Counted from the first letter of the whole stretch, positions 1-62,223 are shown. The stretch is 62,223 bases of DNA, filler included, from Deltaproteobacteria bacterium (GCA_016283195.1; 4 parts of 4 records of this genome joined end to end with filler, not necessarily neighbours in it); one strand, 5' to 3'. The notes: generated by a model not told the origin, from the letters alone. Numbers and translations: made by a program.

Positions 1-2
1 CA

Positions 3-140
3 ACTGGGCAACGTTGTGGGCCAACCGGTTATTGCGAAATCGATTACACTGGGAATTGTAGCACAAGTAGTCAGTGTGTAAGCCGCTGCTGTAGTCATGT
101 TTGTTTGACACCAATACAAAATACTTGTTCTAATCCGTAG
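3..140 (+). CDS. 3' end of a Cys-rich protein (5' truncated by window start)
   Basis: My translation of frame +3: TGQRCGPTGYCEIDYTGNCSTSSQCVSRCCSHVCLTPIQNTCSNP*, TAG at 138-140. 8 Cys in 45 aa, like other Cys-rich proteins in the window. Confidence 0.6.
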   Translation, partial: TGQRCGPTGYCEIDYTGNCSTSSQCVSRCCSHVCLTPIQNTCSNP

Positions 141-529
141 TATTCTGCTGCAAAGTAAACTCCCACGCTTTTTTGACTCATCCATTTTCTCACAATTAAA
201 TACATTAGCCCGCTAAATAGTATCCCACAGAGTTCACAAATTTTCCTACCATAGTCTAACAGAAATCCGGACTATATTTAGGGCTGCTGCTTAAAAACAG
301 CATAGTGCCGACCATGTGTGTCTTATTAATAAGATGATGAGCTAAACTTTTCTTCTTCAGCTTTTAAACTAATTAGAATTCTGAGATTTTTTCTTGCTGT
401 TTTGCCATTTTTTCGCCAACAAAAAAACAACTCTTTGATTTTAAAGTAATATCTATTCACAAAGGCTTGCTTAAATGGGCTTAGGTAAGCGCTTGGAGCT
501 CTGCCAGAGAAAGGCCAGTATCGTAAAGA

Positions 530-2539
530 CTACATTTTTTGTTTCGCCCGCCACCTGAGCCCCAGCAGCAAGAAGAGCCCTAAAAACATCCACAGCGCCC
601 CGCTCGCCTGCCCGGCGGCAGAAGCATTGCAGTGACAACCGCCCTCCGGCACAGTGGGCTGAGCTTCCGCATCATCTGCCGGGTCTTTTCCCGGCCGGCA
701 AACATAGCCATCGCAGAAAAAGCCCTCATCGCACATATTGTTCAAAATACAATAACCATCTATACAAGTGCCGCCGCGGCAGGTATCGCCATAGCAGGGA
801 GAGACACAGCGGCCACAACGACAACTGCCCTCATCCATACAAACAACATTGTTATCTGTGATGCCGTCGCAGTTATTATCGAGACCATCGCAAAATTCTT
901 CAATCGGGCCGATATTGCCTTTGCAACCGGTCCAATAACCATGTTCACAGGTTTGTGTTCCGCTTTCGCAAGTGCCCTGATTGCTGCCGCAGGCAATCTC
1001 TTTGCCTTCAATACATTCGCAATATTCATCAACTTGGCCATCGCAGTCGTTATCCAGGCCGTCACAGGGGTCGTCTTCTTCACCGTAAACAGCGCCGACA
1101 CATTCGCCCCAGGTGCCGTTTTGGCAAGTCTGCGTGCCCATTTTGCAAATACCGACACTACTCTGTCCGCAGGGGGAAGTGGTACCATTGACACATTTGC
1201 AATCTTCATCGGTATAGCCGTCACAATCTTCATCTTCGCGGCCATCGCATACTTCGGGAATGGGAGTAACAGCGTTTTCACACTCACCCCAGGTTCCGTC
1301 GCTTTTACAGCGCTGAGTGCCAGGTTTACAGCGCCCTTTATCCAGGCCGCACTTTTGCTCTGTACCGGGGGTGCAATCACAATTTTCATCAATCTGGCCA
1401 TTGCAATCGTTATCCTGACCATCACAAACTTCGGCACTCACCGGCACTTCGCATTCTCCCCAGTGACCGTTATTACACTTTTCAACACCAACACCGCAGC
1501 TGGTGGTACAAGTACGCGAAAGGCCGTCATCTACCTGACCGTTGCAATCATTATCATGGCCGTCACATATTTCGGCGCTCACCGGCACTTCGCATTCACC
1601 ATAGTTGCCGTTAATGCAGCGCTTTATCCCGGATCCGCAATCCGTTGCACAAGCTATATTAATGCCGTCATCCACCTGGCCATTGCAATCATTATCCAGG
1701 CCATCACAAACTTCGGAAGTGGTTATTTGAGTAATAGCGGCCAGAGCCCTTTGCAAGGCCGCTTTATCGGCCGCGTTATAATAACAATCGCCCGCTGCCC
1801 CGTCGGCACAGCCATCCTTGTTCGTGCCACCGGCCACAGCCATTTGGTCGAGAGTTGTTTTATCCACCCCGTCACCAAAACCTACTACGAAAGTATTAAT
1901 GCCTTTCTTCTTTAAATCCCCAACCAATCTCACCAAATCACTGCGATTTTCAGCCAGCTCTTCAGGCACAAAATAATTAGCAGTGCCATATCCCTGGCCG
2001 CTGTTGCAATCCGGCTCGTCATCGTAATCGCCGCCATTGCAACAATCCTGAATACCATCGGTGATGAGAATAATATAATTACGCCGCTCTAAATCTTCAA
2101 GCGCCGTTATCTCCGCCGCATTATTTAAAGCTTGATACATAGGGGTATCGTAATCACTCCGCGGGCCGCCAAAAAAATTGGCTTCACCCGGCGTAAGATA
2201 TGAGGAAATAGCCATACTGCTCCCAAGGCCTAAATCAACAGCTAACAGAGTATCTACAGAACAATATACTTTTACCGTTTCCGGCGCCGGAGAAGGAAAA
2301 ACTTTGAGGCCGTAACGAATTTTGTCATCGCTGGCCGTCACCACCGCTTTAATGGCATCAACCGCCTGGTTATATTTACTGCCGGCCGTTGAAGCTTTGC
2401 CCATACTGCCGGAAATATCAAATAAAATAAGGACATTAGGGCTTGCACAATTAGCACTTTCAGCCACACTTTTCCGCAAGTCGGCAAAAGTTGTCAGGAG
2501 AACGGCCGCACACACCAGCAATGAAAATCTGCTTTTCAT
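530..2539 (-). CDS. Secreted vWA-domain protein with Cys/Asp-rich repeats (PF11617-like, E-x-CDG-x-DNDC-x-G-x-x-D) and a MYXO-CTERM-type C-terminal anchor
   Basis: Signal peptide; vWA MIDAS motif DISGSM plus ITDG; about six CDGxDxDCxG repeats; C-terminus GGCHCN...GALWMFLGLFLLLGLRWRAK; RBS GAGGAG upstream. Confidence 0.85.
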   Translation of the reverse strand: MKSRFSLLVCAAVLLTTFADLRKSVAESANCASPNVLILFDISGSMGKASTAGSKYNQAVDAIKAVVTASDDKIRYGLKVFPSPAPETVKVYCSVDTLLAVDLGLGSSMAISSYLTPGEANFFGGPRSDYDTPMYQALNNAAEITALEDLERRNYIILITDGIQDCCNGGDYDDEPDCNSGQGYGTANYFVPEELAENRSDLVRLVGDLKKKGINTFVVGFGDGVDKTTLDQMAVAGGTNKDGCADGAAGDCYYNAADKAALQRALAAITQITTSEVCDGLDNDCNGQVDDGINIACATDCGSGIKRCINGNYGECEVPVSAEICDGHDNDCNGQVDDGLSRTCTTSCGVGVEKCNNGHWGECEVPVSAEVCDGQDNDCNGQIDENCDCTPGTEQKCGLDKGRCKPGTQRCKSDGTWGECENAVTPIPEVCDGREDEDCDGYTDEDCKCVNGTTSPCGQSSVGICKMGTQTCQNGTWGECVGAVYGEEDDPCDGLDNDCDGQVDEYCECIEGKEIACGSNQGTCESGTQTCEHGYWTGCKGNIGPIEEFCDGLDNNCDGITDNNVVCMDEGSCRCGRCVSPCYGDTCRGGTCIDGYCILNNMCDEGFFCDGYVCRPGKDPADDAEAQPTVPEGGCHCNASAAGQASGALWMFLGLFLLLGLRWRAKQKM

Positions 2540-2548
2540 AACTCCTCC

Positions 2549-3547
2549 TCAGCGGTATAGGTCAAGATCACTGTTCTCAAGCGGCAAAGCCGCCACATAT
2601 TCTACACTTTTTCCGCTTCTAAGCTCAACAGAAAGTTCTTCTTTACTCCCCGGCTCACCATAGCGAACCACAATAGCAGCCGCCAGTTTTTTCAAAGTCT
2701 CATCAGCCGGTCCTTCCAAAATAGCCAATGGTCCAGGGCGCTCTTCCGCCAGCTGTAATATTATATCATCACTCTCAGCTAACTGTTCTAATTTATTATT
2801 ATCTTTTTCATCACGGCCCACTACCAGGCGCACTTTTTCGGAAAGGAAAAACTGCCGGCCCACCTTGAGTTTTTCAATACTGGCACGTTCCGGGTGCGGA
2901 TAAATGCGCATCAGCGCGCGCATCCGGCGGGCAAATTCCGGCTCGGTTAAAAGACAGCCGCCGGCAGGACTCGGATAATCTGTAAGCCCATATTCCGCGG
3001 CGAGAGCCATTTGCGGCTTACGCGAGCGGCCGCTTAAAGCCAGGAGTTTTTCTCTATCCACCAGCCCTTCCCGCTCCATAGCCGTTTCCGGCAAAAGTTT
3101 GGCCGAAAGAGGACGCAATATTTTTTCGCTTATCCCCGATGATTTAGCCACCACGCCAAGAGAGACCAAATTTTGCGACATCGGCCGCTGGCCCAATACT
3201 TCACCGGAAGCTAAAAAATCGGCCTCAAGTTCCGACAAAAGCTCACCGGCCCGGCGAAACATCATGGCATGACAATCGATACAGGGATTCAAATTTTTGC
3301 CTAAACCGTGCGGCGGATTTTTTACAAGCGCCATAATCTCATCATGCACATCGACAACTTTAATGGCTATTCCCAGAGCACCAGCCGCTTTTTTGGCTCT
3401 TTCCGCGCCGTAAAAGGCACTGGTAAAAGCCAAAGCAATAACCTCAATACCTTGATTTAACAAAACTTTCGCTGCAAGCTGGCTATCAAGTCCGCCGGAC
3501 ATCAATACCAGAGCCCGCACTTTTTTCTCTTTTTTTTCCTTTTCCAA
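2549..3547 (-). CDS. PP-loop tRNA sulfurtransferase-like protein (ThiI/MnmA-related, DUF814-like C-terminus)
   Basis: SGGLDS PP-loop, CIDCH, SGEVLGQRPMSQ, PAGGCLLT. Start moved to TTG 3547 behind GGGAGG. Confidence 0.75.
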   Translation of the reverse strand: MEKEKKEKKVRALVLMSGGLDSQLAAKVLLNQGIEVIALAFTSAFYGAERAKKAAGALGIAIKVVDVHDEIMALVKNPPHGLGKNLNPCIDCHAMMFRRAGELLSELEADFLASGEVLGQRPMSQNLVSLGVVAKSSGISEKILRPLSAKLLPETAMEREGLVDREKLLALSGRSRKPQMALAAEYGLTDYPSPAGGCLLTEPEFARRMRALMRIYPHPERASIEKLKVGRQFFLSEKVRLVVGRDEKDNNKLEQLAESDDIILQLAEERPGPLAILEGPADETLKKLAAAIVVRYGEPGSKEELSVELRSGKSVEYVAALPLENSDLDLYR

Positions 3548-3693
3548 TTCGGCCTCCCAAAAAATTAGCGAATTAGTGACAGAGGTCACCGTATTAACTC
3601 AAAAAATAGTTATAATGTTATTAGTCTTGTTTTGCAGCAAGATTTTTGGTAGAGCAGGAAGCAGCGCTTATACTTTGGAGGAATAAGCAAGCA

Positions 3694-5373
3694 ATGAAAA
3701 GAGAAAAAACTTTTGTTCTACTAGCTTCCATTCTACTACTTGCCCCAATTGCCAAGGCCGACGAAGCGGCCGCGGAAGCCGATGCTTCCACAGATGTAGT
3801 AGCTAACAATCAGAGAGTCCAAACACAAGGCGGCCAGGAAATGAGTGAATCAGCTGCCGCCAGTTTGGCCAATGCTTCGGATTTACGCTCGGCTGCCGAT
3901 TCCAAAAAACTGGAGCAGCTGGATTTCTCACTGGCCATGGCCACCATCGCTCTGCGGCGCGGTAATATTCCGGAAGCCAAAAAGCAAGTGGAATACGGTC
4001 TCACTTTTGCCGATGACAATTCTCAACTTTGGTACCTCTCCGGCCTCGTTAGAAGTGCCGAAGAAAATTGGGAAAACGCTGTAGAATCATTCAAAAAAGC
4101 CAAAGATCTCGACAGCGCGCGGGATGTTTCTTTTGAGCTGGCCAATGCCTATTATCACCTGGGTAAACTGGCCGAAGCCGGTGAAGCCTTAAATGATTGT
4201 CACACCGTAAATTGTAATATGTTGCATGGCTTTATTGCTCTGGATGCCGAAGAATACAGCGAAGCTGTTACTTATTTTGATAAAAGCGCCGATGCCGCTT
4301 CCGATTCTCAACCGGAAGCTACTCTGCCGGCTGTTTATTACAGTGCGGCCACCAAATTGGCTATGGGCTCCTTCAAAGAGGCCCGGGCGACACTCAATAA
4401 AAGCTATGCTCTTTCTAAAAAGCACGCTCCTTGGGCTATTTTATATGCCGGCTTAAAAAGAAATTTACAATTATTTAATTTTTATGGTGCTTTAGGTTTT
4501 CACTTCGACAGCAATATCAACCGCATCAGCGATGTAACCATCGAGCAATTGAAACTGGCCGGCAAAAGTAATATGGCCGACTTGCGCTTTGATATACAAC
4601 TGGCCGGGAATTTCCGCTATTTCTTCACCAATAATCTGCGCATGAATTTAAATATCGGCTTTAACCAACAGCTCTATTTGCTGGAAGGGCCTGATACTCG
4701 CGCCTTCAACATGACCAGCATTCAAGGCGGCCTCTCACTCGCTTACGGCTGGGGCAAAAGGCCAACTTTAAATTATGTCTCTCTTTCTTATAACATAGTT
4801 CCTATGTGGGTTTTGGGCGAAGCGCATAAATACGATGTCGGCCTGGATTTCTTTGCTTTGGCCCAAGAATTGGGGCCAACTGTCAATCTTACTCTGGGCA
4901 AAGGCACATTGAATGCCGGCTATAAGCTGCTCATCGACCATTACGACGATACAGCCCTCGTGCCCGGCGTACAAAAAGATGCCCGCAACGACTTTATCAA
5001 TCGCCTTCATGCCAGTTATATGCACCGCGTAGTAAGCTCTTTAAGTTTGGGCGGCGCTCTTAACAGCGGCTATGCCAATGCTAAAAGCGATGAATTCGAT
5101 CGCGGTTTCTTCGGCGCTAATTTCCGCTTAGTGTGGGCTCCCACCTATCGTGGCACCATCGGCGCGGACATCGGTTACAGCCTTAATAAATACGCTCGGA
5201 GCAGCATGGACCGTTTGGATAATCAACTCAATGTTTCGGTACAACTCGCTAGCTTGCTCAATCGCTTTATGAATATGGGCATTGATGTAATGTACACCCA
5301 CCGCTGGTCAACGGTGGATATTTATGAATATGACCGTATTTTAGTAGGCTTTAACGTAGCGTGGACTTTATAA
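3694..5373 (+). CDS. TPR-containing outer-membrane beta-barrel protein (Slam/DUF560-like architecture)
   Basis: Signal peptide; TPR-like helices (LWYLSGLV, FELANAYYHLG); alternating amphipathic strands; C-terminal beta-signal-like VGFNVAWTL; GGAGG before ATG 3694. Confidence 0.7.
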   Translation: MKREKTFVLLASILLLAPIAKADEAAAEADASTDVVANNQRVQTQGGQEMSESAAASLANASDLRSAADSKKLEQLDFSLAMATIALRRGNIPEAKKQVEYGLTFADDNSQLWYLSGLVRSAEENWENAVESFKKAKDLDSARDVSFELANAYYHLGKLAEAGEALNDCHTVNCNMLHGFIALDAEEYSEAVTYFDKSADAASDSQPEATLPAVYYSAATKLAMGSFKEARATLNKSYALSKKHAPWAILYAGLKRNLQLFNFYGALGFHFDSNINRISDVTIEQLKLAGKSNMADLRFDIQLAGNFRYFFTNNLRMNLNIGFNQQLYLLEGPDTRAFNMTSIQGGLSLAYGWGKRPTLNYVSLSYNIVPMWVLGEAHKYDVGLDFFALAQELGPTVNLTLGKGTLNAGYKLLIDHYDDTALVPGVQKDARNDFINRLHASYMHRVVSSLSLGGALNSGYANAKSDEFDRGFFGANFRLVWAPTYRGTIGADIGYSLNKYARSSMDRLDNQLNVSVQLASLLNRFMNMGIDVMYTHRWSTVDIYEYDRILVGFNVAWTL

Positions 5374-5389
5374 CGCGAAGGAGGTTTTT

Positions 5390-6163
5390 ATGAACGCTCT
5401 ATTTTTATCATGTGCGCTGGTTGCCGCTTCTCTCGGCCTAACTTCCGAAGTAGTGGAATTGCAAGGGACTGTCACCGTTACTCGCGGCGAAAAAGAAGTT
5501 GCCGCCGTTATCGGTATGCAGCTGAACACCGGCGATATTGTAGCCACGCAAAAAGATAGCCGCATCGCCTTTATGATGCCGGGCAATTCTCTGGTAACTC
5601 TCGGCAGCAACAGTCGTTTGCAAATCACCGAAAGCAAAGAAGAAAAAGATAGTTTTAAATCAGCTGTCAGCCTCTTTAAAGGGCGTCTGCGCAGCTTGGT
5701 AGGCGGCATTTTTGGCCGCAAAGTGGCTTTTGACGCCAAAACTCCCAATGCTGTTGCCGGTGTGCGCGGTACTTACATCATGGCCGAAGTCGGCGAAAAC
5801 GGTGCACCCGATAATTTCTATTCGATTAACGGCAATCTGGAAGTAATCGGCAATAACGGCGCCAGTATGCTCCTCACTTCCGGCCAGGGCATTGCCGTTT
5901 CACCTACCGGCTTCGGCGATCGCCTAACTCTTAATGACAACCAATTTTCGCAAATAAATGGCGATACTCAAGTGAATATCACCATACCTCAAGCTACTTT
6001 AGCGGCCACAGTAAATAAAGATATCAATAATCCGGCAACTAAAGTTCAGGTTCACGAGACTGCCACTAATAACAATGCCGCCAATAATGATCCGCTTGAA
6101 GACGCTGGCAACACGGTAACTGCTAAACCGGATAAACTCGATATTCACATTACATTGAACTAA
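5390..6163 (+). CDS. Secreted FecR-domain protein
   Basis: Signal peptide; L-x-x-GD-x-V-x-T, TLGSNSRL and TPNAVAGVRGT motifs typical of FecR (PF04773). Confidence 0.8.
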   Translation: MNALFLSCALVAASLGLTSEVVELQGTVTVTRGEKEVAAVIGMQLNTGDIVATQKDSRIAFMMPGNSLVTLGSNSRLQITESKEEKDSFKSAVSLFKGRLRSLVGGIFGRKVAFDAKTPNAVAGVRGTYIMAEVGENGAPDNFYSINGNLEVIGNNGASMLLTSGQGIAVSPTGFGDRLTLNDNQFSQINGDTQVNITIPQATLAATVNKDINNPATKVQVHETATNNNAANNDPLEDAGNTVTAKPDKLDIHITLN

Positions 6164-6198
6164 AGCGCGTTTGCTCTCACACTCAATTCTCCAAAAAA

Positions 6199-6756
6199 AT
6201 GAATATTTACACCAAAAAAGGCGATAGTGGTTTTACGGTTCTCGCCGGCGGGCAAAAAGTAGCTAAAAATTCTTGCTTGGTGGTAGCATACGGCGCTCTC
6301 GATGAAGTAAGCGCTCACCTGGCGAAGTGCCGCTATTTGGCCAAAGAGGACAAATTGCGCGAACTGCTCACTTATCTATTGCACAAGCTGGCTAATTGCG
6401 CTGCCCTTGCCGCCGGCTATCAGGATGAACAGAAGTGCCCGCTAAATGAAGCCGATGTAACTTATTTGGAAAAAGCCATAGACAGCTATAGCGCAAAAAC
6501 TCCACCCATTAACCATATTCTCGTGCCCGGCGGCTCAGAACTGGCTATCGAACTCAATCTGGCCCGCGCTGTTGTACGGCGCAGTGAGCTCTTGCTCTGG
6601 CAAGCACAAAACACGGAGGCTAAAATTCCACATTTCTTGCTTTGTTACATAAATAGATTATCGGATTTATTATTTATTTTAATGAATTATGTAAATAATG
6701 AAGATGGCGTATTAGCCGAAACCTGGGCTCCTTCTTTAGCGGCTCCTATGCTTTGA
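6199..6756 (+). CDS. pduO: PduO-type ATP:cob(I)alamin adenosyltransferase
   Basis: IYTKKGDSGFT, AYGALDE, RAVVRRSE and YINRLSDLLF signatures. Confidence 0.9.
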   Translation: MNIYTKKGDSGFTVLAGGQKVAKNSCLVVAYGALDEVSAHLAKCRYLAKEDKLRELLTYLLHKLANCAALAAGYQDEQKCPLNEADVTYLEKAIDSYSAKTPPINHILVPGGSELAIELNLARAVVRRSELLLWQAQNTEAKIPHFLLCYINRLSDLLFILMNYVNNEDGVLAETWAPSLAAPML

Positions 6757-7388
6757 TTTCCTCTGACAGCCGACAAAACCTGCTCCATTACCGAAGCTCT
6801 ATCTTCCAAGTTGGAGACAATATCTATATGCGTTGTATCTATTTTAAGCACCGGTACGCTGTCAAAATGGGCAAAAAACTGCTGATATGCAGTGGATAAA
6901 GTAGATAAATAATCAGGTTCTATTGATTGTTCGTATTCACGGCCACGCTTTTTGATGCGCGAAAGCAACACTTCCAAAGGCGCAGTGAGATAAACAACCA
7001 AATCCGGCCTCGTGAGGCGCGGCGACATAATATCAAAAATGCGATCGTAAAGCATAAGCTCATCGCCATCTAAATTGATGCAGGCAAAAATGCGATCTTT
7101 ATTAAAAAGATAATCGGAAACAATGTTTTGCTCAAAAAGGTCCTGCTGACGAATGCTTTGTTGCTGTTTAAAACGGCAGAGGAGAAAAAAGAGCTGCGTT
7201 TGAAAGGCCACACTCTTGCGATCTTCATAAAAGCGGCGCAAAAAGGGGTTTTCTTCAAATTGCTCATACACAGTGCGAGCATGAAGGTGTTCGGCCAAAA
7301 GATTAGTCAGAGTGGTTTTGCCAACACCAATCGGCCCTTCCATGGCAATATACATCGGTCTCTTGGAAACTAAAGAATCTTCGCTCAT
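6687..7388 (-). CDS. Deoxynucleoside kinase (Dck/Dgk family)
   Basis: EGPIGVGKTT P-loop, ENPFL, FQTQLFFL, RIKKRGR lid. Start moved to ATG 7388, just after the upstream stop. Confidence 0.9.
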   Translation of the reverse strand: MSEDSLVSKRPMYIAMEGPIGVGKTTLTNLLAEHLHARTVYEQFEENPFLRRFYEDRKSVAFQTQLFFLLCRFKQQQSIRQQDLFEQNIVSDYLFNKDRIFACINLDGDELMLYDRIFDIMSPRLTRPDLVVYLTAPLEVLLSRIKKRGREYEQSIEPDYLSTLSTAYQQFFAHFDSVPVLKIDTTHIDIVSNLEDRASVMEQVLSAVRGNQSIGAAKEGAQVSANTPSSLFT

Positions 7389-7389
7389 T

Positions 7390-8946
7390 TCATTTACGCT
7401 CAAATTTGTCATCGCTGTTGGTGTTATAAGTTATATTAGAAGTATAAGTAGTGTTTTGCTGACGCTTGGCATAAGCATCCCTAGCCATTTGGTCAAAATG
7501 CTTGGTAAACCAAATACCGATGCCGATGCCGCCGATAATAGCTCCTACAGCCAGAGCAATTTCCAGCCAGGAGCTGCCGGTACCGGTATAATAACCTGCC
7601 CCGCTTCCCAAAATGGCCACGACCAAAAGCAGCACTAAAAGAGCAGCCAAAACGGCCCACTTGGCCCAGGGCGGAAAAACAAAGGGTTTATCTTCTTTAA
7701 ATTTATCTTCGGTTTTTTCAGCTTCTTTGGCTGCCGCTTCGCCCTGCAATTTGAGCCAATAACCAAAAAGGGCGCCCACAGCTAAAGCCGACATAGCCGC
7801 TAAAAACCAGCCGGTGGCATAAGTATTGCCGCTGCTGTAGTATTCCACAGCCGGTACGGTAGCGGTAAAAATAGCCAGGAGAATGGCTAAAATCAGTAAA
7901 ATATGACGCATCCAGGCCGGACGCTCTTTAGGCGGCTCGGGAGTGGCAAATTCATCGGCAAATTCATCTTCATTATCGCTTTTTTCCGAAGCGGCCAGCG
8001 CCTGGCGCAGCAACCAGTAGCCTAAACCGAGCCCAATGGCCATAGCCGCACCGGAGGCCAAAAAGGAGAGCACGGTAAATTCGCCCTGCTCACCAAAAAA
8101 TGAGGTAGTGGGCACTGCTATCATCGTGCCGGCGGCCAGAGCCAAAAGCACAAAAGCTCCCCAGCGCACAGCCGGGCTGGCTGCTTTGGCCGGCTTTTCT
8201 TCATAATATCGATTAGCGCTAAATGCCGATTTTTTAGGGGTATTTTTATCAACTTCATCCATTTTTCTGGTGGCTAAAATGGCCAAAATAAGGCCGGAAG
8301 CCATAGCGGTAATAATAGCCACAAAGGATAGAATGGGATAACTCGTACCAAGTTCTGTCACCGTGAGAATAACAGTAAAGGCGATAAGCACGGCGGCCAC
8401 TACCAGCCAGAGCGCATAATTAGGCCCTTTATCAGTAGTGGTCATTGCAGCTAAAGATGAATTATATTCGCCGATTTCTTCAAATTCATCATCATCCTGC
8501 ATAAAGCCCTGATTCATAATCCAGTGAATAAGTGCCAGCCCCAAACCAACAGCCGCTACCACGCCAACCAGCCAAATGGCTTCCGGCCCCTGGCCGCCAA
8601 AGTAGCTGCTGGAGGGAATAAGCATAACGCCGACCGCCAGAGCCAAGCCCAAAATCGCGAGCAGCACTCTGCCCCAGGCAGGTAAACCGCGCTTTTCAGC
8701 TTTTGGGGCAGCTTTTTGAGAAAATTCCGGCAGGCGAATCTCTTTAGCTTCAACGCTGTTTCCGGCTTTAAAGATAAAAGCACCGCAGGCAAAACCAATA
8801 GCTACCGCCGCTGCGGCTGCCGCCGTCCAGAGCAAAGTACCTTTGTCGGTGCCCTCCTCAAAATAGAGACTGCCGGGAACGGCCAGGATGGCAATCGCCC
8901 CGGCGATAATAGCCACTACCGTCAGGATCTTTGCGCTCTTGGACAT
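7390..8946 (-). CDS. Polytopic membrane protein built from six repeated TM hairpins, function unknown
   Basis: Six pairs of hydrophobic segments separated by charged or acidic linkers; recurring P-x-W...(V/I)P...(Y/F)(Y/F)...G...W pattern. Confidence 0.75.
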   Translation of the reverse strand: MSKSAKILTVVAIIAGAIAILAVPGSLYFEEGTDKGTLLWTAAAAAAVAIGFACGAFIFKAGNSVEAKEIRLPEFSQKAAPKAEKRGLPAWGRVLLAILGLALAVGVMLIPSSSYFGGQGPEAIWLVGVVAAVGLGLALIHWIMNQGFMQDDDEFEEIGEYNSSLAAMTTTDKGPNYALWLVVAAVLIAFTVILTVTELGTSYPILSFVAIITAMASGLILAILATRKMDEVDKNTPKKSAFSANRYYEEKPAKAASPAVRWGAFVLLALAAGTMIAVPTTSFFGEQGEFTVLSFLASGAAMAIGLGLGYWLLRQALAASEKSDNEDEFADEFATPEPPKERPAWMRHILLILAILLAIFTATVPAVEYYSSGNTYATGWFLAAMSALAVGALFGYWLKLQGEAAAKEAEKTEDKFKEDKPFVFPPWAKWAVLAALLVLLLVVAILGSGAGYYTGTGSSWLEIALAVGAIIGGIGIGIWFTKHFDQMARDAYAKRQQNTTYTSNITYNTNSDDKFERK

Positions 8947-8967
8947 AGCTAAACCTCGCTACTAGCT

Positions 8968-9915
8968 TTACTTTGTCTCTTTAGAAGATTCTTTTTTGGC
9001 TTTCGGTTTAGCCGGTTTAACCACTTTGGGCTCTTTGGCTTTGTCCTCTTTGTCCGCTTTTACTTTTTTGTCGGCCTTGGGGGCAGGAGCGGCCGTTTTA
9101 GCCGCTTTAGCCACTTTTGGAGCTTTTGCCTCTGCCTCCTTGGGCGCTGCTTTATTCACCTTAGCAGCGGCTGCAACAAGCGCCGCATTTTGGGCCTCTT
9201 TGGCCTCTTTAAGCTGCTCTTCCTTAGCCAGCAATTCGGCTTTTAGACTCTCCAGCTCGGTTTTTAAGGCCTCTCTTGCGCTCTCGGCTTCGGTTTTATC
9301 GGTCTGGGCCAGTTTTACTTTATTGGCAGCGTCCTCGGCATCTTTGCGCATAATGCGCACTTTGCCTTCAAGATCAACCATTTGCAGCTTGAGCTCTTTA
9401 TTTTCGGCATTGGCTTTGGAGAGCATGGTGAGCTTTTCCTGAATAGCCAGTTCTTTAGTATCCAGCACCGATTTCAAGCGCTGCACCTCGGCCTCGGCCG
9501 TAAGAGCCTGGCGGCGTACCTCAGCCAGGCGCTCCTCTTTTTGGCGCAGCATTGATTCCAGCTTTTCGTACTCTTCGCCGCTTACCATATTGGTAATATC
9601 TATATCGGCTTTTTGAGGCGCTGGAGCGGTTAGCGCCGGCAAATCCTTGAGGCTTTCCTTAATATTAGCAGCTATAGCTGTCGGCAAATCTTTCACTCCG
9701 CCGGCAATACCGCTGCTGATGGCTTCGCTCAAAAAGGCTTTGCTGTTTTTTACTACCGCCCGGCTAATAGCCTTACCCAGGGCTTTGGTAAGAGTAGCCA
9801 CTTCAGATTCATCTTTTTTAGCTGTTATATTATTGTTATTATTCATATTCTGTTGCCGGCCCTTGTCATCGTTTTGATTGTTCCGGTAAAAATTCTGGCG
9901 ATTATCGGGATACAT
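8968..9915 (-). CDS. Coiled-coil protein with Asn/Gln-rich N-terminus and Lys/Ala/Pro-rich tail
   Basis: Heptad E/K/L/A-rich central region; KAPKVAKAAK-type tail; GGAGG upstream. Confidence 0.75.
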   Translation of the reverse strand: MYPDNRQNFYRNNQNDDKGRQQNMNNNNNITAKKDESEVATLTKALGKAISRAVVKNSKAFLSEAISSGIAGGVKDLPTAIAANIKESLKDLPALTAPAPQKADIDITNMVSGEEYEKLESMLRQKEERLAEVRRQALTAEAEVQRLKSVLDTKELAIQEKLTMLSKANAENKELKLQMVDLEGKVRIMRKDAEDAANKVKLAQTDKTEAESAREALKTELESLKAELLAKEEQLKEAKEAQNAALVAAAAKVNKAAPKEAEAKAPKVAKAAKTAAPAPKADKKVKADKEDKAKEPKVVKPAKPKAKKESSKETK

Positions 9916-9935
9916 AATTCCTCCAACTAATTACA

Positions 9936-11246
9936 TTAATTGGCATTTTTAGCTTGAGCTAAAATAGCCTCTATTTCGTTTATTTCTTTTGGCACAGCAG
10001 TTAAAACTTCGCAGCCGTTATCGGTAAGCAAGACATCGTCTTCTATGCGAATACCAATGCCATGATAGCGCTCCGGCGCCCCACTACCGGGAGCCACATA
10101 AAGCCCGGGTTCAATAGAAAAGGCCATACCTTTGTCCACAATGCGCGCTTTGCCGCCAATGTGATAATCACCAACATCATGGCAATCGAGACCAAGCCAG
10201 TGACTCACCCGGTGCATAAAATATTGTTTATAAAGGCCTTCTTCAATAACAGAGTTCACATCTTTAGTGGGGAAGAAGCCTAAGTTTACCATACCGGCGG
10301 AGAGCACTTTAACCGACTCAGCCATAATGGCATCAAGCGTGGTACCGGGCCTGGAAGCAGCAATAGCCACGCGGTGAGCTTCCAAAACTATCTCATAAAG
10401 TTCGGCCTGCTCTTTGGAAAAAGTGCCGCTTATCGGATAAGTACGCGATATATCGCCACACCAGCCTTGATATTGCGCACCGGCATCAATAAGCACCAAA
10501 TCGCCTCTATTAAGAGCGGCGCGGTTTTCCTCATAGTGAAGAGTGCAGCCGTTTACTCCGGCCGCCACAATGGTATTAAAAGAAACTCTCTCCGCCCCAA
10601 GGCGCCTTAGAGCCAGGTAAAATTCGCCTTCAAGATCGGCCTCATTATTGCAGAATGGCAATTTTTTCAGCACGGCAATATGGGCCTCGGAACTAATTTG
10701 ACAAGCTTTGCGGAAGAGGTCTATTTCTTCGGCTTCGTTTTTAAAGAGGCGCAGTTCCCCCAAAATCAAATCAGGATCGATAATGGTACGCGGCGGATAA
10801 AAACCCAGGCGCATTTTCCCGCGCAGAGCGGCAATGGCAGACAAAACGGTGCCATCATATTCGGAAGCACCGAAGCGATAAAACAATTTTGGTTTATTAT
10901 TAAGTAATTCAGGTAGCTTAGCAGCAAATTCACCAATAGGATAAGCCTCATCGGCACCATAATTCTCAAGTGCGCCTTTGACACCGCTACGTTTGCCGAA
11001 CCAAGTCTCGGCAAAGCTATCGTTATCACGCACAAAAAGGACAAACGGGCGCTCATGGCCGGGGCGCAAAACCGCTATGGCTTCCGGCTCTCGATAGCCG
11101 GTGAGATAATAAAAATTGCTGTCGGGAACATAGGAATATTCAAGACCATTACCATAAGGGCGCACCGGCGCGGCGGGGATTATAGCTACCCCCTCTTGCA
11201 TGTGCTCCATCATTATGCGGCGTCTTTTGGCAAAAATTTCTGACAT
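9936..11246 (-). CDS. pepP: Xaa-Pro aminopeptidase (M24B)
   Basis: AMP_N region (SNFYYLTG); metal ligands LIDAG, GDISRT, HWLGLDCHD, IEPGLY, GIRIEDD. Start moved to 11246 behind GGGAGG. Confidence 0.92.
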   Translation of the reverse strand: MSEIFAKRRRIMMEHMQEGVAIIPAAPVRPYGNGLEYSYVPDSNFYYLTGYREPEAIAVLRPGHERPFVLFVRDNDSFAETWFGKRSGVKGALENYGADEAYPIGEFAAKLPELLNNKPKLFYRFGASEYDGTVLSAIAALRGKMRLGFYPPRTIIDPDLILGELRLFKNEAEEIDLFRKACQISSEAHIAVLKKLPFCNNEADLEGEFYLALRRLGAERVSFNTIVAAGVNGCTLHYEENRAALNRGDLVLIDAGAQYQGWCGDISRTYPISGTFSKEQAELYEIVLEAHRVAIAASRPGTTLDAIMAESVKVLSAGMVNLGFFPTKDVNSVIEEGLYKQYFMHRVSHWLGLDCHDVGDYHIGGKARIVDKGMAFSIEPGLYVAPGSGAPERYHGIGIRIEDDVLLTDNGCEVLTAVPKEINEIEAILAQAKNAN

Positions 11247-11334
11247 ATTCCCTCCCTTAACAGCCATTGCGCTAAGTCCGGTAAGGCGTCTTATATATTT
11301 TTTCCGCACTAGCGTCTATAGATTAAATAGCTCA

Positions 11335-12165
11335 TTATTTGCCGCACCTGGACTTACAGGTAACCAATAAATTCTGGCATGTGGCTTTACAACTGCCGGA
11401 AATATCCTCGGCACAGCTTTCATTACATTCATTAAATTGCTCTTCTGCCCTCTTTTCACAAATACTCGGGCTATCTTCGCTAAGATATTGCTTACAGCCG
11501 TAAAAGCTTGAACCTTTTATATAAGGCTGTTTTTTTTCGGAAAGTTTACTCTTTTCCACAAAACCGATTTTGCCGTCTAAATCGCTGATTTTATAAAAAG
11601 GCCCCTGAACATCCAGTTTAAAAACTGTTTCTCCGCGCGAGAGAATGTGTATCGGCAAACCATAAGCCGGATCGCTATAAACATTGGCCACCGGCCAAGC
11701 CACATAAAGGCTTTCGTTCTTACTCAGATGACGGCCGATAACGAGCCCAAGCCCTAATAAAACGATGGCTAATCCCACTGCCATCAGCATTATCATTTTT
11801 TTCTGACGGGCATTAAAGGGCTGGCGGGCAGAAGCAGCTGGGTTATTCATAACCTGGCCGTTCACCATGCCGTAAGCCGGTTCAATATCTTCTTCCGGCA
11901 AAGGGTTTTTCTCAACTTTAACACCCTTATCGCCGTTAAGATCCATCTCTGCCGAGGCCCCGATGCCATCATCAACCAGGCCTTTGGGGAGAGATACCGG
12001 CCGCCATTCCGGGCTCGCGGAGTCACCTTCGTCCTTTGGAGATTCATCAGGCAACACATAACTGCGCGTTACTTCATTATATTCTACAACCGGCGCCCCA
12101 CACGCTGGACACACTTTAGGATTTCCGGTAATCAGCTGAGGGCAACGGGAGCACCTAAGCTCCAT
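11335..12165 (-). CDS. Zinc-ribbon / single-TM / SH3-like / Cys-rich bitopic protein
   Basis: CSRC...CPAC N-terminus; TM MIMLMAVGLAIVLLGLGLVIG; SH3-like ANVYSDP...LSRGE...GKIGFV; C-terminal CxxxC repeats. Confidence 0.65.
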   Translation of the reverse strand: MELRCSRCPQLITGNPKVCPACGAPVVEYNEVTRSYVLPDESPKDEGDSASPEWRPVSLPKGLVDDGIGASAEMDLNGDKGVKVEKNPLPEEDIEPAYGMVNGQVMNNPAASARQPFNARQKKMIMLMAVGLAIVLLGLGLVIGRHLSKNESLYVAWPVANVYSDPAYGLPIHILSRGETVFKLDVQGPFYKISDLDGKIGFVEKSKLSEKKQPYIKGSSFYGCKQYLSEDSPSICEKRAEEQFNECNESCAEDISGSCKATCQNLLVTCKSRCGK

Positions 12166-12247
12166 TTCCCACCTCCTGGAAGTTGCATAAGCACCTAAAA
12201 ATTGCTATATACCATTCGTTGTCGTTTGTGAAGGGTCTGCCACAAAT

Positions 12248-13000
12248 ATGCACACACCGATTATTGCCAATACCTGTGACCAAGGAAAAAGTGAGCGTTT
12301 AGGCGTAGTTGACAGTACTCTTTTTTTAAAGAGGCCGCTTTATAACCACCTTTTGACCTTACAAACTTTGCCGCTTATCACCTATCCGGTAACCGCTGAA
12401 GCCCGGGAGACGCTCCTAAATACAGCCGATGCCCTAATTTTAAGCGGCAGTATTTATGATATTCCGCCCCAAATGTATGGTGAAGAAACTCTGCCGGAAT
12501 GCGGAGCCGTACTGGAAGAGCGCAGCAACATGGAAGCAGCTCTTTTGCAAGACGCACTGGAGCGAAATATGCCGATTTTGGGTATATGCGGCGGCTTTCA
12601 GCTCATCAATGTAGCCCTTGGCGGCACGCTCTATCAAGATTACACCCTGCGGCAAAAAGTGCTGGAAACTTTGAACCACACTCAGCCTTTTAATCACCAT
12701 CAGCCCTACCATGAAGTGACGGTAAAAAACGGCTCACTCCTACACCTGATAACCGGCTGCGACAAACTAAAAGTCAACAGCACACACCATCAACTGATTA
12801 AGGATATTGCTCCGGCGCTCATCCCGCTGGCCGTGGCCCAAGACGGCGTTATTGAAGCTTTGGGATTAAAAGAGAGAGCTAATTTGTTATGCCTCGAGTG
12901 GCACCCGGAATATCTGGCCGCAGATGATCCGGCGGAGCTGGCTATTTTGCGCTGGTTAAGAGATAAAGCGGCCGCTTATGCGGCTACCAGAGGTAAATAA
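12248..13000 (+). CDS. Peptidase C26 / gamma-glutamyl-GABA hydrolase family (class I glutamine amidotransferase)
   Basis: PILGICGGFQLINVALGGTL, VNSTHHQ and WHPE catalytic motifs. Confidence 0.9.
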   Translation: MHTPIIANTCDQGKSERLGVVDSTLFLKRPLYNHLLTLQTLPLITYPVTAEARETLLNTADALILSGSIYDIPPQMYGEETLPECGAVLEERSNMEAALLQDALERNMPILGICGGFQLINVALGGTLYQDYTLRQKVLETLNHTQPFNHHQPYHEVTVKNGSLLHLITGCDKLKVNSTHHQLIKDIAPALIPLAVAQDGVIEALGLKERANLLCLEWHPEYLAADDPAELAILRWLRDKAAAYAATRGK

Positions 13001-13004
13001 GCAG

Positions 13005-13901
13005 ATGAATTCTATCAAAAAAGGCATTTTAAGCATCATCGTTTTTGCTCTTATTTGCGGGCTCAACTTTGGTCTGCACCGTCATTTACGCAGCGATTAC
13101 AGCGAGATTCGCCAATTTGACGTTTTGGAAACTCTGCCAACCACTCAAGTAGCCAAATTGCTCTGGCTGGAACTGGATTCGGTGGCGGCCGATTATTACT
13201 ATTTAAAAGCCATCCAGCACTTTGGCACCAGAAAATACATGAAGATGAAGCACCCGCACCCGCTTCTCGCTGCTATTTTGGAGCTTTCCACCGATATGGA
13301 TCCCTATTTTGACCGCCCCTACACTTTTGGCGGCCTCTCGCTCACCCTCATGGGCATGGATTATACTCTGGCCAGCAAATTACTCTTTAAGGGGCGAAAA
13401 TATCTGCCTGATAATTACAAAATCGCCTATTTACTGGGCTTTAATCTCTTCTATTTCGAGCACCGCTACACTGAGGCGGCTAACGCCTTTGCCGCTGCCG
13501 CCCGCTCCCCGGAGGCCCCCGATTTTTTGGCTCCACTCGCCGCCCGCCTGGCGGCCCAAGGCGGCTCACCGGAAATGGGCCTCGCCTTTATTGAGGAAAT
13601 TCTGCCTACTATTGACGATGAGCGCCTTAAAGAGAGCTATATGGATCGGCGCAATGCGCTGCTTGTGGAAATAGCTTTAAATCAGCTGGAAAAAGCGGTT
13701 AAGCAATATCAAATAACTCAGGGCCGCTTGCCGGAAAGCCTTAATGATTTGGTAGAAGGCGGAATTATACCGGCTATTCCCGAAGAGCCCTTTGGCGGCA
13801 ATTATATTTTGCGCGAAGACGGCTCGGTCATCAGCAGTACTCATAAAGACAGGTTACGCATTAGCAGCAAAGCCGTTAATGATGGAGACAGCGATGAGTG
13901 A
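13005..13901 (+). CDS. PilG/XapA-like membrane-anchored TPR-like protein with a GspG-like C-terminal motif
   Basis: N-terminal TM; DPYF; YLLGFNLFYF; C-terminal GRLPESLNDLV...IPEEPFGG; directly upstream of an ABC ATPase and permease, as in myxobacterial pilGHI. Confidence 0.65.
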   Translation: MNSIKKGILSIIVFALICGLNFGLHRHLRSDYSEIRQFDVLETLPTTQVAKLLWLELDSVAADYYYLKAIQHFGTRKYMKMKHPHPLLAAILELSTDMDPYFDRPYTFGGLSLTLMGMDYTLASKLLFKGRKYLPDNYKIAYLLGFNLFYFEHRYTEAANAFAAAARSPEAPDFLAPLAARLAAQGGSPEMGLAFIEEILPTIDDERLKESYMDRRNALLVEIALNQLEKAVKQYQITQGRLPESLNDLVEGGIIPAIPEEPFGGNYILREDGSVISSTHKDRLRISSKAVNDGDSDE

Positions 13902-14841
13902 AGAAAAGAATATTTTAGAGGTAGAGCACCTCAAAAAAAGCTTTAAAGTGGGCGTAAAGCTGCGCCCATTCCAGGCCCTCTCCGATGTGAGTTTCAGCGT
14001 AAAAGAGGGCGAAATTTATGGCTTTTTAGGGCCAAACGGCGCCGGCAAAACTACAACTATCAAAACGATTTGTAACTTAGTGCGCCCCGAAGGCGGCACG
14101 GTAAAGGTGCTGGGCGGCTCCTTTAAAGACCCGGCTATCCGCCAACAGGTGGGACTCATGCCGGAGCATGCTTATTATCACGAATATTTGACAGCGCGGG
14201 AATTTTTGCAATTTCACGGCAAACTTTGCGGCCTGGATCAGGCTCTTTTGAAGAAAAAAATTCCCGAGCTTTTGGAGCGCGTGGGCCTTTCTCACGCCAT
14301 GGATAGAGCTCTTAGAAAATTTTCCAAAGGTATGTTGCAGCGGGTGGGATTGGCTCAGGCCATCATCGCCGACCCGAAGCTCCTTATTTTGGATGAGCCT
14401 TTAAGCGGCCTCGACCCCATTGGCCGCGCCGATGTGCGCAATATCATGCTGGATTTGCAAAAAGAGGGCAAAACAATCTTCTTTTCCACTCATATTCTCT
14501 CCGATGTGGAGATGATTTGCGAGCGGCTGGTTATTTTGAATAAAGGCAAGACCATAGCCGAAGGCAAAGTGGCCGACTTAATCGCTCCCGATAGCGACCA
14601 TTACGAAGTGCAGGCCGGCAATGTCTCCCCCGAGCTCAAAGAATCACTGCTCAAAAATTCCACTCTTTTGGTGGAAAAGGAGAGCGGCCTGGTCTTTGAA
14701 ATCAAAAAGGAAGATGTGGCCTCTTTTGTAAATGCTCTAGTAGCCGGCGGCGCCCTCATCATCAAGGTGGAAGCCCGCCGCCCGTCGCTGGAAGATGTCT
14801 TTTTGGATATTCTTAAAAACACAAGTGAGGCTGAAAAATGA
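13894..14841 (+). CDS. ABC transporter ATP-binding protein (PilH-like)
   Basis: GPNGAGKTT, FSKGMLQR signature, LILDEP, STH. Confidence 0.9.
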   Translation: MSEEKNILEVEHLKKSFKVGVKLRPFQALSDVSFSVKEGEIYGFLGPNGAGKTTTIKTICNLVRPEGGTVKVLGGSFKDPAIRQQVGLMPEHAYYHEYLTAREFLQFHGKLCGLDQALLKKKIPELLERVGLSHAMDRALRKFSKGMLQRVGLAQAIIADPKLLILDEPLSGLDPIGRADVRNIMLDLQKEGKTIFFSTHILSDVEMICERLVILNKGKTIAEGKVADLIAPDSDHYEVQAGNVSPELKESLLKNSTLLVEKESGLVFEIKKEDVASFVNALVAGGALIIKVEARRPSLEDVFLDILKNTSEAEK

Positions 14842-15605
14842 GAAGTATTTTAACCATTGCCCAAAACTCCTTTAAGGAGTCCATCAGAAACCGCCTCTTT
14901 TTGAATCTATTGGTTTTTGCCATTGCCATGATCATCCTCTCGCTCATCATCGGCACCCTCTCACTGGGCGCGGAGAAGCGCATCACTATGGATATCGGCT
15001 TGGGCGCTATCACCATTTTTGGCACTCTTATTGCCATTTTTATCGGCGTCAGCAGCTTTTCCCATGAGATTGAGCGGCGCACTATTTACACCATTTTGGC
15101 CCGCCCCGTTAATCGCACTCAGTTCATTTTGGGCAAATACTTGGGCATTATGATGGTGCTGGCCGTCAATACCATTGCCATGGCCATTTTGGTCTCTTTG
15201 GTGCTCCTCATGCTGGGCCAACCCCCAACCCTGCTCTTTTGGCTGGCCGATATTATGCAGCTACTAGCTCTTGGTGTCATTGCCGCGCTGGCTATCGCTT
15301 TTGCTACTATATCGGGCACGGTGGTGGCCGTCATTGCTACGCTCACCATCTGGGTTAGCGGCACACTCACCGATGACCTCATCTACCTGGCCAGAAGAGC
15401 CGATAATCCCATAGTCACCGGCATAACCGAGATACTTTATTACATTTTACCCGATTTGAGCAGCTTTTCCCTGCACACCCAGGTAGCCAATAATCTGGAA
15501 ATTCCGGGCGGCTTTATTTCTACTGCGCTCATCTACGGAATAAGCTATATTGCCATTGTTTTGGGTCTCGCTGCCCTCAACTTTAACCACCGCGAATTGG
15601 TGTAA
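14838..15605 (+). CDS. ABC transporter permease (PilI-like)
   Basis: About 6 TMs; EIERRTIYTILARPV...LGKY motif; ATGA overlap with the ATPase gene. Confidence 0.85.
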   Translation: MRSILTIAQNSFKESIRNRLFLNLLVFAIAMIILSLIIGTLSLGAEKRITMDIGLGAITIFGTLIAIFIGVSSFSHEIERRTIYTILARPVNRTQFILGKYLGIMMVLAVNTIAMAILVSLVLLMLGQPPTLLFWLADIMQLLALGVIAALAIAFATISGTVVAVIATLTIWVSGTLTDDLIYLARRADNPIVTGITEILYYILPDLSSFSLHTQVANNLEIPGGFISTALIYGISYIAIVLGLAALNFNHRELV

Positions 15606-15618
15606 AGGAGCTTAAATT

Positions 15619-16155
15619 ATGGCCGATGATGATCGTCCCAGACGAAGTTGGCGCGAAATAGACAATATGCGTGAGCGCAGCTATTACCGCAGCGATAATA
15701 GTAGCCCCGGCGGCAAAAGGCGGGCGAGGAAAGAAGAAATAGAGTCACGCCATTATAAGAGCGAACTGGACAAAATCTTCTCCGGCGGCTCACTCGCGCC
15801 TGGCATAGCCGAAAAACTGGCCGAAGCACCGGTTTCCGAAGAGAGCAAAGAGCGCCATGAGCTCATCAAAAAAATTCGCAGCGAGGAAAAGCCGGCTAAG
15901 CTCATGGAATATCTCACAAAACTCTACAAGATGAGTAACTCCCTGCCCAGAGTAGAAGATGTGCTCATTCCGGCCACCGAGCACAGTAATCCGGCCATTG
16001 CCCTCGCCGCGCTGGAACAGCTGAATGATCTCCTGGAAAACGACTTATTAAAACGAGCCGCCTTTTTAAAGCAAAAGCTAAAAAGCGTCATCAGCCTGGA
16101 TGAAGACGAAGAAGTGACGGAAGAGGCGCAGAATCTTTTGGCTAAATTACCTTAA
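15619..16155 (+). CDS. Hypothetical helical protein
   Basis: AAGGAG RBS; RPRRSWREID N-terminus; HEAT-like helical C-terminus. Confidence 0.7.
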   Translation: MADDDRPRRSWREIDNMRERSYYRSDNSSPGGKRRARKEEIESRHYKSELDKIFSGGSLAPGIAEKLAEAPVSEESKERHELIKKIRSEEKPAKLMEYLTKLYKMSNSLPRVEDVLIPATEHSNPAIALAALEQLNDLLENDLLKRAAFLKQKLKSVISLDEDEEVTEEAQNLLAKLP

Positions 16156-16977
16156 CCACTTTTTTAATTCTTCCCTAAAAAGATCGGCCGGATCAAAATA
16201 ATTGCCATGGAGTTTAGTGCTCCAATGCAGGTGGGGACCGGTGACGCGCCCTGATTTGCCCACAGCGCCGATGAGCTGCCCTTTTTTCACCATATCGCCG
16301 GTTTTTACATCAAGGCGCGACATATGAAAATAGAGCGATTGCAGCCCCTGGCCGTGGTCGATAATCACCAAACTGCCGGGATAAAAATGGTCCGGCGAAG
16401 CGAGAGCCACACGCCCGTCACCCATAGCGTAAATAGGATCCCCAACCTTGCCATCAAGATCTAAGCCGAAATGCACCGATTTTTGCACCCCATTAAAGAG
16501 GCGGCGCACACCAAAGGGGCTGGTAATAGCATCATCGCGCGGCCAGAAAAACTCGCCTTGCCAATGGCGTTCAGCGTCTAAATCAGCTAATGCCGCCTGG
16601 ACTTTAGCTCCCTCTTTTTTTATGCGGGCTTTAAGAGCCGGTGGTTTTTTATCCACAAATTTTTTATCGACCTTGAGAGTACTTGTTTCATATTCTGCTG
16701 CAATTACCGGTAGTTCCACACTTTCGCTATTACCATCGGCAGCACAGGCAAGCGTAGCTGTTGATTTACTATAAGCATGCGGCAATGAGGCAAAGGCGCA
16801 TTTTTGGCCATTGAGTACAAAAAATTCCAGTTTAGTATCAACAAATTGGCAACTGCTGACATCTTTTTTAAAATGCAATAAACTAAGGTGCCCGTTAGAA
16901 AGCGGCGGGATAACTTCTACTGTTTCTTGAGTGGAAAGCGCCATCAAAGAGGCCATTATTACAAAGTATTTTAACAT
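16147..16977 (-). CDS. M23 family metallopeptidase
   Basis: HFGLD, YFHMS and GRVTGPHLH zinc motifs. Start moved to ATG 16977 to remove overlap with the divergent gene. Confidence 0.9.
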   Translation of the reverse strand: MLKYFVIMASLMALSTQETVEVIPPLSNGHLSLLHFKKDVSSCQFVDTKLEFFVLNGQKCAFASLPHAYSKSTATLACAADGNSESVELPVIAAEYETSTLKVDKKFVDKKPPALKARIKKEGAKVQAALADLDAERHWQGEFFWPRDDAITSPFGVRRLFNGVQKSVHFGLDLDGKVGDPIYAMGDGRVALASPDHFYPGSLVIIDHGQGLQSLYFHMSRLDVKTGDMVKKGQLIGAVGKSGRVTGPHLHWSTKLHGNYFDPADLFREELKKWLR

Positions 16978-17077
16978 AGTTTGACTCCAAAGCGCCAAGC
17001 AGTCTATAAGCAGGCTGCGACTTTCACTATAAGGGTCGCGGCCGGGCTTGTCACAAAATGTGCCAAACGAGGAAAAT

Positions 17078-18058
17078 ATGCTCACGAAAAAACTGTTGTC
17101 TAAAATAGAAGCACTCAAAATTGCCATCATCGGTGATATGATTCTCGATGAATATATCTACGGCCAAACGAGCCGCGTTTCCCGCGAAGCGCCGGTGTTG
17201 GTAGTGCGCCATGAACGCGCTGAATACCGCCCCGGCGGTGCGGCCAATGCTGTGGCCAATGTAGCTGCCTGGCATACTACCGTTTATCCGCTGGGCTATA
17301 TCGGCAATGACGAAGGTGGGCGCCATCTCAAAGAACTTTTTACCGCTATGGGCTGCAGGCCGGATGGCTTGGTAGAGTGCCAAAACCGCCCCACTGCCGT
17401 TAAAAGCCGTATTTTGGCCGGGGCTTTCGGCACCATGCGCCAGCAGGTTTTGCGTCTCGACCGAGAACCGGATAACGCACCAAGCGCCGCACAACAGGCA
17501 AAATTACTGAAAAAACTCGATGAAATCAGCCGCGTTTGCGACCTTTTAATCGTTTCTGATTACGGCAGTCAAACAGTTTCCAAAGCCGTTATTGACAAGA
17601 TACGTGCTCTGGCCGCAGCCGGTTTGCCGGTTTATGTCGATTCCCGCTATAACTTGGGCGCCTTCAGCGGCGTTAAAGCCGTTACCCCCAATACCCCGGA
17701 AGCCGAAGCCTTTTGCGGTAAACCGGCCGAAACAGCCGCCGCTGTCAGCATAGCCGGTGAGTATATTTTGGATTCTTTGCAACTTAAAATGGCTCTGGTC
17801 ACTCGCGGCAGCCAAGGCATGGCACTTTTTGAGCCTGGCAAAAAACCGTTTTTAATTCCGGCAGATGGCAGCACGGAGGTTACCGATGTCACCGGAGCAG
17901 GAGATACAGTTATTGCCCTTTTTGCCATGGGGATAGAAGCCGGCATGAGCCCCAAAGAGGCCATGAAACTGGCCAATAAAGGGGCCGGTATTGTGGTAAC
18001 CCGCATGGGCGCCGCCACCGTAGATCCACAACAACTTCTGGAAGACAAAAATGCGTAA
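17078..18058 (+). CDS. hldA: D-glycero-beta-D-manno-heptose-7-phosphate kinase (HldE domain I)
   Basis: GDMILDEY, RVSREAPV, GGAANAV, SDYG and DVTGAGDTV (PfkB family). Confidence 0.9.
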   Translation: MLTKKLLSKIEALKIAIIGDMILDEYIYGQTSRVSREAPVLVVRHERAEYRPGGAANAVANVAAWHTTVYPLGYIGNDEGGRHLKELFTAMGCRPDGLVECQNRPTAVKSRILAGAFGTMRQQVLRLDREPDNAPSAAQQAKLLKKLDEISRVCDLLIVSDYGSQTVSKAVIDKIRALAAAGLPVYVDSRYNLGAFSGVKAVTPNTPEAEAFCGKPAETAAAVSIAGEYILDSLQLKMALVTRGSQGMALFEPGKKPFLIPADGSTEVTDVTGAGDTVIALFAMGIEAGMSPKEAMKLANKGAGIVVTRMGAATVDPQQLLEDKNA

Positions 18059-18542
18059 CTCACCAAATACTAAGGATAAAATTGTTACTCTTTCCAAGCT
18101 CTCGGAGCTTTTGCCGCCGCTTAGAGCGGCCGGTGCCAATATTGCATTAGCTAACGGTGCTTTTGATATGATTCACGTTGGTCATGTGCGTTATTTGCAG
18201 GCGGCAGCCAAATTGGCAGATATTTTGGTGGTGGCTGTAAATAGTGATTCATCCGTCAAAATGAGCAAGGGCAACTCACGCCCTATCATCCCAGAGGAGG
18301 AGCGTGCCGAAATGGTGGCAGCTCTGACCGGCGTTGATTATGTGGTTATTTTTAACGAAAAAAGCGTCTCTGAGGTCATTCGCGCTATCCGCCCGGATTT
18401 TCATGTAAAAGGCACAGATTACACCCCGGAAAATGTCCCGGAAAGCGCTCTGGTAAAGGAGTTTGGCGGCAGGGTAGTTATTGCCGGCGATCCTAAAAAC
18501 CATTCTTCCACACAGATCATTAAAAAGCTAAAAGACAACTAA
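18051..18542 (+). CDS. hldC: D-glycero-beta-D-manno-heptose-1-phosphate adenylyltransferase (HldE domain II)
   Basis: NGAFDMIHVGH, NSDSSV, RPII, KGTDY, SSTQII. Confidence 0.9.
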   Translation: MRNSPNTKDKIVTLSKLSELLPPLRAAGANIALANGAFDMIHVGHVRYLQAAAKLADILVVAVNSDSSVKMSKGNSRPIIPEEERAEMVAALTGVDYVVIFNEKSVSEVIRAIRPDFHVKGTDYTPENVPESALVKEFGGRVVIAGDPKNHSSTQIIKKLKDN

Positions 18543-18702
18543 GCAAAATCCATTAGAGCACTTATCATTGGCACATTTCTTTTAACAACAATCTCTGTTA
18601 ACAGCATTACTACTTGCAATTATAAATTTTGTTACAAATAATGTTAATCGGTGCTCATTCCTATGGTTCAATTCTGAGCCATACATTTTGGGAGAGTAAA
18701 CA

Positions 18703-18927
18703 ATGCAACACAAAATATGCAGGTATTTTTGGGTAGGCTACGGGCTGGCATTTTTATTAACCATTACGGCCTGTAAAAACGATCCAACCGCCGGTAAGAC
18801 ACCGGAAAAAGAGGGAGATGCCTGCTCGCAGGACAACAATTGCCCTACTCCGCTCATCTGCATAGAAAGTATTTGCCGCAAAGTTTGCGTTGCCGATAAA
18901 GACTGCGACAAAACCCAAGCTTGCAAA
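18703..18927 (+). CDS. Cys-rich lipoprotein, 3' truncated at contig end
   Basis: Lipobox ITAC followed by EGDACSQDNNC...C repeats; frame open up to the N run. Confidence 0.65.
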
Positions 18928-19027
18928 NNNNNNNNNNNNNNNNNNNNNNNNNNNNNNNNNNNNNNNNNNNNTTAATTAATTAANNNNNNNNNNNNNNNNN
19001 NNNNNNNNNNNNNNNNNNNNNNNNNNN
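18928..19027. other. Artificial contig linker (44 N + TTAATTAATTAA + 44 N)
   Basis: Palindromic 12-mer with stops in all six frames; identical at three places. Confidence 0.97.
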
Positions 19028-19117
19028 ATTTTTCAAAATTTTACAGGGTACCCTGTATATTAGGTATTGAAAATACCTAAACCATTTTTCCGTGCCCATT
19101 GGCACAAGGAGCGCAGT

Positions 19118-20020
19118 ATGAAAAAGTGTAATCTCTTAGTTTCAGCAATGTTAACTCTCGCCCTAGCTGCCTGCGGCGGCGCCGGTGAGCAAGGGCCGGA
19201 AGGGAAGCAAGGCCCAGAAGGTAAGCAGGGGCCGGAGGGGCCAGAAGGACCGGCCGGTAAAGGCTGCTCGCTAAAAACCAATACCGATGGCAGCGCTACT
19301 ATCACCTGCCCCGATGGCTCCTCTTTCACCATTGAGAGCGGTAGCGATATACCGGATGGCGAAGGCTTCAATTATTGCATGCCGGATCACTTTGGCCCTA
19401 ATTGTGAGCCCTGCCCCGCCTGCGAGCACGGCACTTGCAACGACACCAGCAACGGCAATGGCCAGTGTACCTGCGATAAAGGTTACACCGGGCCAACCTG
19501 CAGCGATTTAGCCGAAAATTACATGATTGATAACCGCGACAAACATGTTTATAAAACCACGGTTATCGACGGCACTACCTGGATGGCCGAAAACATGGCT
19601 TATCAGGATGTGGAAGTTACCTGCTTTGCCAACAAAGAGGCCGATCCGGATTTTATTGAAAACTATGGCTGTCTATACACCTTTGAAGATGCTATGAAAG
19701 TCTGCCCTAAGGGCTGGAAATTGCCAACAAAAAATGATTTTGACAGTCTATTAGATGCAGTTGGCACTTCGGGTTTGGAATGTTCGCAAAATCTGCGGGC
19801 GTCGAGTTGGAATAGCGGCGCTGATACTTTCGCCTTTGAGGCCCTACCCGCCGGTTACTACTCCGAGGGCACTTACCGCAGTTTCGGCATGGTCGCCGAC
19901 TTTTGGTCGTCATCGGAGAGTGGCAATAACGCCTACTACCTTAGCTTGAGTAATGACAATGCTCCAGTGAATAGCTACTATAAAACTACTGCCTTCTCCG
20001 TACGCTGCCTAAAGGACTAA
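19118..20020 (+). CDS. Lipoprotein with collagen-like repeats, an EGF-like module and a Fibrobacter succinogenes major paralogous (FISUMP) domain
   Basis: Lipobox LAAC; (G-x-y)n GEQGPEGKQGPEG; CEHGTC...CTCDKGYTGPTC; FISUMP motifs TWMAENM, YGCLY, VCPKGWKLPT, FWSSS, FSVRCLKD. Confidence 0.88.
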   Translation: MKKCNLLVSAMLTLALAACGGAGEQGPEGKQGPEGKQGPEGPEGPAGKGCSLKTNTDGSATITCPDGSSFTIESGSDIPDGEGFNYCMPDHFGPNCEPCPACEHGTCNDTSNGNGQCTCDKGYTGPTCSDLAENYMIDNRDKHVYKTTVIDGTTWMAENMAYQDVEVTCFANKEADPDFIENYGCLYTFEDAMKVCPKGWKLPTKNDFDSLLDAVGTSGLECSQNLRASSWNSGADTFAFEALPAGYYSEGTYRSFGMVADFWSSSESGNNAYYLSLSNDNAPVNSYYKTTAFSVRCLKD

Positions 20021-20037
20021 AAAGCCTAAATAAATAC

Positions 20038-20069
20038 ACCACACAGCTTTCGCCGTGTGGTACATTTTT
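20038..20069 (+). terminator. Probable intrinsic terminator (possibly bidirectional)
   Basis: Stem ACCACACAGC-TTTC-GCCGTGTGGT (one mismatch) followed by ACATTTTT, 17 nt after the FISUMP stop. Confidence 0.6.
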
Positions 20070-20072
20070 CTT

Positions 20073-20156
20073 CTAATCAAGCAATTTCACATCAATTTCG
20101 GCAAATTCGGCCGCTTCTTCTTTGCTGTGACCAAGGGCCATGAATTTTTGGGCCAG
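20073..20156 (-). pseudogene. Possible C-terminal remnant of an Rpn/YhgA-like nuclease (helix-turn-helix tail)
   Basis: My translation LAQKFMALGHSKEEAAEFAEIDVKLLD* resembles the Rpn C-terminal pattern; no convincing upstream homology. Confidence 0.3.
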
Positions 20157-20256
20157 TATAATTGAGTTAAAAAGGATATTTTGTTACATTGCCTAAGTTC
20201 ATGCGCCCTCACTGCGATGAGGGATAAAAATAGCCAGACGGCCAGGTGGTAAAGGA

Positions 20257-21408
20257 ATGAAAATAGCTTTTATAAGTGGCGGTTACCCTGCACCAAATGC
20301 TCCTCAAATAGCTGTTTTTTTACAAGAAACAGCCTTTTCTTTGGCGCGGCTTGGCCATGAGTGCGTTATAATCAGCCCGGTGAGTATCTTTAGATTTAGT
20401 GCCCTCGGTTTAACCGAAAAAATCTATAATGAAGAGCGCGACGGCGTAACTATTGAAATCCGGCGCCCGCTCTTTTTTAGTGCTTCTTCCCAAAAAATCG
20501 GCTCTTTTAATACTTACAAAATAACGCAAAAAGCCTTTGAAATGGCCGTAGCCGGCGAAATGGCCAAGCTGAAAAAAAAGCCCGATTTACTTTACGGCAT
20601 CTTTATGTATCCCGGCGGCAAAACGGCCGTAACCATGGGAGAAATTTTTAATATCAAAAGCGTTGTCGAAGTCGGCGAAGGCGAATTTTGGAGCATTGTC
20701 CCTTATGGCCCCAAAAGAGCCGGGCGCGAAATAGGCGGTGCAAGTCTAATAAATGCCCTGGGCAGCCATTTGGCGCGGCGCTTAAAAGAAGAGCTAAATA
20801 TAGCGCCAGAAAAAATCTTTGTTGAGCCCAACGGCGTGGATAGAAAGCTGTTTAGACCCCTTGATAAAAATATGTGCCGCCGCAAACTCAGCTTGCCGCC
20901 AAACTCCTTTATTGCCCTTTTCGTGGGCACTTTTAATGAAAATAAAGGTGCAAAAAAAGTATTAAAAGCTGTTGAAAATATTCCTGATTTACAGCTAGTA
21001 ATGATTGGCCGGGGCGAAGAAAATATTCATTCGGAAAAATTGCTTTTTAAAGGCATTGTTTCACATGAAACATTGCCGCTTTGGTACGGAGCTGCCGATC
21101 TTTTTGTCCTGCCCACCAAAGTTGAAGGCTCTTGTAACGCCATTTTGGAAGCTATGAGTTCGGGCCTCCCCATTGTAACTTCTCTCGGCGAGCATCTGGA
21201 TGATTTGGTAACTGACGAATGCGCTATAAGAATAAATCCAGATGCTCCGGAAGAAATAAGCGCAGCTATCTGCAAAATTAAAGATAATCCCGAGCTGAGA
21301 GCAAAATTAAGCGCTGCGGCCTACAAAAGATCGGCTCTTTTTGATAGTGTCAGTCATGCGGAGAGGCTTAGCCGCCGTTTTTTGGAACTCACCGGTCTGG
21401 AGGCTTAA
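20257..21408 (+). CDS. Glycosyltransferase family 4 (TuaC-like)
   Basis: PNGVD, KG, and the E-x7-E motif EGSCNAILEAMSSGLP. Confidence 0.9.
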   Translation: MKIAFISGGYPAPNAPQIAVFLQETAFSLARLGHECVIISPVSIFRFSALGLTEKIYNEERDGVTIEIRRPLFFSASSQKIGSFNTYKITQKAFEMAVAGEMAKLKKKPDLLYGIFMYPGGKTAVTMGEIFNIKSVVEVGEGEFWSIVPYGPKRAGREIGGASLINALGSHLARRLKEELNIAPEKIFVEPNGVDRKLFRPLDKNMCRRKLSLPPNSFIALFVGTFNENKGAKKVLKAVENIPDLQLVMIGRGEENIHSEKLLFKGIVSHETLPLWYGAADLFVLPTKVEGSCNAILEAMSSGLPIVTSLGEHLDDLVTDECAIRINPDAPEEISAAICKIKDNPELRAKLSAAAYKRSALFDSVSHAERLSRRFLELTGLEA

Positions 21409-22566
21409 ATGGCGGATGATTTAAAGGGGCTAAATGTTATATCTTTTACCACCGGTCACCCCTGCAGCGATGGGCGGATTTATTATAAAGAGGCTAAAAC
21501 ACTGGCAAAATTTGGAGCAAGTGTTACTGTTTTGGCCCCAAATATTGCTAAAATCCCGGAGCAGCCGCAGGGAGAAAATGTCACTTTTAAACTCTTTGAT
21601 ATTAAAAAAGGGCTGAAAAATCGCTTTATTCATGGCCATAAAATTTACCGCTCACTTCTGAATACAGACGGCGACCTCATTCATTGCCATGAGCCGGATG
21701 GGCTTTTCTGGGCTCTGCTCATCAAAAGAAAACGCCCGAATTTAAAGATTATTTTTGATAGCCACGAAATGTGGGGAGCGGATTTAGCCAAGCGCCTTCC
21801 GCCCATGCTCTGGAATAGCTCACAAAAAGGCTATGAGCTTTTTGAAAGCAACATGATAAGAGAGTGCGACGGCGCCTTTGGTGCTTCTTTGGCCATAAGC
21901 AATTATCTTAGCCACCATTTGCCGCATAATAATTTAGCCACCATTTTTAACGTGCCCACCAAAGCGGCTTTTCCCGAGCTTGAACCGGCAAAATTGCAAG
22001 AGCCCATCATTTTGCTGCATGAAGGAAGTTTAAGTTTTAATCGCGGCTTAAAAAATATGGCTATGGCCGTAAACGAGCTGAAAAATGATTACAATATTAA
22101 GCTTAAAATTGTTGGCGATGTTTTCGGTGAAGAAAAAGCATGGCTCGAAAAATATATAAAAAATCATAAGTTAGAAAATATTATTCAGCGCACCGGCTGG
22201 CTGCCTTATGAAAAGGTCGGCCCGGAAATAGCCAGCGGGCACATTGGCCTTAATTGCCACGAATATAATCCCCTAAATGCCATTGCCGCTCCCAATAAGT
22301 GCTTTAATTATATGTATTACGGCCTGGCGCAGGTGGCTCCGGATTTTCCCAAATCACACTATGCCATCTTGGCAAAAGAGGGGGCTTTAGAGAGCTTTAA
22401 AGCCGACAACTATAAATCAATGCTGGAAGCTATTAAAAAATACCTCAATAATTACAGTTTATTAGAAAAAGCGCGGCAAACGGCTCTTAAGCTTTCAAAA
22501 GAAAAATATCGCTGGGAGCACATGGAAAAGCCTCTTTTGGATGTCTATAGGCATGCTTTGCGCTAA
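21409..22566 (+). CDS. Glycosyltransferase family 4
   Basis: HPCSDGRIYYKE, HCHEP, FDSHE, PNKCFNYM. Confidence 0.88.
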   Translation: MADDLKGLNVISFTTGHPCSDGRIYYKEAKTLAKFGASVTVLAPNIAKIPEQPQGENVTFKLFDIKKGLKNRFIHGHKIYRSLLNTDGDLIHCHEPDGLFWALLIKRKRPNLKIIFDSHEMWGADLAKRLPPMLWNSSQKGYELFESNMIRECDGAFGASLAISNYLSHHLPHNNLATIFNVPTKAAFPELEPAKLQEPIILLHEGSLSFNRGLKNMAMAVNELKNDYNIKLKIVGDVFGEEKAWLEKYIKNHKLENIIQRTGWLPYEKVGPEIASGHIGLNCHEYNPLNAIAAPNKCFNYMYYGLAQVAPDFPKSHYAILAKEGALESFKADNYKSMLEAIKKYLNNYSLLEKARQTALKLSKEKYRWEHMEKPLLDVYRHALR

Positions 22567-23446
22567 AGTAAAATATCACCCCGTCACCTGGCCGGGGGGA
22601 GCTAATTTTGCTCTTTTTTTATCGCATGATGTGGATATTTTGCACCAGGGCAACTTTTTTAGTCAGCTCGGGCTTTTGCACCGCCGCGCTCCGGGGGCCT
22701 TTCTGCGCCAGCTTTTCTCGCCGGCAGAACCGGAAGCCGGTTTTAAAGAAATTTTAAAGATTGAGGCTAGTTACGGCTTTCATTCAACATTCTTTTTTTT
22801 AGAAGATAAAACATTTTCCCGCTATGGAGGGCGCTATATTTTTAGCGATCCGCTGCTTTTAAAAATAGCTGCTATGCTGCAGGCCGGCGGCCATGAAATA
22901 GCCATGCAAGGAACTTATAGAGCCCTTGATAAGCGGGAAAAATATGAGCAGGAAGCCGCCTCTTTTATTAAAGCTTTTGGGCAAAAGCCGCTGGGAGTAC
23001 GCAATCATTACTTAAGGCATAACGGCCTAAAAAGCTGGCAGGCGCAAGCGGAGGCCGGTTTTTTATATGATGCCACTATGGGTGAGCGCTTTAAAGTAAT
23101 TAGCCAAAGTGCGCCGGCAGGGCCATTTTTCCCGCTCACTAACTACCCGGATTTTCTTGCCTTTCCCACTACTATTATGGATGTGGCTCTCTTTGCCCAA
23201 ATGGCCGGGAAAAATTATAATAAGACTCTTAAAGCAGCAAAAGAGTGCTGCCGAAATGTTATTACTGCCGGCGGCGTGGTCACTCTTAATTTCCATAATA
23301 ATTATTTTGCCGCTCCCGAATTTAGTGAGCGCGAAGCCTTATATAATGACCTCTTATCTTGGCTAGCCGCCCAAAATCCCTGGAATGCCACCGGCTGGGA
23401 AATTGCCGATTATTACCGCCGGGCAAGAGTGGAGATTTATAAATGA
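22553..23446 (+). CDS. Polysaccharide deacetylase family protein
   Basis: LSHDVD, STFFF, GVRNHYLR, GFLYDAT, TIMD, NFH. Confidence 0.8.
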   Translation: MLCAKVKYHPVTWPGGANFALFLSHDVDILHQGNFFSQLGLLHRRAPGAFLRQLFSPAEPEAGFKEILKIEASYGFHSTFFFLEDKTFSRYGGRYIFSDPLLLKIAAMLQAGGHEIAMQGTYRALDKREKYEQEAASFIKAFGQKPLGVRNHYLRHNGLKSWQAQAEAGFLYDATMGERFKVISQSAPAGPFFPLTNYPDFLAFPTTIMDVALFAQMAGKNYNKTLKAAKECCRNVITAGGVVTLNFHNNYFAAPEFSEREALYNDLLSWLAAQNPWNATGWEIADYYRRARVEIYK

Positions 23447-24687
23447 AAATACTTAGTTATCGCCAATTTTTTACTTCGGATGACGGAGTGAACAATCGCC
23501 AGCCCAGAGAGCTTTTAAACGAACTGGCCCGGCGCGGACACCAGATTATTGTCTTAAGCGATGATTACAAAATAAATGCTGATGAACCGCTTTCCGAGTA
23601 TCACCAATTTGGCCGCGGTTATTGGCACTTAAAGCGCTTTAAAACGGCTAAAAACATGCGCGCCAGTTTAAAAAATCGTTTAAAAACCTATGGTTATTAT
23701 TCAGGAAAAGCGCTTTTATACGGCCTTACTCTGCCAAAACCTGATTTAATTTATACCAGCATTCAGCCGCTTTTTGCCGGGCTAGATGCGCTCATGCTGG
23801 CCCAAATTCATCATGTGCCGCTGGTGATGGAAATCCGCGACCTCTGGCCCGATGACCTGGTAGCAAGAAAGGTTATCTCCCTAAAAGCCGGCCTCCCCAT
23901 GTACCCCATGGCCACCCTTTTGTATAAAAAAAGCACCCATATTATTAGTGTCACCCCGGGCATTAAGCGCGAACTTTTGAAAAAGGGCCTATCCGATGAA
24001 AAAATCGATGTCCTGCCGGTGGGCTGCGATAAAGCACTTTTTGCCTCTTTGCCCAAAGATATCCGGGCTAAAACCCGGCAAAAATATGGCTGGGGCGATG
24101 ATTTTGTGGCCATTTATCCAGGCACCCACACTGAGGCCACAGCTATTGATGTTGTGGTAAAAGCTGCTAATATTCTCAAAGAAACACCTAATGTGCGCTT
24201 TGCTCTTTTTGGCGCTGGACAGTGCAAAGCCGGGGCCATGGAGCTGGCTAAAAATATGGGCCTTAAAAATATAGAGTTTCATGATCCGGTGCCCAAATCG
24301 GAAGTGGCCGCTATTATGAAAAGCGCCGATATCGGCCTTTTAAATTTGCAAAAAAGCCCGATAATCCACATTTTCTTTGAAAATAAATTTATGGATTACA
24401 TGGCTGCCGGCCTGCCGGTTTTTGGCAGCATGGAAGGCGAACAAGCCGATATTATTAAAAAATATAATTTTGGCAAAATAGTTCCCACCGGCGATTTTGC
24501 CTCACTTGCCGAGGTTATAAAAAATGCCGCCGCCGGCGAATATGACCTAAAAGATATGGGCCAGAGAATCAAAGAATACGGAGAAACGCGCCTTAACATG
24601 GAAGAAATGCTCAGGCTCTATGCCGATAGAATTGAGCAAATCGGCCGCGGGGAAAAGATAACTAAGGCTTATGAGCCGAATTTATAA
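23443..24687 (+). CDS. Glycosyltransferase family 4 (WbuB-like)
   Basis: EIRDLWP, NKFMDYMAAGLPV. Confidence 0.88.
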   Translation: MKILSYRQFFTSDDGVNNRQPRELLNELARRGHQIIVLSDDYKINADEPLSEYHQFGRGYWHLKRFKTAKNMRASLKNRLKTYGYYSGKALLYGLTLPKPDLIYTSIQPLFAGLDALMLAQIHHVPLVMEIRDLWPDDLVARKVISLKAGLPMYPMATLLYKKSTHIISVTPGIKRELLKKGLSDEKIDVLPVGCDKALFASLPKDIRAKTRQKYGWGDDFVAIYPGTHTEATAIDVVVKAANILKETPNVRFALFGAGQCKAGAMELAKNMGLKNIEFHDPVPKSEVAAIMKSADIGLLNLQKSPIIHIFFENKFMDYMAAGLPVFGSMEGEQADIIKKYNFGKIVPTGDFASLAEVIKNAAAGEYDLKDMGQRIKEYGETRLNMEEMLRLYADRIEQIGRGEKITKAYEPNL

Positions 24688-24719
24688 TTTACTTTTTTAT
24701 GCAAATCTAAAATGGCATT

Positions 24720-26189
24720 TTACTTTTGCATAAAATGCTTAATGCGCCCATAGGCATATTTGGCATAAGTGCCCGCCAAAAAGAGATAAGGCGATTTTGT
24801 AGCAATATTAGCCAGATGTCCCGGGTTAGCCGGGAGCGTTAAAAGCTCTGGATCATTCCTTTTTAAAAGCTCATTGTGAATGATATTTTTTGTGCGCTCG
24901 GCTGCCGGCACTCCCAGCCAGTAAGCAATAACATCACGTGAATTAAAGATATTTACTCTATTTACTCCGCAAAGAGCATATAAATTTCCGCCTTGGTTGG
25001 CCCAGCGCCCCATGCGGTTTTCCAGGTTAAAGAGGTCAAAGAGGTACTCATTTTCCCCCAAGCTGCAGGCATCTTGAAGCCATTTTTCCACCTCTTTTTT
25101 GGCGAGTATCTCATAATTATGGATTTTACACAAAATATAAAAGGCGTTGCAGTAATTTGGCCTAAGCCCGCCGCCAATATAATTATTGCCGATATGACCA
25201 ATAATATCACCATTGATAATAGCTGTATTTATTGAGAAATTTTTGCGCAAAGTATAGGCCAGATCAACAGTGCCCCGGTCATAATAGGGGCCAATTATCT
25301 CTTCAAGCGCCGCATGATAAGCTTCCGGAGCTTTTAAATCCTCGATCATCAGGTGCACTTTTCCCTGGCGCCGGCAAATTATCTGCGGAATAACCAGGTC
25401 CGAATGCCAGGGAGCATAATTATGCCTGAAGGTATATATCGGCACATCACCAAGGTTTCTTTGCAAAAAGCTTAAAATCAGGCGGCTATCGGCACCAGCC
25501 GTCAGTGGACAGGCAAAAGAATATTTTTCACTAAAAGCTTTTGTAATATTATCAATAAGTTCTGCCGAAGCGGCAATAGTATCTTCGCTGCTTTTAAGGC
25601 TTACTATTTTTAAAGGCACCCGCATAACCTGGCGCCTTTTTAAATCCAAAATATGGTTTGGGAGCAATATTTTTATATTATCATAATTAGTTATATCACC
25701 GGGAAGCGGCTGGCTGTAATTTTCACTGCCACGGCGAATAGCCATGCTTTCAGCGGAAAATCCATAATTAAAATAGCCGGCAACAAGATGCGGCACCGAA
25801 CCTATGACCCAATCCTTTTCATCATAGCCATAATAAATCGGTATGGAGTGCATGGCATCACCGAAGACATAAATTTCCTGGCCATGAGCATAAAAAATAA
25901 CAAAATTACCGGCCAGGCGGCTGCTAAAATCATAAATATCTTTATAATTCGGCCCATGGTTCAAAAGAGCTAATGCCAGTTCTTCTTTTTTAATGCTATT
26001 TTGCGAATCCACACAAAAACCGATAATTACAAGCTGCTCATTTTTGCGCTCGGCATAAGTAGCCGGAGTTCTTGCAGTATAATTAAGAATATACTTCCCG
26101 CGGCCAATAGCTAAATGGCGCCGAAAAAGCGCCTCTTCCTTTGGGCTAATCATAAAAGTAAAAGTGGCTTCATCAAAAGAGTAATTCAT
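24720..26189 (-). CDS. Asparagine-synthetase-like ATP-dependent amide ligase (no N-terminal catalytic Cys)
   Basis: PP-loop PLTAGADSR; Ntn-like region (LAGNFV, DAMHSIPIYY, LLPNH); ENRMGRW. Start at 26189 overlaps the upstream stop. Confidence 0.6.
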   Translation of the reverse strand: MNYSFDEATFTFMISPKEEALFRRHLAIGRGKYILNYTARTPATYAERKNEQLVIIGFCVDSQNSIKKEELALALLNHGPNYKDIYDFSSRLAGNFVIFYAHGQEIYVFGDAMHSIPIYYGYDEKDWVIGSVPHLVAGYFNYGFSAESMAIRRGSENYSQPLPGDITNYDNIKILLPNHILDLKRRQVMRVPLKIVSLKSSEDTIAASAELIDNITKAFSEKYSFACPLTAGADSRLILSFLQRNLGDVPIYTFRHNYAPWHSDLVIPQIICRRQGKVHLMIEDLKAPEAYHAALEEIIGPYYDRGTVDLAYTLRKNFSINTAIINGDIIGHIGNNYIGGGLRPNYCNAFYILCKIHNYEILAKKEVEKWLQDACSLGENEYLFDLFNLENRMGRWANQGGNLYALCGVNRVNIFNSRDVIAYWLGVPAAERTKNIIHNELLKRNDPELLTLPANPGHLANIATKSPYLFLAGTYAKYAYGRIKHFMQK

Positions 26190-26863
26190 TTTGTCACCTT
26201 CCCTTTGGAGCCGCGCCGGCTTTTTTTCGTCCATTTCCAGATATTTACGCTAGTCATGCGGATTTCGTCTTCATAGTTCTCTATGAGCTCAAAAAGGCCT
26301 TTTTCGGCTATATAAGGGCTAATGGTTCTGCCATAACAGATAAGATAGACATAAGGATCTTTTCTCTTCCTATTAATAGTTGCGCAAATGGCATCTATAA
26401 CCTCAGCATAAATATCCGGCTCAAAGGGATTAAACAAAAAATAAACATTAAATTCTGCGTAGTTATCAAAATTTGTCGCATCATCGTGAAAAAGCTCAAT
26501 CTCGGGCATCTTGAGCTTTTCAAAATTTTTCACCGCTATTTCATATAAGCTGTCTTCTATTTCCAAGCCGGCAATGCGCTTAAAAGGATAATGCGAAGCA
26601 TGAAGCAGCACTCCGCCTTTGCCGCAGCCAATATCTATAAATTTGTCATCGGCACAAATATCTATTTTTTTCATAATGTTATCAAAAGACTTTTTCTGCG
26701 TTAAGGCATAACCGTGGCTGCCTTTTCTCTTTATGCCCAGCGATTTTTGGCGCAGGGAAAAGTCAATACCCTGCGGCTTTTCCAGGAGCAGGGATTTCAG
26801 CACAAATTTTACCCCTCTAAAAAGTCTTTTTACATTCTTCTTTAGGCTTTTCTTTAGCTTCAT
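26186..26863 (-). CDS. Class I SAM-dependent methyltransferase
   Basis: FIDIGCGKG, GLE, DDA, FLFNPF. Confidence 0.85.
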   Translation of the reverse strand: MKLKKSLKKNVKRLFRGVKFVLKSLLLEKPQGIDFSLRQKSLGIKRKGSHGYALTQKKSFDNIMKKIDICADDKFIDIGCGKGGVLLHASHYPFKRIAGLEIEDSLYEIAVKNFEKLKMPEIELFHDDATNFDNYAEFNVYFLFNPFEPDIYAEVIDAICATINRKRKDPYVYLICYGRTISPYIAEKGLFELIENYEDEIRMTSVNIWKWTKKSRRGSKGKVTK

Positions 26864-26900
26864 TTCTTATTAACTCACTAATTTTATAGGCTTTTAAGCT

Positions 26901-27836
26901 TTATTTTTGGCTATTATAAACAGGCGTCAGCCAGTGACTAAATTTAGCATTTTTACCGCAAACAGCGGCTAAATAGGCAGTATGCAGTCTCTTAGTTATT
27001 TGGCCTTCTTCTTTAGTAATTTCATAATGATCCACCGAGAATATCGGGGTTATTTCCATTGAGGAGCCACAGAGGAAAGCCTCATCGGCATTATAGAGCT
27101 CGGTGCGATCGATGGTGCGCTCTTCTACCTTAATATCTAAATCGTGGGCCAGAGTGATTATTGAATCGCGGGTGATGCTTTCCAAAACGCTATCTGTAAG
27201 GAGCGGAGTTATGAGCCGGCCATTTTTCACCATAAAGAGGCAGGAGCCGGGCCCTTCTGATATATGGCCGTTATTATTAAGAAATATCGCTGTATCATAG
27301 CCGTTTTCCAGGGCTTCCAGCTGCCCCATGCGGCTATTTATATAATTGGCGCCACACTTAATGCGCGGCGAAAGAGAGTTATCATTTATGCGCTGCCAGG
27401 AAGAGATGCAGCAATTAAGCCCCTTTTTATTATATTCCGGGCTGGTTTTGGCTTTGGGGATGGGAGCAATAAACATATTTACTGGCCCTCTGGAGCCCCA
27501 GGAACCAAAACCTTCAATAAAAAGCGTCTGCCTAACTGCCAAATCTTCTTTATATTCATTAGCTTTTATCACCGCTATGAAGGCCTCTTTAAGCTCCTCC
27601 AAAGTAAAAGTATCCTCCATTTTAAGGAGGCGCTGCGAGCGTTTAAGGCGCTTAAAATGGTCAGCCAGTCTAAAGGCAAATAGCTCTTTTTGTTCACTAT
27701 TCCAATAGCAGCGAATGCCTTCAAAAACATTTAAGCCAAACTGGGATGTTGGAGCCAAAACATTAATATTTGCCTCATAGACGGGCACAATTTTCCCGGA
27801 AAGCCAGATAAAACGCTCTTCTACTTTTGGGGGCAT
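26901..27836 (-). CDS. PLP class IV aminotransferase (IlvE-like)
   Basis: VFEGIR, RIKCGANY, EGPGSCLF, LESITR, DEAFLCGS. Confidence 0.9.
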   Translation of the reverse strand: MPPKVEERFIWLSGKIVPVYEANINVLAPTSQFGLNVFEGIRCYWNSEQKELFAFRLADHFKRLKRSQRLLKMEDTFTLEELKEAFIAVIKANEYKEDLAVRQTLFIEGFGSWGSRGPVNMFIAPIPKAKTSPEYNKKGLNCCISSWQRINDNSLSPRIKCGANYINSRMGQLEALENGYDTAIFLNNNGHISEGPGSCLFMVKNGRLITPLLTDSVLESITRDSIITLAHDLDIKVEERTIDRTELYNADEAFLCGSSMEITPIFSVDHYEITKEEGQITKRLHTAYLAAVCGKNAKFSHWLTPVYNSQK

Positions 27837-27845
27837 AATATTCTC

Positions 27846-28538
27846 CTACTCTGCATCGGGAAGATGGGCCAGGCGCACAGTTTCTTCATGAGCCTTTTGG
27901 GCCGCTTCGGCATCGCTCAAATTGCTATCAATTTTTTCTTCATAAATATTATTTTTACGAAAGACTTTGGGAATAGTTTCCAGCAAGATTTTTAAATCTA
28001 TCAACACACCGTATTTATTATATAAATCCACATATAGATTATCATAATAGACTTTTTCTTCCCAGGAATTTTCGTTGCGCCCTTTAATCTGCGCCAGGCC
28101 GGTAATACCGCCTTTTACGCTAAAGCGCTTTTTATATTTTTTATTTAAGGTATTATAATCACCCAAAGAATAAGTAACCGGCGGTCTGGGGCCAACAATA
28201 GAAAGATCACCCTTTATAATATTAAAAAGCTGCGGCAATTCATCCAGGCTGGTTTCGCGCAAAAAATGGCCGACTTTTGTCACGCGGGGGTCTCCGGAAA
28301 AGTTAAAAATTCCCGCACCTTGTTTCTCTGCACCCACCACCATGGAGCGAAATTTATACATATTAAAAACGCGCCCGTTTTTAGTTAAGCGCTTTTGTTT
28401 AAAAATAGCCGGCCCCCTGGAATCATATTTAATAGCCAGCGGGATAATCACAAAGGCCGGAATTAAAAGCGCCGAAAAGCTGCCTGCCACGGTTAAATCA
28501 AAAGATCTCTTAATAATATCATTGGCTTTTCTAAACAT
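27846..28538 (-). CDS. Priming sugar-phosphate transferase (PF02397)
   Basis: KRSFD, YKFRSM, DPRVT, SLDELPQ, VGPRP, GITGLAQ. Confidence 0.93.
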   Translation of the reverse strand: MFRKANDIIKRSFDLTVAGSFSALLIPAFVIIPLAIKYDSRGPAIFKQKRLTKNGRVFNMYKFRSMVVGAEKQGAGIFNFSGDPRVTKVGHFLRETSLDELPQLFNIIKGDLSIVGPRPPVTYSLGDYNTLNKKYKKRFSVKGGITGLAQIKGRNENSWEEKVYYDNLYVDLYNKYGVLIDLKILLETIPKVFRKNNIYEEKIDSNLSDAEAAQKAHEETVRLAHLPDAE

Positions 28539-29745
28539 TTTGTTTCTCAAAAGGAGCATAGGTGCCAAATATATCTGCGGCTTTCTCCGCCCTCCTTATA
28601 ACATTAATACTCCCATCAGGCAAAAGCTCCAAGATGGGAAAATTAGGCAAAATAAAGGGCGGTTTCATCACCAGGGAGTAGGCGCCGACATTTTGATAAA
28701 TAAGCATATCGCCTTTAGCTAGTAAACCGCTAAAATTACGCGTTAAAAGATCTCCCTCCATACAGGTATAGCCATAAATATCTATCTCACGATATTTTTT
28801 TACTTTTTCTCCGCAGCGGACAATCAGCGGCCAGTGGTTTTTGCGGCTCATGGCTGCCGGCAGATTAAAGCGTGAAGCCAAAACTAAAGCCGCCGGCTTA
28901 CTAATTTCTTCTTTTATATCCAGCACGGTGGTTACAAAAGTTAAGGCCCGGCTCGCTATGGCCCGGCCAGGCTCTAAAATAAGGCCAGGCGGCTCAGGAA
29001 ATGTTGCAAAATTCTCTTTAAATATTGCGGCAATTCGCCCGGCATATTGCTTAAAAGTCGGCTTATCTCGCGCCGGAGCAGCCAGCCCGCCACCGAGATC
29101 CAAATATCGGGGCATTTTTTTTAAACTTTTGGCCAGGTTAGTTAGTGCCTTAGCCTTTTTTTCCCAAATTTCCAAGCTCTCGCCGGGCAGATGCAAGTGG
29201 AGGGCAAAAAAATTAATATTTTTATTTTCATAAATAAATTCAATGACTTTATTGAAAATTTTACCTTTAGGGTCAAGGCCAAAGCGCGAAGGAGAAGAAG
29301 AAAGCTCAGGAAAATTTAAGCGCACGCCGATATTAAAAATATGCTGCGGATAGAGGGGCAGCAGCTCTTTCAGCAAATTAAAGTCGCGCTCATTATCAAT
29401 ATTTACCGCTCCGCCCTTAAGGAGCACCTCTTTAAATGTCGCCGCCTCTTTATATGGGCCGTTAAAAATAATTTTTTTTGGGCTTATAGCCAGTTTTTTG
29501 CTTAAATAAAACTCCATTCCAGAAACAATTTCAGCAAAGGAGCCTAGGGCATCAGCCGCCGCTACTATTTGCGGCAAGTAATTGGTTTTATAGGAATATG
29601 CCAGATAAGTATTGGGGTAAATTGCCCTAAAAGCACTTATAAGTTCATTAAAATCCTTATTAAACTCAGCTCTATCAAAAATGTAAAAAGCTTCTCCGTA
29701 AAGGGATCTTAACTTTTTTAAAAGCTCTTTACCTGGCCCACTCAT
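28531..29745 (-). CDS. PLP fold-III decarboxylase (diaminopimelate-decarboxylase-like)
   Basis: YSYKTN (PLP Lys), NGPYK, SRFG, DLGGG, EPGR, CMEGD, VGAY. Confidence 0.85.
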   Translation of the reverse strand: MSGPGKELLKKLRSLYGEAFYIFDRAEFNKDFNELISAFRAIYPNTYLAYSYKTNYLPQIVAAADALGSFAEIVSGMEFYLSKKLAISPKKIIFNGPYKEAATFKEVLLKGGAVNIDNERDFNLLKELLPLYPQHIFNIGVRLNFPELSSSPSRFGLDPKGKIFNKVIEFIYENKNINFFALHLHLPGESLEIWEKKAKALTNLAKSLKKMPRYLDLGGGLAAPARDKPTFKQYAGRIAAIFKENFATFPEPPGLILEPGRAIASRALTFVTTVLDIKEEISKPAALVLASRFNLPAAMSRKNHWPLIVRCGEKVKKYREIDIYGYTCMEGDLLTRNFSGLLAKGDMLIYQNVGAYSLVMKPPFILPNFPILELLPDGSINVIRRAEKAADIFGTYAPFEKQNV

Positions 29746-30562
29746 CTGCTTTCCCGGTAATTATTTTAACAGCTTCAATCACTGCTTTCTGATTTTGGGC
29801 ATACTCTGCCGGGGTAGCTGCGGCCGCCTTTTTTTCGAATTCGCGCAATTTAGCCATTTCATTAGCAAAAATTGTTCTCACTTCGGCAATGGAAGCCGCC
29901 TCTTCGTAGTTACAAAAACTGCGCGCCAAAATGGCTCTGGTTGAGCCTAAGCGATAATGCTCCATAATGATTTTTTCGGCCGGCAAAAGCCCGGCGCCAA
30001 GGCGGGCAATGCCGCCAAAACCATAAGGAAAACCGGCTGCTTTTATTTTTTGGCAAATACGTTCAACGGTACCGTTAGCCAAAAGCTCAAACATGAATTT
30101 TAGCCCGTAGCTAAGGTGTAAATCATTTAAACCAATATGAAATTCATCTATTTCTTTAATGGATAAAACATCCGGCAAAATAGCTTCGGCCTCTTTGGTT
30201 TCCAAAAGCAAATTAGTTTTAGCTCTGCCGTTTACCGCTTTTAAAAAGTGCTCCACTTCGCCAAAAGTTTTCCACATGGGCAGCATCAGCACTTCGGCGC
30301 CGCTATCAAGAACCTTGGCTATTTCTTCATCAGAGCTTTTGTTCCAGGGATTTACGCGCACCATAAGCTGCGATTTTTTAAGAACTTTTTTAAGTTTTGC
30401 TATATCGCTTATTGAGTGGTGGGATCTAACTGTATTGCGCCCTTTTTGCCGCTCTTCTTTGCCCAAAACCTCTAAATCAATCCAGAGGCGGTTTACACCA
30501 TATTCTTCTGCAATTTTAGCTACTTCCGGATTATTGGTGATATAGAAGAGCTCTAAGGGCAT
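29729..30562 (-). CDS. HpcH/HpaI aldolase / citrate-lyase-like TIM-barrel enzyme of polysaccharide loci
   Basis: YITNNPE, IDLE...KEERQ, VRVNP, MLPM, LLLET, HIGLNDL. Start moved to 30562. Confidence 0.8.
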   Translation of the reverse strand: MPLELFYITNNPEVAKIAEEYGVNRLWIDLEVLGKEERQKGRNTVRSHHSISDIAKLKKVLKKSQLMVRVNPWNKSSDEEIAKVLDSGAEVLMLPMWKTFGEVEHFLKAVNGRAKTNLLLETKEAEAILPDVLSIKEIDEFHIGLNDLHLSYGLKFMFELLANGTVERICQKIKAAGFPYGFGGIARLGAGLLPAEKIIMEHYRLGSTRAILARSFCNYEEAASIAEVRTIFANEMAKLREFEKKAAAATPAEYAQNQKAVIEAVKIITGKADEWAR

Positions 30563-30593
30563 AGATTTTCTCTTTAAGAGGCTATGCTCTTTT

Positions 30594-31544
30594 TTATTTA
30601 GTGATGTGGGTGCCGGCTTTGCCGTCGATGGCTTCAGCCAGGTGGGCTGGGTCGGTAATAATGGCGTGTTTACCACCGGCCTTCAAAAAGTTGATAACAG
30701 CTTGCATTTTTGGCGCCATGGATCCTTTGGCAAAGTGCCCTTCGGCCAAATATTTTTCGGCTTCGGCCAGGGTGATATTGCCAAGGGCCTTTTGGTCGGG
30801 CTTGTTAAAATTGATATAAACCTGCGGCACGGCGGTGGAAATGATGAAGAGATCGGCTTCCAGGTTGGAAGCCAAAACAGCGGTGCCGAAATCTTTATCA
30901 ATAACGGCGGCTACACCATAGAGGTGGCCATCTTCTTTGCGGATAACCGGGATACCGCCGCCGCCGGTGCAAACTACCATAATACCGGCCTCAGCCAGTG
31001 TTTTAATAGCCGGAAATTCCACAATTTCCTTGGGGAGCGGTGAAGGCACCACGCGCCGCCAGCCGCGCCCGGCATCTTCTACAACTGTCCAGCCGAATTC
31101 TTTGGCCCGCGCTTTGGCCGTCTCTTCGTCCATAAAGGAGCCGATGGGCTTGGTGGGGTTAGAAAAAGCCTGATCTTTGGGGTCAACGATGGTCTGGGTG
31201 ACCACAGCGGCCACCTCTTTGTTAATGCCTTTATCTTTAAAGACATTATCGAGCGCCTGTTCCATCATATAGCCGATAGAGCCTTGAGTATTGGCGCCGG
31301 ATCCGTCCATGGGTTCCATAGGGAGCTCGTTAAGCGCGAGTTCCACGCGGCGCACCACATGGCCCACCTGCGGGCCGTTGCCGTGAGTCACTACCACGTT
31401 CCAGCCTTTGGCTACCATGCCGGCAATGTGGCCGGCTGTCTCGTGAGCCACGCCCAGCTGATCGGCAAAGCTATTGTGTTTATTGTCTTTAATGAGGGCG
31501 TTACCACCCACGGCTACTACCGCTAAATTTCCTTGTTTTGACAT
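30594..31544 (-). CDS. arcC: Carbamate kinase
   Basis: VAVGGNAL, THGNGPQVG, PTKPIG, GWRRVVPSP, GGGGIPV, VIDKD, GSMAPK. Confidence 0.95.
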   Translation of the reverse strand: MSKQGNLAVVAVGGNALIKDNKHNSFADQLGVAHETAGHIAGMVAKGWNVVVTHGNGPQVGHVVRRVELALNELPMEPMDGSGANTQGSIGYMMEQALDNVFKDKGINKEVAAVVTQTIVDPKDQAFSNPTKPIGSFMDEETAKARAKEFGWTVVEDAGRGWRRVVPSPLPKEIVEFPAIKTLAEAGIMVVCTGGGGIPVIRKEDGHLYGVAAVIDKDFGTAVLASNLEADLFIISTAVPQVYINFNKPDQKALGNITLAEAEKYLAEGHFAKGSMAPKMQAVINFLKAGGKHAIITDPAHLAEAIDGKAGTHITK

Positions 31545-31703
31545 AATATCTCCTTATATTCAGGCTAATTAGCCATTACTTTACTTACCAGAGGCTGCCG
31601 GCGGACGGGGCGGTGCATTAGCCCCACAAGCAGCTAGGTTCACACCTATACCCAAAAGGGCCAAAAAGAGCCATAGTTTTAAATTAATGCGCATAAAATT
31701 CCC

Positions 31704-33026
31704 CTAGTAGGCCGCTAAATAGCGCTCTATTTCCCAGGGATGCACCTGAGCAATATATTCCTGCCAGGCTCCCCGCTTGGCTCTGATAAAATTATGAGCA
31801 CAGTGTTCGCCTAAGGCATCCATAATGAGATTATCGGCCTCGAGAGCGTCAAGGGCCTCAGCGAGACTCCCCGGCAAATTTTTGAATTTATGCTGCTCCT
31901 CGGCAGAAAGATTATAAATATTTTCGGTAATGGGGTCCGGCGGCGTAAGTTTCTTTTCAATACCATCAAGGCCGGCCGACAAAATAGCTGCCAGAGTTAA
32001 ATAGGGATTACAGGAAGGATCCGGGCTCCTAAGTTCTATGCGCGTCGCCTGGCCGCTCCCCTCAGGAATGCGAATAAGCGGCGAGCGATTGCGCCGGGCC
32101 CAGGCAATAGTAGTTGGCGCTTCATAGCCGGGTACCAGCCGCTTGTAGGAATTAATCAGCGGATTGGCAATAGCGGTAATTGCCGGGGCATGAGCCAAAA
32201 TGCCGGCCAGATACTGGCGGGCAATATCACTCAGCCCATAGAGCCCACTCGGATCATGAAAAACATTGCGCCCTCTTTGGCAAAGAGACTGATTAACATG
32301 CATACCGGAGCCGCACTGGCCATAAATGGGTTTGGGCATAAAAGTAGCGTGCAGATTGTAATTAAGCGCCGCTTTGCGCACCACAAATTTAAAAGTGCAA
32401 ATATTATCGGCGGCATTTAAAGCGCTCAAATAGTGAAAATCAATCTCATGCTGGGCCACTGCCACCTCGTGATGACTGGCTTCAATTTCAAAGCCCATTT
32501 GCTCCAGCCATTCCACAATCTGGCGGCGGCAGAGCTCGCCTCGGTCAATAGGCGTTAAATCAAAATAGCCGCCGGCATCATGCGTTTTGGTGGTGATATT
32601 GCCCTTTTCGTCGCGGTGGAAAAGAAAAAATTCAATCTCCGGCCCCACCATAAATTCAAAACCAAGAGCTGCGGCCTTGGCCAAAGCTTTTTTCAGCACC
32701 GTGCGCGGGCAGCCCATAAAAGGCTCACCATCAGCGCCGGCAATATCGCAGATAACTCTGGCCTCTTTGCCGGATTCCCCGCCGTCGTGCCAGGGCAAAA
32801 TAGCAAAAGTAGAAAGATCGGGCTTTAAAATCATGTCCGATTCTTCAATGCGGGCAAAGCCTTGAATGGAGGAGCCATCAAAGCAAATATGGCCGGAAAG
32901 AGCTTTATCCAGTTGGCTTAAAGGTACCTCCACATTTTTGTTTATGCCCATAATATCGGTAAATTGCAGGCGAATGAAGCGTACGCCCATCTTTTCGCAT
33001 TTTTTAATAATCTCTTCTTTATCCAT
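31704..33026 (-). CDS. glnA: Glutamine synthetase type I
   Basis: FDGSSIQGFARIEESDM, HHEVA, ATFMPKP, GSGMH, SYKRLVPGYEAP, RIELRSPD. Confidence 0.95.
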   Translation of the reverse strand: MDKEEIIKKCEKMGVRFIRLQFTDIMGINKNVEVPLSQLDKALSGHICFDGSSIQGFARIEESDMILKPDLSTFAILPWHDGGESGKEARVICDIAGADGEPFMGCPRTVLKKALAKAAALGFEFMVGPEIEFFLFHRDEKGNITTKTHDAGGYFDLTPIDRGELCRRQIVEWLEQMGFEIEASHHEVAVAQHEIDFHYLSALNAADNICTFKFVVRKAALNYNLHATFMPKPIYGQCGSGMHVNQSLCQRGRNVFHDPSGLYGLSDIARQYLAGILAHAPAITAIANPLINSYKRLVPGYEAPTTIAWARRNRSPLIRIPEGSGQATRIELRSPDPSCNPYLTLAAILSAGLDGIEKKLTPPDPITENIYNLSAEEQHKFKNLPGSLAEALDALEADNLIMDALGEHCAHNFIRAKRGAWQEYIAQVHPWEIERYLAAY

Positions 33027-33103
33027 TTTAGCTTCCTCCAGGAGCCAGAGGGCTAGTAGCACGAAGTAACGATTCTAGCAAGTATCAGAAACAAATATCC
33101 TTA

Positions 33104-33532
33104 TTAAATAACATAGTTATTATCCTGACCGCCTCTAACTAAATCGGCCAAAGTAACAGCGGAAAAATAATCAATTGTGGCTTTATAATACCCCTCCCAT
33201 AGAGATAATGTGCGACATTCCGCCGCCCTTGAACAAGGAGAAGCATCACTTTTAAGGCAGGAAACCGGTGCTAAATCGCCCTCGGCGCTTTTTAATATTT
33301 CCCACACAGTATATTGATCCGGCGCCTTTTTAAGGCGATACCCGCCACCTTTGCCATGCACCGTTTCAATAAGATCATTCTTTTTTAATTCCGGCATAAT
33401 ACGCTCTATATATTTAAAGGATATTTCCTGACGGGCGGCCACATCCTTGATGGGTATATAGTCAGCGGAATAGTGCTCGGCCAAGTCAATCATCACCCTT
33501 AAGGCATAACGGCCTTTGGTGGAAATCATCAT
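33104..33532 (-). CDS. Rrf2 family transcriptional regulator with three conserved Cys
   Basis: STKGRYALR, GKGGGYRL, C-x7-C-x5-C. Confidence 0.92.
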   Translation of the reverse strand: MMISTKGRYALRVMIDLAEHYSADYIPIKDVAARQEISFKYIERIMPELKKNDLIETVHGKGGGYRLKKAPDQYTVWEILKSAEGDLAPVSCLKSDASPCSRAAECRTLSLWEGYYKATIDYFSAVTLADLVRGGQDNNYVI

Positions 33533-33546
33533 TATTTTTACCTCCC

Positions 33547-34839
33547 TTATGAGCGACTCTTTTTTTCAAGTATTTCGTCAATATATTTAAGCCGCGCCTC
33601 TACATCCTTTTCCCGCCCGATGGGCTCTAAAGATACCAATATCTCATCTTTCAGTTCATCGGGCAAAAATTGCATTTTGGCAATATGGGCCGGAAAATCA
33701 TGAGCATAGGCATAACCGGCTCCATAGCCCAGTTCTTTTCTATCATAAGAAGTAACGGCATTTATTACACTTTTGGGCGGCTCTAAATTACCGTGTTTTC
33801 TGGCCAGATCTCTTGAGGCCATGAGCGCCCGACAGACACTGTTGGATTTTGGCGCTATAGCGAGATACATGACAGCATGCGTCAGCGCATATTCCCCCTC
33901 CGGCAGGCCCACAAACTGGAGAGCCGTAAGAGCTCTATTCACCATAGCTATAGCCATAGGATCGGCGAGACCTATATCCTCACTGGCAAAAATCATCATG
34001 CGCCGCAAAATAAAGAGCGGATCCTCGCCACCTTGCAACATTCTTTGCAAATAATAGAGCGCCGCATCAACATCGCTGCCGCGCATACTCTTAATAAAGG
34101 CGCTGATTAAGTGATAGTGGCTATCGCGATCTTTATCGTGAATCATCATGGGTTTATCCATGATTTCATTCAAAAGATCCATGGTAAATTCCTGCTTTTC
34201 GCTGCTGGCGGCCGCCGCGCCTATTTCTAAAAGAGTGAGCGCCCGCCTAGCATCGCCATCGGAGATAAAGGCTATTTGCCTGATTATATCTTCACCGACG
34301 CTTATTTCCTGGCCAAGCCAGCTCGGTGCCTTTTCGAGCGCTTTTTTTAAGAGCTTTTGCAAATGCTCTTCACTAAGTTTTTTAAGAGCAAAAATACGCA
34401 CCCGGGAAAGGAGAGCGCCGTTTATTTCAAAAGAGGGATTTTCCGTGGTGGCGCCGATTAAAGTAATGGTGCCGTTTTCCACATAGGGCAAAAGAGCATC
34501 TTGCTGAGCGCGGTTAAAACGGTGAATTTCGTCTAAAAAAAGCACTGTTTTATTCTTTAAGAGGCTGTGCGCTCCGGCCTCCTCGGCCACTTTGCGCACC
34601 TCTTTTACACCGGCGCTCACCGCTGAAAGTGTTACAAAATTGGCTCCCACGGCCTGCGCCAAAAGATGGGCCAAAGTGGTTTTGCCGCTGCCCGGCGGCC
34701 CCCACAAAATAAGCGAGGGTAAGTTCCCGGAACTTATGAGATTATTTAGAATACGGCCCTTGCCCAAAAGGTGTTCCTGGCCTACTACTTCTGCTATATT
34801 TTGCGGCCTTAAAAGTTCGGCCAGCGGCTTATCGTTCAT
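33547..34839 (-). CDS. rarA: Replication-associated recombination protein A (MgsA/RarA)
   Basis: PLAELLRP, GPPGSGKTT, DEIHRFN, GATTENPSF, ISAFIKSMRGSD, SEDIGLAD. Confidence 0.95.
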   Translation of the reverse strand: MNDKPLAELLRPQNIAEVVGQEHLLGKGRILNNLISSGNLPSLILWGPPGSGKTTLAHLLAQAVGANFVTLSAVSAGVKEVRKVAEEAGAHSLLKNKTVLFLDEIHRFNRAQQDALLPYVENGTITLIGATTENPSFEINGALLSRVRIFALKKLSEEHLQKLLKKALEKAPSWLGQEISVGEDIIRQIAFISDGDARRALTLLEIGAAAASSEKQEFTMDLLNEIMDKPMMIHDKDRDSHYHLISAFIKSMRGSDVDAALYYLQRMLQGGEDPLFILRRMMIFASEDIGLADPMAIAMVNRALTALQFVGLPEGEYALTHAVMYLAIAPKSNSVCRALMASRDLARKHGNLEPPKSVINAVTSYDRKELGYGAGYAYAHDFPAHIAKMQFLPDELKDEILVSLEPIGREKDVEARLKYIDEILEKKSRS

Positions 34840-34947
34840 GGTTCCTCACCCAAAAAACGCCACCTCTTTGTTATCACATCATCATGGCTCTAGCCACAAT
34901 TTATAAAAGCTGCTACAATAGCTCCCGGACTTTTGGGAGACGATTCC

Positions 34948-35295
34948 ATGAATTCCATTCTCTTTGTCGATGACGATCCTTTGATGGTGCGGATTATCAA
35001 AGACAAATTAAAAAAGCGCGCCATTTTTACCGCCAGCAGTCTCGCAGAATGTAAAGATTTTTTTGCCGCCGGTCATAAGCCTGATCTCATCATTTGCGAC
35101 TATTTTCTTAAAGACGGCGAAACGGCTCTCCAAGTGGCAAAACTCGTAAAAGAGTCCAATTTACCGGGTGTTCGCCTCATTTGTGTCTCAGCCGATACTT
35201 CACTTAAAGAGGTGGAGGCTTCAAAAGGCATTTTTGAAGCGGTAATAGAAAAAGCAACTCCTAAATTCTTTGAATTTATTGATAATCTTCGCTAA
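34948..35295 (+). CDS. Single-domain response regulator
   Basis: ILFVDDD, PDLIICD, conserved S and K positions; no output domain. Confidence 0.8.
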   Translation: MNSILFVDDDPLMVRIIKDKLKKRAIFTASSLAECKDFFAAGHKPDLIICDYFLKDGETALQVAKLVKESNLPGVRLICVSADTSLKEVEASKGIFEAVIEKATPKFFEFIDNLR

Positions 35296-35305
35296 AGGAT
35301 GACAC

Positions 35306-35584
35306 ATGAAAAAGAATTTTTTGGCCGTTTCTCTTTTCTCTTTTTTCTTTCTTATGGGCTGCAGCAAAGACTATGTGCAAATTTGCAAAGACATTTATGA
35401 AGAAATCAATAACCTGTCATGCATAAAGACCAACGAAAAATTCAATATTGAGGAGATGTGCCCGGAAAGCTACAACAGCGGCGATTATAATTACGACAAA
35501 TTCTTTGAATGCGTCAAAAAAAGCCGCACCTGCGATGAAAATGGCGAGTTTATCGATAATATCGGCGACTGCGTAGCTAAATAA
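35306..35584 (+). CDS. Small Cys-rich lipoprotein
   Basis: Lipobox LMGC; six further Cys. Confidence 0.7.
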   Translation: MKKNFLAVSLFSFFFLMGCSKDYVQICKDIYEEINNLSCIKTNEKFNIEEMCPESYNSGDYNYDKFFECVKKSRTCDENGEFIDNIGDCVAK

Positions 35585-35598
35585 CCTGCCGACGGCGC

Positions 35599-38139
35599 TT
35601 ATTCCTTTTTAGCTCTCTTTTTAAAATAAATTCTTATACTTATGGTCATGACAATTATAAAAATAGTCGCCAGTAATACCTTATTCAAATTAAAATCGAA
35701 AAACACATCCAGCGGGCGGTAATAGGTAAAGAGCATGTGCCTTTTGGTAGCGCGCATTTTATCTTCAACATGGTGAATAACCGCCATTTTTTCGCCCCAG
35801 GGCGCCGCTTCAAAATAGACATAAGGCAAAAATTTAGCCTGCACAGCCGCCGAAAGTTCCGTTTCTCCCTCTTTTAAGAAATGCTCTCTTTTTTCCTTTG
35901 AAAGAGCTTTAAAAGCTGGAAAACAAGCAGCCAGGCGATAAGCCTCCGCTTGATCGCTCCACCATTCGGCAAAGGCTATTTTTTTGCTTTCTTCATCTAT
36001 ATTCTGCCAAAAATATTCCAAAAATTCCGCTTCAATGCTATCGAGAGAATCATACCAGCTGGCCACCACCGCCGCCGAAAGAGCTTCAATATTCATGCCG
36101 AACCAGGGAGCTACATCGCTCCCCCCATCCGGAGCCGGCACCATTTCATCATTAACAGAGCTCTCTTTTTTCTTTAAAAGATCAGCGGCGTATTCAGGAT
36201 TTAGGCGCTGCCACCAATTATTTAAATATTCCGTGCGCTGCTTTTGCGCGAGAGATTGCCACCATCTGGCCGGCTCCATAGCCACCACTGGCGGCTGCAT
36301 AGCCAGCCATATTTCCGTGATAACGCGCTTTTTATCGCGCTCGGAAAATTCCTCCGGCCCGCGCTCCAAACAGAGGCTTTGGCCATCAAAACGGGCTTTT
36401 TGCTCTTCATTATACCAATGAATTTTCAGCTCCTCGGGAATGCGCAGCCAATAGCGCTTAAGTGCTTTATGATAATTCTCGTTGTTATCTTTAAGCCATT
36501 TACGCGCCGCATCCACAATATATTCCGGGTATTCCTGAAGCGCTTTGGACATAGCGGCATCCATTTCGGCATCGGTATATTCAAAATAGCCGCTAAGAGC
36601 CACTTCCTGCCAAACATCCCAATCTCCGCGCACTATAGCAGAAATAGGCCCTTTTACTCTATTTCCCGCTCTATCTTCCACTTCCAGCTGATAACGCACA
36701 TTATTGCTACGCATAAGGCGCGTAAGAGAAACCCTATCTTCATAATATATGCTGCCCGCTTTTAAAGTGGCTATATGCTCAAATTCCTCTTCGCTCACAC
36801 TGCGGTAAAGATGATAATATTTAAGGGCATTAGGCGCGCCGTTTTCGCCTTTATTCGGCACCTCTTCACTGGGAGATAGCGGCCAAGAGACAGCAATAAC
36901 ATCCAAATCATGATAGACTTTTTCTGTCCTGTTGCGGCTTTGATCATCGCGCCAGTCATCATTAATCAGCGCTTTGGCGCTAATAGTAGCAGGTGCGGCC
37001 GGCTCTTTTACCGGGCAAGAGACAATCAGCGATTCCAAAGTAGAGGAAAAACCGGCCATAGTCTCGATTTGGGCCATATATTCAAAAGCTTTGCCCATCG
37101 GCAGATGGTCTTTTATCACCTCGCTGCCGCTAAAAGCCCGGTAATCCACTTCGCTTAAATCCTTGCTGCCGCTCCAGGAAAGGCCATCAAATTGCACTTC
37201 CTTTTTCTTTAAATTAAGAAAAGCTCTAAAAGGCTCTTTATTTAAAAGTTCACCGGCAGTAGCCCGGCGCCCTACCCCTATAGCCACCTCTATTTCTTCG
37301 CTGGCTCCGTCTAAACACCTTGCGGTCATGGCAATATTATATGGGGGCAGTTTTTCTTCTAAAGCAGCAGCCAGGTTTTGCACTTTTAAAAGGCGTTTTA
37401 CAAAAAGATCCACTTTTCTGCTGTAATCGCGGCTCACTATTTCCGGAGTAAAACCAATTTCCACCCCGGATTCCGCAGCGGCAGCCAGCGTATCAAGGAG
37501 CACTTTAAGTGAGCTGTTAAGGCGCACCAAAAGCGGGTATTTTTCCCCGGAATCCGCATCTTCGGCCCCAGCTTTATTTATAGCTATTAAATCCCTCTGC
37601 ACCGCCAAAACGGCCTCTTCTATTTCATCAAGAGCTTCATCGTCATCTTTAAAGCGCGTCTCCACACCGGAGATATTTTGTCCATATTTTTCATAGAGTT
37701 TTATCTCATTTTTTATAATGGAAAAATCAAGAATTATAGCCTGAAGCTCATTAAAAAGCTCTTGCGGCCGGGAAAAATCCTCACCATCGGCAAATTGGTT
37801 CAAAAGATCCTGATGTACCATCTTCAAAAGAGGCGGCAGCTCGTCGGTATCGGCGTTATTAAGCCCTTTTTGGGCATATTGCATGGTAACGCGCCAGGCA
37901 GCATGGCGGGAATTAGTGTCGCTCTGCTCTTTTTCCGCCTCTTCGGTAAACTGGGCCAGTAAATTTTCCAGCTCGCGCAGCACCAGGCGATAACTGTCAA
38001 TCGCCTTTTCTATAGAAGCCATAGTGCGGCTTAGGGAGTAGTCTTTAGGAGCATTTTCTTGCGCCTCGGCCTTAGAAAGAAAAAGGGTAAAAAAAGCCAT
38101 AGTAAATGTTAATATAGCATTTTTATTAAAAAATTTCAT
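35599..38139 (-). CDS. Large secreted, C-terminally anchored protein (helical N-terminus, Fn3-like domain, Trp-rich helical repeats)
   Basis: Signal peptide (AEA); VSWPLSP...YHLYRS...YYED...YQLEVED Fn3-like pattern; repeated W-x-x-L-x-x-E/K; C-terminal TM followed by KKRAKKE. Confidence 0.7.
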   Translation of the reverse strand: MKFFNKNAILTFTMAFFTLFLSKAEAQENAPKDYSLSRTMASIEKAIDSYRLVLRELENLLAQFTEEAEKEQSDTNSRHAAWRVTMQYAQKGLNNADTDELPPLLKMVHQDLLNQFADGEDFSRPQELFNELQAIILDFSIIKNEIKLYEKYGQNISGVETRFKDDDEALDEIEEAVLAVQRDLIAINKAGAEDADSGEKYPLLVRLNSSLKVLLDTLAAAAESGVEIGFTPEIVSRDYSRKVDLFVKRLLKVQNLAAALEEKLPPYNIAMTARCLDGASEEIEVAIGVGRRATAGELLNKEPFRAFLNLKKKEVQFDGLSWSGSKDLSEVDYRAFSGSEVIKDHLPMGKAFEYMAQIETMAGFSSTLESLIVSCPVKEPAAPATISAKALINDDWRDDQSRNRTEKVYHDLDVIAVSWPLSPSEEVPNKGENGAPNALKYYHLYRSVSEEEFEHIATLKAGSIYYEDRVSLTRLMRSNNVRYQLEVEDRAGNRVKGPISAIVRGDWDVWQEVALSGYFEYTDAEMDAAMSKALQEYPEYIVDAARKWLKDNNENYHKALKRYWLRIPEELKIHWYNEEQKARFDGQSLCLERGPEEFSERDKKRVITEIWLAMQPPVVAMEPARWWQSLAQKQRTEYLNNWWQRLNPEYAADLLKKKESSVNDEMVPAPDGGSDVAPWFGMNIEALSAAVVASWYDSLDSIEAEFLEYFWQNIDEESKKIAFAEWWSDQAEAYRLAACFPAFKALSKEKREHFLKEGETELSAAVQAKFLPYVYFEAAPWGEKMAVIHHVEDKMRATKRHMLFTYYRPLDVFFDFNLNKVLLATIFIIVMTISIRIYFKKRAKKE

Positions 38140-38179
38140 TTTTTATTCCTTTTAATTTGCCCAAGCTAACCTCACCCCT

Positions 38180-38320
38180 GACGGCGGCTTTTTCGCCGCA
38201 GATTTTTTTGCCCCGCAAAAGTTGCCAAGCTTCCTTCTCAGCTTTTGTTGGTACTTTGCGAAATTGCTTTGCCAGAGCCAGCTTCTCTCTGTTTATTCTC
38301 TGATTTCTAGCAATATTTTG
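38180..38320 (-). pseudogene. N-terminal fragment of a DUF559-like endonuclease
   Basis: KLALAKQFRKVPTKAEKEAWQLLRGKKICG matches the DUF559 N-terminus; similarity stops before the FRRQ motif. Boundaries approximate. Confidence 0.55.
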
Positions 38321-38334
38321 TACTAGTTCTGTTT

Positions 38335-38463
38335 GCCCCCTCTCCGCTTGGGGGAGGGGGCGGCCAGCCGTATGGCTGGCGGGGGTGGGGTCTAATGTTG
38401 CTTCCTCGCCAATTGGGCTGGCAAAATGGCTGTCAGCCGTAGGCTGACTGGGGGTGGGGTCTG
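38335..38463. repeat. REP-like GC-rich hairpin cluster
   Basis: Hairpin GCCCCCTCTCC/GGGGAGGGGGC (38335-38361); two related units, each a CAGCC-GTA(T)-GGCTG hairpin followed by GGGGGTGGGGTCT (starting about 38363 and 38432). Confidence 0.65.
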
Positions 38464-38465
38464 AA

Positions 38466-38852
38466 TTATTCTTCGTCAATAGCCGCTTCATTCAGCTCAT
38501 AGCCGGAGAAATCAGAGGGCTCAAAATCAGAATTGCCGGAACGGCGCAAATCGCGGCGGCGCTCAATTTCCCGCTTCATTTGACGAGCCAAGCGATCTTT
38601 CGCGAGATCGATAGCTTTATAGAGATCATCGGCTTTTTCGGTGATGTTTATGGTTTTGCCCTTGGGGATAGAGAGAGTAATGCGGCACTCTTTATCATCG
38701 CCTTTATTGGCTTCGGTATCGGTGAGTTCCACATCCACGATGAGTGCGGGATGGTTTAAAATACGCTCGACGTGTTTGCCGATCTTCTCCGCTACATATT
38801 CCTTCATCGCCTCGGTAAGTTGTAAATGATGTCCTTTAACAATGAGCTGCAT
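38466..38852 (-). CDS. hpf: Ribosome hibernation promoting factor (HPF/RaiA family)
   Basis: GHHLQLTEAMKEYV, DLYKAID, RLARQM; GGAGG RBS. Confidence 0.88.
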   Translation of the reverse strand: MQLIVKGHHLQLTEAMKEYVAEKIGKHVERILNHPALIVDVELTDTEANKGDDKECRITLSIPKGKTINITEKADDLYKAIDLAKDRLARQMKREIERRRDLRRSGNSDFEPSDFSGYELNEAAIDEE

Positions 38853-38983
38853 GATTTTCCTCCTTCAGCCTTATTTGAGGGATTAAAAAAAACAGGTTGT
38901 CAGACAAAGCGACTTCCATAATGGCTATACTAGCACCCAATTCTTACATTGCCACACTTTTTTTAGAAAAATTGCACATTAGG

Positions 38984-41107
38984 CTATTTTAGCCTCTCTT
39001 CTTGCTGCTTTCTGTTGCCAAAAATGTCCTCAGCGGTAATTAAAAGATGCTTTTCGCCTCTTTTAAGCTCCCTGATTTCCACTTTATATTCTTCTATTAA
39101 ATCATCGGCTATTCCATCGGCCGGCAGCAGGTTATTATAAAGAGTGCCATTAAAAGCCAGGCTCACGGCCCCTATTTTGCTCACACTGTCACGCACGGTA
39201 AAGGCCACGTAATTCTTCTTTTTTTCGGATAAAAAACGCACGTTTTCAATAACCGGAGGGTTATTATCAACTATAGTAAGGCGGCTTTGACCTTCGCTTG
39301 TGAGCATCGTTTCCGGGGAATTATCCGGCAAATCGCTGGTAATTACTTTAAAGAAATAGCTGCCGTCCGGCAAAAGGCCGGGATTTATGGCATAAAAGCT
39401 AAATGGATGATTCTCCGCCAGTAGGTGCCACTCTTTTTCTTTTACTTCGCGGTAATAGAGATTGTGGATAAGTTCATCACCGTTGGCATCTTTGGCACGC
39501 CAGGCAATGGTCAGAGCGCCTTTTACCTGCTTCTTGTTCACTTTGGTAGTCACTTTGGCCGGTTTTACATTCTCTTCCCATTTCATATTTTTATACTTGC
39601 TGTCATCTAAAGTTATTGTCTCCTCAGAAGTATCTTCTTCAACTTTAGTACTGGATAAAAGCTCCAGTTTGAGCCCGGGGGCCAGAGGCAAAACTTCAAG
39701 CACGGTTGGCCTTATATTTTTCCTGATATAAGAAAGGCTTATTTTATAAATTTCCGGTAATTCTCCGTTTTTGGGCTCAAAAAGTATCTTCACTTGGTAA
39801 TAAATAGCCGGCTCAATGTTCAGCTTACCGCCGGGAAAAGGCATAAATTCACTCCACTCGCTCCAGCCATTATCGGGATTAGCCGAAAGCCCGGAGCGCA
39901 CAGCCACTTTTACGCTATTTATAGCTTCTATATTGCCCTCCAGGCGAATAATACCGCTTTTGCTTATAATTCCGCTATTTATCACCGGCGATATATATTC
40001 GCCCTTCTTGGCATAATCGCGGCTTATTTTTTCCAGTTTGGTGCCGCCGCCGGTAATGGCAATAAAGCTCTCTTTATCTCTTTGAATAAGCTTATTTATG
40101 CGCTCGGATTTGGCTTCGTAAACAATAGCAATATCTTTTTTTTGCGGATCGTAGCTATAAATGCGTCCGTGGCCGCTATCTTTGGAAGCGGCGGTGGTTA
40201 TTAAAAGTTCGCCATGCAAACCGGAAACCAGGTCAAGTATTATTTCATCACCGGAGCTCGCCACCATTTCGTAGCTGCCATCCTCTTCCAGGCGATAAAT
40301 GGCGCTGCCGACTTCATCTTCATCAAAACCTTTGTTTTTTAATAGTTTTTCGCTGCCTTTAGTTACAGCTACATAAAGGTAGCCATCATGAAAAACAAGA
40401 GCGGAAATATCGCTGAAATTGGAGCTCATAAAGCTTTTAAAAGTCTCACCGGGTTTTCCGCGATAAAGAGTACCGTTTTCGGGGCCACCAACAATAATGC
40501 GCTCTTTTTTATCGGTAATAATAGCCGTTAAATGGCTTTCATTACCGCTATATATAATCTCAAACTCGCCCTTTTTATTCACCTTAAGGAGAGCAGACGG
40601 CTCACCTGTAGCCACCAAAAGAGAATCATCTTTATAAGGCTTTATATTCCAGATATAGCTGTATTTATCCTCAAGATTCAAAAACTCTTTTTTCTCATGC
40701 TTGCCATTTATTTTATAAATAACCGCTCCGGGGCCGCTGGCCGCATAAAGCTCTTTTTTTCCGGCTGTGAGAGCAGTTATCAGCTGTCCGTCAAAGGGTA
40801 TCTCGGTTATTAAAGAGCCATCGGCGCTATTTACCACTTTTATAACCGAATTATCGGCATCAGCCAGATAAAGATTCTTTTGCCAGAGCAGACCGCCCAC
40901 AAAGTTATTTTCCAAAAACTCGCTCATTTCATCGGCAGTTAGGCCCAGAGAAAGAGCGCCGCTCTCATTTATGGAAGTGCCATAAAAATGGCCTTCGGAA
41001 AAATTGCCAAAGCCTTCGATATAAAAAATTTTGCCCTTTTCGGCCCAAGCCCCAGAAGCCGGCAATAAAGCCGAAAGCATCAAAAAAATTAATAATTTTT
41101 TCTTCAT
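38984..41107 (-). CDS. Secreted beta-propeller + Fn3/Ig-like protein
   Basis: Signal peptide; repeated blades (LYAASGP...IYKI, LLVATG, LYVAVT); WSEWS; W-x-A-x-D-x-NGD; LPDGSY; VDNNPP. Confidence 0.7.
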   Translation of the reverse strand: MKKKLLIFLMLSALLPASGAWAEKGKIFYIEGFGNFSEGHFYGTSINESGALSLGLTADEMSEFLENNFVGGLLWQKNLYLADADNSVIKVVNSADGSLITEIPFDGQLITALTAGKKELYAASGPGAVIYKINGKHEKKEFLNLEDKYSYIWNIKPYKDDSLLVATGEPSALLKVNKKGEFEIIYSGNESHLTAIITDKKERIIVGGPENGTLYRGKPGETFKSFMSSNFSDISALVFHDGYLYVAVTKGSEKLLKNKGFDEDEVGSAIYRLEEDGSYEMVASSGDEIILDLVSGLHGELLITTAASKDSGHGRIYSYDPQKKDIAIVYEAKSERINKLIQRDKESFIAITGGGTKLEKISRDYAKKGEYISPVINSGIISKSGIIRLEGNIEAINSVKVAVRSGLSANPDNGWSEWSEFMPFPGGKLNIEPAIYYQVKILFEPKNGELPEIYKISLSYIRKNIRPTVLEVLPLAPGLKLELLSSTKVEEDTSEETITLDDSKYKNMKWEENVKPAKVTTKVNKKQVKGALTIAWRAKDANGDELIHNLYYREVKEKEWHLLAENHPFSFYAINPGLLPDGSYFFKVITSDLPDNSPETMLTSEGQSRLTIVDNNPPVIENVRFLSEKKKNYVAFTVRDSVSKIGAVSLAFNGTLYNNLLPADGIADDLIEEYKVEIRELKRGEKHLLITAEDIFGNRKQQEERLK

Positions 41108-41111
41108 TTTC

Positions 41112-42752
41112 TCAATATACCCTTATCTCTACCAAGGCTGCTCCGCTAACTGCCGCATGAGCGGCCTCTTTTTGCTCTAAAATGATGGTTTTGGCGGAAA
41201 TACCGTCGCTTTCATCGGCGGCACCTTTGGCCAGGAGGACATAATTAGGCGGTAAATTATATTCTCTTTTAGTCCCCATTTGCGCAGTGGGTGCAGAAAC
41301 TATCAGCTGCGTATAAAAAGCTCCGTCTGTGCGAATATTTTTTAAAAATTTATAATAATTTTCAAGTGTTGTAAACTTCAAACCGCTGCTTATAGTCTCT
41401 TCTATGAGAGCTGCTTCACTGGCTCCGCCAATGGCTACCGTTAGTTTTCCTTTGGGGGTATAAGGCGGAATTTTTAAGCTATATTCCAAAAATTCTCTTT
41501 TGCCGTCGCTCAGCCAGTAGCTGGCTTTAAGACGCAATGTCTCTCCTCTTTTAACCATAGTTTTATCGGTATAAAGAGCTTCAATCACTTTGCTTTTGGC
41601 TTTTTCCGAATAATTATATTGCACTTTTATTTTACCGAGAGCTGGCTCTCCGATGGGCGGATTCCAGAGATTATTGGCCATCATGGCCACTTTTTTAGCG
41701 GCCATTAAGTGGAGCATACTGGTATTATCTGAGAGATAATCTTCAACTTTAAGCACTCCGTGCCCGGGAATTTCTATTTCGCCCATTATTTCAAAAGAGC
41801 CCCACTTATTGTAATCAATGCCGGCTGCCAGGAGCTGATATATACTTTTATATATATACATGGGCGTCATCTCTTTGTCGCGCGCCACATTAAAACGGTA
41901 ATTTTCGCTAAAAGCCGGTGTTTTTAAAGTTATTTCCAAGGGCACACTATTGGGCAATGGGCCTATTTTACCCATAATACCGCTGGCTCTGTCCTCATAA
42001 ATAGTGCCGATAACCGGGCCGACATTGCCCATTTTATAACTTTGCTCATAAGAGGAAACTACCCTTACTATTTCAGCGGCAGCGAGCCCAAGTTCCGTGT
42101 GACCGCTTCTGTTAAACTGATGACCGAAAGCATAAACAATGCCATCTCTTATATCGGTTACCGTGCCGATAGCTGCCATGGAAATATCACCATCGGCAAC
42201 TAAAGCCGCTATTGGCCCGCCTGGTATTATCTTATTAATATTTTTAGTTTTTTCTTTAGCGTCAAAGAGAAGTGTTTTGGCTAAAGTAACATTAATAAGC
42301 TCAATCGGTTTTACCGCCTTATCATTACTAAGAGCGCTCCCGTTGCTAAAAGCTCCGTAAACCATGCTTTCCATGGGAGTAATGCCCACCAAAACTTCCT
42401 TGCCGAAAGGGGTAAAGGAGAGAGAAACAGCACCCACTATTTTTTCGTTTATATAAACCGGGCTGCCGCTCATGCCGGCAATAACGCCGGTGAATTCTAT
42501 TTTTTCACCATGCAAAAGAGCTACAATAATATGCTGCCCAGGACCCATAAAATCATAATTAATACCTACTATTTCTACATCAAACGGCTCCGGTTCAACA
42601 CCGGAAAAAGTGGTGTACCCAATGCCCTTCATGCCTTTTTCAATATCCTTGCAAGGCATAATAGGTGCACCGGCCGTCGGCAAGGCCAATGCCTTTTCGC
42701 TTAGTGCGGCCATTAATAGACTGACTAGCGCTATCTTTATGATTTTATGCAT
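41112..42752 (-). CDS. SpoIVB-like peptidase S55 domain protein
   Basis: GMKGIG, GVIAGMSGSPV, GAVS, IGTVT, AFGH; signal peptide. Confidence 0.85.
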   Translation of the reverse strand: MHKIIKIALVSLLMAALSEKALALPTAGAPIMPCKDIEKGMKGIGYTTFSGVEPEPFDVEIVGINYDFMGPGQHIIVALLHGEKIEFTGVIAGMSGSPVYINEKIVGAVSLSFTPFGKEVLVGITPMESMVYGAFSNGSALSNDKAVKPIELINVTLAKTLLFDAKEKTKNINKIIPGGPIAALVADGDISMAAIGTVTDIRDGIVYAFGHQFNRSGHTELGLAAAEIVRVVSSYEQSYKMGNVGPVIGTIYEDRASGIMGKIGPLPNSVPLEITLKTPAFSENYRFNVARDKEMTPMYIYKSIYQLLAAGIDYNKWGSFEIMGEIEIPGHGVLKVEDYLSDNTSMLHLMAAKKVAMMANNLWNPPIGEPALGKIKVQYNYSEKAKSKVIEALYTDKTMVKRGETLRLKASYWLSDGKREFLEYSLKIPPYTPKGKLTVAIGGASEAALIEETISSGLKFTTLENYYKFLKNIRTDGAFYTQLIVSAPTAQMGTKREYNLPPNYVLLAKGAADESDGISAKTIILEQKEAAHAAVSGAALVEIRVY

Positions 42753-42783
42753 TTTTTATTCCGGAAGGTTTATAAAAGATTAA

Positions 42784-43956
42784 TTATTGCTGCTGGGATC
42801 TTCTTTTATGCTTTATATGTTCCATATTTTTCATATCTCTCCGGTCGTTTAAAGGGCCGTTTTCGCGGTATTTTCTCATATTCTTTTTAAAATCTTCGAG
42901 CTTTTCGTCTTTAGCAAATTCTATTAATATTTCGCTCTTTATCTCTGTTTTCAAAATGCGCATGGCATTGCGCCGTTGCTCGCCTTTTTTCCTGTTTTCC
43001 AAAGCTCTGCGCACGTCTTCTTTTTCTTCTTCAAATGTTTTCTGCACTGCCGGCTTGTGCTCAAGAGTCTGAATAATATGGTAGCCGTAGCGAGTCTTTA
43101 CCGCATCGGAAATCTCGCCGTCTTTCTGAGCAAAAGCTATATCGGAAAACTCTTTTACCATGCGTTTTTTTGAGAAAAATCCCAAATCGCCGCCCTTGGG
43201 AGCTGTGGGGCCTTCGGAATATTCCATAGCAACTTTGGCAAAATCGGCATCTTTTTTGCTGAGCTCTTCTTTTATTTTCTTTATTTTATCCATAGCCTCG
43301 GCTTCGGCTTTTGCATCAGCCTCTTTTTCCAGTTTAGCCTTTGTTTCGCTATCGGCATTTTTCATGGCTTCGGTATCAATGAATTTTAAGCGATCTATTC
43401 TCACTAATATGTGGCGAGCATGGACTTCTTCTGGTACTATATAGCGATCGGAATTAGCATCAAAATAGCTTTTAACTTCTTCATCGCTGACAACTACTTC
43501 ACCGGCCAGTTTTTCTATAACTTTTTCACGAAGTAAGCTCATAGATATGTCTTTTTTCAGGGATTCTTCGCTGGTGCCGGTATTTTTAATATAGCTTTTA
43601 TAAGCTTCTTCAGATTCAAAAGCGGCTTTTTGCTTATTAAATCTTTCGTTTATCTCGTCATTTGTGACTTTTATGCCTAAATCTTCGGCCTTTTCGATAA
43701 ACATGAGGTTCTCAACCATGCGCCGCAGGATATTTTCTTTTATGCGGTTTTCCATATTTGGGCTGCCGTGTTTTCCCAGGGAACGGTAGCGGGCCATACT
43801 CTGCTCGACTTTTTTCTCATACTCGGCTTTAGTAATGGTTTTTGAACCCACTATAGCGACTATGTTGTCGCCTACTGGCTTATTGGCCTCATCTTTTTTA
43901 CATGCTGGTAAGGTTAATAAAAAGGTTGTTAAAATTAATAGAGCTGTTTTTCTCAT
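42784..43956 (-). CDS. PrsA/SurA-like parvulin peptidyl-prolyl isomerase lipoprotein
   Basis: Lipobox LPAC; HARHIL, FAKVAMEYSE, GGDLGFF, YGYHII. Confidence 0.9.
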   Translation of the reverse strand: MRKTALLILTTFLLTLPACKKDEANKPVGDNIVAIVGSKTITKAEYEKKVEQSMARYRSLGKHGSPNMENRIKENILRRMVENLMFIEKAEDLGIKVTNDEINERFNKQKAAFESEEAYKSYIKNTGTSEESLKKDISMSLLREKVIEKLAGEVVVSDEEVKSYFDANSDRYIVPEEVHARHILVRIDRLKFIDTEAMKNADSETKAKLEKEADAKAEAEAMDKIKKIKEELSKKDADFAKVAMEYSEGPTAPKGGDLGFFSKKRMVKEFSDIAFAQKDGEISDAVKTRYGYHIIQTLEHKPAVQKTFEEEKEDVRRALENRKKGEQRRNAMRILKTEIKSEILIEFAKDEKLEDFKKNMRKYRENGPLNDRRDMKNMEHIKHKRRSQQQ

Positions 43957-44019
43957 TTTTAGCCTCCTCGCTGACTGAAACTTTTAGTCTTCCAGCTTGG
44001 GTAGCGTCAAGTGAAATTG

Positions 44020-44340
44020 CTATACTATATGTATAAAATATCCATTTAGTCTTATAAATAAGCGCTGTGAATACTGTGGATAAAAATAGTTAAGCAAAAG
44101 AAAACGCTATTATAGCACGAATTGCAATATGTGGAAAATTTGTTTTTAGCAAAAATTAAAAGGCCGGATATGAACAGGCAGCTTATGGTTGGAGAAAAGA
44201 GATGCTTTTAATTCACAGGCAAAAAGCTCTGAATATGCTGGTAGAGAAAATATATATAATGTACAATATAAAGATATATAATTTAATATAATGCTTTTTT
44301 ATAAGTTGACATATAACAGATTTTTTACTATATAAGATAA
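44020..44340. other. Candidate replication origin (oriC)
   Basis: Perfect DnaA box TGTGGATAA at 44075-44083; near-matches at 44028-44036, 44066-44074, 44130-44138 and 44209-44217; very AT-rich tract about 44247-44300; directly upstream of dnaN. Confidence 0.65.
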
Positions 44341-44370
44341 AGGACTCTGCTTTTGAAAGGAGTAAGAGCT

Positions 44371-45480
44371 ATGAAGTGTAAAATTTTGCAAGCTGAATTA
44401 GTGCGTAATCTCAATAAGTTACAAGGATTATCAGAACGAAAACCAGGTCTTGCTCATGCCGCAAATGTCTTGCTTGAAGTTACTACGGACGGTTTGCAAT
44501 TTGCCGCTACCGATATGGATATAACTATTGTAACCCGCGCTACTTGTGAAGTTATAGAGGAAGGCTCTTTAGCTATTGCCAGTAAGCAGCTTTTTGAAAT
44601 AGTGCGCTCGCTGCCTAATAAAGAGGTTAATCTCTCCACCATGGATAACTACTGGCTGCATATTCAATGCGGGCGGACAGAGTACAAAATAGTTGGTTTA
44701 AATCCTTTTGATTTTCCGCAATTACCCAGCGACCACGATATTGAAACCAATCTCATTCCCGCTGAAGTAATTTCCCGGATGATTGACCGCACCATCTTCT
44801 GTACTTCTCAAGATGAAAACAGAAAACATCTGCGCGGCGTCTATTGTGAATGGAACAGTGAAACCAATCAATTAAGAATGGCCGCCACCGATGGGCACCG
44901 CCTCACTCTGGCTGAAGAGCACATAGAAAATATGAAAGAGCAGCCGGCAGCTATTGTGCCGAAAAAAGCTTTTTCTGAGCTTAAAAAAGTTCTCGCCGAA
45001 GTCGATCCGAAAATGCCTATAGAAATAGGCTTTTCTAAGAAAAGAGGCCGGATACAGGTTGGCGATACCTCGCTTTCTATTGCTCTTATTGAAGGAACTT
45101 TTCCCAATTACAGAAGAGTTATCCCCACCAATAACGAGCGCATTTTACATTGTAAAAGAGGGGAACTTACAGCCGCTTTAAAGAGAATTTCCATTCTTTC
45201 CAAAGAGAATGAAAATACGGTAACTTTAACGCCCGGTGAAGGCATAGTCAGTATTACTTCGCAAAATCCCGATTTTGGCGAAGCCAGGGAAGACTTGGAA
45301 GCCGTTTATGAAGGCCCTACTTTCTCGGCCTGTTTTAATGCCCGTTATTTGCTGGATGTTCTTATTTTGCATAACAGTGAAGATATAGTTTTTGAAATGG
45401 CCGATGAAATATCACCGGCACTTATTAAATCGAGCGGTGATGATACCTTCCTGGCTGTTGTTATGCCAATGCGTCCGTGA
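44371..45480 (+). CDS. dnaN: DNA polymerase III beta clamp
   Basis: ATDMD, ATDGHRL, IVPKK, LIEGTFPNY, FNARYLLD, VVMPMR; AAGGAG before ATG 44371. Confidence 0.97.
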   Translation: MKCKILQAELVRNLNKLQGLSERKPGLAHAANVLLEVTTDGLQFAATDMDITIVTRATCEVIEEGSLAIASKQLFEIVRSLPNKEVNLSTMDNYWLHIQCGRTEYKIVGLNPFDFPQLPSDHDIETNLIPAEVISRMIDRTIFCTSQDENRKHLRGVYCEWNSETNQLRMAATDGHRLTLAEEHIENMKEQPAAIVPKKAFSELKKVLAEVDPKMPIEIGFSKKRGRIQVGDTSLSIALIEGTFPNYRRVIPTNNERILHCKRGELTAALKRISILSKENENTVTLTPGEGIVSITSQNPDFGEAREDLEAVYEGPTFSACFNARYLLDVLILHNSEDIVFEMADEISPALIKSSGDDTFLAVVMPMRP

Positions 45481-46630
45481 GATTATTCTCTTGTTTCACG
45501 TGAAACAACTTTACCGCTATTCCCCCGTGCCGAAAACTAAAGTCGCTTTCCGCAAAATCACAGCCTGTGAGACGAACCAAATCTGCGTCAGGTGCTAAAA
45601 CATATAGAGATAATTTAGGGTAATTATCAGCAATTTTACCAAGAGACGAATAAAGAGATTTAAGTCCTTTAACTCCGTGTATGCGCTCGCCGTAAGGCGG
45701 ATTTACCACGACTAAGCCGCCATGCTTAAGGGGCAGATCATCAATATCTTCCAGGGCAACGCAGCTAATACTAATAGCTGAATTTACACCGGCTCTAAGG
45801 GCGTTATTATTAATCATCGCCGAGCTTTTAGGACTAATATCACTGGCCAAAATTGGAAAAACCGGCTTTTTTATGAGTTCTTTTGCCCGTTTAAGCTCGC
45901 TCTCAAAGAGCGATTTTTCAAAAATAGGCCAAGCAAAAAAAGCAAAGCGACGATTTATGCCCGGCGCTATATTAGCGGCAATAAGCGCTGCTTCAATGGG
46001 AATAGTTCCGGAACCGGCACAAGGATCCCAAAAAGCCCATTGGCCATGATAACCAAGATGCAAAAGCATGGCCGCTGCCAAGTTTTCTCGGAGCGGCGCC
46101 GGACCAATTTCTTTTTTATAACCACGGCGATAAAGATGCTCACCGCTACTGTTTACACTTATTTCCACAATATTTTCGCTTAGGCGAAAATATAAAAGAG
46201 GAGTGGCTGGAGATTTTTCATCTTCATCTTGGTAAGAAAAAGAGGTTTTATAGCCTAATTTGCTTAAAATACCTGAAATTCTTTCACTAACAGCACCGCT
46301 GTGATAAAGGCGGGAGTGGCTACAGGTAACGCGGATAGGGATAAAAGAGCCTTTTTCGAAAAAGAGTTCAAACGGGACTTTTAAAAGCGGCCTTTCCAGT
46401 TGATCCAAATGGAGAGCCATAAAAGAAGAGAGGCGGATTAAAATTCTGGAAGCGCTTCTGAGCCATAAATTTAAGCGCATCAGCATCTTAAAATCGCATT
46501 TTAAAGAAATGCCGCCAACTTCCCGGCGCATTTTTTTTATGCCCTGCTTTTTAAGCTCATTTTCAAGTACTGCTTCAATGCCGGGAGGGCAGACTACGAA
46601 TATAGAAAAGATATTATTATTTTTGAACAT
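45461..46630 (-). CDS. THUMP-domain RNA methyltransferase (RlmL-like)
   Basis: PGIE, NLWLRSASR, LYRRGY, APLRENLAAA, DPCAGSGTI, NPPYGER. Confidence 0.9.
   Translation of the reverse strand: MFKNNNIFSIFVVCPPGIEAVLENELKKQGIKKMRREVGGISLKCDFKMLMRLNLWLRSASRILIRLSSFMALHLDQLERPLLKVPFELFFEKGSFIPIRVTCSHSRLYHSGAVSERISGILSKLGYKTSFSYQDEDEKSPATPLLYFRLSENIVEISVNSSGEHLYRRGYKKEIGPAPLRENLAAAMLLHLGYHGQWAFWDPCAGSGTIPIEAALIAANIAPGINRRFAFFAWPIFEKSLFESELKRAKELIKKPVFPILASDISPKSSAMINNNALRAGVNSAISISCVALEDIDDLPLKHGGLVVVNPPYGERIHGVKGLKSLYSSLGKIADNYPKLSLYVLAPDADLVRLTGCDFAESDFSFRHGGIAVKLFHVKQENNLTDALA
45492..45507. promoter_or_regulatory. parS centromere-like site
   Basis: Perfect palindrome TGTTTCACGTGAAACA, the canonical parS consensus, 11 nt after the dnaN stop. 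Confidence 0.9.
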
Positions 46631-47318
46631 TTTGCCGTCTGCGCCAAATGACTATTAAGCCCATAAATGGAAAGAGCCACATTAGAGGATCAAATCTGGC
46701 GGCTTGGCAATCGCAGCCATAAACCTTTTTCTCTGCTTCCTCTTTATCGTCTTCTTTGGAGACGCTGACGGGCTCAGCGTTAGAGGGCCAGCAAAAACCG
46801 TCGGTAGTGCTTCTTATGCAGGTAAAATCCAAACCGAGCTCATTATAGCCGGCACTCGGGCAACCGCTTTTGGTATAATAGCTGCAAACCTGGCTACAGG
46901 CTTTTTTGCCGTCGTTTTCCATACAGAGTTCGCTGGCGCATTGTGAATCTTTGGTGCATTTAGCGCCTAATGGGCGCTTTAATTCGCTGACACTGGCATC
47001 CGGCGGCCAGCAAAGGCCGATGCCGTCGCTAACTTGCAAACATAAGTTACACTCCTGGCCGGCCCGGCAGTCGCCTTTTTCGGCACACATTTTATAACAG
47101 CGGGAAGTAAGCAGTGATTCATCCCAACTTAGGCCGCAATTAGCACTGACGGAATTATCAAGCTGAGCACATAAAAGCCCCTCAGAGCAAATTGATTCAT
47201 CACCTCTAAGGCATGTTTCGTTTTCATCGCGCAAATCAAAGCAGCCGCCATATTCCCCGGCTTTGCCGCTGGTTATACAGTTGCCGTAAGCATCAATGGC
47301 ATAGCAGCAGGTGTGGTT
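46617..47318 (-). CDS. Cys-rich MYXO-CTERM-type surface protein, 5' truncated at contig end
   Basis: Frame stays open to the gap (NHTCCYAIDAYGNC...); LGAKC...C repeats; C-terminus YGCDCQ...LMWLFPFMGLIVIWRRR. Confidence 0.8.
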   Translation of the reverse strand, partial: NHTCCYAIDAYGNCITSGKAGEYGGCFDLRDENETCLRGDESICSEGLLCAQLDNSVSANCGLSWDESLLTSRCYKMCAEKGDCRAGQECNLCLQVSDGIGLCWPPDASVSELKRPLGAKCTKDSQCASELCMENDGKKACSQVCSYYTKSGCPSAGYNELGLDFTCIRSTTDGFCWPSNAEPVSVSKEDDKEEAEKKVYGCDCQAARFDPLMWLFPFMGLIVIWRRRQNVQK

Positions 47319-47320
47319 AG

Positions 47321-47420
47321 NNNNNNNNNNNNNNNNNNNNNNNNNNNNNNNNNNNNNNNNNNNNTTAATTAATTAANNNNNNNNNNNNNNNNNNNNNNNN
47401 NNNNNNNNNNNNNNNNNNNN
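47321..47420. other. Artificial contig linker
   Basis: 44 N + TTAATTAATTAA + 44 N. Confidence 0.97.
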
Positions 47421-49847
47421 GGTGAGATCCCAGCCGCAGTCTTCATAAGACTTTTCAATGGCCTCTTTTAAGACGGCGGGCATGGCGGCATACATGGGCC
47501 AGGCGGCGTTGAAAATCTCAATAAGGCGGTCCAGGTGTTCCAAAATGTGAATATTATTCGCCGCTTCGCTCCCTCCGTGCGGGAAGCTGAAGGGATTTAA
47601 GCGCAAAAGCGGGGCGATCTCCTTATTGGTGCCAAAGACGGCGGCCTTTTGCGCGAAGAGGTGCTTATATTCGCCCTTGGCCGGCTCGATGACTAAAAAT
47701 TTAGCCCCCAGTTCGCTGGCGCTTTGTAAAATTTTATAGACTGTGTTGGATTTGCCGCTGCCGGTCGAGCCGGTAATGAAGGTGTGTGAAACCAAAGAAT
47801 TTGCATTGATATTGCAATCGGCATTTTCGGCATGAAGCATGTGGAAAATTTTACCTAGTTTTAGATGCTTACTAGCGATGCCGGGCTTAAAAGTAGCGAT
47901 GTTTCGACCAAATTTGGCGCATTCAATAACCGGCAAACCAGATATTGATTTCAAAGGAAAGTTTAGGGCATACGAAAGTTCTTTTCCGGACAAGGCTGTT
48001 GTTGGGGTAACAATTGTCGGATAAAGATTTAAAGTTTCATCCTCCGATAACATATTTTCATCTATCCCCAAAATAGGGTGTAGAAGATTTTTGAGATATA
48101 GGCATATTTCTTTTGCCGATGCTGATTCAGTGTCATTTTTATCTCCGCGCCAAATATTTATAGCTGCTTGGCTCATATGAGAGTCTTTGCCTTGAGTAAG
48201 CGCCCAATAAGAATGAGCCACACTCTGAGTTATATCGTGTTTTTGACTAATAACATAAGCGCCAAATTCCCAAGCACCCAGTGCCGAGCATGTATCAAAG
48301 CGCTTTATTTGAGCCTCAAGTTTTTCCAGAGCGTATTTAATATTATAGTTGGTGAAAGACTGTGTTGAACCTTCATTTTTGCCAACGGCAATAGATACAT
48401 TTGAGGAGCGGGCAAAATTTAAGCCAAAATTTGTACCGAGATTAAAATTTTTAGCAGTAGATATTGTATTTGAGATACCGCTTGTTAAGGCTTTGCCAAG
48501 CTGCCTGGCTAGAGTTTTTCCTATTGTTTTTGATGTGCTTTCACCTACAGTTTCAGACTGGCTGCGATTCCAAGAATGGTGATAATCTGTACCAGCTGTG
48601 CCGGTGATTGTGGTAGAAGCTCCTACAGTAGTGCTAGCACTAGCACTAGAGGTGGCACTAGCATTAACGCCACCAATTCCAGGTATACCAGCACTTCCAC
48701 CAGCAGTAACACTCTCACTTACACCAACAGTTGAACTCATATTAACACTCTGGCTTGTACTGCCGCTAACAAAACCACCGACAGTATCACTGCTCCCTTT
48801 GGTCTTAGTAGAGGAAGTTTGTCTGCCGGTGGTACTAGATTCCGATGTTGAAACAGAAGTACTTTCAGAACCAGATATAGAACTAGAAGTGCCAGCAGCA
48901 TTACTAATGCCATGTTGGATACCAGCACTTACACCAGCACTGGTTCCGGCAACAAACATTGAATTGATAGTTGACAAATCGGAAGTGGTAAAACTTGTTT
49001 GCCAGGAAGCATATGGAAAAAGACCGGAATATATTTCGGCCAAGTGTAGTTTTCTCTTCTCTATATCGAGTATTGGCGTGGCTAAAAGAATGATAGTATA
49101 GTCTTCAGAACCATTTGCTGATGGGATTGTTCCATCCAGAATTTTTTCGATAGTTTGACTTATAAATCTATCGGATTTTTCGCCTGGAATGTTACTGATA
49201 CTGGCAACAGAGGCATTGCGCTGTTCTAAGTCGCTTAAACAAGGTATTAATCCGAAAGATGTACATTTATCGGAGCTATTTATGGATGACTGTAAAGTTG
49301 AAAATTCTGAACCGGGGAAATTACCTCCAATGGCACGCCTTAATCTGTCCATATAGGAATAGACCAGTTTTCGTCCACTGGTGTTGGTGTCTTTTAGACT
49401 AACCACAGCGAGATATACTTGCGTCGTTTTATAAGTTCTATGAAATATGAGAGCAATATTGCATTCTTCATTAGCTAAGACACCATAAACATTGATTAGC
49501 TTCTCCAGGTTGTCTTCCGATGAATTAATAACCCACTTCGAAATATTTACATAGGAGATACTATAGAGTGGATCTACATGATTATCATATTTTATGGGAG
49601 AATAAAGTTCAGAAATATGTGGTAAATAGGAGTTAAAAATCTCTATACCAGCAGTTGCCAATAAGCGAGTAGTAAGCACATCATCAGTTAAATCTGGTTG
49701 CTCTGACAAATAAGAATCTCTTTTCTGTTCAATTTCTAATATCTGTTCAGGACTGAGTGAAGAACACTTTGCTATTTTATCAGCTACCTTGGACGCACCT
49801 TTTTTTATGGCATTTGCAGCGCGAATTTTTATAATAGAACCAATCAT
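47421..49847 (-). CDS. HerA/FtsK-superfamily (DUF87) ATPase with a long N-terminal extension and Ser/Thr/Gly-rich segment, 3' truncated
   Basis: HTFITGSTGSGKSN Walker A, FLVIEPAKGEY, LRLNPF, WPMYAAMP; runs into the gap. Confidence 0.85.
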
Positions 49848-49848
49848 A

Positions 49849-52467
49849 TTAATCCTCCAGATCCTCTTTGTCTTTCATTTCAATTAATGATTCAACATTT
49901 ACTTTATATTCACCAACTTTCTTGATTATCTTTAAGAAGTTTGCTTTCTCTGCTTCCAATTCGCTAAGGCTTTTGGATAATGTTATCAATGTTGGATTTA
50001 ATTTATCAACACTAGCTCTGGCTGTTGTTATAAGTTGCTCTGTCCATTCTTTAAATGATTCAAAATGGTCACTAATAGTTTTCTTAGAAATGTCTTTTAG
50101 CTCATGTCCAATCTTGACATTAAGATCAGTGCACAGTGAATCACTATCGATATTACGAGAAAACCATCTTCTGTATTTAAAATCTCCAACAAAGTCAAGA
50201 TCAGGTTTTTCAAGACTAATGGATTTAAATTCAAGTATGGCAGACTTTAATTGGGACTTTTGGATGTCAGATACAAGATTAGATTCTGTAATAAACTCTA
50301 AAATATTGGTTCGCAACTTCTCTGAATTATTCGTCCAATATTCACATGATTTATCGTGAATTTTGCTATTACTTTCACTTAAAATTGCATAATATTTCGC
50401 TTTGACATACTTTATGTTTTCTTTATATATTTTCTTGTCAACATCCTGCTTTTCGCTCCTGAATTTTAATTCGGCAGAAATCGGCACGGCTATATTAGTA
50501 AGAATATTTTTTGCACTCTCGCCAATCTCAGAAAAAGGCCTAACTGCTTCGGTTATATTAGCTTCTCGCTTTACCATAGCAACTAAGTTGCCTCCAAGTT
50601 TTGCAACATTTTCACCAAGTTTTGCAACATTTTCTGTTAGTTTCTTCTTCGCAGCTTCGCTTAAATCCTTGGCCTCTTTTTCCGATGAAGAAATTGACGA
50701 TTCAATATATTGTTGGCTAGAAATGCTGGCAAAATCGTTTTTAAGATCAGACTCATTAAATTTGCTATTTGGAAGCAACTCATCTGATATTTTGTCGGCT
50801 AAATTCTGTTTTTCATCGCTTAATTGAGTGATAGCTTCTTCTAGCTTTTCCTTGATTGATTCCAAGAGCTTCTTTTCGTTATCCTTTATGATTCTATTTA
50901 TAATAGTGATGGAACGCTCCTTTTCTTCTGATAACTCTTTGATTCTCCTGTTGATATCTTCAAAAACTTTATTTAGAAAATTGTATGCTTGCGTAGATTT
51001 GTTATATGCCGAATAAATATTGGCAAAATTAACTATTTCTTTTTCAATGCTATATAATCCGCTATTTAGATAAACTGGATCCGGATGCTCTGATTCTTTA
51101 TCACTGTCAAATCTTGCTTTAATTTGCGGAGCGAGAATATTATATTCATAAAATCTTTTGGTAAATTCTGACTCATCGGTATTTTCGAGAGAGTTATCAA
51201 ATTGATCCTTGTCTTTGCGATAGTTCCTTGAATCCTCTTTATTAATAAATTGACCATTGTTTTTAAAGCCAAGACCAAATAAAGCAGTTAGAAAATATAT
51301 CCCTTGTAGTCCTTTCTCTTTTAGTTTTTTTACTGCATTTGTTTGTTTTATTTTTTCGACATCATATTCTTTCACGTCAAATGTATTATCTGCCTTGTTG
51401 ACAATGACAATAGTAAAGCGCTGGTCAAGATTCTCGATTGATTGCAATTCAGTAATTAGAGTATCACTAGCATCTATCGATAACCCTTTCCAATCGGTGA
51501 TAAATATCGGTAGACCATTCGTTAGATTATGCATTTGGTTTTTTAGTAGTTCAAAATCCTTTTTATTGTCGATATTATCTGAACCAGGAGTGTCAAATAT
51601 AATGAGTTGGTTAACCGAATCTTTTAATACGCTGGAGTTGAAGGGAACTTCAATTGAGATAATATCTCCGATGCTATTGCAATCTGCGCCATCATATGAA
51701 TTCAAAAAAGTGAGGTATCTATTTATTCGTGCAGCCAAGCTTAAATCTTTTTCTGACGAGAAATTATTGAGGAGATCGCGAAAATCAGGAGGTATTTTAC
51801 CTTCTATTTGAGGTTTTTCCATTAAATTTATGCAAGCTAGCTCTCCCTTGTATTTAAATGATATTTTAGCACGATCAATATACTTAGATTTTTCAACTTT
51901 ATATAGCTTTGCGGTGCATCTACCAGCTGCTTTTGGCAAATACTCCCCACCAAGTAGGGCATTTATAAATGTAGATTTCCCGCTACTCACAGTGCCGATT
52001 ACACATATTGGGACTGAATCGTTAGCTGCATCAGAGTATTTTTCAATGCTTTTTCCCATTGATTCATCATATAAATCTGTTTTTTCAATTAGTATTTTTA
52101 ACTCTTTGAAAATTTTGTGTATATCTTCTATAACATCTCTTCCGTTATTGAGATAACGATCGCCTTCATTTATTTTTATTTTTTCAAAGTTTGTAGATAT
52201 TGACTGAGCCTCTTTTAGCTCTTTGAGTTCATCACTTGTTCCCTCGAATATGATTTCAAGATTTCCATTATTATCTGCATAGGATATTCGAAGTTCCTCC
52301 AGAATATTGGAAGCATTAAATGGTAGAAAGCATTTTTTAAAATGTAAATTTCCTAGGTCGCTGCTGTTATCATTTCCTATTAATTCATCTCCGCTTTTCT
52401 CATCTGAAATGTAGTAGCTGATGTCCATGTTGTATGGATTATCTACGATTTTGATTTTTTTTGACAT
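49849..52467 (-). CDS. Bacterial dynamin-like GTPase
   Basis: G1 GTVSSGKSTFINALLG, G2 RCTA, G3 DTPG, G4 NKAD; long helical / coiled-coil C-terminus; AAGGAG RBS. Confidence 0.85.
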   Translation of the reverse strand: MSKKIKIVDNPYNMDISYYISDEKSGDELIGNDNSSDLGNLHFKKCFLPFNASNILEELRISYADNNGNLEIIFEGTSDELKELKEAQSISTNFEKIKINEGDRYLNNGRDVIEDIHKIFKELKILIEKTDLYDESMGKSIEKYSDAANDSVPICVIGTVSSGKSTFINALLGGEYLPKAAGRCTAKLYKVEKSKYIDRAKISFKYKGELACINLMEKPQIEGKIPPDFRDLLNNFSSEKDLSLAARINRYLTFLNSYDGADCNSIGDIISIEVPFNSSVLKDSVNQLIIFDTPGSDNIDNKKDFELLKNQMHNLTNGLPIFITDWKGLSIDASDTLITELQSIENLDQRFTIVIVNKADNTFDVKEYDVEKIKQTNAVKKLKEKGLQGIYFLTALFGLGFKNNGQFINKEDSRNYRKDKDQFDNSLENTDESEFTKRFYEYNILAPQIKARFDSDKESEHPDPVYLNSGLYSIEKEIVNFANIYSAYNKSTQAYNFLNKVFEDINRRIKELSEEKERSITIINRIIKDNEKKLLESIKEKLEEAITQLSDEKQNLADKISDELLPNSKFNESDLKNDFASISSQQYIESSISSSEKEAKDLSEAAKKKLTENVAKLGENVAKLGGNLVAMVKREANITEAVRPFSEIGESAKNILTNIAVPISAELKFRSEKQDVDKKIYKENIKYVKAKYYAILSESNSKIHDKSCEYWTNNSEKLRTNILEFITESNLVSDIQKSQLKSAILEFKSISLEKPDLDFVGDFKYRRWFSRNIDSDSLCTDLNVKIGHELKDISKKTISDHFESFKEWTEQLITTARASVDKLNPTLITLSKSLSELEAEKANFLKIIKKVGEYKVNVESLIEMKDKEDLED

Positions 52468-52660
52468 ATTATGTGCTCCTTTATGAGTATGTGTTATAGA
52501 GTTTAAGGCCTTTATCCTAGTCTATTACGGGTATATAAAGCCGGTTTGTTAATATTGGGTGATTTGGTAGTAAAAATGGATTTGATGGTACCAATATTTT
52601 AGAATACAATGTGGTGAAAAAAAACTGCTTAATTTTCTCGAAAAAAGTTGAAAAAAAGAC

Positions 52661-52689
52661 TTGACAACCGATTATAGATCGAATATTCT
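52661..52689 (+). promoter_or_regulatory. Candidate sigma70 promoter, antisense to the leader
   Basis: TTGACA (52661-52666), 17-nt spacer, TATTCT (52684-52689). Confidence 0.5.
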
Positions 52690-52791
52690 TGATTGCTTGA
52701 TTGCTTGATTGCTTGATTGCTTGATTGCTTGATTGCTTGATTGCTTGATTGCTTGATTGCTTGATTGCTTGATTGCGCTAAGTATTGCCAT
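52672..52791 (-). CDS. 39-aa repeat-containing leader peptide (uORF) upstream of the dynamin operon
   Basis: GGAGGG 7 nt before ATG 52791; MAILSAI(KQSSNQAI)x3KQSRIFDL*, TAA at 52674-52672. Confidence 0.6.
   Translation of the reverse strand: MAILSAIKQSSNQAIKQSSNQAIKQSSNQAIKQSRIFDL
52688..52775. repeat. Simple sequence repeat (CTTGATTG)x11, read as CAATCAAG on the minus strand
   Basis: Eleven perfect 8-nt copies counted directly. Confidence 0.97.
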
Positions 52792-52824
52792 CAAGAGTCC
52801 CTCCGCCAAAACGCGAATGAAGCC

Positions 52825-52853
52825 AAGCTAGCATAGCGCATCTGGCGGCGCAA
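52825..52853 (-). promoter_or_regulatory. Candidate sigma70 promoter for the leader / dynamin / HerA transcript
   Basis: Minus strand: TTGCGC (52853-52848), 17-nt spacer ending in TGC, then TAGCTT (52830-52825), an extended -10. Confidence 0.4.
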
Positions 52854-52971
52854 GAGGAAAATGCAATCTACCGATTTCTAAAATATCTTTGCAATTTTAA
52901 ACCCGGCTTTAAATTTGTAGGAATATGAAATTAAGTCCCTGCAACATTTGACTGCTAGTTTCCCAAAAATC

Positions 52972-53553
52972 TTAATTTTTGGGGCAAGTTGGCGCTGCTT
53001 CCTCAATTATCACCTGCAAAGTAAAGGGCTTAGAGGCTTTCCTGGCCAGGCCGAGCCCGAGATAACGGACTTCGATTTGTGCCGGACCAAGAGCTAAGGT
53101 GTTAAATTCACAGCGATAGTGGCCGAGGCCGCGCTGATTTTCCGGCAAAGTGAAATGTTTTTCATATTCCAGAGCTAGCGGGCCAAAAGTGGCCGGATTA
53201 TCCCAGCGCTGGCTGCCGTCGCCCTCTTCGGCCAGGGAGATAACCAATTTTTGCCCCATGGCTATTCGCACAGTGGCGCCGTTATCTTCATAGCCGATGG
53301 CCGTTTGCCCAAGATGCCATTCGGCGGCCATTTTTTGCTCCAAACTGGCTATGTTTTTCTCCAAAAGGCGGTAGCCTCCAAGGGTGAGGCGCGGGTGCTG
53401 CAAAAGATTATTTAGAAGATTCAAAGTATTAGATGGGATAATATCTATTTGCGGCAAAAGCTCAATAATATCATTTATTTCTAAAAATGTGATATAACCT
53501 TCTTCTTCTTGCAAAAGGGGCAATATGTAGGCCGCTAAATCATCAATATTCAT
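52972..53553 (-). CDS. Hypothetical protein with a C-terminal chagasin/I42-like beta-sandwich
   Basis: DNGATVRIAMGQKLVISL...W...EFNTLALGPAQIEVRY...PFTLQVII pattern; start at 53553 follows the upstream stop. Confidence 0.55.
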   Translation of the reverse strand: MNIDDLAAYILPLLQEEEGYITFLEINDIIELLPQIDIIPSNTLNLLNNLLQHPRLTLGGYRLLEKNIASLEQKMAAEWHLGQTAIGYEDNGATVRIAMGQKLVISLAEEGDGSQRWDNPATFGPLALEYEKHFTLPENQRGLGHYRCEFNTLALGPAQIEVRYLGLGLARKASKPFTLQVIIEEAAPTCPKN

Positions 53554-53554
53554 C

Positions 53555-55438
53555 TTATTGCTCCCGCCAGAATTTGGCCGCAATGTGGCCGATTTTTTGG
53601 CCCCCGGCATTGGTGAGAGCCAGTGAAATGAGCGGCATGGTCTCTTTATCGTTAAGCGAAGCGGCTATGGTTAATTCTTCGCCCGCTTTTACCCTCTGGC
53701 CGGGAGTGAGCATAATAGTGATGTGGACCGGCTCGTTTTGCGCCCAGGGCGCGGCGGCTTTTTTCTCCCGCAGGCGGCGGAGAAGTTTGAGGAAAACTTC
53801 GCTCTTTAGGGCGCCGTTAGCGCTAATATCATCATTTTTTAGAATTATTTCCGTGAGGGCATCTGGCTCTTTGGTCTCTATGGTCTCTTTAGGCGGATTT
53901 AGCGGCACCGGTGAAAACTTTGGCACGGAGCAGGGGTGCGGAGTAAGGCCTTCGCGCTGGAGAATCTCTCGGGCAGCTACCCGGCCGTTGATGATAGATC
54001 CCATATAGCCGCCGCCGCCGCCGCGCCCCCAGGCTCCGGCAAAATAGAGCCCTTTTAAGAGGCCGTTATTGCCCAGGCGGAAGATGTCGGCCTGTTCCGG
54101 TATTTGCGCCCAGCCGTAAACTGCGCCCAATGGATTACCGGTGACCAGCGAGAGAGTGCGCGGGGTGGCCAGCTCGCTAAGAGTTATATGGCCTTTTATC
54201 TCCGGCAGATGGCGATAAAGTTTTTCCAGCATTATGGCGGCTGTTTTGGCCTTTTTCTCTTCATATTCGGCGCGGGAAATATTTACCCAGGGGGCTCCGG
54301 GGGCGAGTTCCAGCATTTGTAAAACGCCGTTTTCCGTGGTGGGAGCGGAACTATCTTCGGCAGAGTAACTACTTATAACGAAATCGCTTTTTTCGTATTG
54401 CTCATTAAGCGCCAGCTCATAAGCAAAGTTGTTATCGTCATAGTGATTAAAGAAATTACTGTGCGAAACTATCCCCAGATCTTGGGCTGGCTTGTCCAGG
54501 CCGATATACATGGTGATGAGTGAGGCCGAGGGTTCCAGTTTTTCCAGCCGGTTTAGGTAGGGCAGGGCAATATTGGCCTCTTTTAAGAGTTTTTTATAGG
54601 TATTTAACGGGCCGGCGTTCGATACCACAATAGGGGCGGAAAACTGCTCGCCGTTACTCAGCTCAACACCGGTAACTTGGCGATTTTCTACCAAAATTTT
54701 GCTGACTTTGGCGCAGGTTTTTACCGGTGAGCCCAGGTCATCTAGCGCCCCCTCCATGGTGGTGGTAAGAGCGCCGCCGCCGCCCACAATATAATAATTG
54801 CCGGAGAGTAAGTGCGAACCCATGACTTCCACAGCCCAGTTGGCGGCACAGCGGCTGTTGGGCAGGCCGGTTGATTGCCAGAGCTGGCCCAAAATAGTTT
54901 CCAGCCGGGGATTTGGGAAACACTCGGCCAAAAGTTCCGCATAAGTGCGGCGAAAATACCTGGCCGGAAAGTAACGCTCCACATCAACCGGGTTGCCCCA
55001 AAAGAGGTCATAATTTGCGTCAACTATTTCTTTGCAAATATTTAGAAATTTATTGATGCCCGCTTGCTCTTTTGGAAACAGATCGCCCAAATATTTGCCA
55101 ACTTCGGCGCTCCCGCCCGGGAGGTCATAGGCGGCATCGGGAAAAACCGAGCGAAACATTGGGTTGCGCTGGCGGATAGTCAGGCGGTCGTATATTTGTA
55201 AGTCTTTTAAAATACTGGCGAAATTACCATCTTTATCTAATGCCGGGGCAATGTGCAAAGAGGCATCAAAATTATACCGGCCGCGGCGGAAATTTTGGGC
55301 ATAGCCGCCAACTTTGGGCTGCTTTTCCAGAGTGAGTACTTTGAGCCCGGCCCGCGCGAGATGCAGAGCTGCGCTAAGCCCACCCAGGCCGGAGCCGATG
55401 ACAATGGCGTCAAATTGGGCATCTCCCATAAAAGACAT
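53555..55438 (-). CDS. Phytoene-desaturase / retinol-saturase-family FAD oxidoreductase with an extra C-terminal domain
   Basis: VIGSGLGGL, VGGYA, FDASLH, ATPRT, GAVYG, GLYFAG; about 120-aa extension, possibly hot-dog-like. Confidence 0.85.
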   Translation of the reverse strand: MSFMGDAQFDAIVIGSGLGGLSAALHLARAGLKVLTLEKQPKVGGYAQNFRRGRYNFDASLHIAPALDKDGNFASILKDLQIYDRLTIRQRNPMFRSVFPDAAYDLPGGSAEVGKYLGDLFPKEQAGINKFLNICKEIVDANYDLFWGNPVDVERYFPARYFRRTYAELLAECFPNPRLETILGQLWQSTGLPNSRCAANWAVEVMGSHLLSGNYYIVGGGGALTTTMEGALDDLGSPVKTCAKVSKILVENRQVTGVELSNGEQFSAPIVVSNAGPLNTYKKLLKEANIALPYLNRLEKLEPSASLITMYIGLDKPAQDLGIVSHSNFFNHYDDNNFAYELALNEQYEKSDFVISSYSAEDSSAPTTENGVLQMLELAPGAPWVNISRAEYEEKKAKTAAIMLEKLYRHLPEIKGHITLSELATPRTLSLVTGNPLGAVYGWAQIPEQADIFRLGNNGLLKGLYFAGAWGRGGGGGYMGSIINGRVAAREILQREGLTPHPCSVPKFSPVPLNPPKETIETKEPDALTEIILKNDDISANGALKSEVFLKLLRRLREKKAAAPWAQNEPVHITIMLTPGQRVKAGEELTIAASLNDKETMPLISLALTNAGGQKIGHIAAKFWREQ

Positions 55439-55595
55439 ATAAAAACCTCTAAGACGGGATGAAAAGACTCATACCGTTTTGCCATGATTCTCTACCACAC
55501 AAATTTCCAGTAATAAATCAAAAAGCGGCGGATTATTCCATAAACTCTGCCTGTCTAGCGGGAGGGGCAGTTTCAAGAAAATGGTTCTTTTAAAA

Positions 55596-55838
55596 ATCCA
55601 CAGCCTTCTGGCCAATTTGGCAGGTTCAGGGCTTACAATCCGGGCCAAAGAAGCCGGCAGCGCAATCGGTATTAGCATCATCGCTACCGGCATCGCTTTT
55701 AGCATCTTGAGTTTTGTCGGTTTGGGCATCCGTATTTTTGGCTGGCTCTTCTTTATGGCTGTCTCTTGGTTTAGTTCCGCACCCACTTAGGCAGAGCGCC
55801 ACAGCGAGTAGTAATAATAAATGATTGAACCTCTTCAT
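55596..55838 (-). pseudogene. Truncated EGF-module lipoprotein remnant
   Basis: Lipobox LSGC; CAAGFFGPDCKP-TGA-TC-QIGQKAVDF*, with TGA where the EGF-type Cys of CKPCTC is expected. Confidence 0.55.
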
Positions 55839-55904
55839 GCACTTTTCATGTAAAAAAGCTTTGTAAATTAATAAGATGCCCAGCTAAAATACACTATATT
55901 TCTT

Positions 55905-57254
55905 CTAAGCCGGGATAAATTGGTCGCGCCCCACATGGCACACCGGGCAGACAGCCGGCGGCAGCGGCCCCTCATAGCTATAGCCGCATTGGCGGCAAAC
56001 CCAGCGCCGGCCATCCCATTCCATGGTGTGACCGTCATCATCTGTGGGCGGAATTATTGCAGATAAAATAGCGGCCACCGAGCCACCGCTTGAGCCTTCA
56101 GGCCTTTTGAATTTATTCTCTATTGCGGCAGTTATTTGCGGATAGCCACTAATATTGCCTAATAAAATTGCGGCAATAAGCTCATTGTCCGCATTAAAGA
56201 AAAGCGCGCGATAGCCATCTGCAAAAGACTCTTCCAGCATAGATGTGGCTTCTGCCCGGTCACCCACGCTATAAAGGGCAATTTCGCGGCTCTTTAGATG
56301 CAGCTCGGCCGCTTTGGCTGCATAATTATCTTTAATGGCCAAAGCATTTGTGCCGGCCACTTCGCCCTGGCGGCGGGCCGGATTCCAGAGCAGCTCCAAA
56401 GTGCCGTTAAATTCCACACAGTTGCCGCAGGCAAAAATAGCGGGCTCGCTGGTCTCCATGGCCTCATTTACTATTATGCCGTTTTTAACTGCCAGCCCGG
56501 CCTCTTTGGCCAAAGCGATATTGGGGCGCACTCCGGCCTGGGCAAGAATCAGGGCGGCTGTTATTTCCTGCCCGTTTTGTAAGGAGATGATGTGGGCATT
56601 ATTTTTAGAAGTTATAGCGGCAATTTGCGCCTTACAGTTAACTGTAATACCTCTATTTTCCAAAATATTTTGCAAAAGCGCCGCCGCCTTATCGTTTAGC
56701 TGCCGCGGCATGAGGTGGGCGCCAACTTCCAAAATGGTGACTTTATGACCCATTTTAGCCAGTATGAGCGCACTTTCTATAGCCAAAACGCCGCCGCCGA
56801 TGATAGTGATTTCCGCCGCTTTTTGCTCCTTTAGATTATGCGCCAGTTTTTCGGCATCGGCCATAGTCCAGAGCAGCTGGGCGGCCTCTTTAAGGCCGGG
56901 AACAGGCGGCACAAAGGGGCTGGCACCGGTGGCTAAGATAAGACTATCATAAGGAAATTCCTGGCTTTTTGTTATGACAACATGGCGCTCTTTATCAATA
57001 GCCGTAGCGGCTATCCCGCTTAAATACAAAATGCGCCGCGCCGGCAAAAAATCGGGCGCATAAGAGGCCAGATATTCTTTAGGCAGAGCGCCGCTCACCA
57101 GGCTGCCTAGGGCAATGCGGCAATAAAAAGGCTCATCTTCGGCTGCCAAAATAGTAATTTGCGCTGCCGGGTAGGCCACTCTGGCCGCCAGTGCTGCGCT
57201 GATTCCGGCAATGCCGCCGCCGATTATGACTAGTTTTTTCTCCTCAGCCATCAT
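55905..57254 (-). CDS. NAD(P)H:FAD oxidoreductase (NirB / rubredoxin-reductase-like) fused to a C-terminal rubredoxin-like domain
   Basis: IIGGGIAG, YDSLILATG, IGGGVLAIE, GVRPN, IFACGNC; WVCRQCGY...CPVC. Confidence 0.88.
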   Translation of the reverse strand: MMAEEKKLVIIGGGIAGISAALAARVAYPAAQITILAAEDEPFYCRIALGSLVSGALPKEYLASYAPDFLPARRILYLSGIAATAIDKERHVVITKSQEFPYDSLILATGASPFVPPVPGLKEAAQLLWTMADAEKLAHNLKEQKAAEITIIGGGVLAIESALILAKMGHKVTILEVGAHLMPRQLNDKAAALLQNILENRGITVNCKAQIAAITSKNNAHIISLQNGQEITAALILAQAGVRPNIALAKEAGLAVKNGIIVNEAMETSEPAIFACGNCVEFNGTLELLWNPARRQGEVAGTNALAIKDNYAAKAAELHLKSREIALYSVGDRAEATSMLEESFADGYRALFFNADNELIAAILLGNISGYPQITAAIENKFKRPEGSSGGSVAAILSAIIPPTDDDGHTMEWDGRRWVCRQCGYSYEGPLPPAVCPVCHVGRDQFIPA

Positions 57255-57476
57255 GGGGCGCACTTTAGCAAAATATGGTTAAAAGGTAAAGCCATAATGG
57301 TGCAATTATCTTCAAATGTCACATAGCCGGAGCTGTTAGCGGTTAACTAAAAGAGCTGCGCCGGATCCAGGGAGAGAAACTCCTCTACAGAAAGGCTATG
57401 TTGGGCAAGAAAATAAAATCTTGTCACTCGCCTTGTTTCATAATAAATGAAGCGCCTTGTGAGGAGGCTTTATAAA

Positions 57477-58264
57477 ATGACCGCTCCGGCAAATGCTGTT
57501 TGTTCTCCGCTTTTTGTGAAATCTACCTGTGAATTGGCTAAGTTAGATGATTCTGCCGGCATTTCTATGTTGGAACATTTGGCCGAGCCGCTCTTGCTCG
57601 CGGCTGATGAAAAGGGGCTAAAAGTCGCTCCTTATAATCAGGAAGTGCTTACTTTGCAGGCTGATAGCGGAGCGGCGGCGCTTCTGGCCTTTTTACCGCC
57701 ATCTTTGCCCAGCGCTTTGGGCAGCGCCTCTTTTTGCCGGGAATACGGCCTTAGTTATGCCTATGTGGGCGGCGGTATGGCCAACGGTATTGCCTCGGTA
57801 AAGATGGTGGCCGTTTTGGCCCAGGCTGGTATGCTGGGCTTTTTAGGCACCGGCGGTCTTTCATTGGAAAATATTGAAAAAGCCATTTTAGAGCTGAAAA
57901 ATGAGTGTTCTGGCCGGCCTTTCGGCTGCAATTTATTGCATAATCCGTACTCGCCGCAAGTGGAAGAAGCCACGGTAGATCTCTATTTAAAACACGGGGT
58001 TACCATGGTGGAGGCCGCCGCCTACCTGGACCTCACCAAAGCTCTGGTGCGCTATCGTTTGCACGGACTTAAAAGAGACAGCGCAGGGCAGGTGGTGGCT
58101 CCCAACAAGGTGATGGCCAAAATCTCGCGTATTGAGCTGGCGCGCAAATTCCTGGCTCCGCCGCCGCTAAAATTGGTTAACTCTCTTTTGGCTGAAGGCA
58201 AAATCAGCCAAAGCGAGGCCGATCTTTCGCAAGAGATTCCCATGGCCGGGCAAATTACTGTGGA
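57477..58264 (+). CDS. pfaD: PfaD-family enoyl reductase (PUFA / polyketide synthase), 3' truncated
   Basis: LGSASFCREYGL, YVGGGMANGIAS, NLLHNP, VEAAAY, VMAKISR, FLAPPP; GAGGAGG before ATG 57477. Confidence 0.88.
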
Positions 58265-58364
58265 NNNNNNNNNNNNNNNNNNNNNNNNNNNNNNNNNNNN
58301 NNNNNNNNTTAATTAATTAANNNNNNNNNNNNNNNNNNNNNNNNNNNNNNNNNNNNNNNNNNNN
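58265..58364. other. Artificial contig linker
   Basis: 44 N + TTAATTAATTAA + 44 N. Confidence 0.97.
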
Positions 58365-59423
58365 AATGTGGTGGGTATTCGCGGCAGTAATCCCGGCCGC
58401 TTTAGTTATCATGGTAATACGCCGGATCGCTATGACGATACCCTGGTGCTTTTGTGGAAAGATGCGAATGGCGGCAAGCATGTTTTGGAATTCCCGGTTA
58501 CCACCGAAACGGGTATTTATGCTTTTGGCGAAAATACCTCCGATGCCCTTTTGCCCAACAGGCACTACAGATACACCAACGGCCGCCATCATATTACAAG
58601 TAGTAATAAAACTTATGAATTTGATGCCATCAGAATGAATGAGGATCAGTACCAGGCTTATAGCGATAAAAACAAAAATGGCTTTATGGATAGTAAACGT
58701 AACGGTTCGTATTCCGATAATCCGAGCTTTACAAAGAGAACAGATGTCCTAACCGCCAGTAACGGGCATAATATTCATTATGGCAAAGTTACAAATGCCA
58801 CTAAAGAAAATGACCTTTATACCGCTAATGTTGGTTCTTGGTCGGCCGGTTGTCAAGTTATTCCCGGCAAGGAAAACTGGAAGCAATTTATTGATAATGC
58901 CTGGACAAAGAGTGGTGATGCTGTTGATTATTACCTGGTGGACGTGCGCGATATTGATAAAAGAGTGTGGAATGACTGCACGCCGGATGGCAGCCACGAT
59001 TGCCCATACTATATAACCTTTAGCAAGAGCGGCACTTATTCCCATGAAGGCGATACCGCCAAAGAGGGAGTGCAGTCTAAATATGACCGCTACTATTGTA
59101 AGGAATATAGTGGTGGTAATAATGCCACGGATTACTATCAAAAGGGCGGCGAGGAAGTTTATACCTTTGATGTTCCCGGCCACAATGCGGAAACCAAAAG
59201 CGTTACTATCAGTGTGGTTGCCAAAGATAAAGTCGATGTGGACGTGCATCTGCTTTATTCCGATGATAACCTGGCCTGTATAACGAGAAACGATAAAGAG
59301 ATAAAAACTTTTAAAGTCTATCCAGGTCGCTACTATATTATAGTTGATACCTATAGTGGTATGAGTGATAGTGATGATAAAGCCGCTCCTGGTGCTTATA
59401 AATTAGATGTTAAAATCGAGTGA
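58365..59423 (+). CDS. L,D-transpeptidase-like (His...SxGC) domain plus PPC-like domain, 5' truncated
   Basis: VVGIR...YDD...TTETG...GHNIH...WSAGCQV; C-terminal EEVYTF...DVDVHLL...PGRYYIIVD...GAYKLDV. Confidence 0.6.
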   Translation, partial: NVVGIRGSNPGRFSYHGNTPDRYDDTLVLLWKDANGGKHVLEFPVTTETGIYAFGENTSDALLPNRHYRYTNGRHHITSSNKTYEFDAIRMNEDQYQAYSDKNKNGFMDSKRNGSYSDNPSFTKRTDVLTASNGHNIHYGKVTNATKENDLYTANVGSWSAGCQVIPGKENWKQFIDNAWTKSGDAVDYYLVDVRDIDKRVWNDCTPDGSHDCPYYITFSKSGTYSHEGDTAKEGVQSKYDRYYCKEYSGGNNATDYYQKGGEEVYTFDVPGHNAETKSVTISVVAKDKVDVDVHLLYSDDNLACITRNDKEIKTFKVYPGRYYIIVDTYSGMSDSDDKAAPGAYKLDVKIE

Positions 59424-59431
59424 GGTAAATA

Positions 59432-60079
59432 ATGAGTCTTACCGTTACCTGGCTGGGCCACGCCAGCCTGCTTATTATTGCCGGCGGTTTAAAACTTTTG
59501 GTCGATCCCTTTGAAGTAGAAAAGATTTGGCCGGAAAAAGTGGATGCGCTTTTATTTACCCATTCGCATTATGACCACTTTGCCCCTGATGATTATGCTT
59601 TTTATAAAGCAAAAGGGGTAAAAGCGGAATTTGGTCCCAAAGATTTAGCCGCCAAACTTAGTGCTGGTGCGCACCTGATGGCTCCCGGCGATGAGCTGAA
59701 ACTGGCTGCCAAAGATGGCGAAATTGTTATAAAAGCCGTTCCGGCTTACAATATCGGCAAAAAATTCCACCCTAAAGATAATGGCTGGCTGGGCTATCTA
59801 ATTAGCTATAAAGGCCAGACAATTTACATTGCCGGTGATACAGATTTCATCCCCGAGATGGAAAAGATTAGCTGTGATGTGGCCTTTTTGCCTGTTGGCG
59901 GCACTTATACCATGACAGCGGCCGAGGCAGCCAAAGCGGCCAAAGCCGTTAAAGCCAAAGTGGCCGTGCCCATCCATTATGGCAAAATTGTGGGTAAAGA
60001 GGCCGATGCCGCCGCTTTTGTGCAGGCAGTGGGCAAGAGCGGCAAGATATTAAAACAGGGCCAAGCCGAAGAGATATAA
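59432..60079 (+). CDS. Metallo-beta-lactamase-fold hydrolase
   Basis: WLGHAS, VDPF, THSHYDH, AGDT, PVGG, PIHYG. Confidence 0.92.
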   Translation: MSLTVTWLGHASLLIIAGGLKLLVDPFEVEKIWPEKVDALLFTHSHYDHFAPDDYAFYKAKGVKAEFGPKDLAAKLSAGAHLMAPGDELKLAAKDGEIVIKAVPAYNIGKKFHPKDNGWLGYLISYKGQTIYIAGDTDFIPEMEKISCDVAFLPVGGTYTMTAAEAAKAAKAVKAKVAVPIHYGKIVGKEADAAAFVQAVGKSGKILKQGQAEEI

Positions 60080-60235
60080 ACTTTTTTAAAAATCAAAATA
60101 TATAGCCAAAGCTGTTTTGCGGTCGCAAAGTGCAGATATTTAAGATACCTTTTGTAACTTCTTTGCGTTTGCTATTTTTTCTCTCTTGGCCGACACTATA
60201 GAATGTGGCGCCTGTAGCCAAATGGGGGTGAAACG

Positions 60236-60949
60236 GTGGCTAAAGCAGAAGATTGGATTTTACTGGTAGAAGATGACGAAAAGCTTTCCAACCTGGTGGC
60301 CGATTATCTCTCCGGCCTTTTGGAGCTTGAGGTAAAGATTGAGCCGCGCGGCGATGTGGCTGTCGGCCGGATTATTGATGAACAGCCCTCGCTGGTTATT
60401 CTTGACGTGCTTCTCCCCGGTAAAGACGGCCGCGATGTTTGTAAAGAGGTGCGAAGCCGCTATAACGGGCCTATTTTAATGCTCACTGCTCTTGGCGATG
60501 AGGCCGATGAAGTTTTGGGCCTGGAAATCGGGGCCGATGATTATATGTCTAAGCCGGTTGGCCCCAAGCTGCTGGCGGCCCGTGTAAAGAGCCTTTTGCG
60601 CCGTTATGAGCGGCAAAATCGCGAGCAAGCCGCCCATGAAGAGCGGCGCATAAGCGTTGGTAGCCTAACTGTTGATGCTTTAAGCCGGGGAGTGGAGCTT
60701 GATGGCGTGCGCCTTAATCTCACCACTTCGGAATTTAATCTTTTGTGGTTTTTGGCCGAACACGCCGGGCAGACTATCAGCCGCGATGATATTTGCCGTG
60801 AACTGCGCGGGGTGGATTGGGATGGCCTCGACCGCAGTGTGGACCTTTTGGTGGCCAGACTGCGCAAAAAACTTGGCGACAGCGGCAAGCACCCCGACCT
60901 GATTAAATCAGTGCGTGGCAGCGGTTATCTGTTGGCTGTATCGGCATGA
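60236..60949 (+). CDS. OmpR-family response regulator (RstA-like)
   Basis: LVEDD, LDVLLPG, GADDYMSKP; winged helix with DRSVD...RLRKKL, VRGSGY. Confidence 0.92.
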   Translation: MAKAEDWILLVEDDEKLSNLVADYLSGLLELEVKIEPRGDVAVGRIIDEQPSLVILDVLLPGKDGRDVCKEVRSRYNGPILMLTALGDEADEVLGLEIGADDYMSKPVGPKLLAARVKSLLRRYERQNREQAAHEERRISVGSLTVDALSRGVELDGVRLNLTTSEFNLLWFLAEHAGQTISRDDICRELRGVDWDGLDRSVDLLVARLRKKLGDSGKHPDLIKSVRGSGYLLAVSA

Positions 60950-62223
60950 GAAAACTCCTTATTCGCGTGGCCCTTTTCTTCTCTGTGGCCTTAATTATTT
61001 GCCTTACTATTTCATATCTTACTTATCATGCCGTAACTTTTGCTTCGCTTGAGAAACATCCGCCGGCTTTTGCCACTTTTACAGCCGATCTTATCCAAGC
61101 TATGAGCCATGAGTCAAATAGTGATGATTATGTGAATTTCCTGGAAAATTTAGCCGAGGCCAATAGTGATTATATGTTGGTGTTTGAAGAAGATGCCGGC
61201 CTTTTGCCGGAGGCGATAGCGCTCTTGCAAGCCGGTAGCCCGATATGGGTGCGGGGCTGGGTCTGGCCTGATAAACACTCCATCGGGGCTTTTGTCGTGC
61301 CTGTCCCGGGGACTAACAAAGCGCTTTTTATTCGTCCGCTCTCGCCAACATTTCCCCGCCTCAGTATGTGGATAGCTATTATTTTGGTTATGGGCCTTAT
61401 TGCAGTGCTCATAGGACTTTTGCTTTTGGTGCCCATTGTGCGGCGGATTAACAGCCTGGAGCAGGTGGCTAATGAAATAGCCAAGGGCAACTTTGTGCAT
61501 ATCGAAAACGAAAAAGCCGATGATGCCATTGGATCTCTCGCCGCATCAATGAATGAAATGAGCGACCAAATCCGCCATCTTTTAGATAAGCAGAGCCACA
61601 TGGTTATGGCTATTGCCCATGAACTTAGGACGCCTATCAGCCGCTTGCAATTTGGCATTGAGATGATGTCGCTCGCCAAAGACAGCGAAAAGCGCCAAAA
61701 TAGGCGCAAAGCCATAGATGCCGATATTGCCGAGCTGGATGCTCTTGTGGCCGAACTTTTGCTCTATGCCCGCTATGACAGCAAACAGCCGCCGCATGAC
61801 GGGGTGATTCTTGATGCTTCCCTGCCGGAGATTATGGATGCGCTAATCTTAAAATTGCAATATAAAAGGCCGCAAGTGAAAATAACCTATCAAAATAGCG
61901 CTAATTTTCCCAGTGTGCCCCTGGCGCTGCATCCCTTTAACCGCGTCTTTAATAATTTATTGGGCAATGCCTTGCGCTATGCCAGAAATAGGGTGGAAAT
62001 AAGTTGGGAGCTGGAGAAAAATCAGCTCATTGTTCATGTCGATGATGATGGAGTCGGCATTGCTCCGGAAGATAGAAAGATGATTTTTGAGCCCTTTTCC
62101 CGCCTGGAAAAGAGCCGCGAACGCGACAAAGGCGGCGTTGGTCTGGGCCTGGCCATTGTAAAGCAGATAATGACTACAGTAGGCGGCCGAGTGGAGGCTA
62201 CGGAAGCTCCCCTCGGAGGAGCG
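60946..62223 (+). CDS. Sensor histidine kinase (RstB-like), 3' truncated by window end; absent from the ORF track
   Basis: ATG 60946 overlaps the regulator's TGA; two TMs and a HAMP region; AHELRTP, NLLGNALRYA, DDDGVGI, IFEPF, GGVGLGLAIV, all in frame. Confidence 0.92.
   Translation, partial: MRKLLIRVALFFSVALIICLTISYLTYHAVTFASLEKHPPAFATFTADLIQAMSHESNSDDYVNFLENLAEANSDYMLVFEEDAGLLPEAIALLQAGSPIWVRGWVWPDKHSIGAFVVPVPGTNKALFIRPLSPTFPRLSMWIAIILVMGLIAVLIGLLLLVPIVRRINSLEQVANEIAKGNFVHIENEKADDAIGSLAASMNEMSDQIRHLLDKQSHMVMAIAHELRTPISRLQFGIEMMSLAKDSEKRQNRRKAIDADIAELDALVAELLLYARYDSKQPPHDGVILDASLPEIMDALILKLQYKRPQVKITYQNSANFPSVPLALHPFNRVFNNLLGNALRYARNRVEISWELEKNQLIVHVDDDGVGIAPEDRKMIFEPFSRLEKSRERDKGGVGLGLAIVKQIMTTVGGRVEATEAPLGGA

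What the first reader, a model, noticed from the sequence alone, without database searches (positions are those of the whole stretch)
52517..52853. Octamer-repeat leader peptide forming a probable phase-variation switch for the dynamin-HerA operon
Seen on the minus strand: a candidate promoter, RBS GGAGGG, ATG 52791, then 11 copies of an 8-nt unit (not a multiple of 3). With the present count the leader stops at 52672, about 205 nt before the dynamin start. One extra unit moves the stop to about 52629. One unit fewer, or two more, opens a frame that runs to TAG at 52519-52517, about 50 nt before the dynamin ATG. The stretch between is C-rich and G-poor on the transcript (14 C vs 3 G over 52620-52561), like a Rho utilisation site. 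Known: repeat slippage drives phase variation, and untranslated C>G RNA triggers Rho termination. Inference: only one repeat-length class in three lets ribosomes mask the tract, so the operon is ON in a subpopulation and OFF in the assembled allele. This would be bet-hedged expression of a costly defence system without frameshifting its genes.
Basis: partly seen in the sequence, partly recalled or inferred. Interest (0 to 1): 0.88.

Follow-up and report, generated by a model that had tools for sequence, protein, structure and literature searches.

The report
Octamer repeat in dynamin-operon leader ORF
A perfect 11-copy, 8-base repeat sits inside a tiny ribosome-site-led reading frame upstream of a dynamin-like GTPase/HerA-like ATPase gene pair in an uncultured bacterium; it may be a random on/off switch, but nothing here shows that it switches or how.

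Summary
There are 11.1 perfect copies of AATCAAGC on the minus strand (52776-52688). They lie in an ORF led by GGAGGG, with ATG at 52791. The tract 52620-52543 (20 C, 3 G) has the most extreme C/G ratio in the 62-kb window, and the leader RNA is unstructured.

The switch itself is untested. No read or contig bridged the repeat, so length variation is unknown. None of 79 homologous loci has a repeat upstream. The long open frame is only marginally unusual (P 0.05-0.09). No promoter can be placed, and a perfect TATAAT lies just after the repeat. Taxon and rho are unknown.

The window is a chain of contigs. The real contig is 47421-58264, it cuts the HerA-like gene, and dnaN and the RlmL-like methyltransferase are not linked to it.

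In homologues the gene pair is followed by a nuclease toxin and an immunity gene, so "defence system" is unproven.

The closest known case is the Streptococcus gallolyticus pil1 leader-peptide repeat switch, but no intrinsic terminator is present here. A Rho-dependent version would be a new variant. This scan has noted similar repeat-in-leader-ORF layouts on other DNA.

The parts
52865..52894 (-). Weak promoter-like site TTGCAA-18 nt-TAGATT upstream of the leader ORF (8 of 12 matches)
   Evidence: Read by eye. It falls below the threshold of the scan, which found no minus-strand site upstream of the leader ORF. Inference only.
52799..52804 (-). Shine-Dalgarno-like GGAGGG, 7 nt before the leader ATG
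   Evidence: SD-like motifs also precede the dynamin-like gene, the HerA-like gene and several other genes of the window. The chance of an SD+ATG in the 40 nt before the repeat is about 0.02.
52672..52791 (-). Leader ORF: 39 codons plus TAA in the assembled allele (MAILS, then AIKQSSNQ repeats, then RIFDL)
52688..52776 (-). Perfect octanucleotide repeat, 11.1 copies (unit AATCAAGC / GCAATCAA on the minus strand). It is open in all three frames on this strand; on the plus strand every frame meets TGA once per 24 nt.
   Evidence: TRF; frames read directly from the unit.
52629..52631 (-). TAA that ends the leader ORF in the +1-unit (or -2-unit) class
52671..52676 (-). Perfect -10 hexamer TATAAT directly after the repeat, overlapping the present stop codon. 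There is no acceptable -35, since that position lies in the repeat.
   Evidence: and reading. Not reported by the scan, which needs 4 of 6 matches in both hexamers.
52543..52620 (-). C-rich, G-poor tract (20 C, 3 G, 12 YC dimers in 78 nt), with rut-like composition
   Evidence: highest C/G ratio of any 78-nt window on either strand of the 62-kb window. The leader RNA is not structured (z +0.53).
52517..52519 (-). TAG that ends the leader ORF in the -1-unit (or +2-unit) class. It lies inside a weak hairpin (about 52542-52506, -7.8 kcal/mol).
52476..52481 (-). Shine-Dalgarno AAGGAG of the dynamin-like gene, 8 nt before its ATG
49849..52467 (-). Dynamin-like GTPase gene, 872 aa, 33% G+C against 51% for the upstream genes
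   Evidence: Pfam Dynamin_N, E 4.5e-16. G+C. The nearest homologue is 38% identical.
47421..49847 (-). HerA/FtsK-like P-loop ATPase gene. Its ATG is 1 nt after the dynamin stop (TAATATG). It is cut by the contig end at about residue 735 of roughly 1125.
   Evidence: Pfam DUF87, E 1.5e-11. Contig spacer. Alignment to the full-length L121 protein.

Best explanation
The octamer tract is a slippage-prone simple-sequence repeat lying in a translated, SD-led leader ORF. That ORF sits in the 5' leader of a horizontally acquired dynamin-like GTPase / HerA-like ATPase operon.

The unit is 8 nt, so each gain or loss of a unit moves the leader's stop codon among three positions: 52672, 52629 or 52517. 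I think the most likely function is a stochastic expression switch of the leader-peptide type. Only the long class keeps ribosomes on the unstructured, C-rich, G-poor leader (52620-52543) and lets transcripts reach the operon. The two short classes leave that RNA naked.

Translation-dependent protection from RNA decay would give the same outcome.

Shown: the repeat, the ORF, the three stop classes, the composition and the lack of RNA structure.

Inferred: that the repeat length varies, that the ORF is translated, that the promoter lies upstream of it, that Rho exists and acts here, and that expression differs between classes.
For: - A perfect 11.1-copy repeat, the only one of that kind in 62 kb.
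- In 80 related loci I saw only one other tract of 10 or more copies, a pentamer in L198.
- SD+ATG immediately before the repeat, with about 0.02 expected by chance. SD-led starts are used by neighbouring genes.
- Three frame classes with stops at 52672, 52629 and 52517.
- Both short classes end 52 and 9 nt before the tract with the most extreme C/G ratio in the window, and the long class spans it.
- The leader is unstructured (z +0.53).
- No intrinsic terminator on the minus strand.
- Precedents in print: repeats in a leader peptide gating an attenuator in S. gallolyticus pil1 (PMC3894217, abstract and section 13 read); uORF-controlled Rho termination at tnaC, speFL and cruR, and stochastic Rho control by invertible DNA (PMC12360218, passages read).
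- The same octamer forms long arrays at the 5' ends of genes in unrelated bacteria, for example L098 and L042 (SD-ATG, then repeat, then gene) and L096 (24.5 copies, 34 nt before a gene).
Against: - No evidence that the tract varies. The only other copy found (L120) is the same contig. No public contig bridged the repeat.
- None of the 79 other homologous loci has a repeat upstream of the dynamin gene. Of these, 66 have at least 500 nt upstream, and they form 45 clusters. None shares sequence with this leader.
- The 56-codon open frame after the repeat is only marginal (P 0.086 and 0.046). It is partly explained by G-poverty.
- No promoter was found upstream of the leader ORF at the scan's threshold. 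A perfect TATAAT lies downstream of the repeat.
- C content of the tract is only 26%.
- The organism and its rho gene are unknown.
- The copy number rests on one short-read metagenome contig.
Confidence: 0.4

Rival explanations
1. The repeat is a mutable but functionless microsatellite, or the decayed 5' end of a former phase-variable small gene. It sits at the edge of a low-G+C acquired island, and the operon is driven by its own promoter in the AT-rich 220 nt downstream of the repeat.
For: - G+C falls from 51% (52972-58264) to 30-33% across this region.
- A perfect TATAAT lies at 52676-52671.
- There is no repeat and no similar leader in 79 homologous loci.
- The long frame is only marginally significant.
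- The same octamer arises in many phyla in varied contexts, including inside coding-like sequence in rumen Bacteroidales MAGs.
Against: - Eleven perfect copies imply recent expansion.
- SD+ATG directly before the tract is unlikely by chance (about 0.02).
- The stop-codon geometry fits the C>G tract.
- The TATAAT has no acceptable -35 (my reading; not reported).
Confidence: 0.3
2. The repeat acts by its length and not by reading frame. As a transcribed 5'-UTR or promoter-distal spacer, it tunes expression gradually, as with hmw1A/hmw2A (ATCTTTC)n of Haemophilus influenzae.
For: The tract lies 221-309 nt upstream of the gene, outside any -35/-10 spacer. In the hmw case, expression is inversely proportional to repeat number in the 5'-UTR (PMC12721329, abstract read).
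Against: - The hmw mechanism needs a long hairpin between the repeats and a complementary G-rich arm. Here the repeat-containing RNA folds no better than shuffles (z -0.37; z +0.53).
- A length-only model does not explain the SD+ATG in front of the tract.
Confidence: 0.15
3. The phase-variable product is the small protein itself: an ORF of 88 to 96 residues (10 or 12 units; 104 with 15) that is only complete in one repeat class. It has no direct effect on the operon.
For: The layout SD-ATG, a few codons, then the repeat is the same as in L098 and L042, where the repeat lies in the 5' end of a real gene. One class gives an ORF that runs 56 codons past the repeat.
Against: The post-repeat peptide has no relatives in the 79 homologous loci. 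It is low-complexity and Phe-rich, with no signal peptide. Its open frame is only marginally unusual. No wider protein search was made for it.
Confidence: 0.1
4. The copy number, or the tract itself, is an assembly artefact of a short-read metagenome.
For: An 89-nt perfect repeat is longer than most assembly k-mers. Public contigs of other runs all break at the tract. The only other copy found (L120) is the same contig.
Against: The unique flanks on both sides are joined in a 10.8-kb contig. Related flanks ending at the repeat occur in other runs, for example X2 record 16, covering 52781-52863 with 5 differences. Such arrays are common in complete genomes.
Confidence: 0.05

Closest known systems
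Streptococcus gallolyticus pil1 (and pil3) leader-peptide phase variation with attenuation (Danne et al. 2014, PMC3894217)
   Same: A tandem repeat whose unit is not a multiple of 3 lies in an SD-led leader ORF upstream of an operon. The in-frame class gives a short peptide that stops well before the control point. Out-of-frame classes give longer peptides whose stop lies at or beyond it, so ribosomes decide whether transcripts continue.
   Different: pil1 uses a clear stem-loop terminator. Here no intrinsic terminator is found, and the only hairpin at the long-frame stop is weak and has no U-tract. The control point would have to be a Rho-type or decay-type signal. A textbook pil1-type layout, with hairpin plus U-tract, is seen in L198 for comparison.
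uORF-dependent Rho attenuation (tnaC-tnaAB, speFL-speF, cruR; review PMC12360218)
   Same: A short translated uORF is followed by an unstructured, C-rich, G-poor tract. The position of the ribosome masks or exposes that tract.
   Different: Those switches respond to a ligand that stalls the ribosome. Here the input would be a heritable change in repeat number. The review lists stochastic Rho control only for invertible DNA (fim, flgB), not for repeats (passages read). My two searches found no paper on a repeat-bearing leader ORF acting through Rho.
hmw1A/hmw2A heptanucleotide repeats of Haemophilus influenzae (PMC12721329)
   Same: A long array of a 7-8 nt unit is transcribed in the 5' leader, well upstream of the start codon.
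   Different: hmw works through a long 5'-UTR hairpin cut by RNase III, and by repeat length rather than frame. No such hairpin is predicted here.
Classical contingency loci (repeats in the 5' coding region or promoter spacer; Neisseria, Haemophilus, Campylobacter)
   Same: A perfect simple-sequence repeat at the 5' end of an accessory, horizontally acquired gene set.
   Different: The tract is neither in the regulated gene nor between -35 and -10. Octamer units are rarely reported: 2 papers contain both 'octanucleotide repeat' and 'phase variation' (listing only).

Membership tests
Simple-sequence-repeat contingency locus (slipped-strand phase variation) | Long perfect tandem repeat of a short unit | tested here: met
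   11.1 copies, 100% matches.
Simple-sequence-repeat contingency locus (slipped-strand phase variation) | Repeat number differs between cells or strains | tested here: inconclusive
   Of the 407 pieces laid from 4 runs, I saw the 32 listed. None of those has unique flanks on both sides of the repeat. The tool states that no listed piece spans the whole stretch and that 375 pieces are not shown. L120 is the same contig.
Simple-sequence-repeat contingency locus (slipped-strand phase variation) | Unit change alters expression of a gene | not testable with these tools
   No RNA holder is listed. Needs reporters or RNA-seq.
Leader-peptide repeat attenuator (S. gallolyticus pil1 type) | Repeat (unit not divisible by 3) inside an SD-led leader ORF upstream of the operon | tested here: met
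Leader-peptide repeat attenuator (S. gallolyticus pil1 type) | Intrinsic terminator (G+C-rich hairpin plus U-tract) between leader stop and operon, overlapped by the long-frame stop | tested here: not met
   There is no terminator-like site on the minus strand in 52300-53200. The hairpin at the TAG is -7.8 kcal/mol, z -0.76, with 45 of 200 shuffles folding as well, and it has no U-tract.
uORF-dependent Rho attenuation | C-rich, G-poor, unstructured tract after the uORF stop | tested here: met
   20 C and 3 G in 78 nt, with 12 YC dimers, top 0.01% of the window. Fold z +0.53. This is composition only; C is just 26%.
uORF-dependent Rho attenuation | Organism encodes Rho and termination at the site is Rho-dependent | not testable with these tools
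   No genome is held. The taxon is unresolved.
hmw-type 5'-UTR repeat element | Long hairpin pairing the repeats with a complementary arm | tested here: not met
   z -0.37 for 52870-52600. The repeat stays essentially unpaired.
Known anti-phage defence systems (PADLOC families, e.g. Sir2-HerA, DUF4297-HerA; dynamin-type Eleos is a recalled name) | Proteins match the system's models | tested here: not met
   The dynamin-like protein has 0 PADLOC families at E up to 0.01. The HerA-like protein has hits only over a stretch of about 80 residues around the P-loop.

The most novel reading that the evidence does not exclude
A heritable, repeat-driven switch in which the number of octamer units in a leader ORF decides whether ribosomes cover a rut-like tract. 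Rho, rather than an intrinsic terminator, would then silence a horizontally acquired dynamin-like GTPase / HerA-like ATPase module in two of every three repeat classes. By analogy with homologous modules, that module probably also carries a nuclease toxin and an immunity gene. This would be the first case of simple-sequence-repeat phase variation acting through Rho-dependent attenuation.
Probability: 0.18. Interest if true: 0.65.

Novelty: new variant of a known kind. Interest (0 to 1): 0.4.

Why it matters
If it is real, it would join two known principles that my searches did not find described together: repeat slippage in a leader peptide, and uORF-controlled Rho termination. It would show how a bacterium can keep a costly acquired module silent in most cells without mutating the module's genes.

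It would also give a handle on the biology of an unstudied, widespread four-gene module (dynamin-like GTPase, HerA/FtsK-like ATPase, polymorphic nuclease, immunity protein).

As it stands, this is one locus in one metagenome contig, with no evidence of variation. It adds one more candidate to a class that this scan has flagged repeatedly on other DNA.

Tried and rejected
- Sequencing runs: no RNA holder is listed. Three DNA runs held only small shares of the stretch (0.11, 0.05, 0.05).
- Read laying: the first request failed on the N spacers. The shorter stretch gave mostly contigs of other organisms carrying similar octamer arrays. It also gave three short pieces of related flanks: X1 52844-53057, X2 52781-53863 side ending at 52863 (52781-52863), and X3 52853-52956. 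None bridged the repeat, so there is no information on copy number.
- Rfam at E up to 1: nothing in 52300-53100.
- tRNA genes: none on the contig.
- Other repeats on the contig: nothing relevant.
- pil1-type terminator: not found.
- hmw-type hairpin: not found.
- A 5' hairpin that pairs the leader SD is no better than shuffles (z -0.89).
- Leader versus upstream regions of homologues: no similarity.
- Taxon: GlnA, which lies on another contig of the window, is at best 87% and 80% identical to unnamed proteins, then 66% to a 'Deltaproteobacteria bacterium'. The contig's own NADH oxidase is at best 77% and 74% identical to unnamed proteins. The Atlas result for DnaN, also on another contig, leans to Spirochaetota. 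Unresolved.
- Viral contigs: 4 of 25 candidate stretches encode a relative, and only 3 of them extend over more than about 500 residues. The module is therefore not typically viral.
- Literature: no paper on a dynamin plus HerA system or on a repeat-leader-Rho switch. Supplementary files could not be seen.

Full report
**What is in the sequence**

On the minus strand, a perfect tandem array of an 8-nt unit (AATCAAGC, or GCAATCAA in TRF's register) occupies 52776-52688. TRF reports 11.1 copies, 100% matches and a score of 178. It is the only array of that kind in the 62,223-nt window.

Fifteen bases upstream lies ATG 52791-52789. It is preceded at a 7-nt distance by GGAGGG (52804-52799). From that ATG the assembled allele encodes 39 codons (MAILS, then AIKQSSNQ repeats, then RIFDL) and stops at TAA 52674-52672.

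I simulated other repeat numbers. My script's coordinates were offset by one unit, and the true positions were rechecked:
- Plus one unit moves the stop to TAA 52631-52629.
- Minus one or plus two units moves it to TAG 52519-52517, 50 nt before the ATG of the next gene (52467).

The unit is open in all three frames on this strand. On the opposite strand every frame meets TGA once per 24 nt, as can be read from the unit itself.

**More than chance?**

The array itself certainly is. Three further points can be quantified.
- An SD 5-mer followed by ATG occurs 62 times in 124,446 nt of the window (both strands), and 35 of the 62 start ORFs of at least 100 aa. About 0.02 is therefore expected in the 40 nt ahead of the repeat. 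SD-like motifs precede the dynamin-like gene (AAGGAG), the HerA-like gene (GGAGGA) and several other genes, so the organism appears to use them.
The 78-nt window 52620-52543 has 20 C, 3 G and 12 YC dimers. That is the highest C/G ratio of any 78-nt window on either strand of the whole window (99.99th percentile). The 261-nt stretch from the last repeat units into the start of the dynamin gene (52700-52440) folds no better than shuffles (z +0.53).
- The 56-codon open frame after the repeat is only marginal. It is reached by 8.6% of dinucleotide shuffles and 4.6% of mononucleotide shuffles. It is not independent of G-poverty, because two of the three stop codons contain G.

**Corrections to the context**

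The window is not one molecule. It consists of contigs joined by N44-TTAATTAATTAA-N44 spacers at 18928-19027, 47321-47420 and 58265-58364. The finding lies on the contig 47421-58264. A metagenome record of 10,844 nt (L120) is 100% identical to that contig, repeat count included. It is therefore the same data and not an independent copy.

Three consequences follow:
- dnaN, the RlmL-like methyltransferase and the 205-aa ORF are on another contig and are not linked to the operon.
- The HerA-like gene is cut by the contig end. It aligns to residues 7-735 of a 1125-aa homologue.
- Taxonomic hints from other contigs of the window may not apply to this one.

G+C is 51% for the upstream genes (52972-58264), 30% for the leader after the repeat and 33% for the dynamin-like gene. 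This points to an acquired island whose edge lies near the repeat.

**The genes behind the leader**

The first gene has a Pfam Dynamin_N domain (E 4.5e-16). The second has a DUF87/HerA P-loop (E 1.5e-11). The second gene's ATG follows the first gene's stop by one base (TAATATG).

The nearest homologue of the dynamin-like protein is only 38% identical.

The pair is a conserved module. In 72 of 73 metagenome loci with more than 600 nt of downstream sequence (L120 included), a HerA-like homologue directly follows on the same strand.

PADLOC gives no hit for the dynamin-like protein and only P-loop hits for the ATPase. Two literature searches (listings, plus passages of PMC3482391) found no description of such a system.

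In the homologues, two further genes follow. I scanned 150 flanking ORFs (150 of 155; the five dropped were ORFs of about 122-136 aa, removed to fit the limit) from 45 locus clusters. The counts were 11 Colicin-DNase, 11 WHH, 9 Endonuclea_NS_2, 9 YezG-like immunity, 5 SUKH_6, 4 SMI1_KNR4 and 5 DUF6985.

A direct check of genes 3 and 4 in five loci gave a nuclease plus an immunity protein in four (L145, L126, L178, L192) and nothing in one (L143). L121, the closest homologue, also gave nothing convincing.

A few loci have Thoeris, WYL or PDC-S01 genes as neighbours. 'Costly defence system' is therefore a guess. The module looks like a dynamin/ATPase machine coupled to a polymorphic nuclease toxin and its immunity protein. 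Whether the window's copy has those genes cannot be seen.

**Tests of the switch hypothesis**

Laying four runs gave many contigs of other organisms with similar octamer arrays, plus three short pieces of related flanks. No listed piece bridged the repeat, so this is uninformative.

*Conservation.* Of the 79 other homologous loci, none has a short-unit repeat upstream of the dynamin gene. Of these, 66 have at least 500 nt upstream, and they form 45 clusters. None shares sequence with this leader. The layout is therefore private to this locus.

*Promoter.* The sigma-70 scan finds no minus-strand site upstream of the leader ORF. By eye there is TTGCAA-18 nt-TAGATT (52894-52865, 8 of 12 matches). 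Against the model, a perfect TATAAT lies at 52676-52671, just after the repeat, though its -35 position falls in the repeat and matches poorly (and my reading). Promoter rules of the unknown host may differ.

*Terminator.* There is no intrinsic terminator on the minus strand. The long-frame TAG lies in a hairpin, but it is weak (-7.8 kcal/mol, z -0.76, 45 of 200 shuffles as good) and has no U-tract.

*hmw-type hairpin.* None is predicted (z -0.37).

*Rfam and tRNA.* Nothing was found.

**Comparison with what is known**

The closest described mechanism is the pil1 switch of Streptococcus gallolyticus. There, GCAGA repeats in a leader peptide set where translation stops relative to a stem-loop terminator, and long out-of-frame peptides prevent termination (PMC3894217, abstract and section 13 read). 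The present locus has the leader-ORF half of that design but fails the terminator test.

By chance, one fetched locus shows what the full design looks like. L198, a locus with a homologous module, carries SD, ATG and a (CAGAT/GCAGA) array of about 12-14 units. These are followed by a strong hairpin with a U-tract and then a signal-peptide protein.

Rho-dependent attenuation controlled by uORF translation is established for tnaC, speFL and cruR. Stochastic Rho control is known for invertible DNA at fim and flgB (PMC12360218, passages read). Neither that review's passages nor my searches show a repeat-bearing leader ORF acting through Rho.

The same octamer forms arrays in many phyla. Long arrays often lie at the 5' ends of genes: L098 and L042 have it in the 5' coding region after SD-ATG, L096 has it 34 nt before a start, and H. 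pylori has it about 180-200 nt before a gene. This fits contingency-locus behaviour in general, but it does not single out the leader-ORF design.

Earlier notes of this scan list several repeat-in-leader-ORF candidates on other DNA. One involves an octamer in termite-gut Verrucomicrobia. Another is in the same 'genome', a (TTGC)17 tract before a Type IIG restriction gene. I did not test those notes.

**Verdict**

I put 0.40 on a functional leader-ORF switch. About half of that goes to the Rho version and the rest to translation-dependent RNA protection.

The rivals are:
- 0.30 on a functionless or relict microsatellite, with a downstream promoter driving the operon.
- 0.15 on a length-dependent 5'-UTR or spacer effect.
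- 0.10 on a phase-variable small protein.
- 0.05 on an assembly artefact.

The interest is moderate: a plausible new variant of a known mechanism, at one locus, with no evidence yet that it switches.

Noticed in passing
L121-L199 (e.g. L126:1211-8450, L178:5498-12966, L192:5995-13365): The dynamin-like GTPase and the roughly 1125-aa HerA/FtsK-like ATPase are the first two genes of a conserved four-gene module. Genes 3 and 4 are a 180-235-aa protein with interchangeable nuclease toxin domains (Colicin-DNase/WHH or Endonuclea_NS_2) and a 123-135-aa immunity-type protein (SUKH, YezG-like, DUF6985). Two literature searches found no description.
   Followed up: partly
window 18928-19027, 47321-47420, 58265-58364: The window is a concatenation of contigs joined by N44-TTAATTAATTAA-N44 spacers. 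Gene linkage across these points is not real.
   Followed up: yes
L198:8180-8470: This is a textbook pil1-type leader-peptide repeat attenuator. SD-ATG and a (CAGAT/GCAGA) array of about 12-14 units are followed by a strong hairpin with a U-tract and then a signal-peptide surface protein. It lies just downstream of a homologous dynamin/HerA/toxin/immunity module.
   Followed up: partly
L002, L004, L016, L019, L021, L023, L024, L026-L029, L036, L039-L041, L046, L047, L057, L076, L079, L085, L091, L093, L103, L110, L113 and others: Rumen Bacteroidales MAGs from several studies carry the same octamer as tracts of about 4 units (30-34 nt) at many loci per genome, often with G+C-rich, coding-like flanks. 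In two species (L029, L110) the tract is at the same position of what looks like the same gene. Unexplained.
   Followed up: no
L003, L014, L049, L054, L061, L077, L087, L097, L099, L105, L111, L116 (Helicobacter pylori): H. pylori genomes carry composite 8-nt arrays (TCATTCTA / TCATTCAA / AATCAAGC, with up to 10 copies of the last). They are followed by a conserved segment about 180-200 nt upstream of an ORF. The gene was not identified.
   Followed up: no
window 52661-52689 (+ strand): The best sigma-70-like site in the region (TTGACA-17 nt-TATTCT, 10 of 12 matches) points the other way. It would start transcription inside the repeat, antisense to the leader ORF.
   Followed up: no
window 52853: A 151-nt contig from run X3 matches 52853-52956 without mismatch over only 105 of its letters. 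Relatives may therefore differ from this contig downstream of about 52853, which could be the edge of the island.
   Followed up: no
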